Shown: one piece after another, positions 1 to 64,000 of the stretch
Layout of the letters: every line of letters starts with the position of its first letter
How positions within the stretch are numbered: the stretch's first letter is position 1
Assembly: GCA_963754655.1 (NCBI GenBank)
Contig: CAVWGN010000001.1
Location: 2,912,001-2,976,000 of the forward strand
Direction: 5' to 3'
Length of the DNA: 64,000 bases
Source of the DNA: an uncultured Chlamydiae bacterium
GTDB lineage: Bacteria; Chlamydiota; Chlamydiia; Chlamydiales; Parachlamydiaceae
The notes under the pieces: model-generated
Database searches by the model: none
Told to the model about the DNA's origin: nothing
What the model saw: only the letters and a program-made list of their open reading frames with translations
Made by a program: the position numbers and the translations under genes

Positions 1-452
1 TTTTGATGTTTTTAAAAAACAAGAATTTTCAAAATATGAGCCTCTGCAATCGATCGGATGAACAAGCAAAGGCATTAGCCCAGCAACACGGTGTACAGCA
101 TCTCCCCTGGTCCCAGCTCAATCATTGGCCTGAGTATGACTGGATCATTTTTGGAACAAAATCTCCTGATTATCTCATCACATACAAAGAAATCCATCAG
201 CGTCCTATTAGCCAAAAGTTAATTATGGATTTATGTGTTCCACGTAATGTAGAACCTAAACTAGGCCAAGACTCTCGCGTGACTTTGCTAAATATTGATC
301 AAATCAATCGACTGTTAAAAATTCGCTCTCGTCGCATGATGCACATGTTAAAAGAAGCTGAACAGCGCGTGGCTCAGGCAACGCATGAACATACAACTCG
401 CTACCTAACAAAAGCAAAATCTAAAATTGCTTTATTAGCAGTAACCGCATAG
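1..452 (+). CDS. hemA: Glutamyl-tRNA reductase, C-terminal part (5' end outside window)
   Basis: CNRS...DWIIFGTKSP...IMDLCVPRNVEP...LLNIDQI matches the HemA NADPH-binding domain and C-terminus. Confidence 0.85.
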   Translation, partial: LMFLKNKNFQNMSLCNRSDEQAKALAQQHGVQHLPWSQLNHWPEYDWIIFGTKSPDYLITYKEIHQRPISQKLIMDLCVPRNVEPKLGQDSRVTLLNIDQINRLLKIRSRRMMHMLKEAEQRVAQATHEHTTRYLTKAKSKIALLAVTA

Positions 453-518
453 AACGTGTTCGAAAACACCAGCATCTGGCCCTTAGTAATTACGTAAGCA
501 TCTCGGATAGAAATTTAA

Positions 519-1922
519 TTAAAATTCAGCTTTTCCAGGATAGCGTGGAAAAGGAATCACATCGCGAATATTTTCCATGCCCGTTGCAAATTGAATTAAG
601 CGTTCAAAACCTGCTCCAAACCCAGCATGGGGCACAGTTCCATATTTTCTCAATTCAAGATACCACCAATAGTTTTCGACTGGAAGACCCACTTCTTTCA
701 TTCTAGCTTCTAAAACATTGAGACGCTCTTCACGCTGACTCCCACCCACAATTTCTCCTACTCTGGGCAAAAGCACATCCATAGCAGCAACTGTTTTATT
801 ATCATCATTAGCGCGCATATAGAAGGCTTTAATTTGCTTAGGATAATCAGTAATCATAACAGGCTTTGCAAAAAACTCTTCCGCAAGATAGCGCTCATGT
901 TCAGATTGCAAATCCAATCCCCACTTTACTGGAAATTCAAATTTTTTATCTGCCTTTTCTAAAATGCGAATGGCGTAAGTATACGTCGCTCTTTCAAAAG
1001 GGGTGTTAATGACATGCTCAAGGCGCTGAATAAGACCCTGTGAAATCAGCTTATCAAAAAACTGCATATCTTCTTGGCAATTTGTCAGAATATACTTGAA
1101 AACATATTTTAAGTACGCTTCTGCACAATCCATATCATCGTTGAGATCGGCAAAAGCCATTTCGGGCTCTATCATCCAAAATTCCGCCAAATGGCGCGAA
1201 GTATTAGAATTTTCAGCGCGAAAGGTGGGACCGAAAGTATAGATATCTGACAAAGAACAAGCAAAAATTTCGCCATCTAATTGTCCAGACACAGTTAAAT
1301 AAGTTGGCCTGGAAAAAAAGTCTTGAACAAAGTCAGCCTTGCCCTGAGGTGTTTTAGGAGGATTAGCCAGGTCTAAAGTCGTGACTTGAAACATTTGACC
1401 CGCACCTTCACAGTCAGAACCCGTGATAATAGGAGTATGAACATATAAAAAGCCTCGAGTTTGAAAAAATTGATGGGTGGCAAAAGCTAAGGCATTGCGT
1501 ATACGAGCCACGGCGCCAAAAGTATTGGTACGAGGGCGCAAATGGGCAATTGTACGCAAAAATTCGAAAGTGTGTTTTTTCTTTTGCATCGGGTACGTTT
1601 CAGGATCGCACTTTCCTATCAATGTAACAGCCGACGCCTGCATTTCTAGTGCCTGTCCTTTTGCTGGGCTTTCTACAATGACTCCATTGGCAGAAATAGA
1701 ACAACCTGTTGCTAGCTGTGTCAAGAGTTTCTCATAGCCAGGCACGTTTGGCGTCATAATCAGTTGAAAGTTAGATAAAGTTGATCCATCATTAACTTCG
1801 ACAAACGTAAATGTTTTTTGATTGCGAACAGTGCGAACCCATCCCTTGATTGTCACTTCGTGTCCGACCAAAGAAGGGGCATCTGCGCGTGGATGTTTTA
1901 AATCTTTAATTTTGATGCGCAT
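519..1922 (-). CDS. asnS: Asparagine--tRNA ligase
   Basis: OB-fold start (GWVRTVR), [38 protein letters not shown]. Confidence 0.97.
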
Positions 1923-1948
1923 GAGGCATTCTCCCTAACGTTGAATAT

Positions 1949-2803
1949 TTAAGCTAATTCTTTAAGTTGCTGAATTTCTCTTTTCCATAGCTCTACTCGT
2001 CCTGGTGTTTCCAGATATTTGGGTAAATGCCGCGTTCTGGAATCTCTCATCAAGAAGCGAAAACAATCCCATCCAATTTGACCCTCTCCTAGTGGTTGAT
2101 GACGATCCACCCGTGAGCCCAACTCTTTCAAAGAATCATTGAGATGAAAAGCATAAAGAAAAGAAAGACCTACAATGCGATCAAATTCAGATAATGTCTT
2201 TTCCCAAGCCTCGGGCGTCCGTACATCATATCCAGCAACAAATAAATGACAGGTATCCATGCAAACACCAATGGGAAGATGTTCTTTGACTTGCTCAACA
2301 ATATAGGCCAGATGTTCAAAGCGATAGCCAACAGTCGACCCTTGTCCTGCCGTAGTTTCTAATAGGAGCCGCGTAGTCCCTTTATGTAAAATAGGGCGAA
2401 CGAGCAACAAGCTTTCAACAATGCGCTCTAGGCATTTTTGAATATCTTCATTTAAAGCTGCTCCTGGATGAAGATTCAAATAAGGGATGCCAAGCTTTAC
2501 GCAGCGATCCACTTCTTCATAAAAGGCCTTTCGACTCTTTTCTAAAACATCAAGCCTTGGTCCACCTAAGTTAATCAAATAGCTATCATGACTCATAATG
2601 TGACAGAGTCCTGTCTCTTGCAAAGTTTGTTGCCAACTCTCAATGATTTCAGGTGTCAAAGAACGCCCTTGCCATTGCTTTTGATTACTCGTGAATAATT
2701 GGATAGTTGTTGCTCCAATCTCCTTGCCCTCTAAAAGGGCGCGATGAATTCCACCCACTGTAGAAGTGTGGGCTCCTATCAGGAGATTTGTCGCATTTAA
2801 CAT
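1949..2803 (-). CDS. nfo: Endonuclease IV
   Basis: IGAHTS, HDSYLINL, HPG, LLLETTAGQG, CMDTCH, HLNDS, DRHQ, LETP motifs. Confidence 0.96.
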   Translation of the reverse strand: MLNATNLLIGAHTSTVGGIHRALLEGKEIGATTIQLFTSNQKQWQGRSLTPEIIESWQQTLQETGLCHIMSHDSYLINLGGPRLDVLEKSRKAFYEEVDRCVKLGIPYLNLHPGAALNEDIQKCLERIVESLLLVRPILHKGTTRLLLETTAGQGSTVGYRFEHLAYIVEQVKEHLPIGVCMDTCHLFVAGYDVRTPEAWEKTLSEFDRIVGLSFLYAFHLNDSLKELGSRVDRHQPLGEGQIGWDCFRFLMRDSRTRHLPKYLETPGRVELWKREIQQLKELA

Positions 2804-2951
2804 GGCTGGCCTTTTATTCTTACCTTATGGAGCTGCGATTCTAGCAAGGCTCTGGGTTATTGACAAGCGCTTCTCCTTGCTTAATAAAAAAACAACGTGT
2901 TATGTTGGGCACTCGCTAAAATCTTCTTGATTCCGCAAATTTTCACAATCC

Positions 2952-4568
2952 ATGAAAGACACCATTCACACCATTCGTCGCTCTTCGCGTCGTTTTTTCT
3001 CAGGAACTTTACTTAGCCGTTTAACAGGTATGTTTCGTGACATATCCATGGCTTATGTGTTTGGTACTCAGCCATCTATTGCAGCCTTCATGGTCGCTTT
3101 TCGTTTTGCGCATTTGCTTAGAAGATTATTTGGAGAAGGAGCATTGCAATCGGCTTTTATCCCTGAATTTGAAGCTCTTCGACATCAACAAGAACAGCGA
3201 GCCTTTCTCTTTTTTCGCGATTTGACTTTGGTTTTAACTTTATTTCTCATTCTTCTGATTGGCGTATGTGGTGCAGGATTAGCAGGTTTTCTTTGGTGGG
3301 GAGATTTGCATCCCGATAATCAAGAAATTGTGTCCCTTACACTCTTGATGCTGCCAAGCCTTCTATTTATTTGCTTATTTGGACTTAATGCTTCCCTTCT
3401 CCAGTGTGAAAAGAGCTATTTTATCCCTAGTGTAGCCCCCGTGGCCTTTAACGGCATTTGGATAGCAATCGTTTTCAGTTTAAGGAATATGCCTGCGGAG
3501 CAAGCAATGCCTTGGCTTTCCTTTGGTGTTGTCATTGCCTGCCTCTGTCAATGGTTGTTAACTGTTCCACATACGTTGAAGAGCTTAAAAAATATTCGTT
3601 CCTCTGCAATTTGGTCCACTTTTCATCGCATATCCCCAGATCTTTATCAATTAGGCAAACCTCTTGCTTTGGGAATTTTAGGTGTGGCAGCCTCCCAAAT
3701 TAACAATGCCATTGATAGTTTATTTGCTCGATATGCAGAACCAGAAGGTCCTGCTTTTCTTTGGTATGCCATTCGCGTCCAACAACTGCCTCTAGCTTTA
3801 TTCGGGATTGCTGTCGCCGGGGCTGTTCTTCCTCCTCTTTCTCGTGCTCTAAAGGCGCATCAATGGGAAGATTATTATCATTTTTTGCATGATGCCCTTT
3901 ATCGCACTTGGATCTTTATGCTGCCTCTCACTGGAGCTTTATTCGTCATGGGCGATACGAGTATTCAACTTCTTTATGGAAGAGGCGATTTTAGTCCACA
4001 AGCAGTTGTTCAAACAACCTACTGCCTTTGGGCATACGGAATTGGTTTGATCCCTTCCGCCCTAGTCTTGGTTTTAGCTCCCGCTAGTTATGCTCAAAGC
4101 AATTATGTCCTTCCTGCAATAGCTTCTTTTATTACCATGTTATTAAACTTATTGCTCAATACCTTATTTATTATGGAATTTCAATGGGGAGCAGTCAGCG
4201 TTGCCCTTGCCACCAGCATCAGCGCTTGGATCAACTTAGGTGTACTAGGATGGAAATTATTTCGAACAGATTCTTCTTTATTTTCTCTGACCCTTTTGCA
4301 ACAAACAATACCTATGACCTTAGCCTCAATTGCAGCATGTTGGGGAACCTATAAAATTCGCCTTTTGTTTCAATACCTCCCTTTTTTTTCCGATACCCTC
4401 CTTCTTTCTTCTTCACTCTCTACTGAATTTGCCCTTCTTGCTTACCAAACATTGACGTTTGGAAGCCTTTTATTTTTGTGTTACTTCATCTTTTGCCTTA
4501 TTCAACGCTGCTTCTTTTCTATTTTTTTTTCAAAAACACAAATCAATCATCGTAATCATTTAAATTAA
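2952..4568 (+). CDS. murJ: Lipid II flippase MurJ/MviN
   Basis: SRLTGMFRD, LRRLFGEGALQSAFIP, QLPLALFGIA; many TM segments. Confidence 0.95.
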   Translation: MKDTIHTIRRSSRRFFSGTLLSRLTGMFRDISMAYVFGTQPSIAAFMVAFRFAHLLRRLFGEGALQSAFIPEFEALRHQQEQRAFLFFRDLTLVLTLFLILLIGVCGAGLAGFLWWGDLHPDNQEIVSLTLLMLPSLLFICLFGLNASLLQCEKSYFIPSVAPVAFNGIWIAIVFSLRNMPAEQAMPWLSFGVVIACLCQWLLTVPHTLKSLKNIRSSAIWSTFHRISPDLYQLGKPLALGILGVAASQINNAIDSLFARYAEPEGPAFLWYAIRVQQLPLALFGIAVAGAVLPPLSRALKAHQWEDYYHFLHDALYRTWIFMLPLTGALFVMGDTSIQLLYGRGDFSPQAVVQTTYCLWAYGIGLIPSALVLVLAPASYAQSNYVLPAIASFITMLLNLLLNTLFIMEFQWGAVSVALATSISAWINLGVLGWKLFRTDSSLFSLTLLQQTIPMTLASIAACWGTYKIRLLFQYLPFFSDTLLLSSSLSTEFALLAYQTLTFGSLLFLCYFIFCLIQRCFFSIFFSKTQINHRNHLN

Positions 4569-4737
4569 ATGTTTTTAATTAATTAACATCAGTAAAATCC
4601 CAAAATAAATTAATTAATTTAAAATAAAATTAAAAACAACCTTTTATTTGTATATTGTTTTTTTTGATTAATAATTCTTGACAGTAATTTCTATAATCTT
4701 TAATATATCAATTTCTTATTTAAGGAGTTTTTCGTTT

Positions 4738-5856
4738 ATGCATGTAAATAAGTTAGGTGTATGCTTATCTCCTTTTCAGAAAGCAACCTCTTCGAATGGA
4801 AAGGAGTTTAATTTTGGAGATTTAAATCAAGATGAGAAAGATTTATATACAAATATTGTCAATAAATTATTAAATTATTTTTCAGAACGAATCGAGCATC
4901 CTGTATTAGGAAAGACCCCTGATTCTAGAAATTATAGTTTAATTTTTCGGCAATCGAAATCTTGGCGTAACGTTGAAGCCATGTTTAACGAGCTTTTGCT
5001 ATTAAAAACAAGCTTTAAAACCAAGAAATGGGCAGAGAACTGGTTAAAAGATATTAATCTAATGAGAAATGACCAGAAGTCAATTAAAGATTGCATCTTC
5101 CAACTGCAAACCTGCAAAAACGAACTCAAAAAATTGAAGGGTGTTATTGATAATAAGCCTCTTATTCATAAAGAGCGTGATATTAAAATAATGATCTATC
5201 AAATTAGAAAGCGAATTATCGAGAAATTAAATGAAAAAGAAAAGCAGCTTTCTTCACCTGACTGGTTTTTAGAAAAGAATCCTTCCTGTCAAAAAATTAT
5301 CCAATTTTTAAAGAAAAATTGGGATTGTTTGAAACTTTTTCAAGAGTGGGCGGAAGTTGGATTAGATGATGAAAAGATATTTGTTCATCCTGAAAAAAAT
5401 AATTTAACATTAGATGAAAAACAAGAGGTAAATAAATCTGTTAAAGCCATTTTTATTATTGGAGAGGCTGGTCTTCCGAAGGAAATTCCCTTAGAGTATG
5501 AGGGAGAAGAACCTGGAAAAATTATTCGCCCTACAAAAATTAATATCAAAGATTTTCATTTAGCTTCTGCATCGCCTGGTCTTAAAAGAAAATCTTCATC
5601 TATTCAGTTAACTGATGAATTAATCTTTGACTTTCCTCTGGCAGAAGGTGAATATCATCAGGTCACAGAAGACATCAAAACAGTCAGCGAGACAGCTCTT
5701 AAACTTGAAAGCATTGTTCAACTTGCAATTAAGGAAGTTAATCAAAAAATATCGGGAAATATGGATGCATCCGATGAGAATCAAATTAAACGTTATTTAC
5801 TTTCTTTCTTTTCTTTAAATTCATTATTTCATACTGATAAACCAGAATTTAAATAA
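4738..5856 (+). CDS. Hypothetical AT-rich protein, possible effector
   Basis: Long ORF; ATG 4738 preceded by AAGGAG; K/E-rich helical sequence, no family recognised. Confidence 0.7.
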   Translation: MHVNKLGVCLSPFQKATSSNGKEFNFGDLNQDEKDLYTNIVNKLLNYFSERIEHPVLGKTPDSRNYSLIFRQSKSWRNVEAMFNELLLLKTSFKTKKWAENWLKDINLMRNDQKSIKDCIFQLQTCKNELKKLKGVIDNKPLIHKERDIKIMIYQIRKRIIEKLNEKEKQLSSPDWFLEKNPSCQKIIQFLKKNWDCLKLFQEWAEVGLDDEKIFVHPEKNNLTLDEKQEVNKSVKAIFIIGEAGLPKEIPLEYEGEEPGKIIRPTKINIKDFHLASASPGLKRKSSSIQLTDELIFDFPLAEGEYHQVTEDIKTVSETALKLESIVQLAIKEVNQKISGNMDASDENQIKRYLLSFFSLNSLFHTDKPEFK

Positions 5857-6640
5857 CGCGAAATACATCTCGCAATAGAGTAAGAGTGACTTCCATGATG
5901 ATCAAACCTATGATCGTCCATTCCAAACGGCTAGAATGTTGATGATTGAGTTCATTACCAAGCATCTCAAATAATTCGTGAATAACATCTAAACGTTGAT
6001 TCAGAACTTCCACGCGTGTTTCGAGGTCCAGGTAATTAGCTGTCATGGCATAAAGCGGCTCTAATTCTGTATATTCCCAAAAAAATTCTGGAGTATCTAA
6101 AACGTCCACATGTAAGTTAATAGAGCTACGCTCAATAAATAGCTCCCCCATCTTACGTCTAATTTCTCTACGAGATAAAGAAATGCGACCATGCTTAGCT
6201 AGATCTTCAGGAATATGTTTGGTATGGTTAAATGTTTTTCGAAGCGCACTTTCAAACGTACCTAATTTAACTGATTGAGCTAACCCATGTGAAATGGCCA
6301 AGCGGCTCAAAACATCTAGATTAGGCAATATAATTTCATCCTCTGCTATCTTCGGCATTTCCCCTACAATAAAGGTAAATTCATCCATTTCAATTTCTTC
6401 AATAGGCTGTTCTTCGAATTCTTTGATTTGTTCAAGATAAGCGCAGCAGCGCTCTAGACTTAGCCCCCAAAAGACTGTTGCCCCATAGGGAAAATAAAAA
6501 ATATCTCCAATGACTTCACCGGGCACAACAAAATGAATGACATCGCGATATAAAGTGACATTCGCTCCAACCTGCTTAAAGCGCTCATAAAGTGCCTTAA
6601 TATGATAGGCAGAAGCAGTACAATAGGCTCGGCAATCCAT
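5849..6640 (-). CDS. RMD1/DUF155 family protein
   Basis: AYCTA, YGATVFWG, SHGLAQSVKL, LDTPEFFWE, RLEWTIIGLI. Confidence 0.9.
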   Translation of the reverse strand: MDCRAYCTASAYHIKALYERFKQVGANVTLYRDVIHFVVPGEVIGDIFYFPYGATVFWGLSLERCCAYLEQIKEFEEQPIEEIEMDEFTFIVGEMPKIAEDEIILPNLDVLSRLAISHGLAQSVKLGTFESALRKTFNHTKHIPEDLAKHGRISLSRREIRRKMGELFIERSSINLHVDVLDTPEFFWEYTELEPLYAMTANYLDLETRVEVLNQRLDVIHELFEMLGNELNHQHSSRLEWTIIGLIIMEVTLTLLRDVFRVI

Positions 6641-6697
6641 AAAGGGGGGCCTTTAATATTGGATGGAAGAGGCGGTTGAAGAGTTAGATAGAATGGA

Positions 6698-6781
6698 TGC
6701 GAAAGAGGGGACTTGAACCCCTACGAGGAAACCCTCACTACCACCTCAAAGTAGCGCGTATACCAATTCCGCCACTTTCGC
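6698..6781 (-). tRNA. tRNA-Leu(GAG)
   Basis: Reverse complement GCGAAAGTGGCGGAATTGGTATACGCGCTACTTTGAGGTGGTAG...GGTTCAAGTCCCCTCTTTCGCA; long variable arm; CCA not encoded. Confidence 0.95.
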
Positions 6782-6911
6782 ACAACTTGAAAAAGGTATA
6801 ATAGCACTTTTCTCTGTATCCAAGCAATCAGATTTTGCAAAGAAAATGATTCAGGATTAAAAACAGATTTAAAATGAAGCGTTACACTTTATCGCATGCT
6901 CCCTTTAAAAA

Positions 6912-7937
6912 TCAGAAGAATTTGATAATCTTGAGATCTTTAGGCAAATTATTTTTTATTCCTTCCTGCGTCACTTGAAAGCACGAAGTAATATTAAGCG
7001 TTTGAAGATTTTTTGGCACATTCTTCAATTCTTCATCTGTTAACCACTCACCACAACCGCTTAAACTAAGATTTTTAAGATCCTTAGGCAAATGTTTCAG
7101 GGTGACATCTTTTAAAACACATCCAGTTAATTCAAGCGTCTCAAGCTTTTCGGGCAAATTCTTCAATCCTTCTTCTGTTAAAATCCAATGAGATAGGCTA
7201 AGAAACCGAAGATCTGGAGGTAAATTTTTTATCCCTTCTTCTGTTAAGAATGACTCTTCTGCTTCTATGACGTCTAATATCAGCACTTCAAGTTTTTTGG
7301 GCAAATTTTTTAACCCTTCATTTGTGAGGAGCAGGCAATTGGTTAAATTAAGCTCTTTAATATTTGGACAAGCTTGTAAGATTTCTTGTAGTTGCAGGTC
7401 TGTAATAAGAGTATCTTCTAAATTAAGCTTTGTTAAAAACTCTCCCACTTGTTTGGCCATTTCTAGCTTGCTTTCCAGTGAAATAAAAGCTTTTTTTGGT
7501 TCCTGATATTTTGTTTTTTCGCTCTCTAATATCGAAGCGGATAACAAGGGCTTTTGCAACTTCTGAAAATCTTGAGATGTCTTTCCAAATTTGTTTTGCT
7601 CATTTTGATCCAATCTTTTCAAAAAATAAAGAAGAACATCTTCTGGTAAATCTTCTATTGTTTTTCCAGTCACTAATGTTTGGCAAATTTCATTTATTTT
7701 TTGAACCACTGGATCATTGGGATCCACTTGGTCTTGGATAAGCTTGGATTTGATCGTGAGAAGATAAGATTGAGCATCTTGTTGACTAATGTACTTAATC
7801 CCTCGCTGCAATACTTCTAAAATTTCAGGAAGGTGTTTTTGGGGATTGCTTTCGATCAATTGATCCAGCCTTTCATGGAATTGAGTATTTGAAAAAATTT
7901 CATTAGGATCATTGACTGACCTTGTTCCTATATTCAT
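6912..7937 (-). CDS. F-box + leucine-rich-repeat protein, putative T3SS effector
   Basis: IEDLPEDVLLYFLKRLD (F-box) followed by repeats of type LTEEGLKNLPxxLxxLxL; ATG 7937 after GGAGG. Confidence 0.85.
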   Translation of the reverse strand: MNIGTRSVNDPNEIFSNTQFHERLDQLIESNPQKHLPEILEVLQRGIKYISQQDAQSYLLTIKSKLIQDQVDPNDPVVQKINEICQTLVTGKTIEDLPEDVLLYFLKRLDQNEQNKFGKTSQDFQKLQKPLLSASILESEKTKYQEPKKAFISLESKLEMAKQVGEFLTKLNLEDTLITDLQLQEILQACPNIKELNLTNCLLLTNEGLKNLPKKLEVLILDVIEAEESFLTEEGIKNLPPDLRFLSLSHWILTEEGLKNLPEKLETLELTGCVLKDVTLKHLPKDLKNLSLSGCGEWLTDEELKNVPKNLQTLNITSCFQVTQEGIKNNLPKDLKIIKFF

Positions 7938-8227
7938 ACTAACCTCCACTATTAAATAAATTCATAGTTTAGTAATCAGTGACACTAGTTTTTGCCTAAG
8001 ATTCTATTTTTTAATAAAAATATATTTTAATAAAATAATAAATAAAACTAATTATTTAAATGTATTATATAACAAAATTAATTTAAATTAAAATAAGATA
8101 TTATTAATAAATGCTATTTATTTTTAATCAAAACTAAATAGTAAGCACTTAATATTAATAAAAAGCTAAGGAATTTCTTTAAATAAGAAAAATTAAATTG
8201 ATGGGGGTATCTTTCGCAGTTGCGACT

Positions 8228-8920
8228 TTATGCTTTTACACAAGCATCAAAGAAAGCCATCATTTTGTTCTGTAAGCCAAGGGAGATCTCATTTGAGCAA
8301 ATTTCCCGATAGCTTTGACAAGTCGCTAGCCGATAAAGCAGCTGTAATTCCGCCTGTTCCCAAATCAAGCTTCCAACCGGTTGATGATTTGGACACCAGC
8401 TCTCTGAATCTCGAGTAAAAGCCAAGCCTTGCAACGATTGCCAACATTCGCAGCATCGAAAAGGAAAAGCTATTAAACCATCATGTTTAAGTAATTTAAG
8501 GCGAAAACTCGTTGCTAGAATCCAAGGATTCACGGTATGAGGGATTTTTACAAGATAAAAACAGAGAAGGGCATAAAGTTGAGTAGCAGATTTGCCTAAA
8601 AATTGCGAAGCAAGCAAAGCTTGTACTAAATCACAGGCGACTTCTAAATCTAGTAATTTTTTGCGCAAAAAAGAGAATGAATCAAGCAAGGTCATTTCGT
8701 GGCAACTAAAAATTTCTCCTCTTTTTTCACGATAGATGACCTCTACTTTGGTCAAAGGAATAGTCATCCCTTGCCCACGCTGGCGCTTGCCGCGGCTGCC
8801 TTTATAAAGAACTTTAATAAGTCCGGCATCGGCAGTAAAGATCGAAAGGATTTGATCGTAATCCCTAAAAGGAATGACGCGCAAAATCACCCCTTCTGTA
8901 GAATGAAAAACTTGAGTCAT
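8228..8920 (-). CDS. recO: DNA repair protein RecO
   Basis: TEGVILRVIPFRDYDQILSIFT OB-fold; FRLKLLKHDG; CxxC...CxxH zinc site. Confidence 0.92.
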   Translation of the reverse strand: MTQVFHSTEGVILRVIPFRDYDQILSIFTADAGLIKVLYKGSRGKRQRGQGMTIPLTKVEVIYREKRGEIFSCHEMTLLDSFSFLRKKLLDLEVACDLVQALLASQFLGKSATQLYALLCFYLVKIPHTVNPWILATSFRLKLLKHDGLIAFPFRCCECWQSLQGLAFTRDSESWCPNHQPVGSLIWEQAELQLLYRLATCQSYREICSNEISLGLQNKMMAFFDACVKA

Positions 8921-8925
8921 ATTGC

Positions 8926-9043
8926 CTAGTACTCCATTACATTAGTTTTAGCCTATTGGGACTGCTTCAAAGCCCCGGAATTGGGATGAGATGATTCTCT
9001 TGTAGTCTTCAGACTACATGACGATGGGCAATCTAACCCAGGG
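8926..9043. repeat. Repeat family B, left part
   Basis: CTAGTACTCCATTAC...TGTAGTCTTCAGACTACA...CTAACCCAGGG is nearly identical to 59921-60036; its terminus recurs at 9443-9457 and inverted at 27055-27079. Confidence 0.85.
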
Positions 9044-9442
9044 CTAGGGTGTTCATTTTGTGCAAAAAATGAGCTTTATTTTTCACAATAATTGGCATAG
9101 TTAAATTGAAGGTCGCATGTTTATGCCGTCCTTTCAGGACTCGATGTCTTTTTGATAGAACCCAGGCCTCCGCTTCGCTGCGACCTGGGCTGTAACATGA
9201 CAGCCCTTCAGGCCTTAACAAAAAGATGATTTAGGGACTATAGAAGAGGGACTTAAACATCTCTTGTTAAGGCCTGAAGGGCCGTCATGTTACAGCCCAG
9301 GTCGCAGCGAAGCGGAGGCCTGGGTTCTATCAAAAAGACATCGAGTCCTGAAAGGACGGCATAAACATGCGACCTTCAATTCAACTATGCCAATTATAGT
9401 GAAAAATAAAGCTCATTTTTTTGCACAAAATGAACACCCTAG
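9044..9442. mobile_element. Palindromic MITE/REP-doublet family A, copy 1 (399 bp, intact)
   Basis: CTAGGGTGTTCATTTTGTGC...GCACAAAATGAACACCCTAG; ~185-bp inverted arms around a ~30-bp core; copies at 16531 and 42961. Confidence 0.92.
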
Positions 9443-9684
9443 CTAGTATTCCATTACAGGAGTATTAAGGCGCTAGCATTTTGTAAACACGTCCAAGGCA
9501 GAGCAGGCATAAGGTTGCAATCTAACATCTCATCCTAAAGTAAGGATTTAGCAATTTGAAAATCTCTCTTCATTTATACACTAGAGAAACCAAAATTTGC
9601 AATTTCTTATTATAATTCTAGACTTATAATCTCTTGCCTTATATATTGATTTCCTAGTTATTAAAATGCATTTAACGATATTAT

Positions 9685-9757
9685 GCACCGATAGCTCAAT
9701 GGATAGAGTACCCGGCTTCGAACCGGGTGGTTAGAGGTTCGAGCCCTCTTCGGTGCA
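9685..9757 (+). tRNA. tRNA-Arg(TCG)
   Basis: GCACCGATAGCTCAATGGATAGAGTACCCGGCTTCGAACCGGG...GGTTCGAGCCCTCTTCGGTGCA. Confidence 0.95.
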
Positions 9758-9769
9758 CTTTTTATTTTT

Positions 9770-10828
9770 GTGGAAAATTCACCCTCTTTCTCTATTTTTT
9801 CTTATTCTTCTTTAGAATTTGCCTCTTTAATTCGCAATTGCTTGGGAAAAGGCTACCAGCATGCTCTGTTGATTTATCAAGAGTGGTTTCGCAGTGGGAA
9901 AATCACTGGAAATCATCCCGCCTTTTCAAATGCCCAAGCACTTTTACAACAAATGCGTCAAGTCATCGATTGCACTACTCTTGCCTTAGTTGCAGAGCGG
10001 CAAGATGGCAATACTGGTAAATTTCTTCTTAAAACACATGATCAATTAGAAATTGAATCAGTTTTAATTCCCATGCAAGCAGGAGGAACTCTGTGTGTTT
10101 CTTCTCAAGTTGGTTGCCGCATGGGATGTGCGTTTTGTGAAACGGGAAGAATGGGCTTGCTACGCAATTTAACCACAGCAGAAATTGTCAACCAACTCTT
10201 TATTGCTCGCTTTATTTTAGGCTTTCAGGTGCGAAATTTGGTCTTTATGGGGATGGGAGAGCCCTTTGACAATTATGAAAATGTCATGCAGGCCATACGC
10301 ATTTTTACTGATTCTTATGGATTTGGATTAGGTCTTCATCACTTGACTCTTTCAACAAGTGGACGAGTGGAAGAAATCTATCGTTTCATGCAAGAAAAGG
10401 GTCCCATTCCCCATCTTGCAGTTTCTTTAAATGCCCCAACAGATGAGCTGCGCAACCGTTTGATGCCCATTAATCGCACCTATTCTTTAAAAGATCTCTA
10501 TCAAGCGATGCAGGCCTTTAATTGCAAAAGAGGCAAATCGATTTTAGTGGCCTATGTACTGATGAAAGGACTAAATGATACATTGGAGCATGCAGATCAA
10601 TTAGCTCATTACCTACAAGGCTTGCAAGTCAAAATTAATTTGATTCCTTATAATCCTCAAAGCCACGATCGCTATCAAACTCCCGAGCAAGAGGTGTTGG
10701 AAGCTTTTACAACGCGTTTACGAGAAAAAGGCTATTATACCCTTTTACGCCAGACAAAAGGGCAAAACATTATGGCAGCTTGCGGGCAATTGGGCAATCT
10801 TGAGTTGCGACGACGCAAATTGCAATAA
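9770..10828 (+). CDS. rlmN: Radical SAM RNA methyltransferase RlmN
   Basis: CVSSQVGCRMGCAFC, MGMGEP, INLIPYNP, AACGQL. Confidence 0.93.
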   Translation: MENSPSFSIFSYSSLEFASLIRNCLGKGYQHALLIYQEWFRSGKITGNHPAFSNAQALLQQMRQVIDCTTLALVAERQDGNTGKFLLKTHDQLEIESVLIPMQAGGTLCVSSQVGCRMGCAFCETGRMGLLRNLTTAEIVNQLFIARFILGFQVRNLVFMGMGEPFDNYENVMQAIRIFTDSYGFGLGLHHLTLSTSGRVEEIYRFMQEKGPIPHLAVSLNAPTDELRNRLMPINRTYSLKDLYQAMQAFNCKRGKSILVAYVLMKGLNDTLEHADQLAHYLQGLQVKINLIPYNPQSHDRYQTPEQEVLEAFTTRLREKGYYTLLRQTKGQNIMAACGQLGNLELRRRKLQ

Positions 10829-10838
10829 CTCTTTCCGA

Positions 10839-12218
10839 TTATTTTTTAGAAGAAAGCCGAATGGTCAAAGCCCTGCTTTCCTGCCCAAAAGCATTGACAG
10901 CTTTCAATTGATAAAGTCTTGGTTTTTTCTTTCTTCCATGAATTTCTAAATAGAAAGTATCATCGGCTGCAATTGTTGCAAGACATATTTCTTCGCAGTA
11001 AAGGCGATAAGAAACAACCGAGGGATCTGAGCTTGCTTCCCATGTAAATTGATGAATATAATCGAAAATATGATGATTAATCATTTTTTTGATGACCTTT
11101 CCCTGGAAATAGTTAGGAGGATGAGGCTCAAAACAAGTCAATTTTAAGCTAATTTCATTCGTCTGCAAAGAGTTAATTTGCACTCCTTGTTCTAGAGGAT
11201 GAAAACCCGGAGCTTGTATGATCAATTGATAATGTCCATGTCCTTTTAGCTTGAAATAGCCATTGGCATCAGTAGAAGTCGTAAGAAAAAGCTGTCCATT
11301 CTGCCATATCCCTACAGAAGCCCCTTCTATGGGCTGATTTGTAAAAAAGTGAACCACTTGTCCGGCTAGAGTTCCACATGGCTCTAGAGCAAAGTTAATC
11401 AGTGTTGTAGCATAAGAGACAATGTTTACAAGTTGGGTAGAGGATTTAAAATCAGCTAGAGTAATTCTTACTTCATATGTGTTAGGAGCAAGACTCAGAG
11501 TATAAAAGCCTTCTTCATTGGATTGAACAGAATCAATAATAAAATCATCTTTTAAAATTTCAATCGTTGCATCTGCAATAGATTGACCAGTAAAAAAATG
11601 CACGATCTGTCCTGTGATTTTGCCAGGAGGAAATTCAAGGGCAAGATTAAAGAGAGTGGTTTGGCCAGCTATTGGAATGATGATTTGCCCATTGGATTGA
11701 TAAGAAGGCGCTTTCACTTTTAGGATATGAGGCTTAGGAGCTAAGCCAGATACATAATAGTACCCTTGTTCATCAGTGACTGTGGAAGCAACAACCCTGC
11801 TTCCTCGCTTAATATCGACATTTGCATGAGGAATAGGAAGGTTGGTGTAGCTATCTTTAATCACTCCTTCAATCCTTCCAGGAAGGCTTAAAGAAAAATT
11901 CGCTTTTGCATCGAGATTTTCTAAGGAAACTACTACCGGATTTGCACTCACCTCCATATATCCAGCCGGGATTTCCATATAGACTGTATATTTACCTGAA
12001 GGAATATTTACAAACTGATAAAAACCTTCAGCATCTGTCATTGCCTCTTGGCATGGAATATTAACCAAAGTGATTTTAATTCCTTCAACAGTAGCAGATG
12101 AGGCAGCATCTGTCACATGACCGTAAATATTTGCCTTCCCATAAAGCGATAAAAAGGGAAACATCAAAAAGATTAGGAAATACCCCATAAATAAGAAGCC
12201 TTTTTCAGTTTTGTTCAT
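10839..12218 (-). CDS. Exported protein with about four carboxypeptidase-regulatory-like/Cna-B beta repeats and a C-terminal FN3-like domain
   Basis: Repeats of G.I.G.V.D...PI..A.V.I...TD..G.Y...L.PG.Y; hydrophobic N-terminus; start codon uncertain. Confidence 0.8.
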   Translation of the reverse strand: MNKTEKGFLFMGYFLIFLMFPFLSLYGKANIYGHVTDAASSATVEGIKITLVNIPCQEAMTDAEGFYQFVNIPSGKYTVYMEIPAGYMEVSANPVVVSLENLDAKANFSLSLPGRIEGVIKDSYTNLPIPHANVDIKRGSRVVASTVTDEQGYYYVSGLAPKPHILKVKAPSYQSNGQIIIPIAGQTTLFNLALEFPPGKITGQIVHFFTGQSIADATIEILKDDFIIDSVQSNEEGFYTLSLAPNTYEVRITLADFKSSTQLVNIVSYATTLINFALEPCGTLAGQVVHFFTNQPIEGASVGIWQNGQLFLTTSTDANGYFKLKGHGHYQLIIQAPGFHPLEQGVQINSLQTNEISLKLTCFEPHPPNYFQGKVIKKMINHHIFDYIHQFTWEASSDPSVVSYRLYCEEICLATIAADDTFYLEIHGRKKKPRLYQLKAVNAFGQESRALTIRLSSKK

Positions 12219-12394
12219 ATTTTTCCTTTGAAGATAAGACAGGGCAATCTTCTTATAAAAAATGATTACATTCCATAAGCGTGGCAACGAATCATATGAT
12301 AATTGCAGGAGGATAGCTCCTTTTTTCGCGCTAGAGTGTATACTAAAACAAGCAAATAGAAATAGAAAAATTTAAAAGAGTTAGAATATTCCCC

Positions 12395-12423
12395 TTGGCA
12401 TAGGGAACTTACAGTGATATAAT
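12395..12423 (+). promoter_or_regulatory. sigma66/70-type promoter of hpf
   Basis: TTGGCA-N17-TATAAT. Confidence 0.6.
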
Positions 12424-12653
12424 GAAAATGCAAGGATTATCTGGATCCTAGATAAATCAATAACTTGGCTTTAGGTTTATTTTTCTTCGTATTAACAGTT
12501 ATCTTTAAGGCTAATTCCAATATGTTGACTCTAAGGAAATATTTATGATGATTTTCAAAGAATCAAAGGCATTGAATACGAGAAGAATAATCCAAAATCC
12601 ATGTAATAGAATTCAAAAAACTATTACTTAACGTTAACTCATTGAGGTACATT

Positions 12654-13283
12654 ATGAATCGCAAAGCTAAAGCCTTAGAATTTATAGACGCAGCTTATAA
12701 CATTCAAATTACAGGTCGTCACATAGAAATCACAGATTCGATGAAAGATTATGCCATGGATAAAATTTCTAAGATTGAGCGATTCATGAATCGCATTATT
12801 GATGTCAATGTGATCATGGACATCCAGAAACTGGAACATCGCGTAGAAATTATTCTTAAAGCAGGCAACGTCAAAATTACAAGTAAAGCTTCTACTACTG
12901 ATATGTATGTCTCTATCGATCAGGCAGTGAATAAATTAGAAACACAAATTTTGCGTTATAAATCAAAATTGCAAGATCATCACGCCAAAGGTCATGCTAT
13001 CTTAGATATGACAGTTAACGTGTTAAGTCCTCAAGAGATAGAAGAAGATCTTGGTATTGATGAGACACCCATTCAAGATCAAGGTTTTAATCGTTTCAAG
13101 CCCCATCGCGTTGTCAAACAAGAAACTCTACCCCTTAAAACGTTGACTTATGAGGAAGCCATTATGAAAATGGAGCTTTCTGGTGATCAGTTTATGATTT
13201 TCAAAAATGAAGAAGATCAAAAATTAAAAGTCATTTACCGCCGCAATGATGAAAATTATGGCATTATTGAGCCCGCTTGTTAA
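12654..13283 (+). CDS. hpf: Ribosome hibernation promoting factor (long HPF)
   Basis: IQITGRHIEITDSMKDY, DMYVSIDQAVNKLETQ, EEAIMKMEL, VIYRR...YGIIEP. Confidence 0.93.
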   Translation: MNRKAKALEFIDAAYNIQITGRHIEITDSMKDYAMDKISKIERFMNRIIDVNVIMDIQKLEHRVEIILKAGNVKITSKASTTDMYVSIDQAVNKLETQILRYKSKLQDHHAKGHAILDMTVNVLSPQEIEEDLGIDETPIQDQGFNRFKPHRVVKQETLPLKTLTYEEAIMKMELSGDQFMIFKNEEDQKLKVIYRRNDENYGIIEPAC

Positions 13284-13326
13284 GTCTTGAAAGTGTCTCT
13301 AAATTTTAAATTTAAAGAAGCTTTTC

Positions 13327-13791
13327 ATGTCTCATGTCCTTTTTTGTCCTCTTCGAAAAATATGGGTGGCTGCTCTGCCTGAAGAAAGAATCAGGCAGGG
13401 CCTTATCCAAGAAATGACTCAAAAATTAGGCTATCCATTGGGAAGTCTTGCCTTGGAAAAAAATCTTAATCAACTTCCCCATCTTAAAACCCAAGTGTCT
13501 TTGCCCAAACGGCGTGCAGATCTCATTGTTTTTGCTAAAAACCTTCATCCTCAACATGTTTTTTATCCACTCTTACTTATTGAATGCAAAGCCGTTTCTT
13601 TAACAAATAAAGTCTTACGACAAATCATTGGATATAATCAATTTGTTGGAGCGCATTTTATTGCAGCTGTTAATCAACATCATTCCTATCTTGGATGGTA
13701 TCATGATGATTATAAAGACTTTAGATTTCAAGAAGGTCTTCTTTCCTATGAAATTTTATTGAAACAAGTGCGTCTTAAGGCTCTTCTCTAA
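13327..13791 (+). CDS. Stand-alone HsdR N-terminal-like PD-(D/E)xK protein
   Basis: PEERIRQ, LGYP, RRADLIVF, LLIECKA, QIIGYN. Confidence 0.8.
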   Translation: MSHVLFCPLRKIWVAALPEERIRQGLIQEMTQKLGYPLGSLALEKNLNQLPHLKTQVSLPKRRADLIVFAKNLHPQHVFYPLLLIECKAVSLTNKVLRQIIGYNQFVGAHFIAAVNQHHSYLGWYHDDYKDFRFQEGLLSYEILLKQVRLKALL

Positions 13792-13849
13792 CTTTAAAGA
13801 GACAGCAAGAGATTTTTTGATTAAGTATCTTTAAAGTGATAAAATAAAT

Positions 13850-14320
13850 ATGGATAGCAACATTAACATGAGATACTTTATGGAAAAAAAACCAGACTCA
13901 TTAGAAGATTTATTGGTGCAAATTAGAAAAACCATGGAAATTCTGCAAAATCATGAGGGATCCATTCAGATTACTCCTGATTTATTAACCGATATAGAGA
14001 AATTGGAAGCAGCCACTACAGATTTTAAAGAAACTAGCCAAGAATTGTTTGATTTATTGGATATAGACAGTGAGGGCTATAAGAAAGAAGTTTTAGAATC
14101 TACTACTACACGATCTAGTGATAAACAGCTTATTAGGCGTGCAGAAGATATTGCACAGGAAGCACGTGTGATGAAATTAGCCTTATCGAAGGCAATAGAA
14201 CGTGGAAGAGGAACCAGACGAGAAAAACTCCCTTCTCAAAAGGGGGATAAACAACAGATAAAGGAACGACGTAAGCTATTTAAATCGCTTGGTGGTGATA
14301 AAAATTGGCTCCCTCTTTAG
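13850..14320 (+). CDS. Hypothetical helical protein
   Basis: 156-aa ORF co-oriented in an operon-like run. Confidence 0.7.
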   Translation: MDSNINMRYFMEKKPDSLEDLLVQIRKTMEILQNHEGSIQITPDLLTDIEKLEAATTDFKETSQELFDLLDIDSEGYKKEVLESTTTRSSDKQLIRRAEDIAQEARVMKLALSKAIERGRGTRREKLPSQKGDKQQIKERRKLFKSLGGDKNWLPL

Positions 14321-14373
14321 AGGATGACTATGAAAGAAAGAAGACAGATTCCTCTGCTTGCAATTGGTAGAAT

Positions 14374-16272
14374 ATGAAAAATCGACAAATTTTTTTTAAG
14401 AAGAATTTTCAGCTGTTGCAGAAAACGCATCCTCTCTTGGCTCATCAATTGGATTTAATAGATCCTAAAGATCTTGAAATTTGCTGGACTCAACAAGAGG
14501 AACTTAATCTTAAACGTTTTTATGAAAATCAATCTTATTATTATCATTCCCCTGTCTCTGCTTTAGAAGAAGCGATAGAATGGTTTCAATCGCTTGACTT
14601 GCATGCGGCAACAGTCCTTTTTGTTTATGGCATTGGCTTAGGCTATTATTATGAGGCTGCCAAAGCGTGGCTTAAGCAGCATCCTGATCATACCCTTGTC
14701 TTTTTAGAAGAAGACTTAAATGTCCTTTATCGTTTATGCGAAACTGAGCTAGGCGGACGCTTATTAAAAGATTCTCAAGTACAATTGATCTTTTTACAAG
14801 ACGCTCATTCCAATAAACCCATTTTTAATGAACTTTCTTGGACTTATTTTAATGATTCTTATCTTATTTCAAGCTTAAAACTCTACCAAGAAGTGAATGC
14901 TGAAGGATTTTTGCAACTGCAGCATGAGCTCTCTTTTCATTTTGAAAGAAAGAGGGCTGCTGTTGATGAATACATGCACTTTGGTGTTAGTTTTTTTCGC
15001 AACTTTTATCCCAATTTACTCGAACTTCCCCACGCTTATTGGGGCAACGGTCTTTTCAATTGCTTTTCGCAAATCCCCGCTATTATCTGCGGCGCTGGAC
15101 CTTCTCTCAACAAAAATATTGCCCTGCTTCCTGAACTGAAAAATCGCGCCTTGATCATCGCAGGGGGCTCTGCTCTTAATGCTCTAATCCCAAAGGGAAT
15201 CATTCCTCATTTTGGCGTCGCCCTTGATCCCAATCTTGATCAATACTCTCGAGTTGCAGTCACCCAACCTTACCAAGTCCCTTTTTTTTATCGTGGACGG
15301 CTATTTCATGAAGCACTTACCGCAGTGACGGGTCCACGTCTTTACTTAGCAACAGGAAGAGGATCTTCTTATCTCACTCCTCATTGGTTTGAGGAGAAAT
15401 TAAATATCGAAGGGCAAGAATTAGATGAGGGGCATAATGTTGTCAATTTTAGCTTGCAAATTGCACAGGCTTTAGGCTGCAATCCCATTATCATTATTGG
15501 AACCGACCTAGCTTTTACCAATCAAAACTATTATGCCGATGGTATTGCCGCTAACTTAAATTTAACCCAAGAAGACCTCAAAATTGACAATCAACCAGGC
15601 TCGCCTCTTGTATTAAGAGAAGATATTCATGGACAACCTATTTATACGTTATGGAAATGGATCACAGAATCCGAGTGGATTTCCGACTTTGCTGAATCGC
15701 ATCCAGAAATCACGATCATCAATGCAACGGAAGGAGGCTTGGGATTTAAGGGTGTCCCAAACTTGTCATTGCAAGAAGCTGCCACTCAATATTTACAAAA
15801 ACCGCAAGATGGAATCACAAAAATTGATCAGGAAATTCAAAAACATTCTCTTAAGCATATTCACCTAAAACAGCTCTTAGAATTACTTCAAGAAATGAAG
15901 GAAAGCTTGGATCGCTGCACTCATCTCTTTTCAAAGCAGCTAGAGGAAATTGATCAATTCATCGAACACATTCAGCAAGGCGCTTCTTTTCCACCTAGCC
16001 TACAAACCCCTTCTATGATGCTTTTAGAAAGTGATATCGAAGAAGAGATCGGCTTTTCCTTTTTATTGAGCATTTTTAATCAGATCTTTCTTCACTTACA
16101 TCATCGCACGTTTCAAAACCTTCAAATGTCTAAAAGGCATAAGCCAGAAAAAAAACGCATCCTAAACAAGTTAGAACTAGATAAACAGCGCATCATCTTT
16201 TTATGTGATGTTGCGCGCTTTAATCGAGATCTCATTCAGCGAACAATTGAAGGCAAGAAAAAGCTTAATTAG
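14374..16272 (+). CDS. Maf / DUF115 (MptE-like) family glycosyltransferase
   Basis: VYGIGLGY, PAIICGAGPSL, LGCNPIIIIGTDLAF, INATEGG. Confidence 0.85.
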   Translation: MKNRQIFFKKNFQLLQKTHPLLAHQLDLIDPKDLEICWTQQEELNLKRFYENQSYYYHSPVSALEEAIEWFQSLDLHAATVLFVYGIGLGYYYEAAKAWLKQHPDHTLVFLEEDLNVLYRLCETELGGRLLKDSQVQLIFLQDAHSNKPIFNELSWTYFNDSYLISSLKLYQEVNAEGFLQLQHELSFHFERKRAAVDEYMHFGVSFFRNFYPNLLELPHAYWGNGLFNCFSQIPAIICGAGPSLNKNIALLPELKNRALIIAGGSALNALIPKGIIPHFGVALDPNLDQYSRVAVTQPYQVPFFYRGRLFHEALTAVTGPRLYLATGRGSSYLTPHWFEEKLNIEGQELDEGHNVVNFSLQIAQALGCNPIIIIGTDLAFTNQNYYADGIAANLNLTQEDLKIDNQPGSPLVLREDIHGQPIYTLWKWITESEWISDFAESHPEITIINATEGGLGFKGVPNLSLQEAATQYLQKPQDGITKIDQEIQKHSLKHIHLKQLLELLQEMKESLDRCTHLFSKQLEEIDQFIEHIQQGASFPPSLQTPSMMLLESDIEEEIGFSFLLSIFNQIFLHLHHRTFQNLQMSKRHKPEKKRILNKLELDKQRIIFLCDVARFNRDLIQRTIEGKKKLN

Positions 16273-16377
16273 TCACCTTATGCAAGTGAGGTCAAAGAAT
16301 CAGTGATACCCCTTAAATAACCCAATAGCTTGATTTGTTTAATCGCCTGAAAGGCTTTAAATAAAATAGCCCAGGGA

Positions 16378-16523
16378 CGGGACTTAACAAAGAACTGTTT
16401 TGGGCTTGATGTTTTTCGCGTCATTTTCGAGAAATATGCCTCTAAAGCCTTTTACAGGCGTGGTGCTGTTAAATTGACGCGATGAATATCAAGCCCAAAA
16501 AACAGTTCTTTGTTAAGTCCCGG
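16378..16523. mobile_element. MITE family C (~146 bp)
   Basis: ~33-bp inverted ends (C)CGGGACTTAACAAAGAACTGTTTTGGGCTTGAT; CCCAGGG on both sides; four more copies within 60049-61692. Confidence 0.9.
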
Positions 16524-16622
16524 CCCAGGGATAGGGTGTTCATTTTGTGCAAAAATGAGCTTTATTTTTCACAATAATTGGCATAGTTGAATTGAAGGTC
16601 GCATGTTTATGCCGTCCTTTCA

Positions 16623-18084
16623 GGGACAATTGCAGAATAAACAATAAATTATTTTAATTTACCACTTTCAAAAAAAGGCTCCTTAATATAGTCTAGATGT
16701 AGAAAAACCGTCTTAAACTATACAAGGAACCGAAAAATGTTCAGAGAAAAATTATCGCAAATGTGGAATAACGTACAGTCTACTCTTTTTCCTGATTTAA
16801 TCAAACGAACTCATGAACTCTGCCCTGAGTATAAAAAATTAGTATCAATTCTGGAACTTGTTCGTATTGAAAGTCATATTCCGCGATCCTTCAAATTAGG
16901 AAGGCCACCAAAAGATCGCATCGCAATGGCTAGAAGTTTTATCGCAAAAGTAGTCCTAAAACAACCTTACACTAAACAAATTATTCGCCTGCTAAACCAG
17001 GATGAACAATTGAGGATTATTTGTGGTTGGGAGGCAAATCATAAAATTCCTTCTGAATCTAAATTTTCTAGAGCTTTCAAAGAATTTAGCCAAATAACCC
17101 TTCCGGATAGGGTTCACCAAGCATTGGTTAAAGAATTTTACAAGGGAGAGATCATAGGACATGTGATAACAGATTCTACACCCTTAGAAGCACGTGAAAA
17201 ATCATTAAAAAAACCATGTGCAAAAACACGTCGAAAAGAAAAAGACAAAGAAAGAAGAAGAATGAAAAGTGCTGGAGAACCAAATCTACGTCAACAGCAG
17301 TTGAATGAACCAGATCTTCGAAAAATGGTAGAACATCTTCCTATAGCATGTGACAAAGGCATGAAAAGAAATCCTCAGGGATTTCACATTTTTTGGAAAG
17401 GCTATAAGTTGCATACTAATGTTGATGATAATGGAGTCCCTTTGGCTGCAATTGTCACATCTGCATCGTGTAATGACTGTGAAGTTGCAATTCCTTTATC
17501 TCTAAAAACAAGCAAGGTAGTAACTAATTTGTACGATTTAATGGATGCAGCTTACGATTATCCAGAAATCAAGGAATTTAGCCGATCCCTTAATCATATA
17601 CCAATTATCGATCAGTGTTCGCGAAGTGCAGCTCAAAAAAAGGCAAAAATGGAAGAGAAAAAAAGAAAAACTCTTTTAAATTTTAAAACAGCTGAAGAAA
17701 AGAGGTACGCAGAGCGATTTCCCAAAGAATCCTTTAATGCATTCTTTAAGGACTATTGTGGAGGACATAGGATATATTACAGAGGATATCAGAAAGTCTC
17801 TTGCCATGCATTATTTGGAGTATTAACAGCGGCCGCTATGATGTTATTGAAATTCACTTCCTAAAGATCGATTAAATTTCAAAGATTGACAGTATCTTCT
17901 TACGTTACCCCCTGCCAAAATTAGATCAATTTTTAAAAAAATTCAAAAAATTCGAATGTTTTGCATAAAAGTGTTTTTTTTTCATTAAAACTTAGTCGTC
18001 TAGAATCGATTCTTTTCGATCTCAGGTACAATTGACAGAAAAAAAATCGCAGTATAACACGCTAAATAATTCTGCAATTGTCCC
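16623..18084 (+). mobile_element. Insertion sequence, 1462 bp, copy 1
   Basis: 16-bp TIRs GGGACAATTGCAGAAT; duplicated TTTCA (readable as 5, 7 or 9 bp); second copy at 43054-44515. Confidence 0.95.
16737..17864 (+). CDS. DDE transposase (IS4/IS5/IS1182-like)
   Basis: PSESKFSR, DST, GYKLH, MDAAYD, YxxRxxxE motifs; exact IS family not assigned. Confidence 0.92.
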   Translation: MFREKLSQMWNNVQSTLFPDLIKRTHELCPEYKKLVSILELVRIESHIPRSFKLGRPPKDRIAMARSFIAKVVLKQPYTKQIIRLLNQDEQLRIICGWEANHKIPSESKFSRAFKEFSQITLPDRVHQALVKEFYKGEIIGHVITDSTPLEAREKSLKKPCAKTRRKEKDKERRRMKSAGEPNLRQQQLNEPDLRKMVEHLPIACDKGMKRNPQGFHIFWKGYKLHTNVDDNGVPLAAIVTSASCNDCEVAIPLSLKTSKVVTNLYDLMDAAYDYPEIKEFSRSLNHIPIIDQCSRSAAQKKAKMEEKKRKTLLNFKTAEEKRYAERFPKESFNAFFKDYCGGHRIYYRGYQKVSCHALFGVLTAAAMMLLKFTS

Positions 18085-18154
18085 TTTCAGGACTCGATGT
18101 CTTTTTGATAGAACCCAGGCCTCCGCTTCGCTGCGACCTGGGCTGTAACATGAC

Positions 18155-18482
18155 GGCCCTTCAGGCCTTAACAAAAAGATGATTTAGGGACTATAGAAGA
18201 GGGACTTAAACATCTCTTGTTAAGGCCTGAAGGGCGGGCCCTTTAAGCCTTAACAAAAGGACTATTTATGGACTATAGAAGAGGGACTTAAATCTCTCTT
18301 GTTAAGGCCTGAAGGGCCGGCCCTTTAAGCCTTAACAAAAGGACTATTTATGGACTATAGAAGAGGGACTTAAATCTCTCTTGTTAAGGCCTGAAGGGCC
18401 GGCCCTTTAAGCCTTAACAAAAGGACTATTTATGGACTATAGAAGAGGGACTTAAATCTCTCTTGTTAAGGCCTGAAGGGCC
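18155..18482 (+). repeat. Four tandem 82-bp units (core of element A)
   Basis: Units start at 18155, 18237, 18319, 18401; the last three share variant bases. Confidence 0.93.
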
Positions 18483-18686
18483 GTCATGTTACAGCCCAGG
18501 TCGCAGCGAAGCGGAGGCCTGGGTTCTATCAAAAAGACATCGAGTCCTGAAAGGACGGCATAAACATGCGACCTTCAATTCAACTATGCCAATTATTGTG
18601 AAAAATAAAGCTCATTTTTGCACAAAATGAACACCCTAGTCCAGGGATCATTGCTATCCCTTAAATAACCAAATAGCTGGATTTGT

Positions 18687-19388
18687 TTAATCTATCACAA
18701 GCTGTTTTGCAACTTTTCCTGATGCTAAGTCATATTCAGCACCGACGATATTTATCTCTTTATCTGCTACAGCTTTTGCAACAATGGGCGATAGAGAAAC
18801 GAGTTGATTTGCGATGTAGGAAATATTAGCTGCAATTGAGAGTTGAAAAGCATCGGGAGCATAGATATCAAAACCTGCTGCTAAAATAGCCTTTTCAATT
18901 GGAATGAGAACAGCATTTAGTTGTCCGTTCTGAGTATCGATCACTCCATGATTTTCTCTTAATCGATTAAGAGCTCCTTTCACCGCTCCGCATTCGGTAT
19001 GGCCCATAACAAGGATTAAAGAGACGTCAAAATGAGTAACAGCAAATTCGATGGTATCAAGCACGACATCATCTATGACTTGACCTGCAACGCGTACCAC
19101 AAACAATTTCCCCAGGCCTTGGGAAAAAACAATTTCTGGCGGCACTCTTGAATCTGAACAACTTAATACTATGACACGCGGATTTTGCCCTTTTACCAAA
19201 GGTTTCCTTTGTTTAGAATATTTGCGACTTCTCACAAATTTTCTATTCCCTGCTTGTAAAGTATGCCATTCATTATTTTCGCCTTCCCAACGAGATTGAT
19301 CACCATGGGCACAGGGATTTAAGCCCATCACTTCTAAATTTATCAAAATAAGAAAAAGGGGAAATATTAACTTAAGAATTTTGTTCAT
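18687..19388 (-). CDS. Beta-class carbonic anhydrase with putative signal peptide
   Basis: CSDSRVPPE, RVAGQ, HTECGAV; hydrophobic N-terminus. Confidence 0.93.
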   Translation of the reverse strand: MNKILKLIFPLFLILINLEVMGLNPCAHGDQSRWEGENNEWHTLQAGNRKFVRSRKYSKQRKPLVKGQNPRVIVLSCSDSRVPPEIVFSQGLGKLFVVRVAGQVIDDVVLDTIEFAVTHFDVSLILVMGHTECGAVKGALNRLRENHGVIDTQNGQLNAVLIPIEKAILAAGFDIYAPDAFQLSIAANISYIANQLVSLSPIVAKAVADKEINIVGAEYDLASGKVAKQLVID

Positions 19389-19529
19389 TACATGAATTCC
19401 TTCTATTAAAGGATTGAAAATTACTGCTCTGTCGCATTAACTTATGCGTTAGCTTAATGCGTATAAGGCATTATTCTGTGTTGGCTACACCCTCCTACCA
19501 CGCCGTCTGAAGGATGACAAGAGATTAGA

Positions 19530-20714
19530 CTAAAAATTGAGACAACTACGCGCAATCATCCATTCTTCACGTGTATGGAGAATCAATACTCGGATAGGCG
19601 AGGAAAAGCTTGTAATCTCAGCGTCTGGTTGACATCTCCGATTTTTTTCAAGATCAATAGCGATATTCAAGCAGGCCAATCCTCGGCAAGTCTCTTCGCG
19701 AATGAATGCTGCGTTTTCTCCAATTCCTCCTGTAAAGCTCAAGACATTAAAACCACCTAAAGAAACTACCAAAGCTCCAATAGCTGTCTTTAAGCGATGA
19801 ACAAACATTTGAACTGCTAAGTGAGCACGCTCTTCCTGTTTACTGAGCAGATCACGCATATCGGAACTTCCTCCGATACCCTTAAGGCCTGAAGCAAAGT
19901 TTAAAGCCTTATCAACAGTTTGTAAGGACATTCGCTGTTCTCGCATCAAATAAAGTAAAATACCTGGATCAATGGAGCCGCAACGAGTCCCCATCATCAA
20001 TCCTTCTAAGGGAGTTAATCCCATTGTCGTCTCATAGCTTTTCCCATTTTGAATGGCACAAAGCGAACAGCCATTCCCCAAATGACAATTGATGATCTTT
20101 AAAGATTGAGCATCTTGCTTTAAAAAACTTGCTGCCCGCTCTGCACAGTATTGATGGCTAATGCCATGGAAACCATAACGTTGAATTCCTTTATCTTTCC
20201 ACTCCCAAGGGACTGGATAAGTCTTCACAATTTCTGGCATTGTCACATGAAACGACGTATCGAAGATGGCAATTTGGAGAATAGAAGGAAAAATTTTTTC
20301 CATCAATTCAATTCCTTGGAGATTAGCTGGATTATGCAACGGAGCTAATGGAATCAGTTGTCGAATGCGCTCTTTCACTTTGGCATCAATGCGAGTCGCC
20401 TGCTCAAACTCTTTTCCTCCGTGCACGACCCGATGTCCAATTCTTTGAATTGCAGTGAGGCCCTCAATGACTTGAGTATCCCCTTGCCATAAACTATCAA
20501 GCAGCGTTTTGATTCCTGTTTCAATGTTGTGGTGATCCAAATTTTGCTCTATTTGAACACCTTTGAAGGTCCTCACGGATAGAAAAAGAACTTGATTTTC
20601 TCTCCCCCAATCTAAAAATCCTTCCCACAAAGGGTCAATAAGCTTTTCATTTTGCAGATCGTATAAGGATAGCTTATGTGAACTTGAGCCCGCGTTCACA
20701 ACTAAGATTTTCAT
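19530..20714 (-). CDS. ackA: Acetate kinase
   Basis: ILVVNAGSSS, GHRVVHGG, APLHNP, RYGFHG, FTGGIGEN; start overlaps the xfp stop (ATGA). Confidence 0.96.
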   Translation of the reverse strand: MKILVVNAGSSSHKLSLYDLQNEKLIDPLWEGFLDWGRENQVLFLSVRTFKGVQIEQNLDHHNIETGIKTLLDSLWQGDTQVIEGLTAIQRIGHRVVHGGKEFEQATRIDAKVKERIRQLIPLAPLHNPANLQGIELMEKIFPSILQIAIFDTSFHVTMPEIVKTYPVPWEWKDKGIQRYGFHGISHQYCAERAASFLKQDAQSLKIINCHLGNGCSLCAIQNGKSYETTMGLTPLEGLMMGTRCGSIDPGILLYLMREQRMSLQTVDKALNFASGLKGIGGSSDMRDLLSKQEERAHLAVQMFVHRLKTAIGALVVSLGGFNVLSFTGGIGENAAFIREETCRGLACLNIAIDLEKNRRCQPDAEITSFSSPIRVLILHTREEWMIARSCLNF

Positions 20715-23137
20715 GATTGAGCTCTTTTCCACGTCCAATTTTTAATATTATCTGGATCATCCCCCTTCTCTACAATATAGCGCCGATGGTCTTTCAACAT
20801 ATAATCAAACATGGAAATTTTCTCCATAGCACAAGCCGCGACTTCTGGATTCTTCTCGCTAGCCAAGCGAATGGCTTGATTAGCTAAATGAAAGCGACTG
20901 GCTCTATTCCGTACTAGCATGTCAAAGGGGGTGGTCGTTGTTCCCTCTTCCCGATAGCCATTGATATGAAAACGTTGAGTGTCTCCACGATGGAATAGTA
21001 ATTGCTTCAAAGCAGAGGGATAACCATGAAAATTAAAAATCACAGGACAATGATTAGTAAAAAGGGCGTCAAACATGTTTTGATCCAAACCATGAGGGTG
21101 AAGCGATCCAGATTCAATGACTAATAAATCCGTCACATTGACGACACGTAAACGCAAAGCAGGGACCTCTTCTCTTAAAAGCTGAGCTGCCGCTAAAACT
21201 TCAACCGTCAGAATATCACTAAGTCCCACCATGACAACATCTGGGTCAATACCATCCTCTACACTCGCCCATTTCCAAATAGAGACGCCTGCACGACAGT
21301 GGCTAATCGCTTCATCCATGGTTAGCCATTGAGGCATCTCCAATTTATTGGAAACGACAAGATTGATATAATTTTTACTTTTCAAACAATGGTCAATTGT
21401 GCTGATCAAACAGTTGCCATCTGGGGGTAAATAGATGCGAACCATCTCTCCTTTTTTATTGAGTAGTGTATTGAGAAAGCCTGGATTTTGATGGGAAAAT
21501 CCATTATGTTCCTGACGCCAAAGCGTAGAAGTGGCGATATAATTTAAAGAAGGAACAGGCAATCGCCAAGGAAAGTCGTGAGACATTTTAATGAACTTAG
21601 CATATTGATCAACCATTGTTGCCACAATACCTAAAAAGGCTTCATAGGAAGGGAAAAGCCCATAGCGTCCAGTCAAAGCATAACCTTGCATCCAACCTTG
21701 GCAAGTATGTTCGCTCAAAATTTCAAGAACGCGGCCATTATCCGGACCAATATAAGTATCCCAAGGATGTAGAGGCCATTGATAATCGCGATGCGTCGCT
21801 TTAAAGACGTTCAGCTTATTCGACTCAAGTTCATCCGGTGAAAAAATGCGAAAATGAGACGGATTATTGCGAATGATATCTTCAAGCAAGGAAACAATGG
21901 ATGTCACATTGCTGATTCTTTTTTGACCTCGCGCGATCTCTGCCCCTTGTCTATCTAGCTGGATTTCATAATGATAAATATCTTCCCGTTTTAATGGCTG
22001 GCAGACTTTGCCCCCAAAAGTATGCGGATTAGAGCCCATACGTCGTTGCCCTTTAGGACACATGCGAAGAACATTCTCATAAGGATGTCCTTCAGTGTCA
22101 AAGAGTTCATGCGGACGGTAAGAATGCAGCCAATCGTCTAGTAACTGTAATGTTTTGGGATTTTGTTTCACATCTGGCGCAGGAACTTGATGAGCTCGAT
22201 AAGTGCCTTCAATGCGCACTCCATCGATTTCTTTAATGCCTCCCATTCCTTTTAGTGAGCGTAAAAGGATCACAGGCCACCGTGGCTGCGCAATGGGTGT
22301 TCCAGAACGAGCAATTTCTTGAATGGAGCGGATGAGATGATAAGCCCAATCCAGGGCAGCAAAAAGCGAAGCATCTAAATCATCGCCAGATACAATACAG
22401 GGATGGTAGCCATAGCCGCGAAAGAGATCTTGCAGCTCTTGATCGCTCATTGTGCCGTAAATCGTTGGACTTGAAATCTTATAGCCATTGATGTGGACAA
22501 TGGGCAACACGGCTCCAGATTCGGCAGGATCAATGAATTTTGGACTATGCCAAGCTGTGGCTGTCGGACCAGTTTCTGCTTCTCCATCCCCCACAATGCA
22601 GGCAACAATTAAGTCGGGATTATCCATGGCTGCACCGAAAGCTGTTGCCAACGCATAACCTAGTTCGCCGCCTTCATGGATCGTTCCAGGTAGACCAGCA
22701 TATAAATGGCTAGGAAAGCCATTCGGCCAAGAAAAATCATGTACAAATTGTTGCATTCCAGCTAAATCTTGCGTCAGATGAGGATAATAAGTGCTTAGAG
22801 AGCTCTCTAAATAAAGATTAGCCAAGACAGCCGGTGCTCCATGGCCAGGCCCTGTCACCAAAAACATGTCGATATTGTATTGGATAATGAGGCGATTTAA
22901 GTGTGCATAAATTAAGTTAATGCCGGGACAGGTTCCCCAATGCCCCAAAAGGCGCGGCTTGATATCATCGGCTTTAAGCGGTTCACGCAATAAGACATTG
23001 TCTTGTAAATAAATTTGGGCAGCAGCCAAATAATTAGTGGCTCGTTGATAGAGTTTGAGAAGATTGAGTTCTTCTCGATGCTCGGCATTCATTTCTTCTG
23101 CCGATCTTAAGTGATTTTTCTCCAGTAAAACTGTCAT
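20711..23137 (-). CDS. xfp: Xylulose-5-P/fructose-6-P phosphoketolase
   Basis: LLGHWGT, HEGGELGY, GDGEAETG, LSEH, RQEHNGFSHQ, EEGTTTTPFDM. Confidence 0.96.
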   Translation of the reverse strand: MTVLLEKNHLRSAEEMNAEHREELNLLKLYQRATNYLAAAQIYLQDNVLLREPLKADDIKPRLLGHWGTCPGINLIYAHLNRLIIQYNIDMFLVTGPGHGAPAVLANLYLESSLSTYYPHLTQDLAGMQQFVHDFSWPNGFPSHLYAGLPGTIHEGGELGYALATAFGAAMDNPDLIVACIVGDGEAETGPTATAWHSPKFIDPAESGAVLPIVHINGYKISSPTIYGTMSDQELQDLFRGYGYHPCIVSGDDLDASLFAALDWAYHLIRSIQEIARSGTPIAQPRWPVILLRSLKGMGGIKEIDGVRIEGTYRAHQVPAPDVKQNPKTLQLLDDWLHSYRPHELFDTEGHPYENVLRMCPKGQRRMGSNPHTFGGKVCQPLKREDIYHYEIQLDRQGAEIARGQKRISNVTSIVSLLEDIIRNNPSHFRIFSPDELESNKLNVFKATHRDYQWPLHPWDTYIGPDNGRVLEILSEHTCQGWMQGYALTGRYGLFPSYEAFLGIVATMVDQYAKFIKMSHDFPWRLPVPSLNYIATSTLWRQEHNGFSHQNPGFLNTLLNKKGEMVRIYLPPDGNCLISTIDHCLKSKNYINLVVSNKLEMPQWLTMDEAISHCRAGVSIWKWASVEDGIDPDVVMVGLSDILTVEVLAAAQLLREEVPALRLRVVNVTDLLVIESGSLHPHGLDQNMFDALFTNHCPVIFNFHGYPSALKQLLFHRGDTQRFHINGYREEGTTTTPFDMLVRNRASRFHLANQAIRLASEKNPEVAACAMEKISMFDYMLKDHRRYIVEKGDDPDNIKNWTWKRAQS

Positions 23138-23329
23138 GTTCCTTCCAAAAATGATCTTTCTTTCTTTAAGAAATCATATTTTTGGGTTTATCACCATCAA
23201 TTTTTTCTTTGGAGAAGATTCTATCTAATTATTACAAGTGATTGAAAATTTAATATTTATCATTTTAAACCAAGGCCTAATTAGTACTTTGTCACATGAG
23301 TTTCATGTGACGAAGGACTTTTGGCCAAG

Positions 23330-24658
23330 TTAAATCAGATTGTATTCTTGTAGTTTATCACGCAATGTCTTTACGCTGATTCCCAACGTTTCAGCAGCTT
23401 TTGTCCGATTTTCATGCATTTGCAGTGTTTCAACGATGAGCTGTTTTTCAAGCTCTTGAAGGGTCTTACCTGCTATTGCATTGGCTGCAGGCCCATCCAA
23501 ATGCAAGTGATGATCTTGAATGACTTTGCCACGATCCATGACAATGGAGCGCTCGATGACATTTGCCAGCTCACGCACATTCCCTGGCCAACGATAAGAC
23601 AACAGTTTCTTTTTAGCCTCTGGGCTCAGTGTTTTCCTTTCTAGATGATTGCCTTGGCAGGTCCGCTCAATAAAATCATTAGCTAAGGGAAGAATATCTT
23701 CCTGGCGCTCGCGCAAAGGAGGCAAAATGATAGGGACAACATTCAATCGATAGTATAAATCTTCGCGTAGAACTTTATTGGCAATTGCTTCATGCATATC
23801 ACGATTAGACGTTGAGATCAAACGCACATTTACTTTAATGGATTTAGATCCCCCTACTCGCTCAAATTCCTGCTCCTGTGTCACACGGAGAAGCTTGGCT
23901 TGCAAAGCTAAGGGAATTTCAGTGATTTCATCCAAAAGCAAAGATCCTTTATCAGCCAACTCGAAGCGGCCAAGGCGTTTGCTTGCAGCACCTGTAAAAG
24001 CTCCTTTTTCATGTCCAAAGAACTCTGATTCAACCAATGCTTCTGGAACTGCTGCACAGTTGACTTTGATGAAAGGTTGGTTAGCTCGAGGTGAGCTATA
24101 GTGAACTAAATAAGCAATGACTTCCTTACCTGTTCCTGTTTCTCCATTGATAAAAACATTGGCATTGCTTTTGGCAATTTGTTGCACATCTTGCAAAATT
24201 TTCTTCATAGCGGGGCTTTCCGCAATAATGGGGCGTCCATAAGGATGACAAACAATTTGTTCACGTAAGTAGTGATTTTCCTCTACCAAAACCACATGCT
24301 GATTGGCTTTCTCAATATTCGCCATTAAACTTTCAAGTGAAAAAGGTTTAATAAGATAATGAAAAGCGCCGCTTTGCATCGCTTCTACAGCATTTTCAAT
24401 GGTGCCAAAGGCTGTAACAACGATGACAAGCGTGCGAGGTGAAATTTCTTTGACAGCTTTCAGCACATCCATGCCCGTGATGCCCGGCATTTTCATATCG
24501 GTGATGACTAAGTCGAATGATTGTTCTTTGAGAAGATTCAAAGCCTTGGTACCATTCTCAGCCGCTATAGCTTCAACTCCTTTGCGCTTAAGAGCCTCTA
24601 CTAAAAAATTGCGCATGAGAACTTCATCGTCGACAACTAAAATTTTTTCTATAGACAT
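23330..24658 (-). CDS. atoC: Sigma54-dependent response regulator AtoC/CtcC
   Basis: Receiver domain, GETGTGKE, GAFTGA, WPGNVREL, C-terminal Fis-type HTH. Confidence 0.92.
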   Translation of the reverse strand: MSIEKILVVDDEVLMRNFLVEALKRKGVEAIAAENGTKALNLLKEQSFDLVITDMKMPGITGMDVLKAVKEISPRTLVIVVTAFGTIENAVEAMQSGAFHYLIKPFSLESLMANIEKANQHVVLVEENHYLREQIVCHPYGRPIIAESPAMKKILQDVQQIAKSNANVFINGETGTGKEVIAYLVHYSSPRANQPFIKVNCAAVPEALVESEFFGHEKGAFTGAASKRLGRFELADKGSLLLDEITEIPLALQAKLLRVTQEQEFERVGGSKSIKVNVRLISTSNRDMHEAIANKVLREDLYYRLNVVPIILPPLRERQEDILPLANDFIERTCQGNHLERKTLSPEAKKKLLSYRWPGNVRELANVIERSIVMDRGKVIQDHHLHLDGPAANAIAGKTLQELEKQLIVETLQMHENRTKAAETLGISVKTLRDKLQEYNLI

Positions 24659-24665
24659 TCTGTTT

Positions 24666-25943
24666 CTATTCTCCTAACTTTAGCGGAATTTTAATTGTAA
24701 ATACTGAACCTTTGCTAACTTGCGACTGCACTTCAATCCATCCCTGATGAGCTTGAATGACTTTATGAACTTCTGCCAATCCTAAGCCATTGCCTGTTTC
24801 TTTAGTGGTAAAAAAGGGTGAAAAAATCTTAGATAAATTTTCTGTTGGAATTCCCATTCCCGTATCTTCAATATGCAGAGTCACCCAGGAGGAATCGGGT
24901 TCTATTCTAACCAAAAGACGGCCTCCCGCGGGCATGGCTTGAGCAGCATTGACAAACACATTCAACAGAGCAGACTTAAATAGCTGCGGATCAAGTGGAA
25001 CAATGAGAGAAGAAACAGGAGTTTGAATAATAAAATCAATTTGAGTATTCCAATTGAGATCTATTTGCATAAGCTGCTTGATTTCTTCAATTAAGTGAAT
25101 CAAATCCACATTTTCGATATGCAGATGAAAAGGACGTGCATATTGTAGCACCTGCGAGACAAATTGATTGAGATCATCTGATCCTTGTACAATATAAGCA
25201 GCCATTTGCTGCAGATCAGGACGCTCTTTCAACTCTTGCTGCAATAAAGTGGCAAATCCCTTGATTCCTCCTAAAGGGTTGCGAATTTCATGAGCCAGGT
25301 GAGCGGCGAGCTCTCCTAAATCTTTCAAGCGATCGTAGCGGTTAGCCACTTGCTGCAAGCGGCGAAATTGGGTAATATCGCGCAATAAGACCAGCAGCCC
25401 CTGAATAGGGGTTGAGGAAGTTTGGCGATGGGCCAAAGAATATGTTTGCTGACTCATAGCCACAAAGGTCCCCTCGATTTCCAATTCCATGACTTGCCCT
25501 TGTCGGCTCCAAGATAAAAATGTCATTTTGGGACATTGTTTTGTATCAAAAGCCTCTTGCAAAGAAAAACCTAAGAATTTGTCGTCAAAACGATCACTAA
25601 AAGGATGAAAAAGCAGATCTTTTTCTGGAATTTGCAGAATTTGCTGAGCAGCAGCATTGTAAGTGGTGACAATCCCCTTTAGGTCAATAAAAAGAATTCC
25701 TTGGGAAATATGATGCAAAATGGTTTCCAAATAACGTGAAACAAAGTCTAATTCACTCAACTTTCCCGCAACGCGCGTATGAGATTCCTGCAAAGCCATT
25801 TGAACAGAGTTAAATCGATCTTGCAGATTGCGGTAGGTCATTTCCAGCCGCTCTGTTTCTAAAAAAAATTGTTTAAACGCTTGTTCTAAATTAAAAGAAT
25901 TGCTTGACAATGCAGGCGAAGAAAAAGATTGAGGTGTTGACAT
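24666..25943 (-). CDS. atoS: PAS sensor histidine kinase AtoS/CtcB
   Basis: AHEIRNPL, NAAQAM, DTGMGI, FFTTK, GNGLGL. Confidence 0.9.
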   Translation of the reverse strand: MSTPQSFSSPALSSNSFNLEQAFKQFFLETERLEMTYRNLQDRFNSVQMALQESHTRVAGKLSELDFVSRYLETILHHISQGILFIDLKGIVTTYNAAAQQILQIPEKDLLFHPFSDRFDDKFLGFSLQEAFDTKQCPKMTFLSWSRQGQVMELEIEGTFVAMSQQTYSLAHRQTSSTPIQGLLVLLRDITQFRRLQQVANRYDRLKDLGELAAHLAHEIRNPLGGIKGFATLLQQELKERPDLQQMAAYIVQGSDDLNQFVSQVLQYARPFHLHIENVDLIHLIEEIKQLMQIDLNWNTQIDFIIQTPVSSLIVPLDPQLFKSALLNVFVNAAQAMPAGGRLLVRIEPDSSWVTLHIEDTGMGIPTENLSKIFSPFFTTKETGNGLGLAEVHKVIQAHQGWIEVQSQVSKGSVFTIKIPLKLGE

Positions 25944-26046
25944 ATAAAAGCTAATTAAAGTATATATTGTTCCTTTTATTTTACTCTAAATCAGAGAATA
26001 AAACAAATCCCTATGGAAAAAAAGGGGCAAAAATTTTCAATTGTCA

Positions 26047-26075
26047 TTGCAGAAAATCCTCTTTTTTGTCATAAT
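26047..26075 (+). promoter_or_regulatory. sigma66/70-type promoter of rpsD
   Basis: TTGCAG-N17-CATAAT. Confidence 0.6.
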
Positions 26076-26131
26076 TCGCACTTGCAATCTAAACAATTAG
26101 AGATTGCACAGACAAATCGTTAGGAGATCAA

Positions 26132-26752
26132 ATGGTTCGTTATACAGGTAATAAAAATCGCATTGCCCGACGTTTTGGCGTCAACATCTTTGGGCGTACC
26201 CGCAATCCTCTACTGCATAAGCCCAATCCGCCAGGAGTGCATGGTGCTCGTCGGCGCAAAAAATCTGACTATGGCCTTCAGTTAGAAGAAAAGCAAAAGT
26301 TAAAAGCAATTTATGGAATGCTAACTGAAAAACAATTGGTTGGCTATTACAAGAAAGCTGTGGCGCTAGAAGGCAATACTGCGCAGCATTTTACTGAAAT
26401 GCTCGAGTGCCGTCTCGATAATATCGTGTATCGTTTGAAATTAGCCCCTACTATTTTTGCAGCCCAGCAGCTCGTTTCTCACGGGCATGTTCAAGTGGAT
26501 GGCAAGAAAGTCGATCGCCGCTCATTCCAAGTCAAACCTGGCATGGTGGTTTCGATTAAAGAAAAATCTCGTTCGATGAAGATCATCAATCAAGCCATGG
26601 ATAGTCCACATCGCGCTATTCCTGACTATCTTTCATTTGATAAAGCTCATCATTCTGGACAACTCTTGTCGAGCCCATTGGCTGAACAAATGCCATGGCC
26701 AATTGAGATTAGCCTTCCTGTGATTTGTGACTTTTTAGCTCATACGACCTAA
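26132..26752 (+). CDS. rpsD: 30S ribosomal protein S4
   Basis: [40 protein letters not shown]. Confidence 0.97.
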
Positions 26753-26844
26753 GGCCAAGCGCTTACTTTTTTCTTTGTTTCAAGACGATTGTGGTTGTTT
26801 ACACAGCTTCTATCGTCTTTCCTTTTAAAGAGGCCTTGGATTTG

Positions 26845-27057
26845 ATGTTAACAAAATTTTTAATTATTATCATTCGTCTCTATCAAGTGGCAATTAGCCC
26901 TTTTTTGGGGTTATGCTGCCGTTTTTATCCGACTTGTTCTGCTTATATGATCGAGGCTCTCAAGAGCCATGGCTTTTTCAAGGGAGGCTGGCTAGGTCTT
27001 AAGCGCTTATGTAAATGCCACCCGTGGCATCCTGGCGGTCATGATCCTGTTCCTTAA
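26845..27057 (+). CDS. yidD: Membrane protein insertion efficiency factor
   Basis: [25 protein letters not shown]. Confidence 0.93.
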
Positions 27058-27094
27058 AACTCATGTAATGGAGTACTATTACTATAGACACCAT

Positions 27095-27976
27095 GGTCAA
27101 GTTGACCGCTTTTAAAACAATGTTCGGACATGAAATAAATATTTATACGTAAATTAAAATATGATAAAAATTTTAATTTCTTGCTATATCGCGGAGCGAT
27201 AAAAGTGGGAAGCCCCGCATGCAGCGTAAGGCCGGTAGGCCTGAAGCGGAATGTGGGGCTGCCAAACCAAATTCTTAAGTCGCGGAAGCGACGACAGAGG
27301 GAGATATGACTCATTCCTATCGGCTGCATTATTTCCATCTTATTTGGTCAACCAGACAGCGACTCCCTCATATCGCTCCTGATGTTCAATCCCGTCTTTA
27401 TCCCTATTTGGGAGCTATTACACGGAATCATTCAGGAAAACTGTTAGAGATCGGAGGAATGTCAGATCATGTTCATTTATTAATAGAGCTTTCTTTACTC
27501 GATAAATTTTCTCATTTTATCAGAGATCTAAAAGCATCTTCCTCTCAATGGATTCATAAAAATTTTCCCAATCTCCATGATTTTGCCTGGCAAGAAGGCT
27601 ATGGATCTTTTTCCGTAAGTTATTCAGCTCTACAAGATGTACAGAAGTACATACAAAATCAAGAACAACATCATGCAACTATGTCATTTAAGGATGAATA
27701 TCTTAAATTCTTGAAACATCATCATGTAAAATATGATGAAAGATTTGTATTGGGATGATCACATTCACTATCCTTACGCTGCTCCCGCAGCTTAATGATC
27801 TTTTGGATACACCCCCACATTCCGCTTCAGGCCTACCGGCCTTACGCTACATGCGGGCTTCCCACTTTTATCGCTCCGCGATATAGCAAGAAATTAAAGT
27901 TTTTATCCTGTTTTAATTGACGTATAAATATTTATTTTATGTCCGAACATTGTTTTAAAAAGCGGTCAAGTTGACC
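27095..27976 (+). mobile_element. Y1 tnpA element with ~200-bp inverted arms
   Basis: 27095-~27295 is the reverse complement of ~27775-27976 (near-identical over ~165 bp, looser inward); both ends read GGTCAAGTTGACC. Confidence 0.88.
27306..27758 (+). CDS. tnpA: IS200/IS605-superfamily Y1 HUH transposase
   Basis: HLIWST, DHVHLL (HUH), WQEGYGSFSVS, YIQNQ. Confidence 0.93.
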   Translation: MTHSYRLHYFHLIWSTRQRLPHIAPDVQSRLYPYLGAITRNHSGKLLEIGGMSDHVHLLIELSLLDKFSHFIRDLKASSSQWIHKNFPNLHDFAWQEGYGSFSVSYSALQDVQKYIQNQEQHHATMSFKDEYLKFLKHHHVKYDERFVLG

Positions 27977-28002
27977 CACTTATATCATGGTGAGAAACTT
28001 CT

Positions 28003-29151
28003 ATGGCTATAAACTCTTTCCCTCTTGTCAGTGTCATTATTCCTACCTATAACCAAGCGCGCTATCTGCCAGAAGCATTAGATAGCGTTCTTCAACAAAC
28101 TTATCCTTCAATCGAATTGATCGTCATTGACGATGGATCAACCGATGAGACAGTCCTGATTGGAAAACGCTATGAACAAGATTCTAGAGTTCATTGGATA
28201 AAGCAAACGAATCAAGGGCCTGCCCATGCACGCAATCACGGCATTTCACAAGCTCAAGGAGAGTATATTTGCTTATTGGACAGCGATGATATCATGCATT
28301 CTGAACGCGTTGCAAAGCAATATGAAGTCTTTCAAAAAAATCCCTCTATCGACATTGTTTATACAGCTTTAGAATTAATCGATTCTCAAGGCCACTCCTT
28401 AGGAATCATGCAAGGTCAACAAATTCCATCAATTGATTTTCTAGCCTTCATGCTCTTCCGCAATCTCATTCCCACCTCAAGCGTCATCATGTCCAAAAGC
28501 CACTGTTTAAAAGAGCACCCCTATCATACTGCTTACAGACATGCGGAGGATTATGAGCTTATGCTGCGTTTAGCCCACCTCTTTCACTTTCATTATCTCG
28601 ATGTTCCTTTAACGCGCTACCGCCGCCACAAGACCAACCTTTCTAATGATCTAGAAGCTCATCGGACCACCGAATGCAAAGTATTGCAAAAATATCCCCG
28701 CTCCCAGATTGATCAAATTGTGAATCAAACGACCCTTCCACCTGAGGAAAAGGAGCTTCTCAAAGGACGTATTCTGTTTAACCAAGAACACTTTGAAGAT
28801 GCTTTAACTCTCTTTAAGCAGCTTCACTTAAGTTTAGCTCTCTTTTATCAAGGCAACTGCCTTCTGCGGCTCCATCATCCTCTGCAAGCCTTGCAAGCCT
28901 ATCAACAAGCACTCGCGCAAGATCAAACTAACCCTGCCTGCTATAACAATTTAGGAGTCGCCTACGCCCTTGAAGGAAAATTAGATCAAGCCAAAGAATG
29001 CTTTCGACAAGCCTTAGCTCTTAACAAAAGCTACCTCGATGCTCAATTTAATCTTCATCATTCGCTGGATCAATGGCGCGTGACCTGGCGTGAGCTGCGC
29101 CCCACTCTACTTCCCTACCATTCATTAAAAAGATCATCCCATGAACAGTAA
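28003..29151 (+). CDS. GT2 glycosyltransferase with C-terminal TPRs
   Basis: VSVIIPTYN, IDDGSTD, LDSDD, EDYEL; YNNLGVAY TPR. Confidence 0.92.
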   Translation: MAINSFPLVSVIIPTYNQARYLPEALDSVLQQTYPSIELIVIDDGSTDETVLIGKRYEQDSRVHWIKQTNQGPAHARNHGISQAQGEYICLLDSDDIMHSERVAKQYEVFQKNPSIDIVYTALELIDSQGHSLGIMQGQQIPSIDFLAFMLFRNLIPTSSVIMSKSHCLKEHPYHTAYRHAEDYELMLRLAHLFHFHYLDVPLTRYRRHKTNLSNDLEAHRTTECKVLQKYPRSQIDQIVNQTTLPPEEKELLKGRILFNQEHFEDALTLFKQLHLSLALFYQGNCLLRLHHPLQALQAYQQALAQDQTNPACYNNLGVAYALEGKLDQAKECFRQALALNKSYLDAQFNLHHSLDQWRVTWRELRPTLLPYHSLKRSSHEQ

Positions 29152-29218
29152 ACGCCTCTATTTCGAAACAAGATGGAATCGCTATTAGAATCGAAGCCTA
29201 TTCTATTGTTTACGCTTC

Positions 29219-29520
29219 TTAAACAAAATTCATATAAACAAAATTGGATCCTGCTTCAGGATATACTCCCCATGCACGTAATTGATGTCTAAAAGGCGGA
29301 GTTACCTGATTTCCTGGTAATAGAAAATCCATCCAGTCAGCCCATGTTTTTACGCTTCCTGTTATAAAACTAAAGGGCCAAGGAAAGTGTCTCAAAAATT
29401 CTTGAAAAGTTAAATCCACCTTTGAACCTGTCCCATGTTGAATGGACAAAATAAGCGTGGATACGACAACACATCTCTTCATGGCTTCTCGAAATTGAGT
29501 AATCTCACCATCACCAAAAA
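29219..29520 (-). pseudogene. Possible gene remnant
   Basis: 87-codon ORF whose frame stays open ~15 codons upstream to a stop beside a 7-T run; no RBS seen. Confidence 0.25.
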
Positions 29521-29545
29521 AAGTTTAAATTGATAGTTACCGTCT

Positions 29546-30967
29546 TCATTTTCCTTCAGAAGGCTTGGGAATCTTAAGCGCCATGCCGGCTTTAAGAGTA
29601 TCGGATTTGAGGCTATTAAGCTTTTTGATTTCATCTACTTTGATGCCAAAACGCTGCGCAATTTTCCATAAGGAATCTCCTTCTTTCACAACATAGATCA
29701 CTGCTTTGGCTTGGATGAGCGATGCCTCTTTCTTAGCTAATGGTTTCTTTGTCGCTTTAAAAACTAGCTTTGGGGACGCCGCTTGAGCAACAAGGGGCAT
29801 TGACTTAGATGACGCACTGGGTTTAATAGGTGTAGCCCTACCTGCCTTAGCGCGCACAAGCGGAAGCGATGGAGGAATAGGAGCTAAAACAACAGGCGGC
29901 TTTGAGACAAGCTCTATAGAAGCCTTCTCTGGAACAAAACGCACTAAAGCAGCGTAATGGGTCCAATCTGTTGGTAGCTGTTCGCCTGCTTGGAGGTAAA
30001 GCCATTGAGAGGCTTGTCGCCACACCTGAGTGCTGCGCGGACTCACCAACATTTCTTTAGCGAAGATCATTCCCTCTGGCAAACTGAGCGGCATTAATTG
30101 CAAAATGGCCAACACTTGTTGATCATCTAATTTTTTGACAGCAAAATCCCAATCTGTCTTTAGCAATAAAACAGCAGCCGATGGCGAACCTGCTTTCACA
30201 TAATCTAACAGAAATTTCTGGCGGCGTGCATCAGAGGAATCATGCACTTGCCTTTGCTGATCGACAAACTGCTTGAGAACCATCCAATTGCCTTCTAAAA
30301 GCACCGTCAAAATCTCTTGTTTATCCATCCTTTGTCCTGCACGATTAAACAAAAGCTCCACTGTCCAAAATTCAGGAGTCAGTACAAACGTTTCGATGAG
30401 AGGATGATCAAAAGAATTGTTCTCTTTCTGATTTTTTAATAATAAAAAAAGCCCTTCGGCTGTTAAAGGCCAGCGCTCTGTTTTGGCAAATTGAATGAGA
30501 GCATCAAATTGCGGCTGTGTCAGATCGGGATAGACAATCAAGGGAATAGCAAGTTCTTGCCGCTTTGGCTTCCATGCCAGAAAACGCTTTTGTTGAGGTT
30601 GAGCATTTTTAGGAAGAGCACGTTGAATATCAAAATAGTGAAAAGCTGTTAAACAAGCCAAAGCCAAGTCTCTTTCGGCATAGCCATTTTCAATCAGTTG
30701 AGCATGGGATAAACGGCTCACAAGCTGAGAAAAGGAAAGCTGCGACAATTGAGCAAGCATCTCTGCGCATCCCCTCTGATCAGCTAAGGGAATTTGCTGT
30801 TGCTCGGAGCTTGCGGGCTTCAACTCGCAATAAGAGGTAGGCAGACGCTCGCTCAGTACCCAATAAAGCAATAGAGATAATACTCCAATGTTGAGCGCTC
30901 CACTCACAATCAGAGCTAAGCTCAAATGGCGAATTCTCTTAGTAAATAGCGTGGGATCGGATGTCAT
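29546..30967 (-). CDS. Membrane-anchored LysM protein
   Basis: N-terminal TM; C-terminal [13 protein letters not shown]...LKIP. Confidence 0.9.
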
Positions 30968-32759
30968 AAGAGAGCGCTTGTAATCTTTGTTTTAAATGAT
31001 TCACTTCTGTTTTCAATTCAGATGGCAAATGCTGGCCAAACAAAGTAAAATATTGATGAATTTCCTCTACTTCCTGCAGCCATTCCGCACGATCAACTGC
31101 AAAGAGTTGCTCCATTGCCTCCGGCGATAGGTGTAATCCTTGGGTGTCAATTGCTCCTTCTTCTGGAAGAAAGCCAATGGGAGTTTTCACAGCATGTGGA
31201 CTTCCCGATGTCCGTTCGAAAATCCATTTTAACACACGACTATTTTCGCCAAATCCTGGCCAAAGATAATCGTTATTTTTTCCTTTTTTAAACCAATTGA
31301 CAGAATAAATCCTAGGCAATTGAGAGGTGGCATGCTTTTTTCCTAAATTTATCCAATGTCTAAAATAATCACCCATGTGATAGCCGCAAAAAGGGAGCAT
31401 GGCAAAGGGATCGTGTCGAAGCTGTCCTACTTTCCCAACCGCTGCTGCTGTCGTTTCAGAAGAAATTGTCGCTCCCAAAAAAGTTCCATGCTGCCAATTA
31501 AAGGCTTCGCACACAAGAGGAACTGTCGAAGCTCGCCTGCCACCAAACAAAATAGCCGAAATAGGAACTCCTGCTGGATCTTCCCAAGCGGGATCCATAA
31601 CTGGACATTGCGAGGCAGGAATGGTGAAACGTGAATTGGGATGCGCTGCTTTTTCTCCAGACTGAGGGCTCCAATCATGTCCTAACCAGTTAATGGCATG
31701 CGCAGGAGGAGTTTTTGTCATTTCTTCCCACCACACATCTTCTTCATCAGTCAAGGCAACATTTGTAAAAATCCCATTGTGAGTGAGAGTGCGCATCGCA
31801 TTAGGATTTGAATGCATTGAAGTTCCAGGAGCAACTCCAAAAAAGCCGGCTTCGGGATTAATGGCATACAATTTGCCATCTTCTCCGAACCTCATCCAAG
31901 CAATATCATCTCCCACGGTTTCAACTTTCCAACCTGGCAAGGTTGGAGTCAACATAGCAAGATTGGTCTTGCCGCAGGAACTTGGAAAGGCCGCAGCAAA
32001 ATATTTTTTCTCTCCCTGAGGATTAGTCACTCCCATGATTAACATATGTTCAGCCAACCAGCCTTCATCGCGCGCCATAACTGAAGCAATGCGCAAGGCA
32101 TAGCACTTTTTGCCCAATAGGGCATTGCCGCCGTAGCCGCTGCCATAGGACCAAATTTCACGTGTTTCAGGAAAATGAACAATATATTTATCTTGGTTAT
32201 TGCAAGGCCAAGGCACATCAATTTGTCCCTCTATTAATGGCATGCCAACAGAATGCAAGCAGGGAACGAAATCATGGCTCTTAACTAATTCCCATACCTC
32301 TTTACCCATGCGCGTCATCAAGCGCATGTTGCAGACAACATAAGGTGAATCAGTCAATTCTACTCCTAAGCCAGATAAAGGTGACCCCAAAGGTCCCATG
32401 CTAAAAGGAATGACATATAACGTACGACCCCGCATACAGCCCTTAAACAAGCTCTTAAGCAGCTGTTTCATTTCATTCGGATCGCGCCAATGATTAGTGG
32501 GACCCGCCTCTTCCGCTGTTCTGGAACAAATAAAAGTGCGATTTTCCACACGTGCAACATCTTGAGGATCGGAGCGACTCAGGAAACTATGGGGACGGAG
32601 TTGAGGATTTAAAGGAATCAAAGTTCCCTGCTGTACCATTTTCTGACACAATTGATCATATTCTTGCAAGGAGCCATCACAATAATGCACTTCCTGCGGC
32701 TGGCAAAGCGCAACAACATCACTAACCCATTGTTTTAATAGTTGGTGCTGCATAGCCAA
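30939..32759 (-). CDS. pckA: PEP carboxykinase (GTP)
   Basis: [39 protein letters not shown]. Confidence 0.96.
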
Positions 32760-32767
32760 CTCCTGAT

Positions 32768-33856
32768 TTAAAGAGATTTACGCTTTTTAAATTTATCAAG
32801 ATATTCTAAGGCCTTGCCTGTTCCCAAGCAAACAGCCAACAAGGGATTAGGCGCGACAATGACAGGCAATCCTGTTTCTTTGATGAGTGCCTTGTCAAAC
32901 CCTTTGATCAAAGCCCCTCCGCCTGCTAGCACCATGCCACGCTCAACAAGATCGGCAGCAAGCTCGGGAGGACATTTTTCTAACGTCAATTTCACGCTTT
33001 CTACGATTTGCTGAATAGGCTCAGCTAGACATTCGCGAATTTCGACGGAATTGATGCGCTTTGTGACGGGCAAACCGGCCACTTGATCGCGTCCACGCAC
33101 CTCCATTTCCAATTCATTTCCCAATGGATAAGCCGAGCCAATGCTGATCTTGATTTCTTCCGCCGTCCGCGGTCCAATCATGAGGTTATAAGTGCGACGC
33201 ATGTAGTTGATAATGCACTCATCAAATTCATCACCTGCAATGCGCAAAGAACGTGATTCGACAATTCCACCCAGCGACAAGATAGCAATTTCTGTGGTTC
33301 CGCCGCCAATATCGATAATCATGCTGGCACATGCTTCGTGAACGGGAAGATCCACTCCAATAGCCGCAGCCATGGGCTCTTCGATGAGGAAAACCTCTTG
33401 TGCGCCGGCATGTAAGGCAGAATCTTCAACCGCTCGTTTTTCAACGCCAGTAATTCCGGAGGGGACAGCAATCAAAATTTTGGGGCGGAAAAGGCTGCGA
33501 GAAGGAGTGACTCTTTTGATTAAAGCTTTGAGCATACCCTCCGCAATTTCAAAATCAGCAATGACACCATCTTTCATAGGGCGGACAGCATGAATTTTAC
33601 GTGGAGTTTTACCTAACATAGCCTTGGCCTTATGTCCAACAGCTAACACCTCATTGGTTGTGGAATCGACAGCGACAACAGAAGGCTCTGCCAAAACAAT
33701 TCCTTTGCCTCTGACAAAGACCAACGTGTTAGCAGTTCCAAGGTCAATGCCAATGTCGTTTGAAAACACGCCTCGAAAACGATTAAGCTGTCCAAAAGCC
33801 AAGTGGCTAAGATAGTTAAAGGCTCCTTTAAGGCTGATTTGCTGTTTTTTACTCAT
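32768..33856 (-). CDS. mreB: MreB
   Basis: [32 protein letters not shown]. Confidence 0.97.
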
Positions 33857-33948
33857 TTTAATCTCTTATTTCTCTTTTTCTTCTAATGTGATTCTGTTCT
33901 TTCCTTTTATTTAGATGCTATATGCAGAGCTAACTAAAAGCCATTCAA

Positions 33949-34146
33949 GCATGCAATGTCGGCAACTTAAAGAAATGTGTTGTTGATAAGCAGCATGAGC
34001 TACCTCTACTCATTAAGCTAAGAGATGAGGTTAGGCTAAGCGTTTCTCTTGCGCATAGAGAGTAGTAAAGGGAACATACTGCCGAAACCTGCGGATCTAG
34101 CGCCACTTATCATCAATGAATGTCTTTAAGTTAGTGACATGCATAC
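33949..34146. ncRNA. Candidate ~200-nt rod-like structured RNA or mreB leader
   Basis: ~46-bp imperfect terminal stem, asymmetric bubble and inner stem, folded by eye. Confidence 0.4.
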
Positions 34147-34234
34147 TAACCCATCTATTTAAATATTGTTATTACAATTTTATTTCTGACGCTTATATGC
34201 CTAAAACAGGCTTTCAGATAAAAGTATCGGCTAG

Positions 34235-37200
34235 TTACGTCTGCAACAATTCCAATACTTCTTCCCATGTGAGCTTTGCCATCATGTCTTCATCGCGGCT
34301 GATGATTTCTTTGACCAAACCTCTCTTACGCTTATGCAATTCCAAAATCTTTTCTTCAATAGTGTTGAGCGTAATGAGTTTATAAGAGGAAACTGAATTC
34401 TTTTGTCCTAGGCGATGAACGCGGTCTGTCGCTTGATTTTCCACTGCGGGATTCCACCACATATCATAGTGAATGACTGTATCGGCACCCACCAAATTGA
34501 GCCCAGATCCTCCTGCCTTCAAAGAGACCAAGAAAATAGGAATATTGGAATCTTCATTGAATTTCTTCACAATACTTAGGCGATTTTTGCTCGAGCCATC
34601 CAAATATTCAAAGCGGATTCCCTGTTTTTGCAAATCTTCGCGCATGATATTGAGCATGCGCGTATATTGGCTAAAAATCACCGTCTTATGACGCCCTTCC
34701 ATTAACGTCTGCAAGAGCTCGAGCAACATGTCATATTTAGATGAATCGCCGCTTTCCGCTTGATCCTTAGCAAAAATGGCTGGATGACAGCAAATTTGCT
34801 TTAAACGCGTCAACGTGGCTAAAACATGAATCTGAACGCGATCAAACCCTTCTTTTTTAACCAATTGTGATAATTCTTCACGCGCTGAAGCAGCATAAGA
34901 CCGATAGAGCTCTTGCTGAATCTCCGATAAATGGCAGTGATAAACAATCTCAGAGACTGGCGGCAAATCAGACAAAACATCTTTTTTCATGCGACGCAAA
35001 ATAAAGGGAGCCACTTTACGGCGCAAGTTTTCCAAATTTTTGTTCGCTTGCTGTGTGGTAGGGAAACGAATATATTTTTCCAGAAAGCGATCATAGGAAC
35101 TCAATAGGCCGGGCATTAGGAAATCAAATAAACTCCACAGCTCATCTAATGAATTCTCAATTGGCGTTCCTGTAAGAATTAAGCGATGTGCTGCTTGGAT
35201 CATTTTCACCGATTGCGCATTGCGTGTTCCTCTGTTTTTAATATGCTGGGCTTCATCCAAAATGGCATAGCCAAAAGGAATCATTTTGTAAAACTCAATA
35301 TCTTTTTGCAAGAGTGTATACGAAGTAATGATGACATCAACTTCTTCAATTACGCTCAAAAGTTTTTTGCGTTGGGTAGGATTCCCATCCACAGCCAACA
35401 CTTTAAGATTAGGGTTGAACTTAGAGAATTCTTCTTTCCAATTGTAAACTAACGAAGTGGGACAAATGACAATGGAAGGCTGTTTGGAATTTTCCTGTTT
35501 ATATTGAGTTAATATTGTAATGGCTTGGAGGGTTTTCCCAAATCCCATGTCATCTGCCAAAATGCCATTTAAATGCATTCGACGGAGCCGATCAAGCCAA
35601 CGAATGCCATCGACCTGATAATTGCGCAAAGACGCTTGAATAGCAGAGGGAATTTCGCAATGCTCATAAGGAATTTGCCCTAGCATTTGCTGCTGAATCT
35701 TTTGTAATTTAGGGGTAATGAAGAACTGAATGGGCAATCCAGCAAATTGCTCGATATCCAAACTTGCCAAACTCCATAATGGACGCTGTTCCACATGAGT
35801 GTCCAAACGATTAATGCCCATTTCATCTAAAATTTGCACAACGGGAGCCAGTTTGTCGAGATCGAGCACCAAAATTTTGTGCGGCGCTTTAGGATCCTCT
35901 GATTTCGTTTTGCGCTTTCCAGATTTTTTTTCAGATAGTTCAATGAAGGCGCGCTTAGAAGATAAGCAATCCCATAATAAATCAACTGTTACTCCCTGTA
36001 AATAGCCATCAACCTGAATCTCCACTTCATATAAATCGACTCGCGCAGTTTCACGTAGAGTGAGTTTAAACACAGAGTCATCGTAAATAAATTGATCAAG
36101 AAGATTTTCAGGACAATTGAATTTGACGCGATGTTGATAAGCCGGAATGATTTCCGTCATGAATTCTACAATTTTTTTATCATTTTTGGCAGAGTAGACG
36201 CCTTGTCCTGGATCATACACAAAATCTTGAAAAAGATTATCGATAATTTTCTGTTCCTCTGTTAAGTTGCGAGCTAAAATTCCTTCAGAGGTAACGAAAG
36301 TCGAAATATGATTCACTGTTAGCTGTGAAGAGGCCGCTGGAACTTTGACTTTGCCATAAACAAAATGCAGGGAAGCCTCAAGTTCACCATTCAAATAATG
36401 AATATCGCATTCAGCCGCTACACGTTCTACAAAGGGCAGCGTCACAAAGCAATCAATAATTTCTTTATTGGAAATTTCAGCAAAACGACTTAATTCTGAA
36501 AGGGAATTTTCAACAAATGTTCCAAAAAGAGGCTCTGGGATAGTCATATTGCGGATAGCGGCAAGGTGACGCAAATGCTTGCGCTTAATATTGGATTGAA
36601 AGCAGTAATAGACATTTTGGAAAATCATTCCCGGCTTGGCGCATTCAAATAACAAGGCTTCTTCGCAAACAACAACTCGATTTTGCAAGACAATTTGAGG
36701 CTTAAGTAAAATTTTGGGAGTGGGGATTTCTAGATAGTTTAATTCGAAGCGCAAAGTCGCGGGGGTCATAGACATGCGCAAGGGTTCTTCAATAGTTCCA
36801 CAATAAATGCAGGGCAAAGCAAAAGGCTCCATTTTCTGTTCGTTAAATGGAACAGGGGAAGTCAAGCGAGCCTCAGCAATGGCATAAGAAACAGCTAAAA
36901 GAGTTCCAAAAGCTTCGGTATCGATAAAAGTTGTACGCTGCTGTTTATCGTTTTTGATTTCTGGAAAACGGGCAAAGTCGATGATGAGTTTGAGAATTTG
37001 GGAACTTGCTTCATCAAAGGAGTTCATAGAAAAGAAATACCGTTTGCTTCCTATGTAAATCGCTTCATTATAGCGCACGGCATCTAAGAAAGTTTTAATC
37101 TGTAAAATATTGAGTGATTTTGAGCGGAAAGGCAAACGTAAAGCCAGTTGAATTTCAATTTGGGGGGCATCTGTTTTAGATTGTCCCATGCTATAAACAA

Positions 37201-37729
37201 CCGCTAATTCGGCTTTATCTTGTGTTAATTCCTCTTCAGGGTGAAAAAATGACGATTGTCCAAGCAGCTGAGAAGCATAGATGTATTCTTCCAATAATTC
37301 TTTCAAAAATTTTTTATCTTGCCTTGCATGCTCTTTTGTTGCTGCTTCTTTAAAGGTTTCAAGCAAATGAGCTTTTTCTTGATCGTCTACAGGCATTGCT
37401 TTTTCTAAATCTGCTTCTTTAGAATAGGTAACTAACAGTTCATGGTAATGAGATTCTAAGTAAAAAAGAACAGCCGCTAGATGTTGACAATCATATTTAT
37501 AGGAGCAATCGCAATCTGAATCAATGATGACTGATTCATTTCGATCAATTTCCAATTCTGACTCATAGCAATTTTCAAAATTTCCCATCACACGGCAGCT
37601 AAAGCGTACGCAATCGGCCTTTAGCTTAATAATTTTTGTAGAGACCACCATTTTTTTATCATAAAGGGCTTTACCTTCTTTTAAAATGGAGGGTGAAAAA
37701 TCATGTTTTAGCTTGCGAAAATTTAACAT
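34235..37729 (-). CDS. SWIM-finger SNF2 helicase
   Basis: CDC...CQH SWIM; ADDMGFGKT, DEAQ, TGTPIEN, QATDRVHRLGQ. Confidence 0.95.
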   Translation of the reverse strand: MLNFRKLKHDFSPSILKEGKALYDKKMVVSTKIIKLKADCVRFSCRVMGNFENCYESELEIDRNESVIIDSDCDCSYKYDCQHLAAVLFYLESHYHELLVTYSKEADLEKAMPVDDQEKAHLLETFKEAATKEHARQDKKFLKELLEEYIYASQLLGQSSFFHPEEELTQDKAELAVVYSMGQSKTDAPQIEIQLALRLPFRSKSLNILQIKTFLDAVRYNEAIYIGSKRYFFSMNSFDEASSQILKLIIDFARFPEIKNDKQQRTTFIDTEAFGTLLAVSYAIAEARLTSPVPFNEQKMEPFALPCIYCGTIEEPLRMSMTPATLRFELNYLEIPTPKILLKPQIVLQNRVVVCEEALLFECAKPGMIFQNVYYCFQSNIKRKHLRHLAAIRNMTIPEPLFGTFVENSLSELSRFAEISNKEIIDCFVTLPFVERVAAECDIHYLNGELEASLHFVYGKVKVPAASSQLTVNHISTFVTSEGILARNLTEEQKIIDNLFQDFVYDPGQGVYSAKNDKKIVEFMTEIIPAYQHRVKFNCPENLLDQFIYDDSVFKLTLRETARVDLYEVEIQVDGYLQGVTVDLLWDCLSSKRAFIELSEKKSGKRKTKSEDPKAPHKILVLDLDKLAPVVQILDEMGINRLDTHVEQRPLWSLASLDIEQFAGLPIQFFITPKLQKIQQQMLGQIPYEHCEIPSAIQASLRNYQVDGIRWLDRLRRMHLNGILADDMGFGKTLQAITILTQYKQENSKQPSIVICPTSLVYNWKEEFSKFNPNLKVLAVDGNPTQRKKLLSVIEEVDVIITSYTLLQKDIEFYKMIPFGYAILDEAQHIKNRGTRNAQSVKMIQAAHRLILTGTPIENSLDELWSLFDFLMPGLLSSYDRFLEKYIRFPTTQQANKNLENLRRKVAPFILRRMKKDVLSDLPPVSEIVYHCHLSEIQQELYRSYAASAREELSQLVKKEGFDRVQIHVLATLTRLKQICCHPAIFAKDQAESGDSSKYDMLLELLQTLMEGRHKTVIFSQYTRMLNIMREDLQKQGIRFEYLDGSSKNRLSIVKKFNEDSNIPIFLVSLKAGGSGLNLVGADTVIHYDMWWNPAVENQATDRVHRLGQKNSVSSYKLITLNTIEEKILELHKRKRGLVKEIISRDEDMMAKLTWEEVLELLQT

Positions 37730-38009
37730 TTGACTCTCAAAGTAATCTTAACATTGATTATTGATAAAATTCACAGAAGAGCAGATCTTTTGACTCTCCT
37801 TTTACTTGTTTTGTTAGAATAACACAATAAAAAGCATCCTTAAAAAGCATCCTTACTACCTATTTGGAAATGACTAAAAGAATCTAAGAGACATCCCATG
37901 GTGTTTGACTCCTTTAAGTTCTTTGCCCCCTTTCTATTTGAAATCAAATTCCGCTTGCTGAAAATATTCTCTGCCTATTATAGTTATTCGTTCCTAAGAT
38001 ATCCAATCT

Positions 38010-38082
38010 GCGGGTGTAGCTCAGTTGGTAGAGCGTCACCTTCCCAAGGTGAATGTCGTGAGTTCGAGCCTCATCACCCGCT
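38010..38082 (+). tRNA. tRNA-Gly(CCC)
   Basis: GCGGGTGTAGCTCAG...TCACCTTCCCAAGGTGA...TCACCCGCT. Confidence 0.95.
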
Positions 38083-38102
38083 CAAGAGATATCTAGTTTA
38101 TT

Positions 38103-38174
38103 GCGGGCGTAGCTCAGTGGTAGAGCATCACGTTGCCAACGTGAGGGTCGTGAGTTCAAGCCTCATCGCCCGCT
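38103..38174 (+). tRNA. tRNA-Gly(GCC)
   Basis: Anticodon arm TCACG-TTGCCAA-CGTGA. Confidence 0.95.
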
Positions 38175-38191
38175 ATTATCTTCAATCTCAT

Positions 38192-38263
38192 GCGGGTGTA
38201 GCTCAGTGGTAGAGCATCACGTTGCCAACGTGAGGGTCGTGAGTTCAAGCCTCATCACCCGCT
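38192..38263 (+). tRNA. tRNA-Gly(GCC), second copy
   Basis: As the previous tRNA except one acceptor-stem pair. Confidence 0.95.
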
Positions 38264-38288
38264 AATTAATTAGAAAAGAGGGGTTTTT

Positions 38289-39614
38289 GTGTCAACTCAA
38301 GAGACAGAGCACGATGCTAATTCTACATTTAACACTGATCATCTTAGCGTATTAGTCACAAAAAAACCTCATTGTCAAGTTAAATTCGAGATTCGGGTGA
38401 AGCCCGAAGCGATCGAAGCGGTTTATCATAAAGCTCTCAAAAATATTAATAAAGAAGTGATGATTCCTGGATTCCGTAAAGGTCGCGCGCCAGAATCTCT
38501 GATTGTTGAGAAATACCAATCCTCAATCCAAAAAGAATTTGTCGATATCGCTTTACAAACAGCTTTTAATGAAGCCATTCATTTGACTCATTTGCATCCT
38601 TTAAAAGATGGTAAGATTAAACGCCCTGTTGTCATTGAATGCAGCCGTGAAACAGGAGGACATTTTGTCATTGAATTTGAATCGCGTCCTGTCATTCCAA
38701 CCGTTAGATTTGAAGATTTGCAGATTCCACAACCTCCCTCTGCTCCCATTACAAATCAGGAAAAGCAGAACGCTCTTCACAATTTGTTGCTACAATTTGC
38801 CACCTATGACCCTATTGAAAACCGCCCTGTCCAAGAAGAAGACTTTATCAATGTGAGTGTTGTGATTTTAGAAGATCCTCCTCGCGAGGTCATTCACAAT
38901 CAACGGACACAAGTCAACTCAAAGGGCCTTCCTTCTTGGCTACTCCAAAAAGTGATTGGTCTAAATGTAGGTGAAAGTGCTGAAGGAATGACGGAACAAG
39001 ATCTTCATCTGACGGAACCCGATCCCAACTTTCAATCCCTTCCTTTCCGCGTCACTGTGAATGCTATTTGGCAAGGCCATCTTCCTGCAGTCGATGAAGA
39101 GCTGGCTAAACGCGTTGGCCTGCAATCTGTAGAGGATTTGCATAAAAAGATTGATGAACGCCTCGAACAAGAAACGCAAGAGGAAGCCTATCAATTCAAG
39201 ATTCAAGCTCTTGAACAGCGTCTTGTAGAAAAATATCCCGTCGACCTTCCTCAATCGTATATCGATACCAATAAAGAAGTACGATTAGAGACCTATCTTC
39301 AGAAATTAGAAGAGCAACAACGCGTTTATTCAGAAGAAGAATATCGTCAAATTGAAAACACAATAGAACAAAGTACCCTCTTTCATTTACAGGTTTTCTT
39401 TCTCTTGCGCAAAATCGCTGCTGATCACAACATCACTGTTGAAAACCATGACATTGCGCAAGAATTAACGCACCAAGTCGCTCTCATGTCCCGCGGACAA
39501 GGCAATCTTGATTTTGCAGGCGATCGAAAAGAACTAGAAGAGCAATTATATAGGCTCGCCCTTGATCGCAAAATTAAACAATTTTTGCTCGATCATATCA
39601 CTTTCGAGGAATAG
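38289..39614 (+). CDS. tig: Trigger factor
   Basis: IPGFRKGRAP; upstream of clpP-clpX. Confidence 0.93.
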   Translation: MSTQETEHDANSTFNTDHLSVLVTKKPHCQVKFEIRVKPEAIEAVYHKALKNINKEVMIPGFRKGRAPESLIVEKYQSSIQKEFVDIALQTAFNEAIHLTHLHPLKDGKIKRPVVIECSRETGGHFVIEFESRPVIPTVRFEDLQIPQPPSAPITNQEKQNALHNLLLQFATYDPIENRPVQEEDFINVSVVILEDPPREVIHNQRTQVNSKGLPSWLLQKVIGLNVGESAEGMTEQDLHLTEPDPNFQSLPFRVTVNAIWQGHLPAVDEELAKRVGLQSVEDLHKKIDERLEQETQEEAYQFKIQALEQRLVEKYPVDLPQSYIDTNKEVRLETYLQKLEEQQRVYSEEEYRQIENTIEQSTLFHLQVFFLLRKIAADHNITVENHDIAQELTHQVALMSRGQGNLDFAGDRKELEEQLYRLALDRKIKQFLLDHITFEE

Positions 39615-39811
39615 AAATTTTCTTATTCTCTCTCTATAGAGCTTAGCGAATGAGGCAAGGAGATAGAGCGATTATGAGGCAATAGAAGAATTGCAGGTAA
39701 GCTCTTTTAATTTCCTACTGTTTACCTTAATGTCTTACCTCCCACTTGCTAAATTCCCTTAAATCCTTTATTCTATAACAAAAGCCCTAATGATTTTAAC
39801 AAAGGATTGCT

Positions 39812-40435
39812 ATGTCACAACAGCCTTATCCAAGACCCCAACTTTCCTTGACACCTTATGTGATTGAAGACACAGGACGGGGCGAACGTTCAATGGATAT
39901 TTATTCTCGTCTATTAAAAGATCGTATTATTTTTATTGGAACTGAAATCACTGATCATGTTGCCAACGTTGTTGTCGCTCAGCTTCTCTTTCTTAAAATG
40001 GAAGATCCTAAGAAAGATGTGCATATTTACATCAATTCTTTAGGCGGTTACATCACATCGGGTCTTGCCATTTTTGATACCATGCAATACCTAGGATGTA
40101 ACATTAATACTTATTGCATTGGACAAGCTTCTTCTGTGGGCGCTCTTTTATTGACAGCGGGCACAAAAGGTAAACGTTTCGCGCTGCCTAATAGTCGGAT
40201 GATGATTCATCAACCCTATGGTGGAGTCGGAGGAACATCAGCAGATGTGGCTCTTCAAGCTAAAGAAATTTTAGAGCTTAAAAGGCTTTTAAATCAAATC
40301 ATGGCCGATTGTACGGGACAACCTTTAGAAAGAATTAGCATTGATTCAGAGCGTGATTTTTACATGAGCCCTCAAGTAGCTAAAAATTATGGTTTGATTG
40401 ATGATGTTATTATCCCGAAAAAAAAGCCAGTATGA
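39812..40435 (+). CDS. clpP: ClpP protease subunit (ClpP2-type)
   Basis: [13 protein letters not shown]; Ser, His (IHQP) and Asp (ERD) retained. Confidence 0.95.
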
Positions 40436-40556
40436 TATAATATTCTTAAATCATTTGTTATGATTAAAATATTATCATAATCAGCTTTATAAATTATGTA
40501 AATTAGCTGCGGTTTTTGTCTTATATTCAATTTTTAACCTTTGGGATGGCCAATCC

Positions 40557-41801
40557 ATGAGTAAAAAATCTTTAACAAATAAAGATCTTGCTAGCTGTTC
40601 TTTCTGTGGGCGAACACAAGAAGCGGTCGAAAAATTAATTTCTGGGCCTAATGTTTACATTTGTGATAAATGCATTCGCCTTTGTACTGGAATTTTAGAT
40701 AAGAAAGCTCCTACAAATTATGAATTTAAAATTTTAAAACCCAAAGAAATCAAACAAAGATTGGATGAATATATCATTGGGCAGGAAAATGCCAAGAAGA
40801 CAATTGCTGTTGCTGTTTATAATCACTACAAGCGCATTCGGTCCAAAAGTAAAGAGGCGCAGCCAGTAGAATTTAGCAAATCCAATGTGCTTTTATTTGG
40901 TCCAACAGGTTCAGGCAAAACCCTTATAGCCAAAACATTAGCGTCTATTCTTGATGTTCCTTTTACCATTGCTGATGCTACCACTCTAACAGAGGCGGGC
41001 TATGTGGGAGAAGATGTTGAAAACATCATTTTGCGACTTCTGCAGGCAGCAGATTACGATGTCGCCAAAGCTGAACAAGGCATTATTTATATCGATGAAA
41101 TTGATAAAATTAATCGCACAACGGCTAATGTTTCCATTACGCGCGATGTTTCGGGAGAAGGCGTGCAACAAGCCCTGCTCAAAATTGTTGAGGGAACAAT
41201 TGCCAATGTTCCTCCGAAGGGAGGACGCAAACACCCCAATCAAGAGTATATCAAAGTCAACACAGAAAATATTCTCTTTATGGTGGGAGGCGCCTTTGTC
41301 AATCTCGAAAAAATTATTGCCAAACGCTTAGGACGAGGAACCATTGGATTTGATAGCTCAAATCGTGAGGTCATTGATCCTACCCAAAAAAGCTTGCTGC
41401 TTTCAAAAGTTGAACCAGAAGATCTGATTCAATTTGGCATGATTCCGGAATTTGTCGGTCGATTTAACAGTATTGCCAATTGTAATGAATTGACCCTAGC
41501 AGATCTCACCTGTATTTTAACTGAGCCTAAAAACGCTATTATCAAGCAATTCATTGCCATGTTTGAAGCGGAAGGCGTCAAATTGCAATTTACAGAGGAA
41601 GCTTTAGCTGCGATTGCTCAACGAGCAATTGAGGCGGGAACAGGTGCACGGGCACTGCGCCTCATCTTAGAAAATCTTATGCGCGAGCTCATGTTTGAAG
41701 TTCCCTCTGATGAGACCATCAGCGAAATTTTAATTGAAAAAGAAACAGTAACAGAAAAAAAACTCGCTATTATCAAACGTACAGATCAAAAAATTGCCTA
41801 A
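40557..41801 (+). CDS. clpX: ClpX ATPase
   Basis: C4 zinc finger, [17 protein letters not shown] loop. Confidence 0.97.
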
Positions 41802-41898
41802 AGCAACATTTAGCGACCTGTCCTATGCGATGGGCGCGCGCCTTAAAAAGGCTAGCGCCCTTAGACTCTTTTCCTTTATGTTTTGCTAATATTCATTC

Positions 41899-42819
41899 AT
41901 GGCTAAGCTTATGGTTGAAATTAGGCGCTCTTCCCTTGCTCCATCTGAGCTTGCTCAATCATCTAATTATCTTCCTCTTATCAGGCCTTCTATTCTCCCT
42001 TTCCTCCAAAATTCCTCTTCTATTGGGCAATGGATTGCTATCGAAGCTCGTTTAAATGAAGAACTTGTGGGACTGACACTTTCAGAAGTCTACAACGATG
42101 GTTGGAAACAGATTGCTCAACTTTATTCCTTCATCGTCCATCCTCACCATCGCCAACAAGGCATTGGCCGCCAACTTTTTTCTTTTACACAAGAGTGGCT
42201 AATTAAAGAAGAAAACATCCTCTCTTTTGAATTTTTCTATACGCAGGAAGATCCTTTTACACCTGCCGTAGAAAAAATTTTGGCATTCAATGGCTGGATA
42301 CCTGCTAAAACTCTCTTACTTTGTTGTCATTTTGATTTCTATGCTTTTAATCCTTCATGGATTCACTATCCTTACCGACTTCCTCCTTCACTAAAGTTTT
42401 TCTCATGGAAAGATCTACTTCCCGAAGATAGACAATATATTGAGTATTTAGCTTCTCAAGGAAGATTTGTTCCTTCTCTTTATCCATTTAGAAATGAAGC
42501 ACTTATTGATATGGAAACAAGTGTAGGGTTGCGTCAAGGAAATCGTGTCATGGGTTGGAGTATCACTCAGCGTCCTAATCCCTCAACCATTTGTTATTCC
42601 ATTCTCTATATTGATAGCGACTTGTTGCATACGGGTTGTGGAATCCAACTCCTGGTAGAGTCTATCCGCCGCCACAAAACATTGCCTATTCCGAATGCTA
42701 CCCTAGAAATCAATGTCAAAGAAATCGATCCCTCTTGGTGGCGTTTCATCAAAAAAAGACTCTTACCTGTTGCCCGCAAAGTCGACCGTATTAAACATGC
42801 TATTAAAGTTTTTATTTAA
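41899..42819 (+). CDS. GNAT acetyltransferase, probably tandem domains
   Basis: VHPHHRQQGIGRQL; degenerate second motif LHTGCGIQL. Confidence 0.85.
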   Translation: MAKLMVEIRRSSLAPSELAQSSNYLPLIRPSILPFLQNSSSIGQWIAIEARLNEELVGLTLSEVYNDGWKQIAQLYSFIVHPHHRQQGIGRQLFSFTQEWLIKEENILSFEFFYTQEDPFTPAVEKILAFNGWIPAKTLLLCCHFDFYAFNPSWIHYPYRLPPSLKFFSWKDLLPEDRQYIEYLASQGRFVPSLYPFRNEALIDMETSVGLRQGNRVMGWSITQRPNPSTICYSILYIDSDLLHTGCGIQLLVESIRRHKTLPIPNATLEINVKEIDPSWWRFIKKRLLPVARKVDRIKHAIKVFI

Positions 42820-43053
42820 TCTTTGCAAATGGAAGGATGTCCTCCTTTGGGGAACAATCAATATTTTCATGAGATCCCACAAGCTGCGCTGCGCTTGGGC
42901 TGTGGGCTAAAAATAGAATGACGCAAGCGCCTAAGTTAGCATTTATCTTACACACCAAGGCTAGGGTGTTAATTTTGTGCAAAAAATGAGCTTTATTTTT
43001 CACAATAATTGGCATAGTTGAATTGAAGGTCGCATGTTTATGCCGTCCTTTCA

Positions 43054-44515
43054 GGGACAATTGCAGAATTATTTAGCGTGTTATACTGCGATTTTTTTTC
43101 TGTCAATTGTACCTGAGATCGAAAAGAATCGATTCTAGACGACTAAGTTTTAATGAAAAAAAAACACTTTTATGCAAAACATTCGAATTTTTTGAATTTT
43201 TTTAAAAATTGATCTAATTTTGGCAGGGGGTAACGTAAGAAGATACTGTCAATCTTTGAAATTTAATCGATCTTTAGGAAGTGAATTTCAATAACATCAT
43301 AGCGGCCGCTGTTAATACTCCAAATAATGCATGGCAAGAGACTTTCTGATATCCTCTGTAATATATCCTATGTCCTCCACAATAGTCCTTAAAGAATGCA
43401 TTAAAGGATTCTTTGGGAAATCGCTCTGCGTACCTCTTTTCTTCAGCTGTTTTAAAATTTAAAAGAGTTTTTCTTTTTTTCTCTTCCATTTTTGCCTTTT
43501 TTTGAGCTGCACTTCGCGAACACTGATCGATAATTGGTATATGATTAAGGGATCGGCTAAATTCCTTGATTTCTGGATAATCGTAAGCTGCATCCATTAA
43601 ATCGTACAAATTAGTTACTACCTTGCTTGTTTTTAGAGATAAAGGAATTGCAACTTCACAGTCATTACACGATGCAGATGTGACAATTGCAGCCAAAGGG
43701 ACTCCATTATCATCAACATTAGTATGCAACTTATAGCCTTTCCAAAAAATGTGAAATCCCTGAGGATTTCTTTTCATGCCTTTGTCACATGCTATAGGAA
43801 GATGTTCTACCATTTTTCGAAGATCTGGTTCATTCAACTGCTGTTGACGTAGATTTGGTTCTCCAGCACTTTTCATTCTTCTTCTTTCTTTGTCTTTTTC
43901 TTTTCGACGTGTTTTTGCACATGGTTTTTTTAATGATTTTTCACGTGCTTCTAAGGGTGTAGAATCTGTTATCACATGTCCTATGATCTCTCCCTTGTAA
44001 AATTCTTTAACCAATGCTTGGTGAACCCTATCCGGAAGGGTTATTTGGCTAAATTCTTTGAAAGCTCTAGAAAATTTAGATTCAGAAGGAATTTTATGAT
44101 TTGCCTCCCAACCACAAATAATCCTCAATTGTTCATCCTGGTTTAGCAGGCGAATAATTTGTTTAGTGTAAGGTTGTTTTAGGACTACTTTTGCGATAAA
44201 ACTTCTAGCCATTGCGATGCGATCTTTTGGTGGCCTTCCTAATTTGAAGGATCGCGGAATATGACTTTCAATACGAACAAGTTCCAGAATTGATACTAAT
44301 TTTTTATACTCAGGGCAGAGTTCATGAGTTCGTTTGATTAAATCAGGAAAAAGAGTAGACTGTACGTTATTCCACATTTGCGATAATTTTTCTCTGAACA
44401 TTTTTCGGTTCCTTGTATAGTTTAAGACGGTTTTTCTACATCTAGACTATATTAAGGAGCCTTTTTTTGAAAGTGGTAAATTAAAATAATTTATTGTTTA
44501 TTCTGCAATTGTCCC
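43054..44515 (-). mobile_element. Insertion sequence, 1462 bp, copy 2
   Basis: Same TIRs, length and TTTCA duplication as copy 1, opposite orientation. Confidence 0.95.
43274..44401 (-). CDS. DDE transposase, same protein as 16737-17864
   Basis: Identical 375-aa translation in the ORF track. Confidence 0.92.
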   Translation of the reverse strand: MFREKLSQMWNNVQSTLFPDLIKRTHELCPEYKKLVSILELVRIESHIPRSFKLGRPPKDRIAMARSFIAKVVLKQPYTKQIIRLLNQDEQLRIICGWEANHKIPSESKFSRAFKEFSQITLPDRVHQALVKEFYKGEIIGHVITDSTPLEAREKSLKKPCAKTRRKEKDKERRRMKSAGEPNLRQQQLNEPDLRKMVEHLPIACDKGMKRNPQGFHIFWKGYKLHTNVDDNGVPLAAIVTSASCNDCEVAIPLSLKTSKVVTNLYDLMDAAYDYPEIKEFSRSLNHIPIIDQCSRSAAQKKAKMEEKKRKTLLNFKTAEEKRYAERFPKESFNAFFKDYCGGHRIYYRGYQKVSCHALFGVLTAAAMMLLKFTS

Positions 44516-44546
44516 TTTCAGGACTCGATGTCTTTTTGATAGAACC

Positions 44547-44950
44547 CAGGCCTCCGCTTCGCTGTGACCTGGGCTGTAACATGACGGCCCTTCAGGCCTT
44601 AACAAAAAAATGATTTAGGGGCTATAGATGAGGGACATAAGACTCTCTTGTTAAGGCCTGAAGGGCTGTCATGTTACAGGCGCAGGCCTTCGCTTCGCTG
44701 CGACTGGGCTGTAATAGGCCGGCCCTTCAGGCCTAAACAAAAAGATGATTTAGGGACTATAGAAGAGGGACTTAAACATCTCTTGTTAAGGCCTGAAGGG
44801 CCGTCATGTTACAGGCGCAGGCCTCCGCTTCGCTGCGACCTGGGCTGTAACATGACGGCCCTTCAGGCCTAAACAAAAAGATGATTTAGGGACTATAGAA
44901 GAGGGACTTAAACACCTCTTGTTAAGGCCTGAAGGGCCGTCATGTTACAG
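44547..44950 (+). repeat. Three tandem ~136-bp units within element A
   Basis: Units start at 44547, 44683 and 44818. Confidence 0.88.
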
Positions 44951-45245
44951 CCCAGGTCGCAGCGAAGCGGAGGCCTGGGTTCTATCAAAAAAACTTAGGT
45001 AAGAGAACATTGATTCATGGAAAATCATTGTCATGGGTTGCTGATATAATCTTTCAGGAGGATTTAGTTAAAATACCGGGACTGAATAATTGAAATATTT
45101 TTGACCAAAAAAACTATCTTTAAATGATCTTAATTAAATTTAAGTAGAGGAATTGTTATAATTACATAAGAAGAATAAAATTTTATTCTTTAAAACTTTA
45201 TAGAATGTCAAAATTTCTGACATTAGCTGTAAAGGAATGCGTATT

Positions 45246-45261
45246 TGGCATTTTTCTTGTA
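45246..45261 (+). promoter_or_regulatory. Possible sigma54 promoter
   Basis: TGGCATTTTTCTTGTA versus TGGCAC-N5-TTGC; -12 element imperfect. Confidence 0.4.
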
Positions 45262-45319
45262 AGGATATTTCCTTATATGCATTGGATATTTAGTGGATTT
45301 GTACAAAGGAGAGGCTATT

Positions 45320-48013
45320 ATGTCAGTGGAAATTCCCAAAGATCCCCGCTCATTAAACTCTACAACCGACTCTAAACCAACTGAAGCCACCCAACCCGCA
45401 AGTGCTTTTCTTTCTGCCAAGGATTCCTTAGAAACCTTTAAAAAAGATGAGATAAGCACGCGTTTGACTCCACGCGAAAGCAGAGCACCCGAGCTAAACG
45501 AGCCTCAATCTCGAGACAATTCTATTGTAGGTTCTTTTAAAATATGGAGTGACGCCATCCGCGCTTTTCGCAATCAACTTAGCGCCTCAGATTCAGCTAA
45601 TATGGAAGCTCGTGGCAAATTCAGCCAATTAGCCGTGACACAAGCCGAAGAGATTTCAAAGCTTATTGCAGCAAAAGCAGAGGCTTTGGCTAAGCTAAAA
45701 GAAGAGATTGCAAATAAACTAGGCGGATTGAAAGACATATTAGATAAAATGCGGGAGCTAGAAAAAAAGCAACGAGAAGGAATTGATCGCATTAATGGAG
45801 GCAACGAGGAAGAAAAGAGACAATATGAAGAACTCACTCGTGCTTATGATGAATATCTCTCTAAAGTAAAAGAATTAGAGGGAATTGAGATCGATAAAGA
45901 TGGCAATTTTTTAATTCCAGATAAGCCGCCAGAAACTAAAGAAAAATATAATGAATTGACAAGGAAGTATCAAAATTCTGTTGCCACTTTTAATGATTAC
46001 TGGAAGAAGCGTTCATCTGAAATTAATAAATATAATGCTGCAACGATCGAGTATAACAAAGCGGTCGCAAAATACAATCAAGAGATCAACCAATTTATTG
46101 ACGACAATAAGCTACGCAAGTTCTTAGAAGACAATGGAATTACACTTCCTCAGTTAAAGGAAAGCAGCCAGCGCAATCTTTCTGGTTATCTCGATCATAT
46201 CCCATTCCCTGTGCCAATTACCAGCGTCCCCGGTACTGTCCCCCATTATCCTTTACCCGATTATGTTCGAAAAATTGCTCAAGCGGGACCTGGAGCTTTG
46301 CCAAAACTCGTTCCGTCTCCAAATTTTGATCCTCAGGTTTTATATACAGGCTTATACAATCAGTTATATGAAAGCCGCATTGCCCCCTTGGATCAAGAAA
46401 TCAACCGTTTCACGAGTTATTGGTCTTTTGTGAATCGTCAAATTCTTCAAAAGAATAAGCAAGAGTCTTCAACCGATGGCTTACTCAATTCCAAACCCCT
46501 TGCACAAAGACTTCTCCCTGCTGGTTTGACTCTCTCTCGACCTTCCCTTTCTTCTAGCTCTTTGGCCATGCAAACAATGGGAATAGACAATCCCCATGTA
46601 CAAGTCCTGATGGGACAAGCCTTGCTCAAGCAAGTCATTAAGAGTTCTCATCTTAAAGCCTTAGAAGGGCTGAAGGGAGTAGAGCGAGATAAAAAGATTG
46701 AGCAGCTAACCGATCAAGTCTTGATTTTATCTGTTGGCTTATTGGGCAATCAAAGCATGCAATCCTTATTTCCTAGCCTTGGCATCCTTTCAGATTCCCT
46801 AGCTTCATTACCCAAAGATAGCCCAGCATTCGCGATTTTATTTGCCGTTTCTTTGTCTAATCGTATTCAAGAAGGGATCAAGCAAGGAACCACGGCTGAA
46901 GCTTTGCAAACTTTCCTCGATAAAAATCCTGACTTTACTGCCTTGCCTACCGAAGAGAAAGCCCAACTGGAAGCAGCTCTCAATTTGGGACAACTAATGG
47001 TGGTCGGTAAATTAATAGAAGATTCTCTGGGACTGCCAGGCTTATTAAATCCCCTAATGCCTTCTCTCTTACCCACTTTAAATCTTGAGGATGTGATTCC
47101 TCAAGCAGAGCAGGAGGTCGAACAAGGGCAACTGGAGCTGCAAACTCAGATGAAAGATCACTTTATCCAACAAAGCTATTCTGAAGATCAAGCCCAATTT
47201 TTAGCTCAGGTTGGTTCTGACCTCACTCAACAAGGCCTTTTAACTCCGGCTGTGACGGCCAATATCTCCCCAAAAACGCTCAATCAACCTTTACTGGTGA
47301 ATTCTGTGAAAGCTGAACTTGTCCTGGCTCATTATTCTTTAGACGATGCCCATGCCGTTGCTCATGAAGCTGTTGATTTGACTCTTGCAGATGCTCCTTA
47401 TCCTACTGCAAAGCAATTCCGTGCTGCTTTGGAATCCAATCTAGTCGACTTGCAAGTTAAAATGAGTCCCAATATTGCTGCTGCTGCCGTGCTGATTCCT
47501 CTCCCAGAACCATCCCTTCCTCGAGTCGCTGTCGCTCCTATTCGTGCCACTACTCCATCGATTGCTCCAGCTTCCGCTCCTCCTGCGCCCCAGACTCCGC
47601 CTATCGCTACTCCGCCACAGCTTTCCCCTATTAAAGTGACGGCCATTGTAGAAAAACGCATCCTTCAACTTCTTGTGCCTCAATTGGGAACTCAATTAGC
47701 TCAGCAAGTCAGCCAGGAAATGGCTAAAACCCTGTTTGGTACTATTCATCCTGATTCCAGTGATATCGCACAGATTAAATCCCCTTATGCCTTGGTGAAC
47801 GTTGTCAGAAATCAACTGTATCATCTCAATGTCGAGCAAAATCGAATTTGGACAAATGCCGTCGTTGAAACTTTTAAAGAAAGCATTAAAACAATGGTAA
47901 GCTTTTACGCTTTTTCCTTGAAAATTATGGATCCGGCTTATCTTTTTGTTTTTGCCTCTGGGATTATTTATGGGGATCAAGGAAGAAATAAACCGATTGC
48001 TATTCCCATTTAA
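45320..48013 (+). CDS. Large coiled-coil/Pro-rich protein, putative T3SS substrate
   Basis: ATG after AGGAG; S/T-rich N-terminus with PELNEP; first gene of the translocon cluster. Confidence 0.75.
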   Translation: MSVEIPKDPRSLNSTTDSKPTEATQPASAFLSAKDSLETFKKDEISTRLTPRESRAPELNEPQSRDNSIVGSFKIWSDAIRAFRNQLSASDSANMEARGKFSQLAVTQAEEISKLIAAKAEALAKLKEEIANKLGGLKDILDKMRELEKKQREGIDRINGGNEEEKRQYEELTRAYDEYLSKVKELEGIEIDKDGNFLIPDKPPETKEKYNELTRKYQNSVATFNDYWKKRSSEINKYNAATIEYNKAVAKYNQEINQFIDDNKLRKFLEDNGITLPQLKESSQRNLSGYLDHIPFPVPITSVPGTVPHYPLPDYVRKIAQAGPGALPKLVPSPNFDPQVLYTGLYNQLYESRIAPLDQEINRFTSYWSFVNRQILQKNKQESSTDGLLNSKPLAQRLLPAGLTLSRPSLSSSSLAMQTMGIDNPHVQVLMGQALLKQVIKSSHLKALEGLKGVERDKKIEQLTDQVLILSVGLLGNQSMQSLFPSLGILSDSLASLPKDSPAFAILFAVSLSNRIQEGIKQGTTAEALQTFLDKNPDFTALPTEEKAQLEAALNLGQLMVVGKLIEDSLGLPGLLNPLMPSLLPTLNLEDVIPQAEQEVEQGQLELQTQMKDHFIQQSYSEDQAQFLAQVGSDLTQQGLLTPAVTANISPKTLNQPLLVNSVKAELVLAHYSLDDAHAVAHEAVDLTLADAPYPTAKQFRAALESNLVDLQVKMSPNIAAAAVLIPLPEPSLPRVAVAPIRATTPSIAPASAPPAPQTPPIATPPQLSPIKVTAIVEKRILQLLVPQLGTQLAQQVSQEMAKTLFGTIHPDSSDIAQIKSPYALVNVVRNQLYHLNVEQNRIWTNAVVETFKESIKTMVSFYAFSLKIMDPAYLFVFASGIIYGDQGRNKPIAIPI

Positions 48014-48051
48014 ATTCATAAGAAGCATCTATTAAGCATTTAAAGGATTAA

Positions 48052-48080
48052 TTGTTTTTTAAATCAAACTGTTGTACAAT
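48052..48080 (+). promoter_or_regulatory. sigma66/70-type promoter
   Basis: TTGTTT-N17-TACAAT. Confidence 0.45.
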
Positions 48081-48169
48081 AGTAATTATGGAATTATTAA
48101 ATATTAATCTAAAAAAATTAAAATTTGTTTAATATCAATAATAAAATTGAAACTCTTTAAGAGTTAAAA

Positions 48170-49489
48170 GTGAGTCATTTTATGGTAGAATCAATATCAA
48201 GTTATGGAGTGAGCGGCAATTCATACGGTGAATATGTCGAAAGTGATGTATCAAAAGCTTATCTCTCGTATATGCAACGCATTCAAGCGATCATGAACAA
48301 ATCAAGTTTTACTGCGCAGGATATCAATGACTTAAGAGAGCTCATGCGGCTGATCAATGGTCTAGATCTAAAAGAGAGTGTCCTTGAATACGATAAGGAT
48401 CTTGTTTTTCTCTTTTTTAAGGCTGCAGGAATAGATCCTAATAATAGCGATCCTGTTGATCCTAAAAAGTTGCTAGCGCTTAAAGATGTCACATTAGAAA
48501 TGCCACCACTCTACGGGCAAAGCAGCGGAAAAAAAATTAAACTTGGTGAGGCCATCGCCCTTGCCTTAGACCCTGCAAGAGCACAAGAGGCTAATCGAGC
48601 ATTAGGCGATACATTACTGCACTTTTCGACTTGGGTTTATGATATGTATTCAAAGGAAGTTGAGAAATTACAGCAACAAGTCGTCTATACCACCCAAATC
48701 CTCAATAGCTTAGGGGATCTGTTGGCGCTTCTTAAGAATTACAAACTCAAATATCAATATCCAGATAATTTTCAGATAGATCCTACAAAGTGGAAGTCTG
48801 AGGCAGACCTTCCGCCAGGATTACGAGCAGCACTAGCAAAGTACAAAGATAAAGATGGCAACGGCATTCCACCAGGAGCAATTTGGAAAGAGGAACCTGA
48901 AGGGAGTGGTAATTGGAAGCTTGAGAAAACAGAGGATTTTGGAAAACTTATAGAATGGGTCAGAAATAACAAGGGAACATTTGTCGACATCTGTAATAAC
49001 TATTTTGGAAAAGAACTTGAAGTTGTCCCTGGAGAGATACCACCCGGTACCATTATAGATTTGATCAAACTACGCGATAAGCTTGCCCAGCAATTAAAAA
49101 ATTTAGAAGAAGCTGGTAATGACCCTACTGAAGAAGGATCTGCAGCTTATGCCTTAAAGAAGGTTCTTGATAAACTTAAATCGCACTTTTCTCAAGATGT
49201 ATATACAGATGAAGATGCCAAAAGATTGGTTGAGGAGTTTCTCATGGCTGGTCAAGGTTATCAAAGAACAGAGGATGGAAAAGGCTGGGAGAAAATAACA
49301 ACCCCTGGAAAAAACGTCGTCGATTTAATTAACGATGCCATCTCCGCTAACCAATTTTTAAGTGCTCAATTATCCGATGAAATTAAAGCCAAAAATGTTT
49401 TCCTCAATACCGTTTATGAGATTCTTACACAAGCGATGAAAACCGAAGATAAAACGAAACAAGGCTTTGCTCGGAATATCGCTCGTTAA
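48170..49489 (+). CDS. Hypothetical protein, candidate T3SS tip (SctA-like)
   Basis: Amphipathic C-terminal helix ending FARNIAR; upstream of sycD-copB; function inferred. Confidence 0.6.
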   Translation: MSHFMVESISSYGVSGNSYGEYVESDVSKAYLSYMQRIQAIMNKSSFTAQDINDLRELMRLINGLDLKESVLEYDKDLVFLFFKAAGIDPNNSDPVDPKKLLALKDVTLEMPPLYGQSSGKKIKLGEAIALALDPARAQEANRALGDTLLHFSTWVYDMYSKEVEKLQQQVVYTTQILNSLGDLLALLKNYKLKYQYPDNFQIDPTKWKSEADLPPGLRAALAKYKDKDGNGIPPGAIWKEEPEGSGNWKLEKTEDFGKLIEWVRNNKGTFVDICNNYFGKELEVVPGEIPPGTIIDLIKLRDKLAQQLKNLEEAGNDPTEEGSAAYALKKVLDKLKSHFSQDVYTDEDAKRLVEEFLMAGQGYQRTEDGKGWEKITTPGKNVVDLINDAISANQFLSAQLSDEIKAKNVFLNTVYEILTQAMKTEDKTKQGFARNIAR

Positions 49490-49495
49490 GAAAGA

Positions 49496-49511
49496 TGGCA
49501 TGATTATTGCT
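49496..49511 (+). promoter_or_regulatory. sigma54 promoter
   Basis: TGGCATGATTATTGCT, near-consensus -24/-12 with correct spacing. Confidence 0.7.
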
Positions 49512-49599
49512 GTATTTAAACATAACACTTGCACTATTGAAAGTTCTTGGGTTAGCTCGCTAAGCTTCCTTTTGACTCTCAATTATTTAGGAGAAAGAT

Positions 49600-50220
49600 A
49601 TGAGTCCAATAGAAAATGTTCCAGTTTCTGAAAGAAATCCTTTATTCGATATTAATAAGGATACGAAAGTTAAGGAAGAGGCAACCGCAGAAGAAACCCA
49701 ACGTCAAAATTCAGACGACATTCTCGATGTCAATGAATTGTTAAAAAACGATCCGGCATACAAAAAACTCTATGATAAAATGGTTGGAAACTACGCTCAA
49801 CAATCTTCTGCTAGCCTGAATATTATGAGCCGTGTGATGAACGCTTTGATGGAATTGAATCAAGTCTTGTCAAGAGTGGCTACTATTTATGCTGACCACC
49901 TCGGAAAAATTACCGAAAAACTCAATGCCTATAGCAAGCTTCAAACACAAATTCCCGTCATTACCGATGGAATGGGATTCATGGACGATACGGGTGATTC
50001 AACAAAGGACGAAAAAATTAGAGAGGATAGAGGCCAGATCAACCAGAAGTTTGGCAATATGTTAGAAGCCATTCGTGCAAATAAAGGAATAGAAGAAGAT
50101 AAGGCCAAAAAATTGAATACCATCCTTCAAGCCATGAAAGATGCCGGCCAACAAGCTTCTGATTTTATGACTTCTTTTGCAGATATGTGGCGCCAGGTAG
50201 GATCCAAGATCTCTCAATAA
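49600..50220 (+). CDS. Helical-hairpin protein, EspA/DUF720-like T3SS substrate candidate
   Basis: Two long amphipathic helices; directly before sycD. Confidence 0.6.
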   Translation: MSPIENVPVSERNPLFDINKDTKVKEEATAEETQRQNSDDILDVNELLKNDPAYKKLYDKMVGNYAQQSSASLNIMSRVMNALMELNQVLSRVATIYADHLGKITEKLNAYSKLQTQIPVITDGMGFMDDTGDSTKDEKIREDRGQINQKFGNMLEAIRANKGIEEDKAKKLNTILQAMKDAGQQASDFMTSFADMWRQVGSKISQ

Positions 50221-50293
50221 TCCCTAAGGAAATAAGTGGCTCAATAGGCGTCAAGACATGACAAGTTAAGGATCTCAATTTAAGGGGGATACC

Positions 50294-50899
50294 ATGAAAG
50301 GTTCTCGCGAAACAAAAGGGCAAATGAGAAAAGAGACTTTGAGCTCTGCCGAAAAGCAAGGTGAAAAATTTGACCAAGCTTTAGGTGACATTGCCAATAA
50401 AATGTTAAAGCAGGGAATGACGCCTAAAGATGCCATGGGCCTTAGTCCTACTTATTTAGAAAACATTTATGCCCAGGCTTATCGTCTCTATAATACGGGA
50501 AAATATGCTGAGGCAATTCATCTCTTTCGCATTCTCATTATGTTAAATGCCATGGAACCTAAGTACATGTTGGGTCTGGCAGCTTGCTTCCACATGTTGA
50601 AAGAGTATTTTAACGCCATTCAGACTTATACGATGTGCGGCGCGCTTGACCCCCATAACCCCATTCCCCATTACCACTCTTCTGATTGTTTCATTCAAAT
50701 GAAGGACTATCTATCCGCCATGATCTGCCTTGAACTAGCGATCGAGCGGGCCGGAGACAAACCAGAATATGCCAAGATGAAAGAACGAGCACAATTAAGC
50801 TTAGAAAGCTTAAAACAACAAGTCGCTTCAAATCCAGTAGAGGAAGAATCACCTTTAATAAAGGAACAACAAGAAAGACGATTTGATCTTTACTCATAG
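50294..50899 (+). CDS. lcrH: SycD/LcrH class II T3SS chaperone
   Basis: IYAQAYRLYNTGKYAEA, YMLGLAAC, PIPHYHSSDCF. Confidence 0.93.
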   Translation: MKGSRETKGQMRKETLSSAEKQGEKFDQALGDIANKMLKQGMTPKDAMGLSPTYLENIYAQAYRLYNTGKYAEAIHLFRILIMLNAMEPKYMLGLAACFHMLKEYFNAIQTYTMCGALDPHNPIPHYHSSDCFIQMKDYLSAMICLELAIERAGDKPEYAKMKERAQLSLESLKQQVASNPVEEESPLIKEQQERRFDLYS

Positions 50900-50933
50900 A
50901 TCGTTTTTTTATACAACTAAAAGGTCATTAATT

Positions 50934-53201
50934 ATGAATCATCCTATTAACGGATCCTCTTCAGATCCTTTTTCTAAAACTGCCGCAGATGTTGGCACAA
51001 CTTCTTTTGGGGAGACATCAATTCAGCAACCGACTTCTACACAGGCGTCCAAAGCAGCCATTTCTGCTGATTTCCAAGTATTTGAAGGAACAGATAATTT
51101 TGATATCGGAACAACTGTCACTCAACAATTTGCATCCATGCAACCCCGAGGCATTTATCAGGCTGATCCACACCGCCCTAAGCTAACTATCGAACCTGAT
51201 CCAGATGGGCTAACAGGTCCACAACCCTATGAACCTGATTCGCAAATTGCAATTAAGAATTTTTTCAAAGACCGCCTGAGAGAGTTATTAAGAAAAAAGG
51301 AGACAGGCATTCAAGCCGCCACTGTCCAAGTAATGGAAGATTCTTTAACAAAAGAAATCAAAGAAAAAGAGGCCGACAAGTCTAACACACCTAAAAATCA
51401 ATCAGCTAAAGGTGCAGCAGAAAAAGAAGAAGGAGAAGGACCCGAACTTCCTTTGCCTCAAGTTGAAAAAGAGGTAACTCTCATCGTAAGCAGCGTCATC
51501 AGTGGCAAAATAGCAACATTGAGCGAAAGTCAAAAAAAATTGGCAGTAGAAACAACTAAGGAAACGCAAGAAGCCTGGGGATTGCCCGCCTCCTGGTCGG
51601 TGGGGTCACATCAAAAGCTAGATTGGACGCCTATCAAAAAGGTTGATCCTCCTGTCAATATTGATCTAGCCCGTAAAGAATTTCTGGCTGCCAATATGAC
51701 AGAGCTCTTAGAAGCCATGCAAAAAGCTGGTCAAAAAGTTATCGATTCTTTGTCTTCCGTAGAACATATACGCATACCGGTAGCCGATTTAATCCAGGTG
51801 ATTTCTCAAGCAATTCGAGGCTTAAAGGAAGCCTTAAGAAATTTACAAATGAAAGAATCAGATACCTCTATTAAGCTGTCGGATGCTAAATTTGGAGCAA
51901 TTAAAGACCGCGAAAATTCAATAAACGATCAAATAGAAAAAAATAAAGAAATCTCTGAAACAAGAGCAAAACAGGAAGAAAAAGCCAAAACTGCAAAAAT
52001 TGTCTCCTGTATTGTTTCAGTGATAGCAACCATTGTCGGAGCCATTCTTCTTCCTTTTACAGCAGGGATGAGTACGGCTTTGATCATTGCGGGTATTGCT
52101 GTTGCTGCCGCTATGACAGCTTATACCATTGTGGATGCAACGTTCAATGTGACAACAAAACTTCTGACAGCCTTTAATAAATGTTTAGAAGGCATGTTTC
52201 CCGGGGAGGAGAATAACTGGAAAAGAACACTGGTTAAAGCAGCAATCATCGCTTGTGTTGTCGCTATTCTTGTCGTGGCCGTCGTCGCGACAGGAGGAGG
52301 AGCGGCAGCTAATATTGCGACTCAAACCGCATCTCAAATTGCCAAGACAGCTGTCTTAGAGACCCTCAAGCAATTATCTCTCCAAGCAATCATGATCACT
52401 ATTATGTCTAGCAACATCATTCCCGAATTGTTTAGTACTGCGTTAATTGAATCTGGAGTTCTTAATCGAGAGGACAAGGAAGGAAAAATGTGGGCTGAAA
52501 TGGCGATGATGGCCGTGACCATGCTCACGATGATGGCCATTGTAGCGACTGGAGGAAAGGGAGTTGGAAGCATCAAAGAAATTGGAAAAGGCATTTCAGA
52601 AGGGGCAAAATCTGTTGGAAGGACAATAGCCAACACCTTAAAATCCATGGTAGAAATCTTAACAGATTTGAAATCCAGCCTTGCGAAATTAGGAGAAGGA
52701 ATACAACAGCTAATTCAGACACTTATTAAAATGCTTAGCTCTCTTCTTAACGCTATTAAAAATGCTCCTAGAGACCTCGTGGTAGGATCCAAAGATTTAG
52801 CGATAAGCTTATTATTTGTTTTTCGGGATATGGCAGATATTATTAAGCATATTATTGGTACACGTAGCTTGGACAAAGAGACTATGGCTGCAATAACACA
52901 CCATTTAGAGACGCTTATCTACACTCTTAAACTTGCAGGGCTTGGCACAGAAATTGCGGTTGGAATTATTGTGGGTATCTTGGGTATGAAATTATCAGAT
53001 TTACTTAAAGAGGTAGGTTTAATTGAAAAAGCTCAGGAAATCACTCAGCTATTGATCAAATTATTTGATCAACTCTTGAATAGTTTTCAAGATGACTTGG
53101 GAAAAATTTCTGATTGGCTTAAGAGCCTTCAACATGCAATGGATAGCACCTTTGCCTCAGCAGATCAAACTTTAGCTAGAGCATCTCGTGTTCCAATATA
53201 G
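50934..53201 (+). CDS. copB: Major translocator (CopB/SctE-like)
   Basis: PELPLP chaperone motif, coiled coil, long hydrophobic segments, follows sycD. Confidence 0.82.
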   Translation: MNHPINGSSSDPFSKTAADVGTTSFGETSIQQPTSTQASKAAISADFQVFEGTDNFDIGTTVTQQFASMQPRGIYQADPHRPKLTIEPDPDGLTGPQPYEPDSQIAIKNFFKDRLRELLRKKETGIQAATVQVMEDSLTKEIKEKEADKSNTPKNQSAKGAAEKEEGEGPELPLPQVEKEVTLIVSSVISGKIATLSESQKKLAVETTKETQEAWGLPASWSVGSHQKLDWTPIKKVDPPVNIDLARKEFLAANMTELLEAMQKAGQKVIDSLSSVEHIRIPVADLIQVISQAIRGLKEALRNLQMKESDTSIKLSDAKFGAIKDRENSINDQIEKNKEISETRAKQEEKAKTAKIVSCIVSVIATIVGAILLPFTAGMSTALIIAGIAVAAAMTAYTIVDATFNVTTKLLTAFNKCLEGMFPGEENNWKRTLVKAAIIACVVAILVVAVVATGGGAAANIATQTASQIAKTAVLETLKQLSLQAIMITIMSSNIIPELFSTALIESGVLNREDKEGKMWAEMAMMAVTMLTMMAIVATGGKGVGSIKEIGKGISEGAKSVGRTIANTLKSMVEILTDLKSSLAKLGEGIQQLIQTLIKMLSSLLNAIKNAPRDLVVGSKDLAISLLFVFRDMADIIKHIIGTRSLDKETMAAITHHLETLIYTLKLAGLGTEIAVGIIVGILGMKLSDLLKEVGLIEKAQEITQLLIKLFDQLLNSFQDDLGKISDWLKSLQHAMDSTFASADQTLARASRVPI

Positions 53202-53210
53202 GAGGTAGAC

Positions 53211-53792
53211 ATGGGTAATCATTCAGAAAAATTAAGTCCAATAGCGCAAGAAGTTGATGACTTTGTAGAAAAAAATAAAGCAGATATTCCTCCTGAGGCT
53301 GTTCCATTAGTTAAACAAGTTCTGACGAAGATGCAGACCGAAAATTTACCATTCAAAGAAGCTTTGGGATTCAGTCCTGAACTAATAGAAGAGATTTATC
53401 AATACGGATATTCCCTTTTTCAAAGCGGCAAATATCAAGAAGCACTGCCCGTTTTCAATATTCTGCGATTTATAGATGGCAACGATGAACGTTTTACATT
53501 TTCCCTCGCCGTTACCCATCATCATATGAAAAACTACATAGAAGCAGCGGGCAACTATATGCTATGCGAATTAGTCAACCCTGATGATCCCCTTCCCGCT
53601 TACCACCTGTCTGATTGCTTTATCAAAATGAATCAACCCGAGCTCGCTTTTAATGCAATGAAAATGGCCCATCAATTTGCTGCACAAGATCCTAAATATG
53701 CTGAATTAAAAGAAAAAATAGAATTAGAGCTTGAGCATCTCAGATCTGTGACAAATGGAACGAAAGAAAAACAAGAGTTATCACCTAAATGA
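53211..53792 (+). CDS. lcrH: Second SycD/LcrH chaperone
   Basis: IYQYGYSLFQSGKYQEA, DPLPAYHLSDCF. Confidence 0.9.
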   Translation: MGNHSEKLSPIAQEVDDFVEKNKADIPPEAVPLVKQVLTKMQTENLPFKEALGFSPELIEEIYQYGYSLFQSGKYQEALPVFNILRFIDGNDERFTFSLAVTHHHMKNYIEAAGNYMLCELVNPDDPLPAYHLSDCFIKMNQPELAFNAMKMAHQFAAQDPKYAELKEKIELELEHLRSVTNGTKEKQELSPK

Positions 53793-53814
53793 AATGGCTC
53801 AATGAGGATATTTT

Positions 53815-54477
53815 ATGACTACGCCTATTTTTAATACGGGATCCAATTTAACGCCCAATTATACTAACGAAAACGAGCTCGAATACGTTAAAAGTTCTGA
53901 ATCTTCTCAAGGTTCTAAAGGAGCAATCTTGACCAAAGATTCTTTAGAGGTCCCTTTTGAGAAACACATTAGCATTCAAAGCCAAGAGGCAGACGCTGGT
54001 CGTCCATTTTTGCCTCCTCTTTTTCGCATGCGCTTGATCGAGGATCGCCAGCCTGAAGATTTAAGTAAACATTACTATCAAACTCTAAGGAACAGTTTGT
54101 CTCCTCTCTTAAAAAACAAATTAGAAAGAGACGAGACCCAATTGACCCTCGCTGATCGAGATCCTGATCTCATTGCTTTGGATATAAGTTTGAAATTTGA
54201 GGCTAACTTGCTTGCTTTGACTGATACGCTTTCCGTTCCAAGCAACGATGAAGAGAGAATCCTAATTAGCGCTCAACAATACATTGCACTACCCTCTCTC
54301 GTGCAGCAAGAGCTTTTAAATGATGGAGCAAAAGTTTTACGCTTTCTTGATCATTATTTAAGCTCTATTGGGCCTAATGAGGCAAGTTATGACATCTTAC
54401 TCAATGTTTCAAATCAGATGAGGGAGGCTTTAGAATTATTGAAATTAAATCGGGAAACTACTGTGACAGAGTACTAG
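53815..54477 (+). CDS. Hypothetical protein in translocon cluster
   Basis: 220-aa ORF with RBS GAGG. Confidence 0.7.
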   Translation: MTTPIFNTGSNLTPNYTNENELEYVKSSESSQGSKGAILTKDSLEVPFEKHISIQSQEADAGRPFLPPLFRMRLIEDRQPEDLSKHYYQTLRNSLSPLLKNKLERDETQLTLADRDPDLIALDISLKFEANLLALTDTLSVPSNDEERILISAQQYIALPSLVQQELLNDGAKVLRFLDHYLSSIGPNEASYDILLNVSNQMREALELLKLNRETTVTEY

Positions 54478-54497
54478 TTAAAATCCAGGGGTCCAGG

Positions 54498-55472
54498 ATG
54501 GAATTGCAAAAAAAAATTTCTTATTATAATAGACTCAAACGCTTAAGCCATCAACTTGCCTTAAGCGAACACCTCTTGCAACATCATCCTAAGGTTAAAG
54601 GAAAGTGGGCAATTTTACAGACGCTCGTTCATGGTTTGCATTTGCAGATGCAATGGGCAATCGCCGGCCCTCCTGCTCGCTTACTGATGACATTTCAATC
54701 TGCTTTGCACGCGCAAGAAACGGAAAAGAGTCAAGCGGGATTTGTGGGACCTGCGATGCAGCGCCTGCAACAGTTAGTGACGCATTTTATGCATTTGTCT
54801 CTTCCTCCAACCGAAAGAGACTTGGCTCCCTTGGTATTTGCTTTTACCCAAGTGATTGCTTTGGGAACGCTTTTTATCGCCACGCAATTAGTGGAAAATT
54901 GGAAACGCCTTTTCCCTCAGAATGACGATCCCTTAGCTACCGAAAAAGCAGGATTGCTGCTAAAAGAGCTTGGCCTCACTTTTATTTTGGGTTCGCGCAC
55001 AGCAGAATCTGCTTTTCGCTCGATTGCAGAGGGGTTAGGACTTAAAGAAGTGAGTCAAAAAAGAATGACCGATAGTGGCATGTGCTTTTTGTTGGTTCTG
55101 TTAATTTTGAACCAACAGCACGAAACAGTGCAAGATGAGGAGTTTTTAGACACGCTGAAGCGCTTTATGCAACCCACCTTAGACTCTATTGAGCCTGCTC
55201 TTCAAGAGGCAGAAGCGCAACGCCTTTTAGATACTCATCAAGCCTCTCTTGCTTTAAGGCAGGTTCAAGTGATGCGTCAAGCGTTGGAAGCTTCTGATGC
55301 AGAAGCCATCAAACAGGCTTTGTCAGCCAGCTTTGATCTGTTAGGCATTTCCTTTCAGGAAGCCAAGCAAGACACACAACGATTAAGTGCATTTTGTGCA
55401 CAATTAAACAAGAGTTTTAAAAATATTTTTGACCGCACTGCCCTGACGGCAACAGTGATACATGCAGCTTAA
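54498..55472 (+). CDS. Hypothetical protein in translocon cluster
   Basis: 324-aa helical ORF with short hydrophobic stretches. Confidence 0.7.
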   Translation: MELQKKISYYNRLKRLSHQLALSEHLLQHHPKVKGKWAILQTLVHGLHLQMQWAIAGPPARLLMTFQSALHAQETEKSQAGFVGPAMQRLQQLVTHFMHLSLPPTERDLAPLVFAFTQVIALGTLFIATQLVENWKRLFPQNDDPLATEKAGLLLKELGLTFILGSRTAESAFRSIAEGLGLKEVSQKRMTDSGMCFLLVLLILNQQHETVQDEEFLDTLKRFMQPTLDSIEPALQEAEAQRLLDTHQASLALRQVQVMRQALEASDAEAIKQALSASFDLLGISFQEAKQDTQRLSAFCAQLNKSFKNIFDRTALTATVIHAA

Positions 55473-55504
55473 GTGTAAGCTTTACCGTTCGATCAGTGCT
55501 TTAA

Positions 55505-56590
55505 ATGGAGAATGAAAATATGAAAGGCCCAATAGAAAATCAATCAGGCTCACAGTATCAATATGAATACACGGGTCCGCAAGGCACAGGGCAAGCGGAA
55601 ACAGGAGGTGAATTACCTCCTGTCATGCCTGAAGGTGGCCCTCTTCCTACTCGCGATGCATTAATGCCTAGCTTACAGCAAGAAGCTAAGGAAAAACCCC
55701 CTGGGGTTGATAAACCTGGATTACCTCCGCCTATTCCCACTCCGAAAGATGTGCGGAATGAGGACCTTAGAACGAGAATTCTAAAAGGATTGATAGGTTC
55801 TAATCCCGCTTATACAGGTAAGAACTATTTGGGTATATTAATGATAAAGTATGGGGACTATCTAGATAATGTGAGTAAGACTCGCTTAAATGAATCCAAG
55901 CTAGAACAGACAATTCAAGAATTTAAATTCAAATTGGGCATAGAAAATGCCAACTTTGCAAAAACGCTAAAGGATTTTGCTGCACAAAAAGAATTCATAG
56001 CCGCAATCGGTCATTATGTGAATGCGGCAGTCAGTTTTATTCAGATAGGCGCTTCGGTTCACCAAAGAGGAGCCGCCAAACGAGAGGCTGCAAAAAGCGT
56101 TGAGGCTGAAAAGCAGGGACCCCAGAAGAAATTAGATGACCTAACAGCAGAAAGGGATGCGCTGCAAGGACAGACTGGAGACTTCGCCGCCGGCTCACCA
56201 GAAGAACAGCAACAATTGACACGCATAGCTGATAAAGACAAGGAAATTGCGCTAGCGCAAAAAGATCTCAATCTTATTAAACATAAAGAAGATAAAGCCT
56301 ATAAATGGGAGCTCCAACAAAGAGAAAAAACCGTTGACAATTTGTTTCAAGCTTTTAAAGGTTTAACAGATGGCGCAACTCGATTTGCAAGCGGATTAGT
56401 GACATTAGAAGAAGGAAAGCTTGAAAAAGCCAAAGGAGTCAATGAGGCCCTTTTGCAAGTGTTGAGTAAATTAGATGATGACTTAAGAAAATCTAGAGAC
56501 GAACTGCTTGGTCAACTTGATAAATTTTTCCAAGGCCTAGGTCAACTCGTCTCCGATTCAGTCAGAGCTCACCTTGTTGGCCGCGGATAA
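55505..56590 (+). CDS. Probable minor translocator (CopD/SctB-like)
   Basis: PGLPPP motif, one hydrophobic segment (FIAAIGHYVNAAVSFIQIGAS), amphipathic C-terminus. Confidence 0.6.
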   Translation: MENENMKGPIENQSGSQYQYEYTGPQGTGQAETGGELPPVMPEGGPLPTRDALMPSLQQEAKEKPPGVDKPGLPPPIPTPKDVRNEDLRTRILKGLIGSNPAYTGKNYLGILMIKYGDYLDNVSKTRLNESKLEQTIQEFKFKLGIENANFAKTLKDFAAQKEFIAAIGHYVNAAVSFIQIGASVHQRGAAKREAAKSVEAEKQGPQKKLDDLTAERDALQGQTGDFAAGSPEEQQQLTRIADKDKEIALAQKDLNLIKHKEDKAYKWELQQREKTVDNLFQAFKGLTDGATRFASGLVTLEEGKLEKAKGVNEALLQVLSKLDDDLRKSRDELLGQLDKFFQGLGQLVSDSVRAHLVGRG

Positions 56591-56648
56591 ACAGAACTTA
56601 ATTAGCTGCTTTTTAACTTAAAGCCTTTTGATGGATCTCGATGTCATC

Positions 56649-56678
56649 AGCCAACCCTTTTCTTAAAGGGTTGGCTTT
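56649..56678 (+). terminator. Perfect 12-bp hairpin, terminator or stabiliser
   Basis: AGCCAACCCTTT-TCTT-AAAGGGTTGGCT followed by a short T run. Confidence 0.65.
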
Positions 56679-56702
56679 GAAAGTAAAATTTAAAGGGGAT
56701 CT

Positions 56703-57092
56703 ATGATGCTAGAGAAGCTGATAGAACAATTAAGCCATGAACTGTCCATGGAAGATGTCATTACCTCTACTGAAGATCACCGCTATCTTTTACCCTTTGA
56801 CAATCATATCGAAGTCCAAGTCCTTGATTTAGAAAAAGGTTATTTAATTAAAGGAGTCATTGGAGCATGCCCTCAGCAAAACAAAGAGTCATTTTTGCTT
56901 AAAACAATGGAAGCCAATTTATTTGGTCGAGGAACTCGAGGAGCGGTAATAGGACTAAATGACGAAGGGAAAGTGTTGACCCTTTCGCTTGAGCTAGATT
57001 ACAATAGTTCTTTTCAAGACTTCAAAGAGAAGTTAGAAGATTTTATTAGCGTGATTGATTATTGGCGTAAAGAAGCCACAAAACATCAATAA
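56703..57092 (+). CDS. scc4: Class I T3SS chaperone (Scc4/CT663-like)
   Basis: MEANLFGRGTRGAVIGL, LEDF...YWR; upstream of cdsD. Confidence 0.85.
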   Translation: MMLEKLIEQLSHELSMEDVITSTEDHRYLLPFDNHIEVQVLDLEKGYLIKGVIGACPQQNKESFLLKTMEANLFGRGTRGAVIGLNDEGKVLTLSLELDYNSSFQDFKEKLEDFISVIDYWRKEATKHQ

Positions 57093-57132
57093 AAAAAATT
57101 GTTATCTTTTTTTGAATGAACATGGGTAAATT

Positions 57133-59100
57133 ATGGTTGCAAAGCTAGTAATAGAAGAAGGTGATCTGAAGGGATTATCATTGTCGCTTGAAGAAGGCGA
57201 TAGCTGGACCATTGGGCGAGATCCGGAGGAGTGCCAGCTTGTCATTGAAGATCCTTTAGTTTCTCGCAAGCATTTCATTACGCATCGTACTCCTGAGGGT
57301 TTTGTTGTCGAAAATTTGAGTGCTACTAATCCTGTCTTAGTCAACGAAGAAGAAATAAATGAACCGCACCTTTTACAAAACGGAGATGCTCTTAGGATTG
57401 GCAATGAGGTCTTGCGTTTCTACGAAGACACATCCGCTCAAGTTCTTGATGAAGAGATCTCACCTGATATCGAATCAAACGACATGGAAAATCTTGCTCC
57501 TGAAGAAGGCGAGATCATTCCTCAAGTCGAAGAACCTCCCTTTTCGACACCTCCTCTTCCCTCCTCTCTCCCCTTGGAAGAACAAACTCCCCCTTCCTCC
57601 CCTCCTATAGAAGAACAAACTCCCCAACAAGATCTCCGACAAGACACCATTTTTGAAGATGAAGATGCAGATTTAGCCTCTTTAGCTGAAATTGATTTTG
57701 GCGTAGTCGAAACCGGACGCTGGCTGCTCAAGGTCATTGGAGGTCCTAATAATGGAGCTGAATTCTACATGCAGGCCGGCAATCATTATGTTCTGGGGAC
57801 TGATCCACAAAGTTGCGACATTGTTTTTCATGACACCAGTGTTTCACGCCAACATGCCCGCATTACTGTCACCCCTGAGGATGAACTTTTAATCGAAGAT
57901 CTCAAAAGCCGTAATGGCATCTTAATCAATGGTGCCCCTATTGAAGGTAGGCAACCTCTTATTTCTAATACAATTATTACTTTGGGAACAACTTCTTTTG
58001 TCGTCTATGATCGCGAAGGGGAAATGCAAACCATTATTTCGCCGCTTCTTCCCTCTATTGTCAAGGTATTGCAGCAAGAACCTGCCAAAACAGAACCTCC
58101 ACCTGAAGAGCCTGCCGTTAAGGCAGAGCCTGAACCTATTGCTGTGCCAGTTTCGACTCATCCACCTATTGTTGAACCAATACCTCCCCCTCCTAAACCC
58201 CCACGGCAATTTGGGCCTTATATTGTTTTAACGGCAATTATTGGCCTATTTGCTCTTGCCGGCATTGGAACCTCTACTCTTTTCCGTGAAGAACCCGTTA
58301 TTATACACATGCAAGAGAATGCAGATGAATTAATTCAACAAGCTCTAAAGCCTTTTCCAGCTGTTCGTTGGACATTTAATAAATCTAATAGCAGCCTTTT
58401 GCTATTGGGCCACGTTTCAAGTTTATCTGACAAAAATCAACTTCTCTATAATTTAGGAAATTTAAAATTCATTAAAAGCATTGATGACAATAATATCATC
58501 ATTGATGAAGGTGTGTGGAACGAAGTCAACTCTCTTCTGTCTAGCAATCCTGCTTGGAAAGGAATTAGCATTCACTCGTCCGCAGCTGGCCAATTTATTC
58601 TCTCGGGTCAATTGCAAACGCGTAAACAAGCTGAGCAACTCTCTTCTTATCTAAGCTTGAATTTCCCCTATCTCGATTTACTCAAAAAACAAATTGTTGT
58701 TGAAGAAGATGTCGTCAATCAAATCAATGCCTGGCTACGTGATGCTCAATTATCCGAGGTTGTTCCTAAAATGACTAACGGTGAAGTGATCCTAACAGGA
58801 GGAGTTCCACCTGCAAAGGTCAATGAATTCACTGATATTCTTGCAAAAATTAAGCAAATTCCTGGCGTACGCATTGTGACGAATCTCGTTCAGACTCAAA
58901 CAGCTGAAACAGGAATTATCAATATTTCAGATCATTATCCAGTCACAGGAAAATCGCGTGTAGGCAATAAATATACCGTGGTCATCAACGGTCGCATTCT
59001 TTCAGAGGGCGATGATTTGGATGGAATGACAATTACTCAAATCACCTCTAGTCGGGTTATGCTGGAAAAAGAGGGAGATCAATTTCGCATTGATTACTAA
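57133..59100 (+). CDS. cdsD: T3SS inner-membrane ring SctD/CdsD
   Basis: Two FHA domains, TM segment, BON-like domains. Confidence 0.93.
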   Translation: MVAKLVIEEGDLKGLSLSLEEGDSWTIGRDPEECQLVIEDPLVSRKHFITHRTPEGFVVENLSATNPVLVNEEEINEPHLLQNGDALRIGNEVLRFYEDTSAQVLDEEISPDIESNDMENLAPEEGEIIPQVEEPPFSTPPLPSSLPLEEQTPPSSPPIEEQTPQQDLRQDTIFEDEDADLASLAEIDFGVVETGRWLLKVIGGPNNGAEFYMQAGNHYVLGTDPQSCDIVFHDTSVSRQHARITVTPEDELLIEDLKSRNGILINGAPIEGRQPLISNTIITLGTTSFVVYDREGEMQTIISPLLPSIVKVLQQEPAKTEPPPEEPAVKAEPEPIAVPVSTHPPIVEPIPPPPKPPRQFGPYIVLTAIIGLFALAGIGTSTLFREEPVIIHMQENADELIQQALKPFPAVRWTFNKSNSSLLLLGHVSSLSDKNQLLYNLGNLKFIKSIDDNNIIIDEGVWNEVNSLLSSNPAWKGISIHSSAAGQFILSGQLQTRKQAEQLSSYLSLNFPYLDLLKKQIVVEEDVVNQINAWLRDAQLSEVVPKMTNGEVILTGGVPPAKVNEFTDILAKIKQIPGVRIVTNLVQTQTAETGIINISDHYPVTGKSRVGNKYTVVINGRILSEGDDLDGMTITQITSSRVMLEKEGDQFRIDY

Positions 59101-59126
59101 CAGGTAAATCTCTATTAAATGAGGAT

Positions 59127-59381
59127 GTGGCAATGTTTGGTTTAGAAAGTCAAAAAAAGAAAAAGCCTAATGAAGAGTTTATCTTTGAACTTGAAAAGGA
59201 TCTTAAAAATCCTGCAAAACAGAAAGAGATAAGGCAACAAGTAGAGAACCGCCTTCAAAAAATTAAAGAGACCTTACGATCAGGTGATGATCAGGAGGAA
59301 TTTGATCGTTTCGGCATCCTTCTCCATGGTTATAACTCTCTACTTAAAGTCATATCGCGCTTTACTTCCAAAACGAAATAA
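59127..59381 (+). CDS. cdsE: Needle co-chaperone CdsE
   Basis: FELEKDL...LRSG...FDRFGILLHGY; follows cdsD. Confidence 0.8.
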   Translation: MAMFGLESQKKKKPNEEFIFELEKDLKNPAKQKEIRQQVENRLQKIKETLRSGDDQEEFDRFGILLHGYNSLLKVISRFTSKTK

Positions 59382-59393
59382 GGATTTAGGATT

Positions 59394-59858
59394 ATGAACG
59401 AGGAAAAATTATTAGAGTTTAAAGAGGACTTTGCGCTTCTCATTGAAGCAGGTTTTGTCGCAGTCAAGCAACTCGATGAAATCAGCGCAAGCCGTATTTT
59501 TCAAGCGGCTCAAGCCCTCAGCCCATCCAATACAGCCCCTCAAATTGGAATGGGTTATATTGCCATCAATAAATTGGAAATTAAAGAGGCAACCCGCATT
59601 TTTGAAGCTGTCACTCAAACAGAGCCAGAAAATCATCTGGCTCAGACATTTTTAGGCATTTGCTTTTTGTTGACTAAAGGAAAACAAAAAAAAGGGGAAA
59701 AAATCATCAAAGAAGCCATGGAAAAGACCAACGATCCCACCATTAAAAACTTAGGCTCTCTTTCGCTTGAGTGGGCTTTAAAAGATTTATCTAAAAAATC
59801 TTCCGCACCTTTTTTTGCTGGGCAAAAAGATGCGACTTCAGAAGAAGAAAGCAAGTAA
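59394..59858 (+). CDS. cdsG: Needle TPR chaperone CdsG
   Basis: DFALLIEAGFVAVKQLDE and TPR pattern. Confidence 0.8.
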   Translation: MNEEKLLEFKEDFALLIEAGFVAVKQLDEISASRIFQAAQALSPSNTAPQIGMGYIAINKLEIKEATRIFEAVTQTEPENHLAQTFLGICFLLTKGKQKKGEKIIKEAMEKTNDPTIKNLGSLSLEWALKDLSKKSSAPFFAGQKDATSEEESK

Positions 59859-59920
59859 TATCCAGTCGTTGCAACACCTCGCTGTATTAGCAATCAATTT
59901 CGCCTCCTTATCGACTGTTT

Positions 59921-61769
59921 CTAGTATTTCATTACATGAGTTTAGCCTATTGGGACTGCTTCAAAGCCCGGGATTGGGATGAGATGATTCTCTTGTAGTC
60001 TTCAGACTACATGATGAGGGCTAATCTAACCCAGGGCGATGCCCTGGACCGGGACTTAACAAAGAACTATTTTTGGACTTGATATTCGTCGCATCAATTT
60101 AGCAACACCACGGCTGTAATAGACTTTAGAGGCATATTTCCCGAAAATGACGCGAAAAACATCAAGCCCAAAACAGTTCTTTGTTAAGTCCCGGCATATG
60201 GCTAGGTAATCGGAATTTTTATCTTTGTTTTTGCAATGTTGCTTGATCCATATCCTTTCCCTCAGCGACGAGCGGCGTTAGCCGCGCATGGATAGTAGCC
60301 GTGGGTGTAGGCGCAAGCCGAAACCCACGGTTACCCACAAAACAAATTTGAGCCACGTTAGTGGCGTAGCATTCGTTTAAATAAACATCGCTCCACTATC
60401 ACATTTCCTACGCCACTAACGTGGCTTCATTTTTTTTACCATACACCGTGGGTTCCGGCTTCGCCTACACCCACGGCTACTATCCATGCGCGGCTAACGC
60501 CGCTTGAGCGACAAACTTAGCTTCTGGAGTTTGCCGGAAGCATTTCGTTCCTAGCTTATGGCCGGGACTTAACAAAGAACTGTTTTGGGCTTGATGTTTT
60601 TCGCGTCATTTTCGGGAAATATACCTCTAAAGTCTACTACAGGCGCAGTGTTGTTAAATTGACGGGACGAATATCAAGCCCAAAACAGTTCTTTGTTAAG
60701 TCCCGGCCATAGGCTAGGATCGAAATGCTTCCGGCAAACTCCAGAAGCTAAGTTTGTCGCTCAAGCGGCGTTAGCCGCGCATGGATAGTAGCCGTGGGTG
60801 TAGGCGCAAGCCGAAACCCACGGCTACCCTCAAAACAAATTTGAGCCACGTTAGTGACGTAGCATTCGTTTAAATAAACATTGCTCCACCATCACATTTC
60901 CTACGCCACTAACGTGGCTTCATTTTTTTTACCATACACCGTGGGTTCCGGCTTCGCCTACACCCACGGCTACTATCCATGCGCGGCTAACGCCGCTTGA
61001 GCGACAAATTCAGCTTGTGGAGTTTGCCGGAAGCATTTCGATCCTAGCCTATGGCCGGGACTTAACAAAGAATTGTTTTGGGCTTGATGTTTTCGCGTCA
61101 TTTTCGGGAAATATACCTCTAAAGTTTATTACAGGCGCGGTGTTGTTAAATTGACGGGACGAATATCAAGCTCAAAACAGTTCTTTGTTAAGTCCCGGCC
61201 ATAGGCTAGGATCGAAATGCTTCCGGCAAACTCCACAAGCTGAATTTGTCGCTCAAGCGGCGTTAGCCGCGCATGGATAATAGCCGTGGGTGTAGGCGCA
61301 AGCCGAAACCCACGGTTACCCTCAAAACAAATTTGAGCCACGTTAGTGGCGTAGCATTCGTTTAAATAAACATTGCTCCACCATCACATTTCCTACGCCA
61401 CTAACGTGGCTTCATTTTTTTTACCATACACCGTGGGTTCCGGCTTCGCCTACACCCACGGCTACTATCCATGCGCGGCTAACGCCGCTTGAGCGACAAA
61501 TTCAGCTTGTGGAGTTTGCCGGAAGCATTTCGATCCTAGCCTATGGCCGGGACTTAACAAAGAACTGTTTTGGGCTTGATTTTTTTCGCGTCATTTTCGG
61601 AAAATATGCCTCTAAAGTCTATTACAGGCGCGGTGTTGTTAAATTGACGGGACGAATATCAAGCCCAAAAATAGTTCTTTGTTAAGTCCCAGCCCTGGGT
61701 TAGATTAGCCCTCTTCATGTAGTCTGAAGGACTACAAGAGAATCATGTCCTCCCAACCCGGCTTAAAAG
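59921..61769. repeat. Mosaic array B-left / C / D* / C / D / C / D / C / B-right
   Basis: C at 60049-60194 (inverted), 60562-60706, 61055-61198, 61547-61692; D at 60202-60554 (altered left end), 60714-61047, 61206-61539; 7-bp linkers. Confidence 0.92.
60714..61047. mobile_element. Palindromic family D unit (334 bp)
   Basis: CTAGGATCGAAATGC...GCATTTCGATCCTAG; ~148-bp arms around a ~40-bp spacer. Confidence 0.88.
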
Positions 61770-61929
61770 ATCGCTCTTTGCCTTTGCGAGAAGTTGATTT
61801 AAACTTGCTAACGAAAAATTAATTGCAAAATTAAACTAATGTTTATTTAATAAATAAACTAACGAAATAATTACAAAAAATAAACAATTTCTAAACAATA
61901 AAATATTTGAATTGGAAATAGCATCGTTC

Positions 61930-61958
61930 TTGATTTAATTAAGAATTAATGCTATAAT
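61930..61958 (+). promoter_or_regulatory. sigma66/70-type promoter upstream of cdsF
   Basis: TTGATT-N17-TATAAT. Confidence 0.65.
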
Positions 61959-62281
61959 TAAAAGTGAAGAATAAGGCACCGCTTGAATACGTATAAAGTA
62001 AGTCTTTAGTCCTATTGAAAGTGCAAGAGATTTATCAAAGAAAACAAGCGTGCAAAATTAAGGAGACAATGAAGAAGTCCATTCATTCAGCGTAAGCTAA
62101 ATGATGTAATTGATTCTTTTCTTTGTCTTTAATTTATAAAGTTTAAGTGTTGTAGCGTTTCAGAACCGAAGTTTAAAGGGATCAAGCTCTTAAACTTCAG
62201 GAAGTGTAATTTCCCAAATCTGAATTCCCTACTGAACTTATTATGTATCTTAATAAGAAGAAGTAGTTGGAGGAAAAATTT

Positions 62282-62536
62282 ATGGCTATAGGCGACGGAA
62301 CAGTAAGAGAAGGTTTCAGTACAGATGAATTGCTGAAAATCATCGGTGACGGAACCAAGATGGTTGATAAAAAATTAAAGGAATTGAAGGCACGAGGAAG
62401 TGCGATCAGTATTCCTGACATGTTTGAGATGCAAATGCTGATGAACAAGCTTTCTCAACTATCCGAAATGTCAACCTCTATCGTCAGTGCGTCTAACACT
62501 GCCATTAGCTCAATGGCGCGTAACGTTAAGTCATAA
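62282..62536 (+). CDS. cdsF: T3SS needle subunit SctF/CdsF
   Basis: 84 aa; MFEMQMLMNKLSQLSEM...MARNVK; GGAGG RBS. Confidence 0.9.
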   Translation: MAIGDGTVREGFSTDELLKIIGDGTKMVDKKLKELKARGSAISIPDMFEMQMLMNKLSQLSEMSTSIVSASNTAISSMARNVKS

Positions 62537-62691
62537 TGATGGAATAGCCAAAATAAATTTTGGCAACTCCCATCACATGTGGCTCTTGGTGTGGAAATTC
62601 ATTTATATTTAAAGCAATGAGTTTTATCAGAATGATTTTCCTCCCAAGGCCACTGTTATTATAAAGATTTTTAAGATAAGGGAAGCTTATC

Positions 62692-63537
62692 ATGGCAGCA
62701 GATCAAGTAGAAGCAGTAAAAAAGGTTACTGAGACTTTGAGTAAGCAGTCGAATCCCATTGAAGAGATGGAACACCTCTCTCAAAATAAAGAGCATTTTG
62801 ACTCGCTCATGAATTCTTCACAACCTATCAAAGCCAATTCTTTTGAACGAATTGATACAAAAGCCTTTGTTAACGAAGAGGTTCAAAGTATAGAAAAGAA
62901 TCCCGTTTTTGCAGAGGAAAATGTTTCCGCCCAAAAAAGTGGAACAGCCACAGATCAGGATCGTAAGCAACGTCAACAAGGGCAAACAGAAGAAGTGGAA
63001 GGCATAGCAGCCACAGGTTCTAAAAAATCGACCTCAAAGACGAACTCTTTGATGGATGAAGTCTCTAAGCTCAATAAGAATATCTCTAATATTTCGAATT
63101 CGAGTCCAGAACATATTAAGACTCAAGCAAAAAATGCTATCGCACAAATTGAAAATCTCAAAACCCAGCTTTCGCAAGCAAACGAGATTAAACCTTCCTA
63201 TCAAACTCTGCTGCGCAATCGGCTCACTCATATTGATGATAACCTCAAGATTGCTCTAAATAAAGCAGGCGTCGAATATACTCCTCCTCCGGTGACCCAG
63301 GCGGGAAAGGATAGTCCTATTCACAAATTCATTGGTTTTTTAACCAATAGCCAACATCAACTTGAAAATTTGAATGTGGTCATTGATAAAGTTAATAATA
63401 CCGGAAAGATCACTCCAGCCAATATGTTGGCCATTCAAATGAAGATGGGTTATGTTCAACAACAAATTGAATTATTCACTAGTTTGTTGAATAAGGCTTT
63501 AGAATCGACAAAGACAATCATGAACGTTCAAGTCTAA
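62692..63537 (+). CDS. CT668-like protein, candidate inner rod (SctI)
   Basis: Directly upstream of cdsN; C-terminus TPANMLAIQ...ELFTSLLNKALESTKTIMNVQV. Confidence 0.65.
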   Translation: MAADQVEAVKKVTETLSKQSNPIEEMEHLSQNKEHFDSLMNSSQPIKANSFERIDTKAFVNEEVQSIEKNPVFAEENVSAQKSGTATDQDRKQRQQGQTEEVEGIAATGSKKSTSKTNSLMDEVSKLNKNISNISNSSPEHIKTQAKNAIAQIENLKTQLSQANEIKPSYQTLLRNRLTHIDDNLKIALNKAGVEYTPPPVTQAGKDSPIHKFIGFLTNSQHQLENLNVVIDKVNNTGKITPANMLAIQMKMGYVQQQIELFTSLLNKALESTKTIMNVQV

Positions 63538-63557
63538 GTAGCGATTGCCTCCTAAAG

Positions 63558-63597
63558 GATAAACATCACGAAAGACATCGTGATTTTATCTCTTTTT
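63558..63597 (+). terminator. Hairpin plus T-tract before cdsN
   Basis: GATAAACATCACGA-AAGACA-TCGTGATTTTATC-TCTTTTT. Confidence 0.5.
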
Positions 63598-63634
63598 AAG
63601 TTATTCACAAAACTCTCAGGTCAAAGAGAAAAAC

Positions 63635-64000
63635 ATGTTTTCTAACGATCAAATTGGCAAGTTGCTGGGAGATCTAGACGACCTACAGTTGACAACAATT
63701 AATGGTCGCATCACAGAAATCGTTGGCATGCTCATCAAAGCCGTTGTTCCCCACGTCAAAATTGGGGAAGTGTGCTTGATCAAACGCGCGGGTGAACCCT
63801 TGCGCGCTGAAGTTGTCGGTTTTACCAAAGATGAGGTTCTTCTTTCGCCACTAGGAGAAATGACGGGCATTGGTCCTTCTTCTGAAGTGATTCCTACCTA
63901 TCTTCCTCTCCATATCAAAGTAGGGCCGCAATTATTAGGAAGAGTCTTAAATGCCTTAGGCGAGCCTTTAGACGAAGAAACCAAAGGTCCCTTAGTTCTT
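63635..64000 (+). CDS. cdsN: T3SS ATPase SctN/CdsN, 5' part (not in ORF track; runs off window)
   Basis: Hand translation: MFSNDQ...GRITEIVGMLIKA...IGEVC...AEVVGF...LLGRVLNALGEPLD. Confidence 0.93.
   Translation, partial: MFSNDQIGKLLGDLDDLQLTTINGRITEIVGMLIKAVVPHVKIGEVCLIKRAGEPLRAEVVGFTKDEVLLSPLGEMTGIGPSSEVIPTYLPLHIKVGPQLLGRVLNALGEPLDEETKGPLVL

Follow-up and report, generated by a model that had tools for sequence, protein, structure and literature searches.

All 12 copies of an insertion sequence (IS) that we find in the genome of an uncultured Chlamydiae bacterium (Parachlamydiaceae; assembly GCA_963754655.1) sit at one and the same nucleotide position of one 13-mer, GTCCTTTCAGGAC, and they do so in both orientations. 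In our view, this is likely an IS of the IS1182 family that reads the two half-sites of GTCC-TTTCA-GGAC as sequence and that belongs to a palindrome-specific sub-clade of chlamydial elements. The starting point is a stretch of 64,000 nucleotides (contig CAVWGN010000001.1, positions 2,912,001 to 2,976,000 of the forward strand), in the following called the window, whose first letter is position 1 of the coordinates below. The genome consists of 3.12 Mb plus a second contig of 35 kb and has a G+C content of 38.8%.

Insertions and their junctions

The window holds two IS copies of 1462 bp each, i.e., copy 1 at 16623..18084 (+) and copy 2, which is inverted with respect to copy 1, at 43054..44515 (-; located by reading, alignment and blastn). 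Reading and alignment show 100% identity of the two over the whole stretch that GGGAC and GTCCC delimit, and their similarity ends exactly at these tips. The terminal inverted repeats are perfect and 16 bp long (GGGACAATTGCAGAAT); for copy 1, the right repeat (18069..18084, +) is the exact reverse complement of the left one (16623..16638, +). A single open reading frame of 375 aa, encoding a transposase of DDE type, occupies most of the element (16737..17864, +, in copy 1; 43274..44401, -, in copy 2). Both copies are intergenic.

At copy 1, the left half of the target, i.e., GTCC and the duplicated TTTCA (16618-16622), covers 16614..16622 and the right half, i.e., the duplicated TTTCA (18085-18089) and GGAC, covers 18085..18093. 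At copy 2, the respective halves are found at 43045..43053 (GTCC, TTTCA) and 44516..44524 (TTTCA, GGAC), all given for the + strand. That is, both sites read ...GCCGTCCTTTCA, then the IS, then TTTCAGGACTCG..., or with longer + strand flanks ...ATGCCGTCCTTTCA, IS, TTTCAGGACTCGATG..., with the IS inverted in copy 2. Since the + strand flanks are alike at both sites although the IS is inverted, and a direct duplication accompanies each copy, the flanks have not been exchanged. This bears out two statements of the first-pass annotation of the window, namely that two 1462-bp copies occupy the same hairpin in opposite orientations and that recombination between them did not produce this arrangement.

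Genome-wide, blastn finds ten full copies (copy 1 being one of them), nine at 100% and one at 99.86% identity. Two further copies are truncated, one being a 5' fragment of 224 bp and the other cut off by the end of a small plasmid contig. Tabulating the flanks of all copies, as had been proposed, places the left junction at the same position of GTCCTTTCAGGAC in 12/12 cases and the right junction in 10/10, with none in unrelated sequence. A direct 5-bp repeat accompanies all full copies (10/10). Relative to the asymmetric TTTCA, the orientations are balanced among full copies (5:5) and stand at 7:5 when partial copies are included.

The repeat copies around the insertions vary in single bases, in a 1-bp deletion and in their outer arm, of which there are two subfamilies, and the unique DNA beyond the repeat differs between insertion sites. 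Because the flanking repeats carry different variants, the insertions are independent and recent and not copies of one composite. A composite duplication followed by inversion of the IS, which had been named beforehand as an outcome that would speak against targeting, does not account for a pattern in which the flanking repeats differ and 9/10 full IS copies are identical.

The repeat that carries the target

As an exact match, the empty 13-mer is found 254 times in the genome vs. 0.05 times expected from base composition, and ten more sites are one base off. The occupancy is about 4.5% (12/266). Mostly, the 13-mer occurs twice per copy of a palindromic repeat of about 300-410 bp, with 102 convergent pairs of sites, 47 of which are exactly 217 bp apart. 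The consensus of 47 intact copies is a near-perfect palindrome and non-coding. Its inner element measures about 300 bp and is 90-99% conserved; most copies also have an outer shell. Copies of the repeat are 98-100% alike. Among the 21 relatives searched and this genome, the repeat is found in this form in this genome only.

An intact and unoccupied copy lies at 9093..9392 of the window, with empty sites at 9128-9140 (+) and 9345-9357 (-) as well as sub-threshold matches to the Acido-Lenti-1 motif discussed below. The repeat that holds IS copy 1 (element A) is split into the outer part of its left arm (16524..16622, from the 47-copy consensus) and the remainder beyond the IS (18085..18648), which consists of the inner arm, extra central modules of about 81 bp and the second arm; boundaries are approximate in both cases. 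The second arm is intact and still offers an empty target site (18544..18556, -; C1:2930544). The repeat around copy 2 is without second arm.

The first-pass annotation named the hairpin GTCC-TTTCA-GGAC as the insertion site. The site is correct, but its division into stem and loop is not, i.e., the actual hairpin has a stem of 5 bp (GTCCT/AGGAC) and a loop of 3 nt (TTC). A 5-bp duplication thus corresponds to the loop plus its closing T-A pair. That the stem really is 5 bp long with a TTC loop is also what the alignment to Acido-Lenti-1 (Rfam RF01687) indicates, where the target with its 5' flank (UUUAUGCCGUCCUUUCAGGAC) covers model positions 25-45, and with them the 3' hairpin, at 20.6 bits, which is below the gathering score of 37. 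In the arms of an intact repeat, matches to the same family score 36.4 and 25.5 bits. The likeness concerns the target only. The full-length matches lie in the same arm as the target match, all with less than 37 bits. Since every match stays below threshold, the link is suggestive only, i.e., by sequence the target may resemble the 3' hairpin of the Acido-Lenti-1 motif (an entry in Table 1 of PMC2864571). At gathering thresholds, Rfam reports five tRNAs and nothing else for the whole window. In the flanks of the sister elements introduced in the next section, no Acido-Lenti-1 match is obtained at E-values up to 0.05, just palindrome-driven matches to microRNA models. A by-eye impression that the target of the sister element L081 follows the same module plan as the present repeat is therefore unsupported.

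With the motif once per arm of a non-coding palindromic repeat of more than 100 copies, the genome would give the IS about 266 near-neutral places to land, 12 of them filled. The earlier suggestion that the repeat serves as a safe-haven target gains support from the use of the same site in 12/12 cases, the intergenic position of both window copies and the combination of varied repeats with near-identical IS copies.

Transposase, family and sister elements

The transposase matches two Pfam families above their cutoffs, namely PF01609 (DDE_Tnp_1; 52.8 bits, cutoff 23, E-value 5.6e-14) and PF05598 (DUF772; 32.9 bits, cutoff 23.1, E-value 6.6e-08). No NCBIfam model reaches its cutoff; the best of 5 is IS1182 (NF033551) with 73.8 bits vs. 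a cutoff of 270, and IS5 models score 25-46 bits. Across 28 homologues, Y324, R327, E331 and K338 (YREK motif) do not vary, nor do D146, D267 and D270. The spacing Y-(2)-R-(3)-E-(6)-K is the signature of IS4/IS5-type DDE transposases around the catalytic E; some of the invariant aspartates would likewise be catalytic. An AlphaFold2 model built from 28 sequences has a mean pLDDT of 53 and a pTM of 0.37, with the catalytic region below 50, and a sequence profile search of the PDB gave one chance-level match only (E 0.039).

The nearest annotated relatives are an 'IS1182-like element ISUnCu17 family transposase' with 37.7% identity over 99% of the query and entries named 'IS1182 family transposase' with 35.5-39% identity (tblastn against plasmids; the names are those of the annotators). 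Judged by these annotated relatives and by shared tips rather than by a curated threshold, the element is probably an active IS of the IS1182 family, from an ISUnCu17-like branch with a short transposase.

By its transposase, the IS forms a clade with L081, L001, L003, L083 and L082 (54-63% identity) that has a support of 100/100 and a long branch. A metagenome scan for relatives yielded at least four clade members, and further junctions were searched in the genome of L001/L002. For four sister IS types, 10/10 readable junctions have four or more consecutive G, the first of them 2-4 nt away from the tip, and all ten adjoin C/G-run stems at palindrome centres. For L081, e.g., ACCCCC-TGCC is followed by the IS and then by TGCC-GGGGGA, such that the 4-bp duplication is the spacer of a C5/G5 palindrome; its host is a long palindromic element that has kept an empty site in the other arm. 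The sister element G403 is found with two copies in one palindrome, where the cut position differs by 1-2 nt. The rule for the insertion position is thus not rigid across the clade. For L082 (54% identity), no recognisable ends were found in the DNA examined.

Another chlamydial branch (41-44% identity) shows 4-bp duplications in varied AT-rich DNA. Outside the clade, both flanks could be read at 79 loci. An exact 4-bp duplication is present at 41 of them, in 34 different sequences, and complementarity between the flanks of the 79 loci does not exceed chance. Since the sister clade hits palindromes and other branches do not, the trait is one of the sub-clade and not of the whole group. That is, this IS belongs to a small chlamydial sub-clade specialised for palindromic sites. 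We regard palindrome targeting as an established trait of the clade, and the family placement as well supported by annotated relatives and shared tips.

Ends of the element and length of the duplication

Since the GGAC/GTCC of the target is continued by the tips GGGAC/GTCCC, the sequence alone allows duplications of 5, 7 or 9 bp. This ambiguity had been recognised at the outset and persists in the metagenome data, where contigs of the empty form skip 1467 bp (1462 + 5) with 9 ambiguous letters.

A register for the tips is provided by relatives at 40-46% identity, which occur in long-read genomes as families of several copies. Beyond the element, these copies have nothing in common, such that their ends are fixed. 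The first base of their tips (GAGCnnCTTGCAAAAT, to which the left terminal repeat of our IS aligns) is located 7 nt before a conserved TTGCA, and their duplication is 4 bp. More than 80 relatives fix this register. A script in which the end was preset to 7 nt before TTGCA, and TTGC/GCAA was required at a fixed offset, detected inverted-repeat pairs at 92 loci, so this count is partly built in; the boundary of the tips is independently confirmed by the copies with unrelated flanks in long-read genomes. The tips of our IS, GGGACAA-TTGCAGAAT, fit the register of the relatives, with TTGCA again after 7 nt. ISUnCu17 duplicates 4 bp and ends in the tips GAGCCTCTTGCAAAA, and its terminal repeat (GAGCCTCTTGCAAAAGG vs. 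GGGACAATTGCAGAAT of our IS) has the same register and a shared consensus.

Given the family register, the element is 1462 bp long, and TTTCA, i.e., 5 bp, is the simplest reading of the duplication. We consider this the best reading, with the family register as the one observation that favours 5; the exact stagger would follow from it. A stagger of 5 bp departs from the 4 bp of all relatives, and duplications of 4 (plus an extra base), 7 and 9 bp fit the junctions equally. A 4-bp duplication with one extra base at one end of the IS is formally possible.

Sequence or shape as the signal

We propose that a two-fold symmetric complex of transposase and IS ends would recognise the sequence of both half-sites in the 13-bp motif, probably with the DNA as a duplex. 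One cut per strand, with 5 bp between the two, would be made at the inner edge of each half-site, and the ends GGGAC...GTCCC would be joined there, resulting in a 5-bp duplication of TTTCA and in insertions of either orientation. Two-fold symmetric reading of half-sites would thus also explain why both orientations occur. Duplex sequence as the thing that is read, the symmetric geometry of cutting and the exact 5-bp stagger are what we infer.

An observation that bears on this is the neglect of similar sites. The same repeats contain two kinds of look-alike hairpins, GGCCCTTCAGGCC with 339 copies and AGCCTTTCAGGCT with 85 copies and the same central 9-mer, yet 0/12 insertions are found in these 424 hairpins. 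With equal use of all 690 sites, the probability of such a result is about 1e-5 (hand arithmetic, not the output of a tool); for the 85 AGCC-type sites taken alone, the contrast is weak (about 0.04, also by hand). Since none of the 424 look-alikes is occupied, recognition probably reads sequence and not shape alone. The sequence beyond the 13-mer is conserved as well, being part of the repeat, such that the true recognition site could be longer or shifted.

That the transposase reads an extruded hairpin or cruciform, or a single-strand hairpin at a replication fork, and that the identity of the sites merely reflects one repeat family, appears unlikely to us. Such reading of shape has been proposed for IS1272 of the same family, i.e., IS1272/TnSha1 inserts into hairpins for which excerpts of PMC4923244 and PMC5678879 give no primary sequence consensus. 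The palindromes hit by the sister elements also have differing loops (TGCC, ATCC, TTAG, GGAT), the duplication equals the spacer between the stems both in our IS (5) and in L081 (4), and the target sits in a near-perfect palindrome of 300-410 bp that could extrude. Against shape stand, beside the 424 very similar small hairpins of the same repeats that are all unoccupied, the properties of the target hairpin: its stem has only 5 bp, and its single-stranded fold is weak (-3.0 kcal/mol, with 16/200 shuffles folding at least as well). Furthermore, the sister targets have conserved C/G runs as stems, an observation that agrees equally well with the reading of half-sites.

A guide-like complementarity between the interior of the IS and the target was also looked for. 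The longest match has 9 bp and is reached by 202/500 shuffled targets; for L081, matches of 6-7 bp are likewise not above chance.

According to the first-pass annotation, the ends of the IS mimic the stem of the target such that a near copy of the hairpin is rebuilt at both junctions. The rebuilt near-hairpins are indeed present, as weak folds of -2.7 and -2.0 kcal/mol vs. -3.0 for the intact site. The mimicry itself is real as a resemblance of 4 nt (GGAC), but is unsupported as a cause: it is absent in sister elements that also target palindromes and, given this absence, is probably not what brings about the targeting. In its strict form, the idea implies that the part of the transposase that binds the tips GGGAC also binds the GGAC half-site, with tips that drifted from GAG to GGG. 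We hold this to be doubtful, even more so than the reading of shape, although several observations agree with it. The tip GGGAC contains the half-site GGAC, and a G at position 2 of both ends is seen in this IS only (the tips of the listed relatives are nearly all GAG; two are TAG, and two weak pairs differ). Moreover, of three abundant hairpin types, the IS uses the one with a stem that matches its tips, and near copies of this hairpin are found at both junctions. Set against this, four sister types with tips GAGAC/GAGGT target C/G-run palindromes to which they bear no resemblance, and the match is one of 4 nt, with GAC being ancestral to most of the clade and no similarity beyond. It is equally doubtful whether the tips co-evolved with the landing site, such that one DNA-reading surface would serve both the ends and the target (abutted ends with a 5-bp spacer). 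If true, such co-evolution would explain the strict specificity, the duplication of 5 instead of 4 bp and the neglect of the commoner look-alikes, and would constitute a simple route to a new site specificity for a DDE transposase.

Finally, the absence of any targeting, i.e., passive carriage within a copied or inverted composite of repeat and IS, or random insertion with subsequent loss of harmful copies, is hardly credible: the host repeat does look mobile and is abundant, and 9/10 IS copies are identical, but the orientations are 5:5, the occupied repeats are different variants from two outer-arm subfamilies with differing unique DNA beyond them, selection cannot account for one nucleotide position 12 times, and sister elements in other genomes behave alike.

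Occurrence in other genomes and metagenomes

The IS was not found in 3 genomes of the same genus. Elsewhere in the phylum, only relatives of at most 56% identity are present, in 14/400 genomes including the window's own; many proteins that are 56-89% identical to the transposase exist. Literature searches found no description of this chlamydial IS.

In a soil metagenome, the IS is represented by a single contig of 1464 bp with a depth of 10.3, the flanking repeat has a depth of 200-480, and the empty form is present. This ratio of depths agrees with about 12 copies in about 266 sites, though the metagenome may be the source sample of the genome and is thus no independent support. The sequencing runs X2 and X4 contain partial or diverged pieces only.

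A second sample of the same study contains one low-depth contig (depth 2.4) in which, at the same site, 86 letters of other sequence lie between the tips of the IS. This 86-letter form is possibly a miniature derivative. In the genome itself, a scan for the inverted repeats of the IS with 2 mismatches allowed returned the IS copies and one unrelated match, i.e., no miniature derivative.

Related systems

As points of comparison, the first-pass annotation had chosen IS1397 and IS621, which turn out to be analogues only. IS1397 and ISKpn1 (IS3 family) reportedly insert into the loops of enterobacterial REP/PU elements and would thus be functional analogues, i.e., ISs that occur only in the loop of a palindromic repeat with dispersed copies. 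Their transposases are of another family, with our element encoding DDE_Tnp_1 and DUF772 domains and not an IS3-type integrase core. The recombinase of the IS110 family is of DEDD type; it is guided by a bridge RNA and different from DDE_Tnp_1, the domain of our transposase. Three of its members, IS621, ISPpu9 and ISPpu10, insert into repetitive extragenic palindromes according to excerpts of PMC12288879 and PMC11208160. For our element, the Pfam domains and the lack of complementarity above chance speak against bridge-RNA guidance of the IS110 type.

Closer by family are ISUnCu17 and other relatives at 36-46% identity. They share with our IS the domain layout, a length of about 1.45-1.5 kb and tips of the form G-A/G-G-n4-TTGCAnAAT with TTGCA at 7 nt. 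They differ in their 4-bp duplications and in targets that are unrelated and non-repeat.

A further comparison is with IS1272/TnSha1 of staphylococci, which belongs to the same family as judged by the annotation of our nearest relatives. According to excerpts of PMC4923244 and PMC5678879, these elements insert into hairpins in both orientations, with repeated and independent use of the same hairpin; a review cited in PMC4923244 (Siguier 2015) states that some IS1182 members target palindromes. The choice of palindromes and the use of both orientations are thus common to IS1272 and our IS. For IS1272, the same excerpts describe no sequence consensus and no target duplication, and part of the hairpin is deleted or replaced. 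In contrast, our IS is found 12/12 times in one exact 13-mer and in 0/424 look-alikes, nothing is deleted (the empty form is exactly 1467 bp shorter), and a clean 5-bp direct repeat is left. In addition, the transposase is much shorter, with 375 aa vs. the 488 positions of the IS1182 model. The 5-bp repeat in 10/10 copies, the difference of 1467 bp and the strict 13-mer do not fit a 'stem-loop replacing' insertion of the IS1272 type.

Since hairpin and palindrome targeting within IS1182 has already been published (PMC4923244; PMC5678879, as far as the excerpts go), the finding is less novel than first scored. Known is the targeting of palindromes or hairpins in the family, as in IS1272; new is an unusually strict, sequence-specific member with a clean duplication.

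Implications

Taken together, the IS1182 family provides a natural experiment on the choice of targets, with non-specific members that leave 4-bp duplications, a sister clade that uses C/G runs and a member that uses a single 13-mer. This gradient of specificity, combined with 424 unused decoys right beside the hairpins that are used, makes the question of sequence vs. shape directly testable. For the organism, the case illustrates how the cost of an active IS can stay low for an obligate intracellular bacterium, and how nested palindromic repeats grow.

Host repeat architecture

The non-coding palindromic host repeat, whose arms carry the 13-bp target site of the 1462-bp IS1182-type element (the IS), occurs genome-wide in more than 100 copies, each of which is a near-perfect palindrome with 98-100% identity to the others. 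A genome-wide comparison of these copies reveals an outer shell around an inner element, and the central segment is found in either orientation. An intact copy is located at window 9093-9392. When compared with Acido-Lenti-1 (RF01687), the host repeat scores 36.4 bits, i.e., slightly below the 37-bit threshold. The window also encodes five tRNA genes (38010-38263, 9685-9757 and 6698-6781), three of them tightly clustered, and one tRNA gene is about 300 bp away from an intact repeat copy.

Within the centre of the host repeat that holds IS copy 1, we observe additional tandem modules of about 81 bp each (GGCCTTAACAAAAGGACTATTTATGGACTATAGAAGAGGGACTTAAATCTCTCTTGTTAAGGCCTGAAGGGCC; window 18160-18440). 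Pairs of target sites at spacings of about 298 and about 380 bp are also present elsewhere in the genome, and these spacings fit one and two extra modules of this length, respectively. Immediately to the left of IS copy 1 lies a second palindromic element of about 170 bp (window 16360-16530), with CCCAGGGAC ... GGCCCAGGGA at its two boundaries.

Partial and putative miniature copies of the IS

Two partial IS copies are found outside the window, both with the canonical left junction. The first is a 224-bp 5' fragment on the main contig (C1:1378659-1378882) that is followed by unrelated DNA, while the second, with 99% identity, stops at position 1160, where the 35-kb second contig ends (C2:34155-35310).

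Beside these, the metagenome run X3 provides a single 151-bp contig (depth 2.4) in which 15 nt from each end of the IS enclose 86 unrelated letters. It shows the same target site as the IS and aligns to window 16612-16637 and 18070-18095. The contig may represent a miniature non-autonomous derivative of the IS in a related population.

Insertion sites of related elements

The IS1182-like relative ISUnCu17 is carried by a class 1 integron of an Aeromonas plasmid (locus L183), located between qacEdelta1 and aac(6')-Ib and flanked by a 4-bp duplication (ATGA). For a palindrome-targeting sister IS in genome G403, two copies (loci L185 and L190) reside inside one perfect palindrome, GAACCCCTAGGGGTTC, where their joining points differ by 2 nt. 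The cut position of this sister element is therefore variable.

Follow-up and report, generated by a model that had tools for sequence, protein, structure and literature searches.

The systems closest to the locus described here are the REPtrons, or REPIN-RAYT systems, represented by E. coli TnpA-REP with its REP/BIME repeats and by the Pseudomonas RAYTs in the available portions of the papers concerned (PMC2817692, PMC3116915, PMC3479197). Y1 genes lying within long inverted repeats, which also occur as dispersed dimers and clusters, are described as TIRtrons or TIRYT, and GTAG-tagged repeats are reported from Planctomycetes and Verrucomicrobia (Di Nocera 2013, PMC3733652, available portion). 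According to the available text of a later study (Quentin, Siguier, Chandler, Fichant 2018, PMC6006769), TIRYT proteins belong mostly to subclass 2.1, with the TIR motif GGGGWSAS, and subclass 1.2 is reported without REPs, its members being proteins of ~148 aa with the motifs DH[IV]H, WQ and YIKNQKEHH and a conserved C-terminal tail, present in low copy number and with ~36% identity between copies in one genome.

We have analysed a window of 64 kb, that is, the whole stretch of DNA under study, in which positions 27095-27976 hold a gene for a 150-aa Y1/HUH protein (27306-27758) flanked by inverted arms, each of them reading small hairpin, AGCC-tagged large hairpin and small hairpin. With a probability of roughly 60%, this element is a REPtron-like unit, an IS200-like Y1 gene of subclass 1.2 placed between two inverted cognate DNA modules. 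The modules were searched for with a covariance model (R1) built from 53 modules of other phyla, taken from the flanks of homologous genes, and one module of a fourth type from this genome, the sequences of the tnpA arms and of the two gene-less palindrome families of the window, A and D, being all excluded from the training set. The element is laid out as follows:

27095..27186, no strand: left outer arm, lying beyond the three-hairpin module and repeated in inverted orientation at 27885-27976; part of a 199-nt, 89% repeat
27187..27292, + strand: left three-hairpin module (R1 match 27188-27292, 36.9 bits, E 1.2e-6; DNA fold z -5.43)
27187-27201: small hairpin TATCGC-GGA-GCGATA of the left module
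27211-27214: AGCC tag of the left module, starting the large hairpin 27211-27260, after which comes a 20-nt linker
27279-27292: inner small hairpin GTCGC-GGAA-GCGAC of the left module
27306..27758, + strand: tnpA, 150 aa, Y1/HUH, of the TnpAY1 subclass 1.2 type (DHVH, FAWQ, YIQNQEQHH)
27778..27883, - strand: right three-hairpin module, inverted (R1 match 27778-27882 (-), 28.7 bits, E 7.5e-5; DNA fold z -3.78)
27778-27791: inner small hairpin of the right module (GCTGC-TCCC-GCAGC on the + strand)
27814-27857: large hairpin of the right module, with the outer small hairpin at 27869-27883
27885..27976, no strand: right outer arm of the element

One pair of inverted arm segments (27110-27215/27855-27960) extends over 106 nt at 95% and a second one (27214-27261/27810-27857) over 48 nt at 96%, and the full alignment of left and right arm covers 199 nt at 89%. 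None of 200 shuffles folded as well as the left arm, and none of 200 as well as the right arm read on the - strand. The preliminary description had assigned the inner small hairpin GTCGC-GGAA-GCGAC to both arms, which is right for the left one but not for the right one, where it reads GCTGC-GGGA-GCAGC (27778-27791); the two changes between them are compensated across the stem (T-A to C-G and C-G to T-A), and paired changes of this kind support the hairpin. The flanks of the window element evidence no target duplication at the end of the outer arm, and other partial copies of the element run on beyond this apparent end with a further common stretch. An orthologous empty site is not readable in two genomes of the same genus (G075, G095), which share rpsD and yidD, the similarity ending with the stop codon of yidD, and the gene that follows downstream being absent there. 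The genome contains one full copy of the element plus fragments, and its own arm type is rare (2-4 copies by BLAST).

That the protein is a Y1 HUH enzyme, as had been proposed, is well borne out: Pfam Y1_Tnp (PF01797) covers residues 7-119 (92.5 bits, E 2.8e-26), and the HUH residues and catalytic tyrosine (D54, H55, H57 and Y115) as well as Q119 are invariant in five aligned paralogues, the identity of tnpA to its paralogues being 37-43%. Judged by its sequence, the protein is IS200-like and not a canonical RAYT. It reaches 66.3 bits with the NCBIfam model for IS200 (cut-off 55) and 25.3 bits with that for REP_Tyr_transpos (cut-off 80), and the tyrosine motif, YIQNQ, likewise departs from the class 2 signature of RAYT/TnpA-REP proteins. 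The closest solved relatives in a PDB search are the TnpA proteins of ISDra2 and IS608, and no chain of E. coli TnpA-REP (entry 4ER8) was matched at E<=10. In a quick tree the tnpA group and canonical IS200 genes stand on opposite sides of a branch with an SH-aLRT support of 100, and neither the single full copy nor the ends, which are inverted repeats, correspond to IS200/IS605 elements (subclass 1.1), which have several near-identical copies, unlike left and right ends with subterminal hairpins on one strand, and no terminal inverted repeats. On visual comparison with Table 1 of PMC6006769 the features are those of TnpAY1 subclass 1.2: DHVH, FAWQ, YIQNQEQHH (in general form DH[VI]H, WQ and YI.NQ.EHH), 150 aa, one full copy and 37-43% identity between paralogues. 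The inverted and dispersed cognate hairpin repeats that go with RAYTs are present, weakly for the element's own arm type and strongly for A and D, and set against GT[AG]G the hairpin foot reads GTAGCC in D, CAGCC in A and AAGCC in the tnpA arms. The suggestion of a REPtron-like system holds for the layout.

With filters off, R1 gave 18 matches at E<=1 in the window, of which 13 were at E<1e-4 and all full-length: six D modules (43.7-50.3 bits), five A modules (30.9-37.9 bits) and the two tnpA arms. Beyond these three kinds, no match below E 0.01 was found in the window. A, D and the tnpA element therefore have one common module, since the model finds all three without having been built from them; this agrees with the preliminary description, whose three-hairpin geometry reads as described in the tnpA arms, in D (60272-60365) and in A (9271-9357), and whose orientations are reproduced by the match strands, + then - (inward) in the tnpA element and D, and - then + (outward) in A. 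The D module 60272-60365 folds at z -6.44/-5.81; the A module 9271-9357 is weak by energy alone, because its z is -2.51 and 4 and 2 of 200 shuffles are equally good. Inverted doublets or arrays of three-hairpin modules make up the gene-less giant palindromes, of which there are hundreds in the genome, and the window contains the following, all entered without an overall strand:

8950..9046: half of a module of the fourth type (X), with small hairpin GTAGTC-TTCA-GACTAC and then CCCAGGGC; further X copies at 59940-60037 and 61692-61760, the type being found also 5' of the paralogues Y1c/Y1e
9047..9439: family A giant palindrome with shell TIR GGGTGTTCATTTTG and TA on both sides, inserted in the tip of an X large hairpin; A modules at 9128-9214 (-) and 9271-9357 (+), outward
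16534..18637: second family A palindrome, with an IS inserted at its small hairpin; its A modules, 18080-18167 (-) and 18470-18556 (+), are separated by tandemly repeated small-hairpin units
16625-18082: the IS within this palindrome, with an ORF at 16737-17864 and the 9-bp duplication CCTTTCAGG
44511..45008: array of A modules in alternating orientation (BIME-like), adjoining another end of the IS that splits the 16534..18637 palindrome
60042..61699: array of inward family D doublets, alternating with another palindromic repeat (GGGACTTAACAAAGAAC...); D modules at 60272-60365 (+), 60412-60503 (-), 60765-60858 (+), 60905-60996 (-), 61257-61350 (+) and 61397-61488 (-)

Six intact paralogues of this gene type are found in the genome, and the earlier proposal to look among them for A or D modules proved fruitful. 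Y1d (C1:395753-396202) lies between two modules of the A type, which agree with A at 67/79 and 81/86 positions, the 5' one being without the inner small hairpin and missed by R1; Y1f (C1:2802162-2802605) has a D-type module on its 3' side (75/90 identical to D); and Y1c/Y1e, a near-identical pair, carries the fourth type, X. R1 matches adjoin Y1d, Y1f and Y1c/e, those at Y1g being weak only. In a Parachlamydiaceae MAG (L067) the orthologue of Y1f (114/148 identical) also has a D-type module 3', the small-hairpin stems of which differ by paired changes, and in both loci the module stands at one side only. The gene-less family nearest to the window tnpA element is E, through a 54-nt stretch at 81-85%, a common layout and weak R1 scores (22-30 bits). 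The cognate pairs of the genome are tnpA with its own arms (and, more distantly, E), Y1d with A, Y1f with D and Y1c/e with X. As each family has its own paralogous gene, a recognition by structure over sequence, common to the families, as invoked in the preliminary description, is not needed. BLAST counts 266 copies of A, 71 of D, 38 of E and 18 of X, and a strict scanner for AGCC-tagged three-hairpin modules finds 369 in the genome versus 3 in the reversed genome. A chance likeness of three unrelated palindromes was also considered, and is ruled out by the R1 matches, the scanner count and the module types specific to each paralogue.

The module is an ancestral companion of subclass 1.2 genes in many phyla. 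In a set of 80 homologue loci, a + module lies at most 150 nt upstream in 65 (median 26 nt) and a - module at most 150 nt downstream in 64 (median 21 nt), with modules on both sides in 56 and on at least one side in 73; the homologues with modules are mostly from Planctomycetota, Verrucomicrobiota, Acidobacteriota and Chlamydiota. At canonical IS200-type loci, taken as a negative control, a module match at E<=0.01 was found in 0/8. The stems of 149 distinct modules comprise 2671 cells, of which 2608 (97.6%) are Watson-Crick, with many pair types per position, and 35 (1.3%) G-T, and the bases before CC are T in 132/150, A in 150/150 and G in 150/150, the AG invariance and the paired share being partly by construction, because the seed modules were chosen by a scanner requiring AGCC and perfect stems and the alignment (A4) was fitted to the model; the support independent of the scanner is the 2010 Rfam model. 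Of 101 Chlamydiota genomes, five have subclass-1.2-type genes (full length, >150 bits), and in all five modules flank at least one gene copy. Two Chlamydiota genomes have module matches but no intact gene of the type: G014, with a single weak match and only a partial Y1 match, and G068, with two matches. A pair of copies from a single genome (L032, L040) is alike precisely from one module edge to the other, and has neither outer arms nor a flank duplication.

The outer two hairpins of the module are the Rfam motif Acido-Lenti-1. The family RF01687, composed of large hairpin, GGCUA, linker and small hairpin, corresponds to the outer two thirds of the module on the other strand, without its third hairpin, and matches on both sides of homologous genes in other phyla at 39-48 bits. 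In this genome it gives at least 150 matches (150 of 1077 candidates scored), and family A modules score 36.4-38.7 bits, with 11 above the gathering score of 37. The tnpA element and its arms in the window gave no Rfam family at E<=1, RF01687 included, and the arms stay below the 37 bits, being too divergent (long, branched large hairpin). The tie of the element to Acido-Lenti-1 came through homologues only. In the small hairpins, GNA or GNNA loops occur in 107 and 115 of the 149 modules, and GNA triloops closed by C-G, which are hallmark stable DNA mini-hairpins, predominate. For this "orphan RNA motif" a DNA role is likely; our literature search found no paper tying it to Y1 genes.

The gene-less palindromes probably spread as MITE-like shells. 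Flanks of 26 family E copies evidence a 9-bp duplication, matching in at least 7 of 9 positions in 17 of them (9/9 in 11, 8/9 in 4 and 7/9 in 2) with a control maximum of 5/9. In the commonest A shell, shell 1, 64 of 68 copies are bordered by TA on either side, the TA lying at palindrome centres, and for 44 of the 68 the target is self-complementary at 14 or more of 18 positions; the second A shell shows 6-bp duplications in the two copies read. E and A shell 1 are non-coding and have terminal inverted repeats and target duplications, as MITEs do, and the inverted repeats and duplications of E and A are the signature of DDE-type MITEs. The ends of D abut another repeat and no duplication is readable there. 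Known Y1 transposition (IS200/IS605) makes no target duplication; the duplications thus imply that A and E were last moved by something other than a known Y1 mechanism, and consequently the Y1 genes may have no part in the gene-less spread. The notion of A and D as plain non-autonomous Y1 derivatives had therefore to be given up, in view of the terminal repeats and duplications of A (and E). A genome search returned no autonomous DDE partner with matching ends, and no transposase was found for the shell ends GGGTGTGATT... and GGGTGTTCATTT...; GGGTGT... ends paired at a distance of over 900 bp, considered as such a partner, are family A copies carrying other insertions (a DDE_Tnp_1 IS, a 400-aa ORF and a 384-aa ORF), none of which ends in the shell's ends. 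Shell-end sequences include GGGTGTGATTAAATC... and GGGTGTTCATTTTG.... The ends of the DDE_Tnp_1 IS abut the A small hairpin in 12/12 cases on the left and 10/10 on the right.

It may be argued that the palindromes are moved only by DDE transposases, the modules being passive cargo from a single acquisition, and the Y1 genes relics or passengers without effect on them. Terminal repeats with duplications (9 bp in E, TA in A shell 1, 6 bp in A shell 2) fit such an explanation, as do the lack of empty shells, in that of 160 shell-1 arms all except 3 continue into the A core, and the module doublets of another chlamydial family (G064), which also lie inside outer inverted arms, with no consistent flank repeat in the few copies read. 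We nevertheless regard it as unlikely, as at least four shells with unrelated ends hold module doublets (E, A shell 1, A shell 2 and the arms of the tnpA element), every module type fits a different intact paralogue, the HUH and tyrosine motifs are intact, and module-gene-module is the arrangement in 56 of the 80 loci, in many phyla, and shell-less where the ends are readable. Far less credible is an ordinary IS200/IS605 insertion sequence with gene-less derivatives (PATEs), a very improbable reading to which the IS200 score above cut-off, the kinship with ISDra2 and IS608 TnpA and the hairpins near the ends lend themselves, but which agrees neither with a single full copy and paralogues at 37-43% identity, nor with ends that are mutually inverted repeats instead of two hairpins on one strand, nor with the tree split at 100 SH-aLRT and the 0/8 canonical IS200 loci with a module.

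The left end of IS200 carries regulatory hairpins and antisense RNA, and the module could be a structured small RNA, Acido-Lenti-1, or else serve the adjoining gene as terminator or regulator, its link with Y1 being then regulatory. The RF01687 matches, the inner small hairpin located 6-30 nt ahead of the start codon in many loci and the rating of Acido-Lenti-1 as 'RNA? y' in Table 1 of Weinberg 2010 (PMC2864571, available portion) point in this direction. However, stems with 97.6% Watson-Crick and 1.3% G-T cells, the predominance of C-G-closed GNA triloops, a module mirrored behind the gene, and hence on the opposite strand there, and hundreds of copies in palindromic doublets or arrays remote from any such gene make an RNA improbable.

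In the REPtron-like unit that we favour, a module of ~85-105 nt comprises a small hairpin, ~10 nt, a large hairpin tagged by (T)AG before its CC, ~20 nt and a second small hairpin, and the enzyme would bind and cut its own module in single-stranded DNA, by analogy with E. coli TnpA-REP and IS608 TnpA; the AG that invariably precedes the large hairpin is a candidate element of the site that is recognised or cleaved. Loss of the gene could have given rise to the gene-less doublets, family E retaining both flanks of a tnpA-like unit, and the high copy numbers of A and E would have been reached mainly by doublets riding in MITE-like shells moved in trans by DDE transposases; the hairpins may in turn have become landing sites for such elements. 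A wider reading, speculative and in our view rather doubtful, takes subclass 1.2 Y1 enzymes and modules as a second phylum-spanning world of the REP/RAYT type, with Acido-Lenti-1 as its DNA repeat and hairpins that nucleate shells. It would include Planctomycetota, Verrucomicrobiota, Acidobacteriota, Chlamydiota and others, four enzyme-module pairs coexisting here; Y1 nicks or hairpin-primed copying might generate the symmetric outer arms, extruded tips might draw TA-, 6-bp- and 9-bp-duplicating transposons, and the onion-like palindromes would then be cross-talk of single-strand and double-strand transposition.

These results offer a likely identity for an Rfam family with 'function unknown' since 2010, provide a Y1 subclass described as REP-less with a conserved, covarying DNA partner in many phyla, and extend beyond Proteobacteria the REP/RAYT question of how repeats arise and spread. 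The genome is a good test bed, with four cognate enzyme-module pairs of unrelated sequence and one geometry in one cell. The results are also a warning for annotation, as hundreds of 'sRNA' calls may be mobile-DNA repeats.

As in REPtrons, a low-copy Y1 gene lies here between a tagged hairpin repeat and its inverted copy, the genome has several paralogues, each with a repeat class of its own, just as REP classes have their own RAYTs, and dispersed gene-less inverted doublets and alternating arrays occur together with insertion sequences that target the repeats. Unlike in REPtrons, the protein is of class 1 (Y...Q..HH) and not of class 2 (Y...NP), the repeat has three hairpins and 85-105 nt instead of one hairpin and 20-40 nt, CC is preceded by the tag (T)AG, which reads GTAG only in some families (D in this genome), and the gene-less doublets lie within shells with terminal inverted repeats and target duplications. 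These shells, non-coding and with such repeats and duplications, resemble MITEs, and in contrast to TIRYT they form a layer outside the Y1 modules. With respect to subclass 1.2 as described in the available part of PMC6006769, the protein features match, whereas 73 of the 80 homologues studied here have a module on at least one side.

The Y1/HUH gene of the tnpA element (window 27095-27976) lies between arms that are mutually inverted over 106 nt at 95% and 48 nt at 96% (199 nt at 89% overall), and each arm, when folded as single-stranded DNA, forms three hairpins (DNA fold z-scores of −5.43 on the left and −3.78 on the right). Nearby lie rpsD, a yidD-like gene and a glycosyltransferase gene.

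27095-27186 and 27885-27976: further inverted repeat beyond the modules, about 90 nt on each side
27187-27201: left arm, outer small hairpin TATCGC-GGA-GCGATA, then nine bases
27211-27214: left arm, AGCC tag, start of a long, branched large hairpin (to 27260), followed by a linker of 20 nt
27279-27292: left arm, inner small hairpin GTCGC-GGAA-GCGAC
27306-27758, + strand: tnpA, 150 aa, the single ORF within 27095-27976

The inverted repeats and DNA folds confirm the three-hairpin arms drawn around tnpA in the preliminary description, whose sole textual error was to give both arms the inner small hairpin GTCGC-GGAA-GCGAC. The right arm, a mirror of the left, instead has GCTGC-GGGA-GCAGC, two stem positions being altered on both sides with pairing kept.

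Two families of gene-less palindromes, A (e.g. 9271-9357) and D (e.g. 60272-60365), had been described as having the same geometry, and they match that description. Their likeness was tested with a covariance model, R1, built independently of the A, D and tnpA-arm sequences. Relatives of the protein were sought in other genomes and the best 80 of 593 taken, mostly from Planctomycetota, Verrucomicrobiota and Acidobacteriota; the folded flanks of their genes present the same three-hairpin layout, and 71 of 86 loci yielded modules under a strict scanner. The seed held 54 aligned modules, 53 from other phyla and one of a fourth type from this genome, and gave a model of 82 positions and 18 pairs. 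Run unfiltered on the window, R1 yields 18 matches at E≤1. Thirteen fall below 1e-4, and these comprise six D modules, five A modules and both tnpA arms, each matched over its full length. Because R1 recovers all three at E<1e-4, a single module, and not chance, ties these families together, as had been proposed. Run genome-wide, the scanner gives 369 AGCC-tagged modules versus 3 on the reversed sequence, and 'AG' is six times commoner at the tag position than any other dinucleotide. The large hairpin has a long form, with an inner pattern common across phyla (stem, TG.AGCG, short apical stem, GCGGAA or GCGAAA, stem) that was noted in A, D, the tnpA arms, a further family E and loci L016, L022, L039, L060 and L065 of the relatives, and a short form with an 8-bp stem and a TTCA or GNRA-like tetraloop.

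In the 80 loci R1 gives 226 matches. A + module lies within 150 nt upstream of the gene in 65 loci (median 26 nt) and a − module within 150 nt downstream in 64 (median 21 nt); 56 loci have modules on both sides and 73 on at least one, compared with 0/8 canonical IS200-type loci with R1 matches at E≤0.01. Five of 101 Chlamydiota genomes carry full-length genes of the tnpA type, and all five have modules beside at least one gene copy. Two further genomes have one or two module matches without an intact gene of this type, G014 having only a partial Y1 match.

The tnpA product matches Pfam Y1_Tnp (E 2.8e-26) and the NCBIfam IS200 model (66.3 bits, cut-off 55), and its closest solved structures are ISDra2, IS608 and Sulfolobus TnpA. 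Its motifs are DHVH, FAWQ and YIQNQEQHH, and by sequence it is an IS200-like enzyme of subclass 1.2. Its paralogues are 37-43% identical to it and fall into three or more distinct groups, all of which also contain relatives found in other Chlamydiota, in a quick tree of 82 rows (16 of 80 loci excluded for truncated matches, support by SH-aLRT only). The genome holds ten Y1_Tnp matches, seven full length and three fragments; six of the seven are of the tnpA type, the seventh, Y1a, being a canonical IS200-type gene. The only canonical gene in the genome (C1:1646434-1646799, in genome coordinates; Pfam 144.7 bits) reads DHVN at the expected HUH and may be inactive. The search for A- or D-type modules beside tnpA paralogues, suggested in the preliminary description, was positive for both types, at Y1d and Y1f:

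Y1d, C1:395753-396202: A-type modules on both sides (67/79 and 81/86 identical), inward-pointing, no outer arms
Y1f, C1:2802162-2802605: D-type module, 3' only (75/90 identical)
Y1c, Y1e and a broken third copy, C1 about 2542103-2548300: fourth type, X
Y1g, C1:2429359-2429802: weak module matches only

A Parachlamydiaceae MAG has a Y1f orthologue (114/148 identical) that retains a D-type module; the stems of this module's small hairpins differ through paired changes. X-type halves border A and D insertions in the window. At C1:2542103-2548300, three Y1c-type genes stand within 6 kb, in a segmentally repeated stretch, two intact and nearly identical, the third truncated with stop codons. Family E is gene-less, and some 33 copies are nearly full, at about 320 bp; it has a 54-nt stretch in common with the tnpA element (81-85%), and its layout is that of the element minus the gene. 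Two E copies (C1:452538-452855 and C1:602638-602931) have gone into degenerate Y1c-like genes close to the start, flanked by ...cttgcaag / cacttgcaag..., and thus a gene-less relative of one Y1 unit disrupted copies of another.

As to how copies spread, the likeness of two gene-bearing units of one other genome (L032 and L040) runs precisely from one module edge to the other, with five additional inverted bases and neither outer arms nor duplicated flanks, and this single pair fits a Y1-type unit. A different picture emerges for the gene-less palindromes of this genome and the outer inverted ends, or shells, around their module doublets. Family E ends in GGGTGTGATTAAATC... and has 9-bp duplications, which among 26 copies match at 9/9 in 11, 8/9 in 4 and 7/9 in 2 (control maximum 5/9). 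The commonest A shell ends in GGGTGTTCATTTTG... and has TA on both sides in 64/68 copies; its targets, tips of large hairpins of other families, are palindromic with the shell at the centre (18/18 self-complementary in 21 of 68, ≥14/18 in 44), the centre being CTAG in 32. A second A shell has different ends, and both copies read show 6-bp duplications; additional A modules form alternating arrays. Family D comprises 28 loci; a simple inward doublet of about 230 bp makes up 20 of these, and arrays occur as well. The family's arms are its own, and another palindromic repeat always adjoins. In a chlamydia of another family (G064), doublets are likewise enclosed by outer inverted arms. From shell ends, target duplications and doublet layout, the palindromes are therefore read as doublets of the module, REPIN-like cores packaged in MITE-like shells, and DDE enzymes very probably carried out the most recent moves of A and E; among insertions inside this genome's A copies, no transposase with ends matching the shells was found. 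A and D had been interpreted as non-autonomous relatives of this type of element: the common module and cognate paralogues bear this out in part, and the spread of A and E in duplication-making shells speaks against plain Y1 derivatives.

Other elements also sit at the palindromes. An IS at 16625-18082 (ORF 16737-17864, 375 aa, DDE_Tnp_1 and DUF772 transposase; another end at about 44400-44516) occupies only the family A small hairpin GTCC-TTTCA-GGAC, in both orientations, with duplication CCTTTCAGG; genome-wide, 12/12 left and 10/10 right ends abut it, a hairpin targeting known likewise from REP-targeting ISs of Proteobacteria. The A palindrome at C1:263511-265316 carries an insertion (ends GATTGTGTAAAAAATTATGTGC..., duplication ATCTTTTTG) with a 400-aa ORF, by eye a candidate IS256/Mutator-type transposase. 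A palindromic repeat of about 150 nt (60042-60206, 60550-60685, 16400-16523 and others; ends GGGACTTAACAAAGAAC... / ...GTTCTTTGTTAAGTCCC) alternates with D doublets and is located at GGCC in the palindrome CCTAGCCTATGGCCATAGGCTAGG.

The module also bears on the Rfam family Acido-Lenti-1 (RF01687), still 'of unknown function' in an October 2026 preprint, which covers on the opposite strand the large hairpin, GGCUA and the outer small hairpin. Several homologues have matches of 39-48 bits to it at their sides and Y1d one of 36.4, and the window's tnpA arms are not matched; in this genome at least 150 places match (150 scored of 1077 candidates), 11 of them above the gathering score. In the 149 distinct best modules, from 150 aligned of the 226 R1 matches, stem cells are Watson-Crick in 2608/2671, with 35 G-T and 13 A-C, a paired share inflated because the alignment was fitted to R1 and seeds were selected for perfect stems; pairs of three or four kinds are seen at most large-hairpin positions. 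For an RNA, the low number of G-T pairs nonetheless stands out. Small-hairpin loops are GNA or GNNA in 107/149 and 115/149, and C-GNA-G loops are classic, very stable DNA mini-hairpins. Scarce G-T, these loops, the mirrored arrangement and the palindromic doublets lead us to favour a putative single-strand DNA role on the AGCC strand.

New in this work are the four genes paired with cognate modules within a single genome, the positive paralogue-flank test and the target-duplication counts. In the literature on RAYT/REPIN/IS200, Acido-Lenti-1, TnpAY1 and chlamydial repeats, we found no link of subclass 1.2 or Acido-Lenti-1 to such flanks. For Planctomycetes and Verrucomicrobia, Di Nocera 2013 (PMC3733652) reported repeats with a GTAG tag and Y1 genes that have repeats at their flanks, work that may overlap in part with the present system. 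The protein agrees in motifs, length and copy pattern with TnpAY1 subclass 1.2, as treated in Quentin et al. 2018 (PMC6006769), where that subclass is said to lack REPs and, in general, terminal structures of the IS200 type. It does not pass as a RAYT, scoring 25.3 bits with NCBIfam REP_Tyr_transpos, below the cut-off of 80, and no TnpA-REP chain appears among its solved-structure matches at E≤10; yet the system of genes, modules and palindromes would work like a REPtron with its REPINs and BIMEs.
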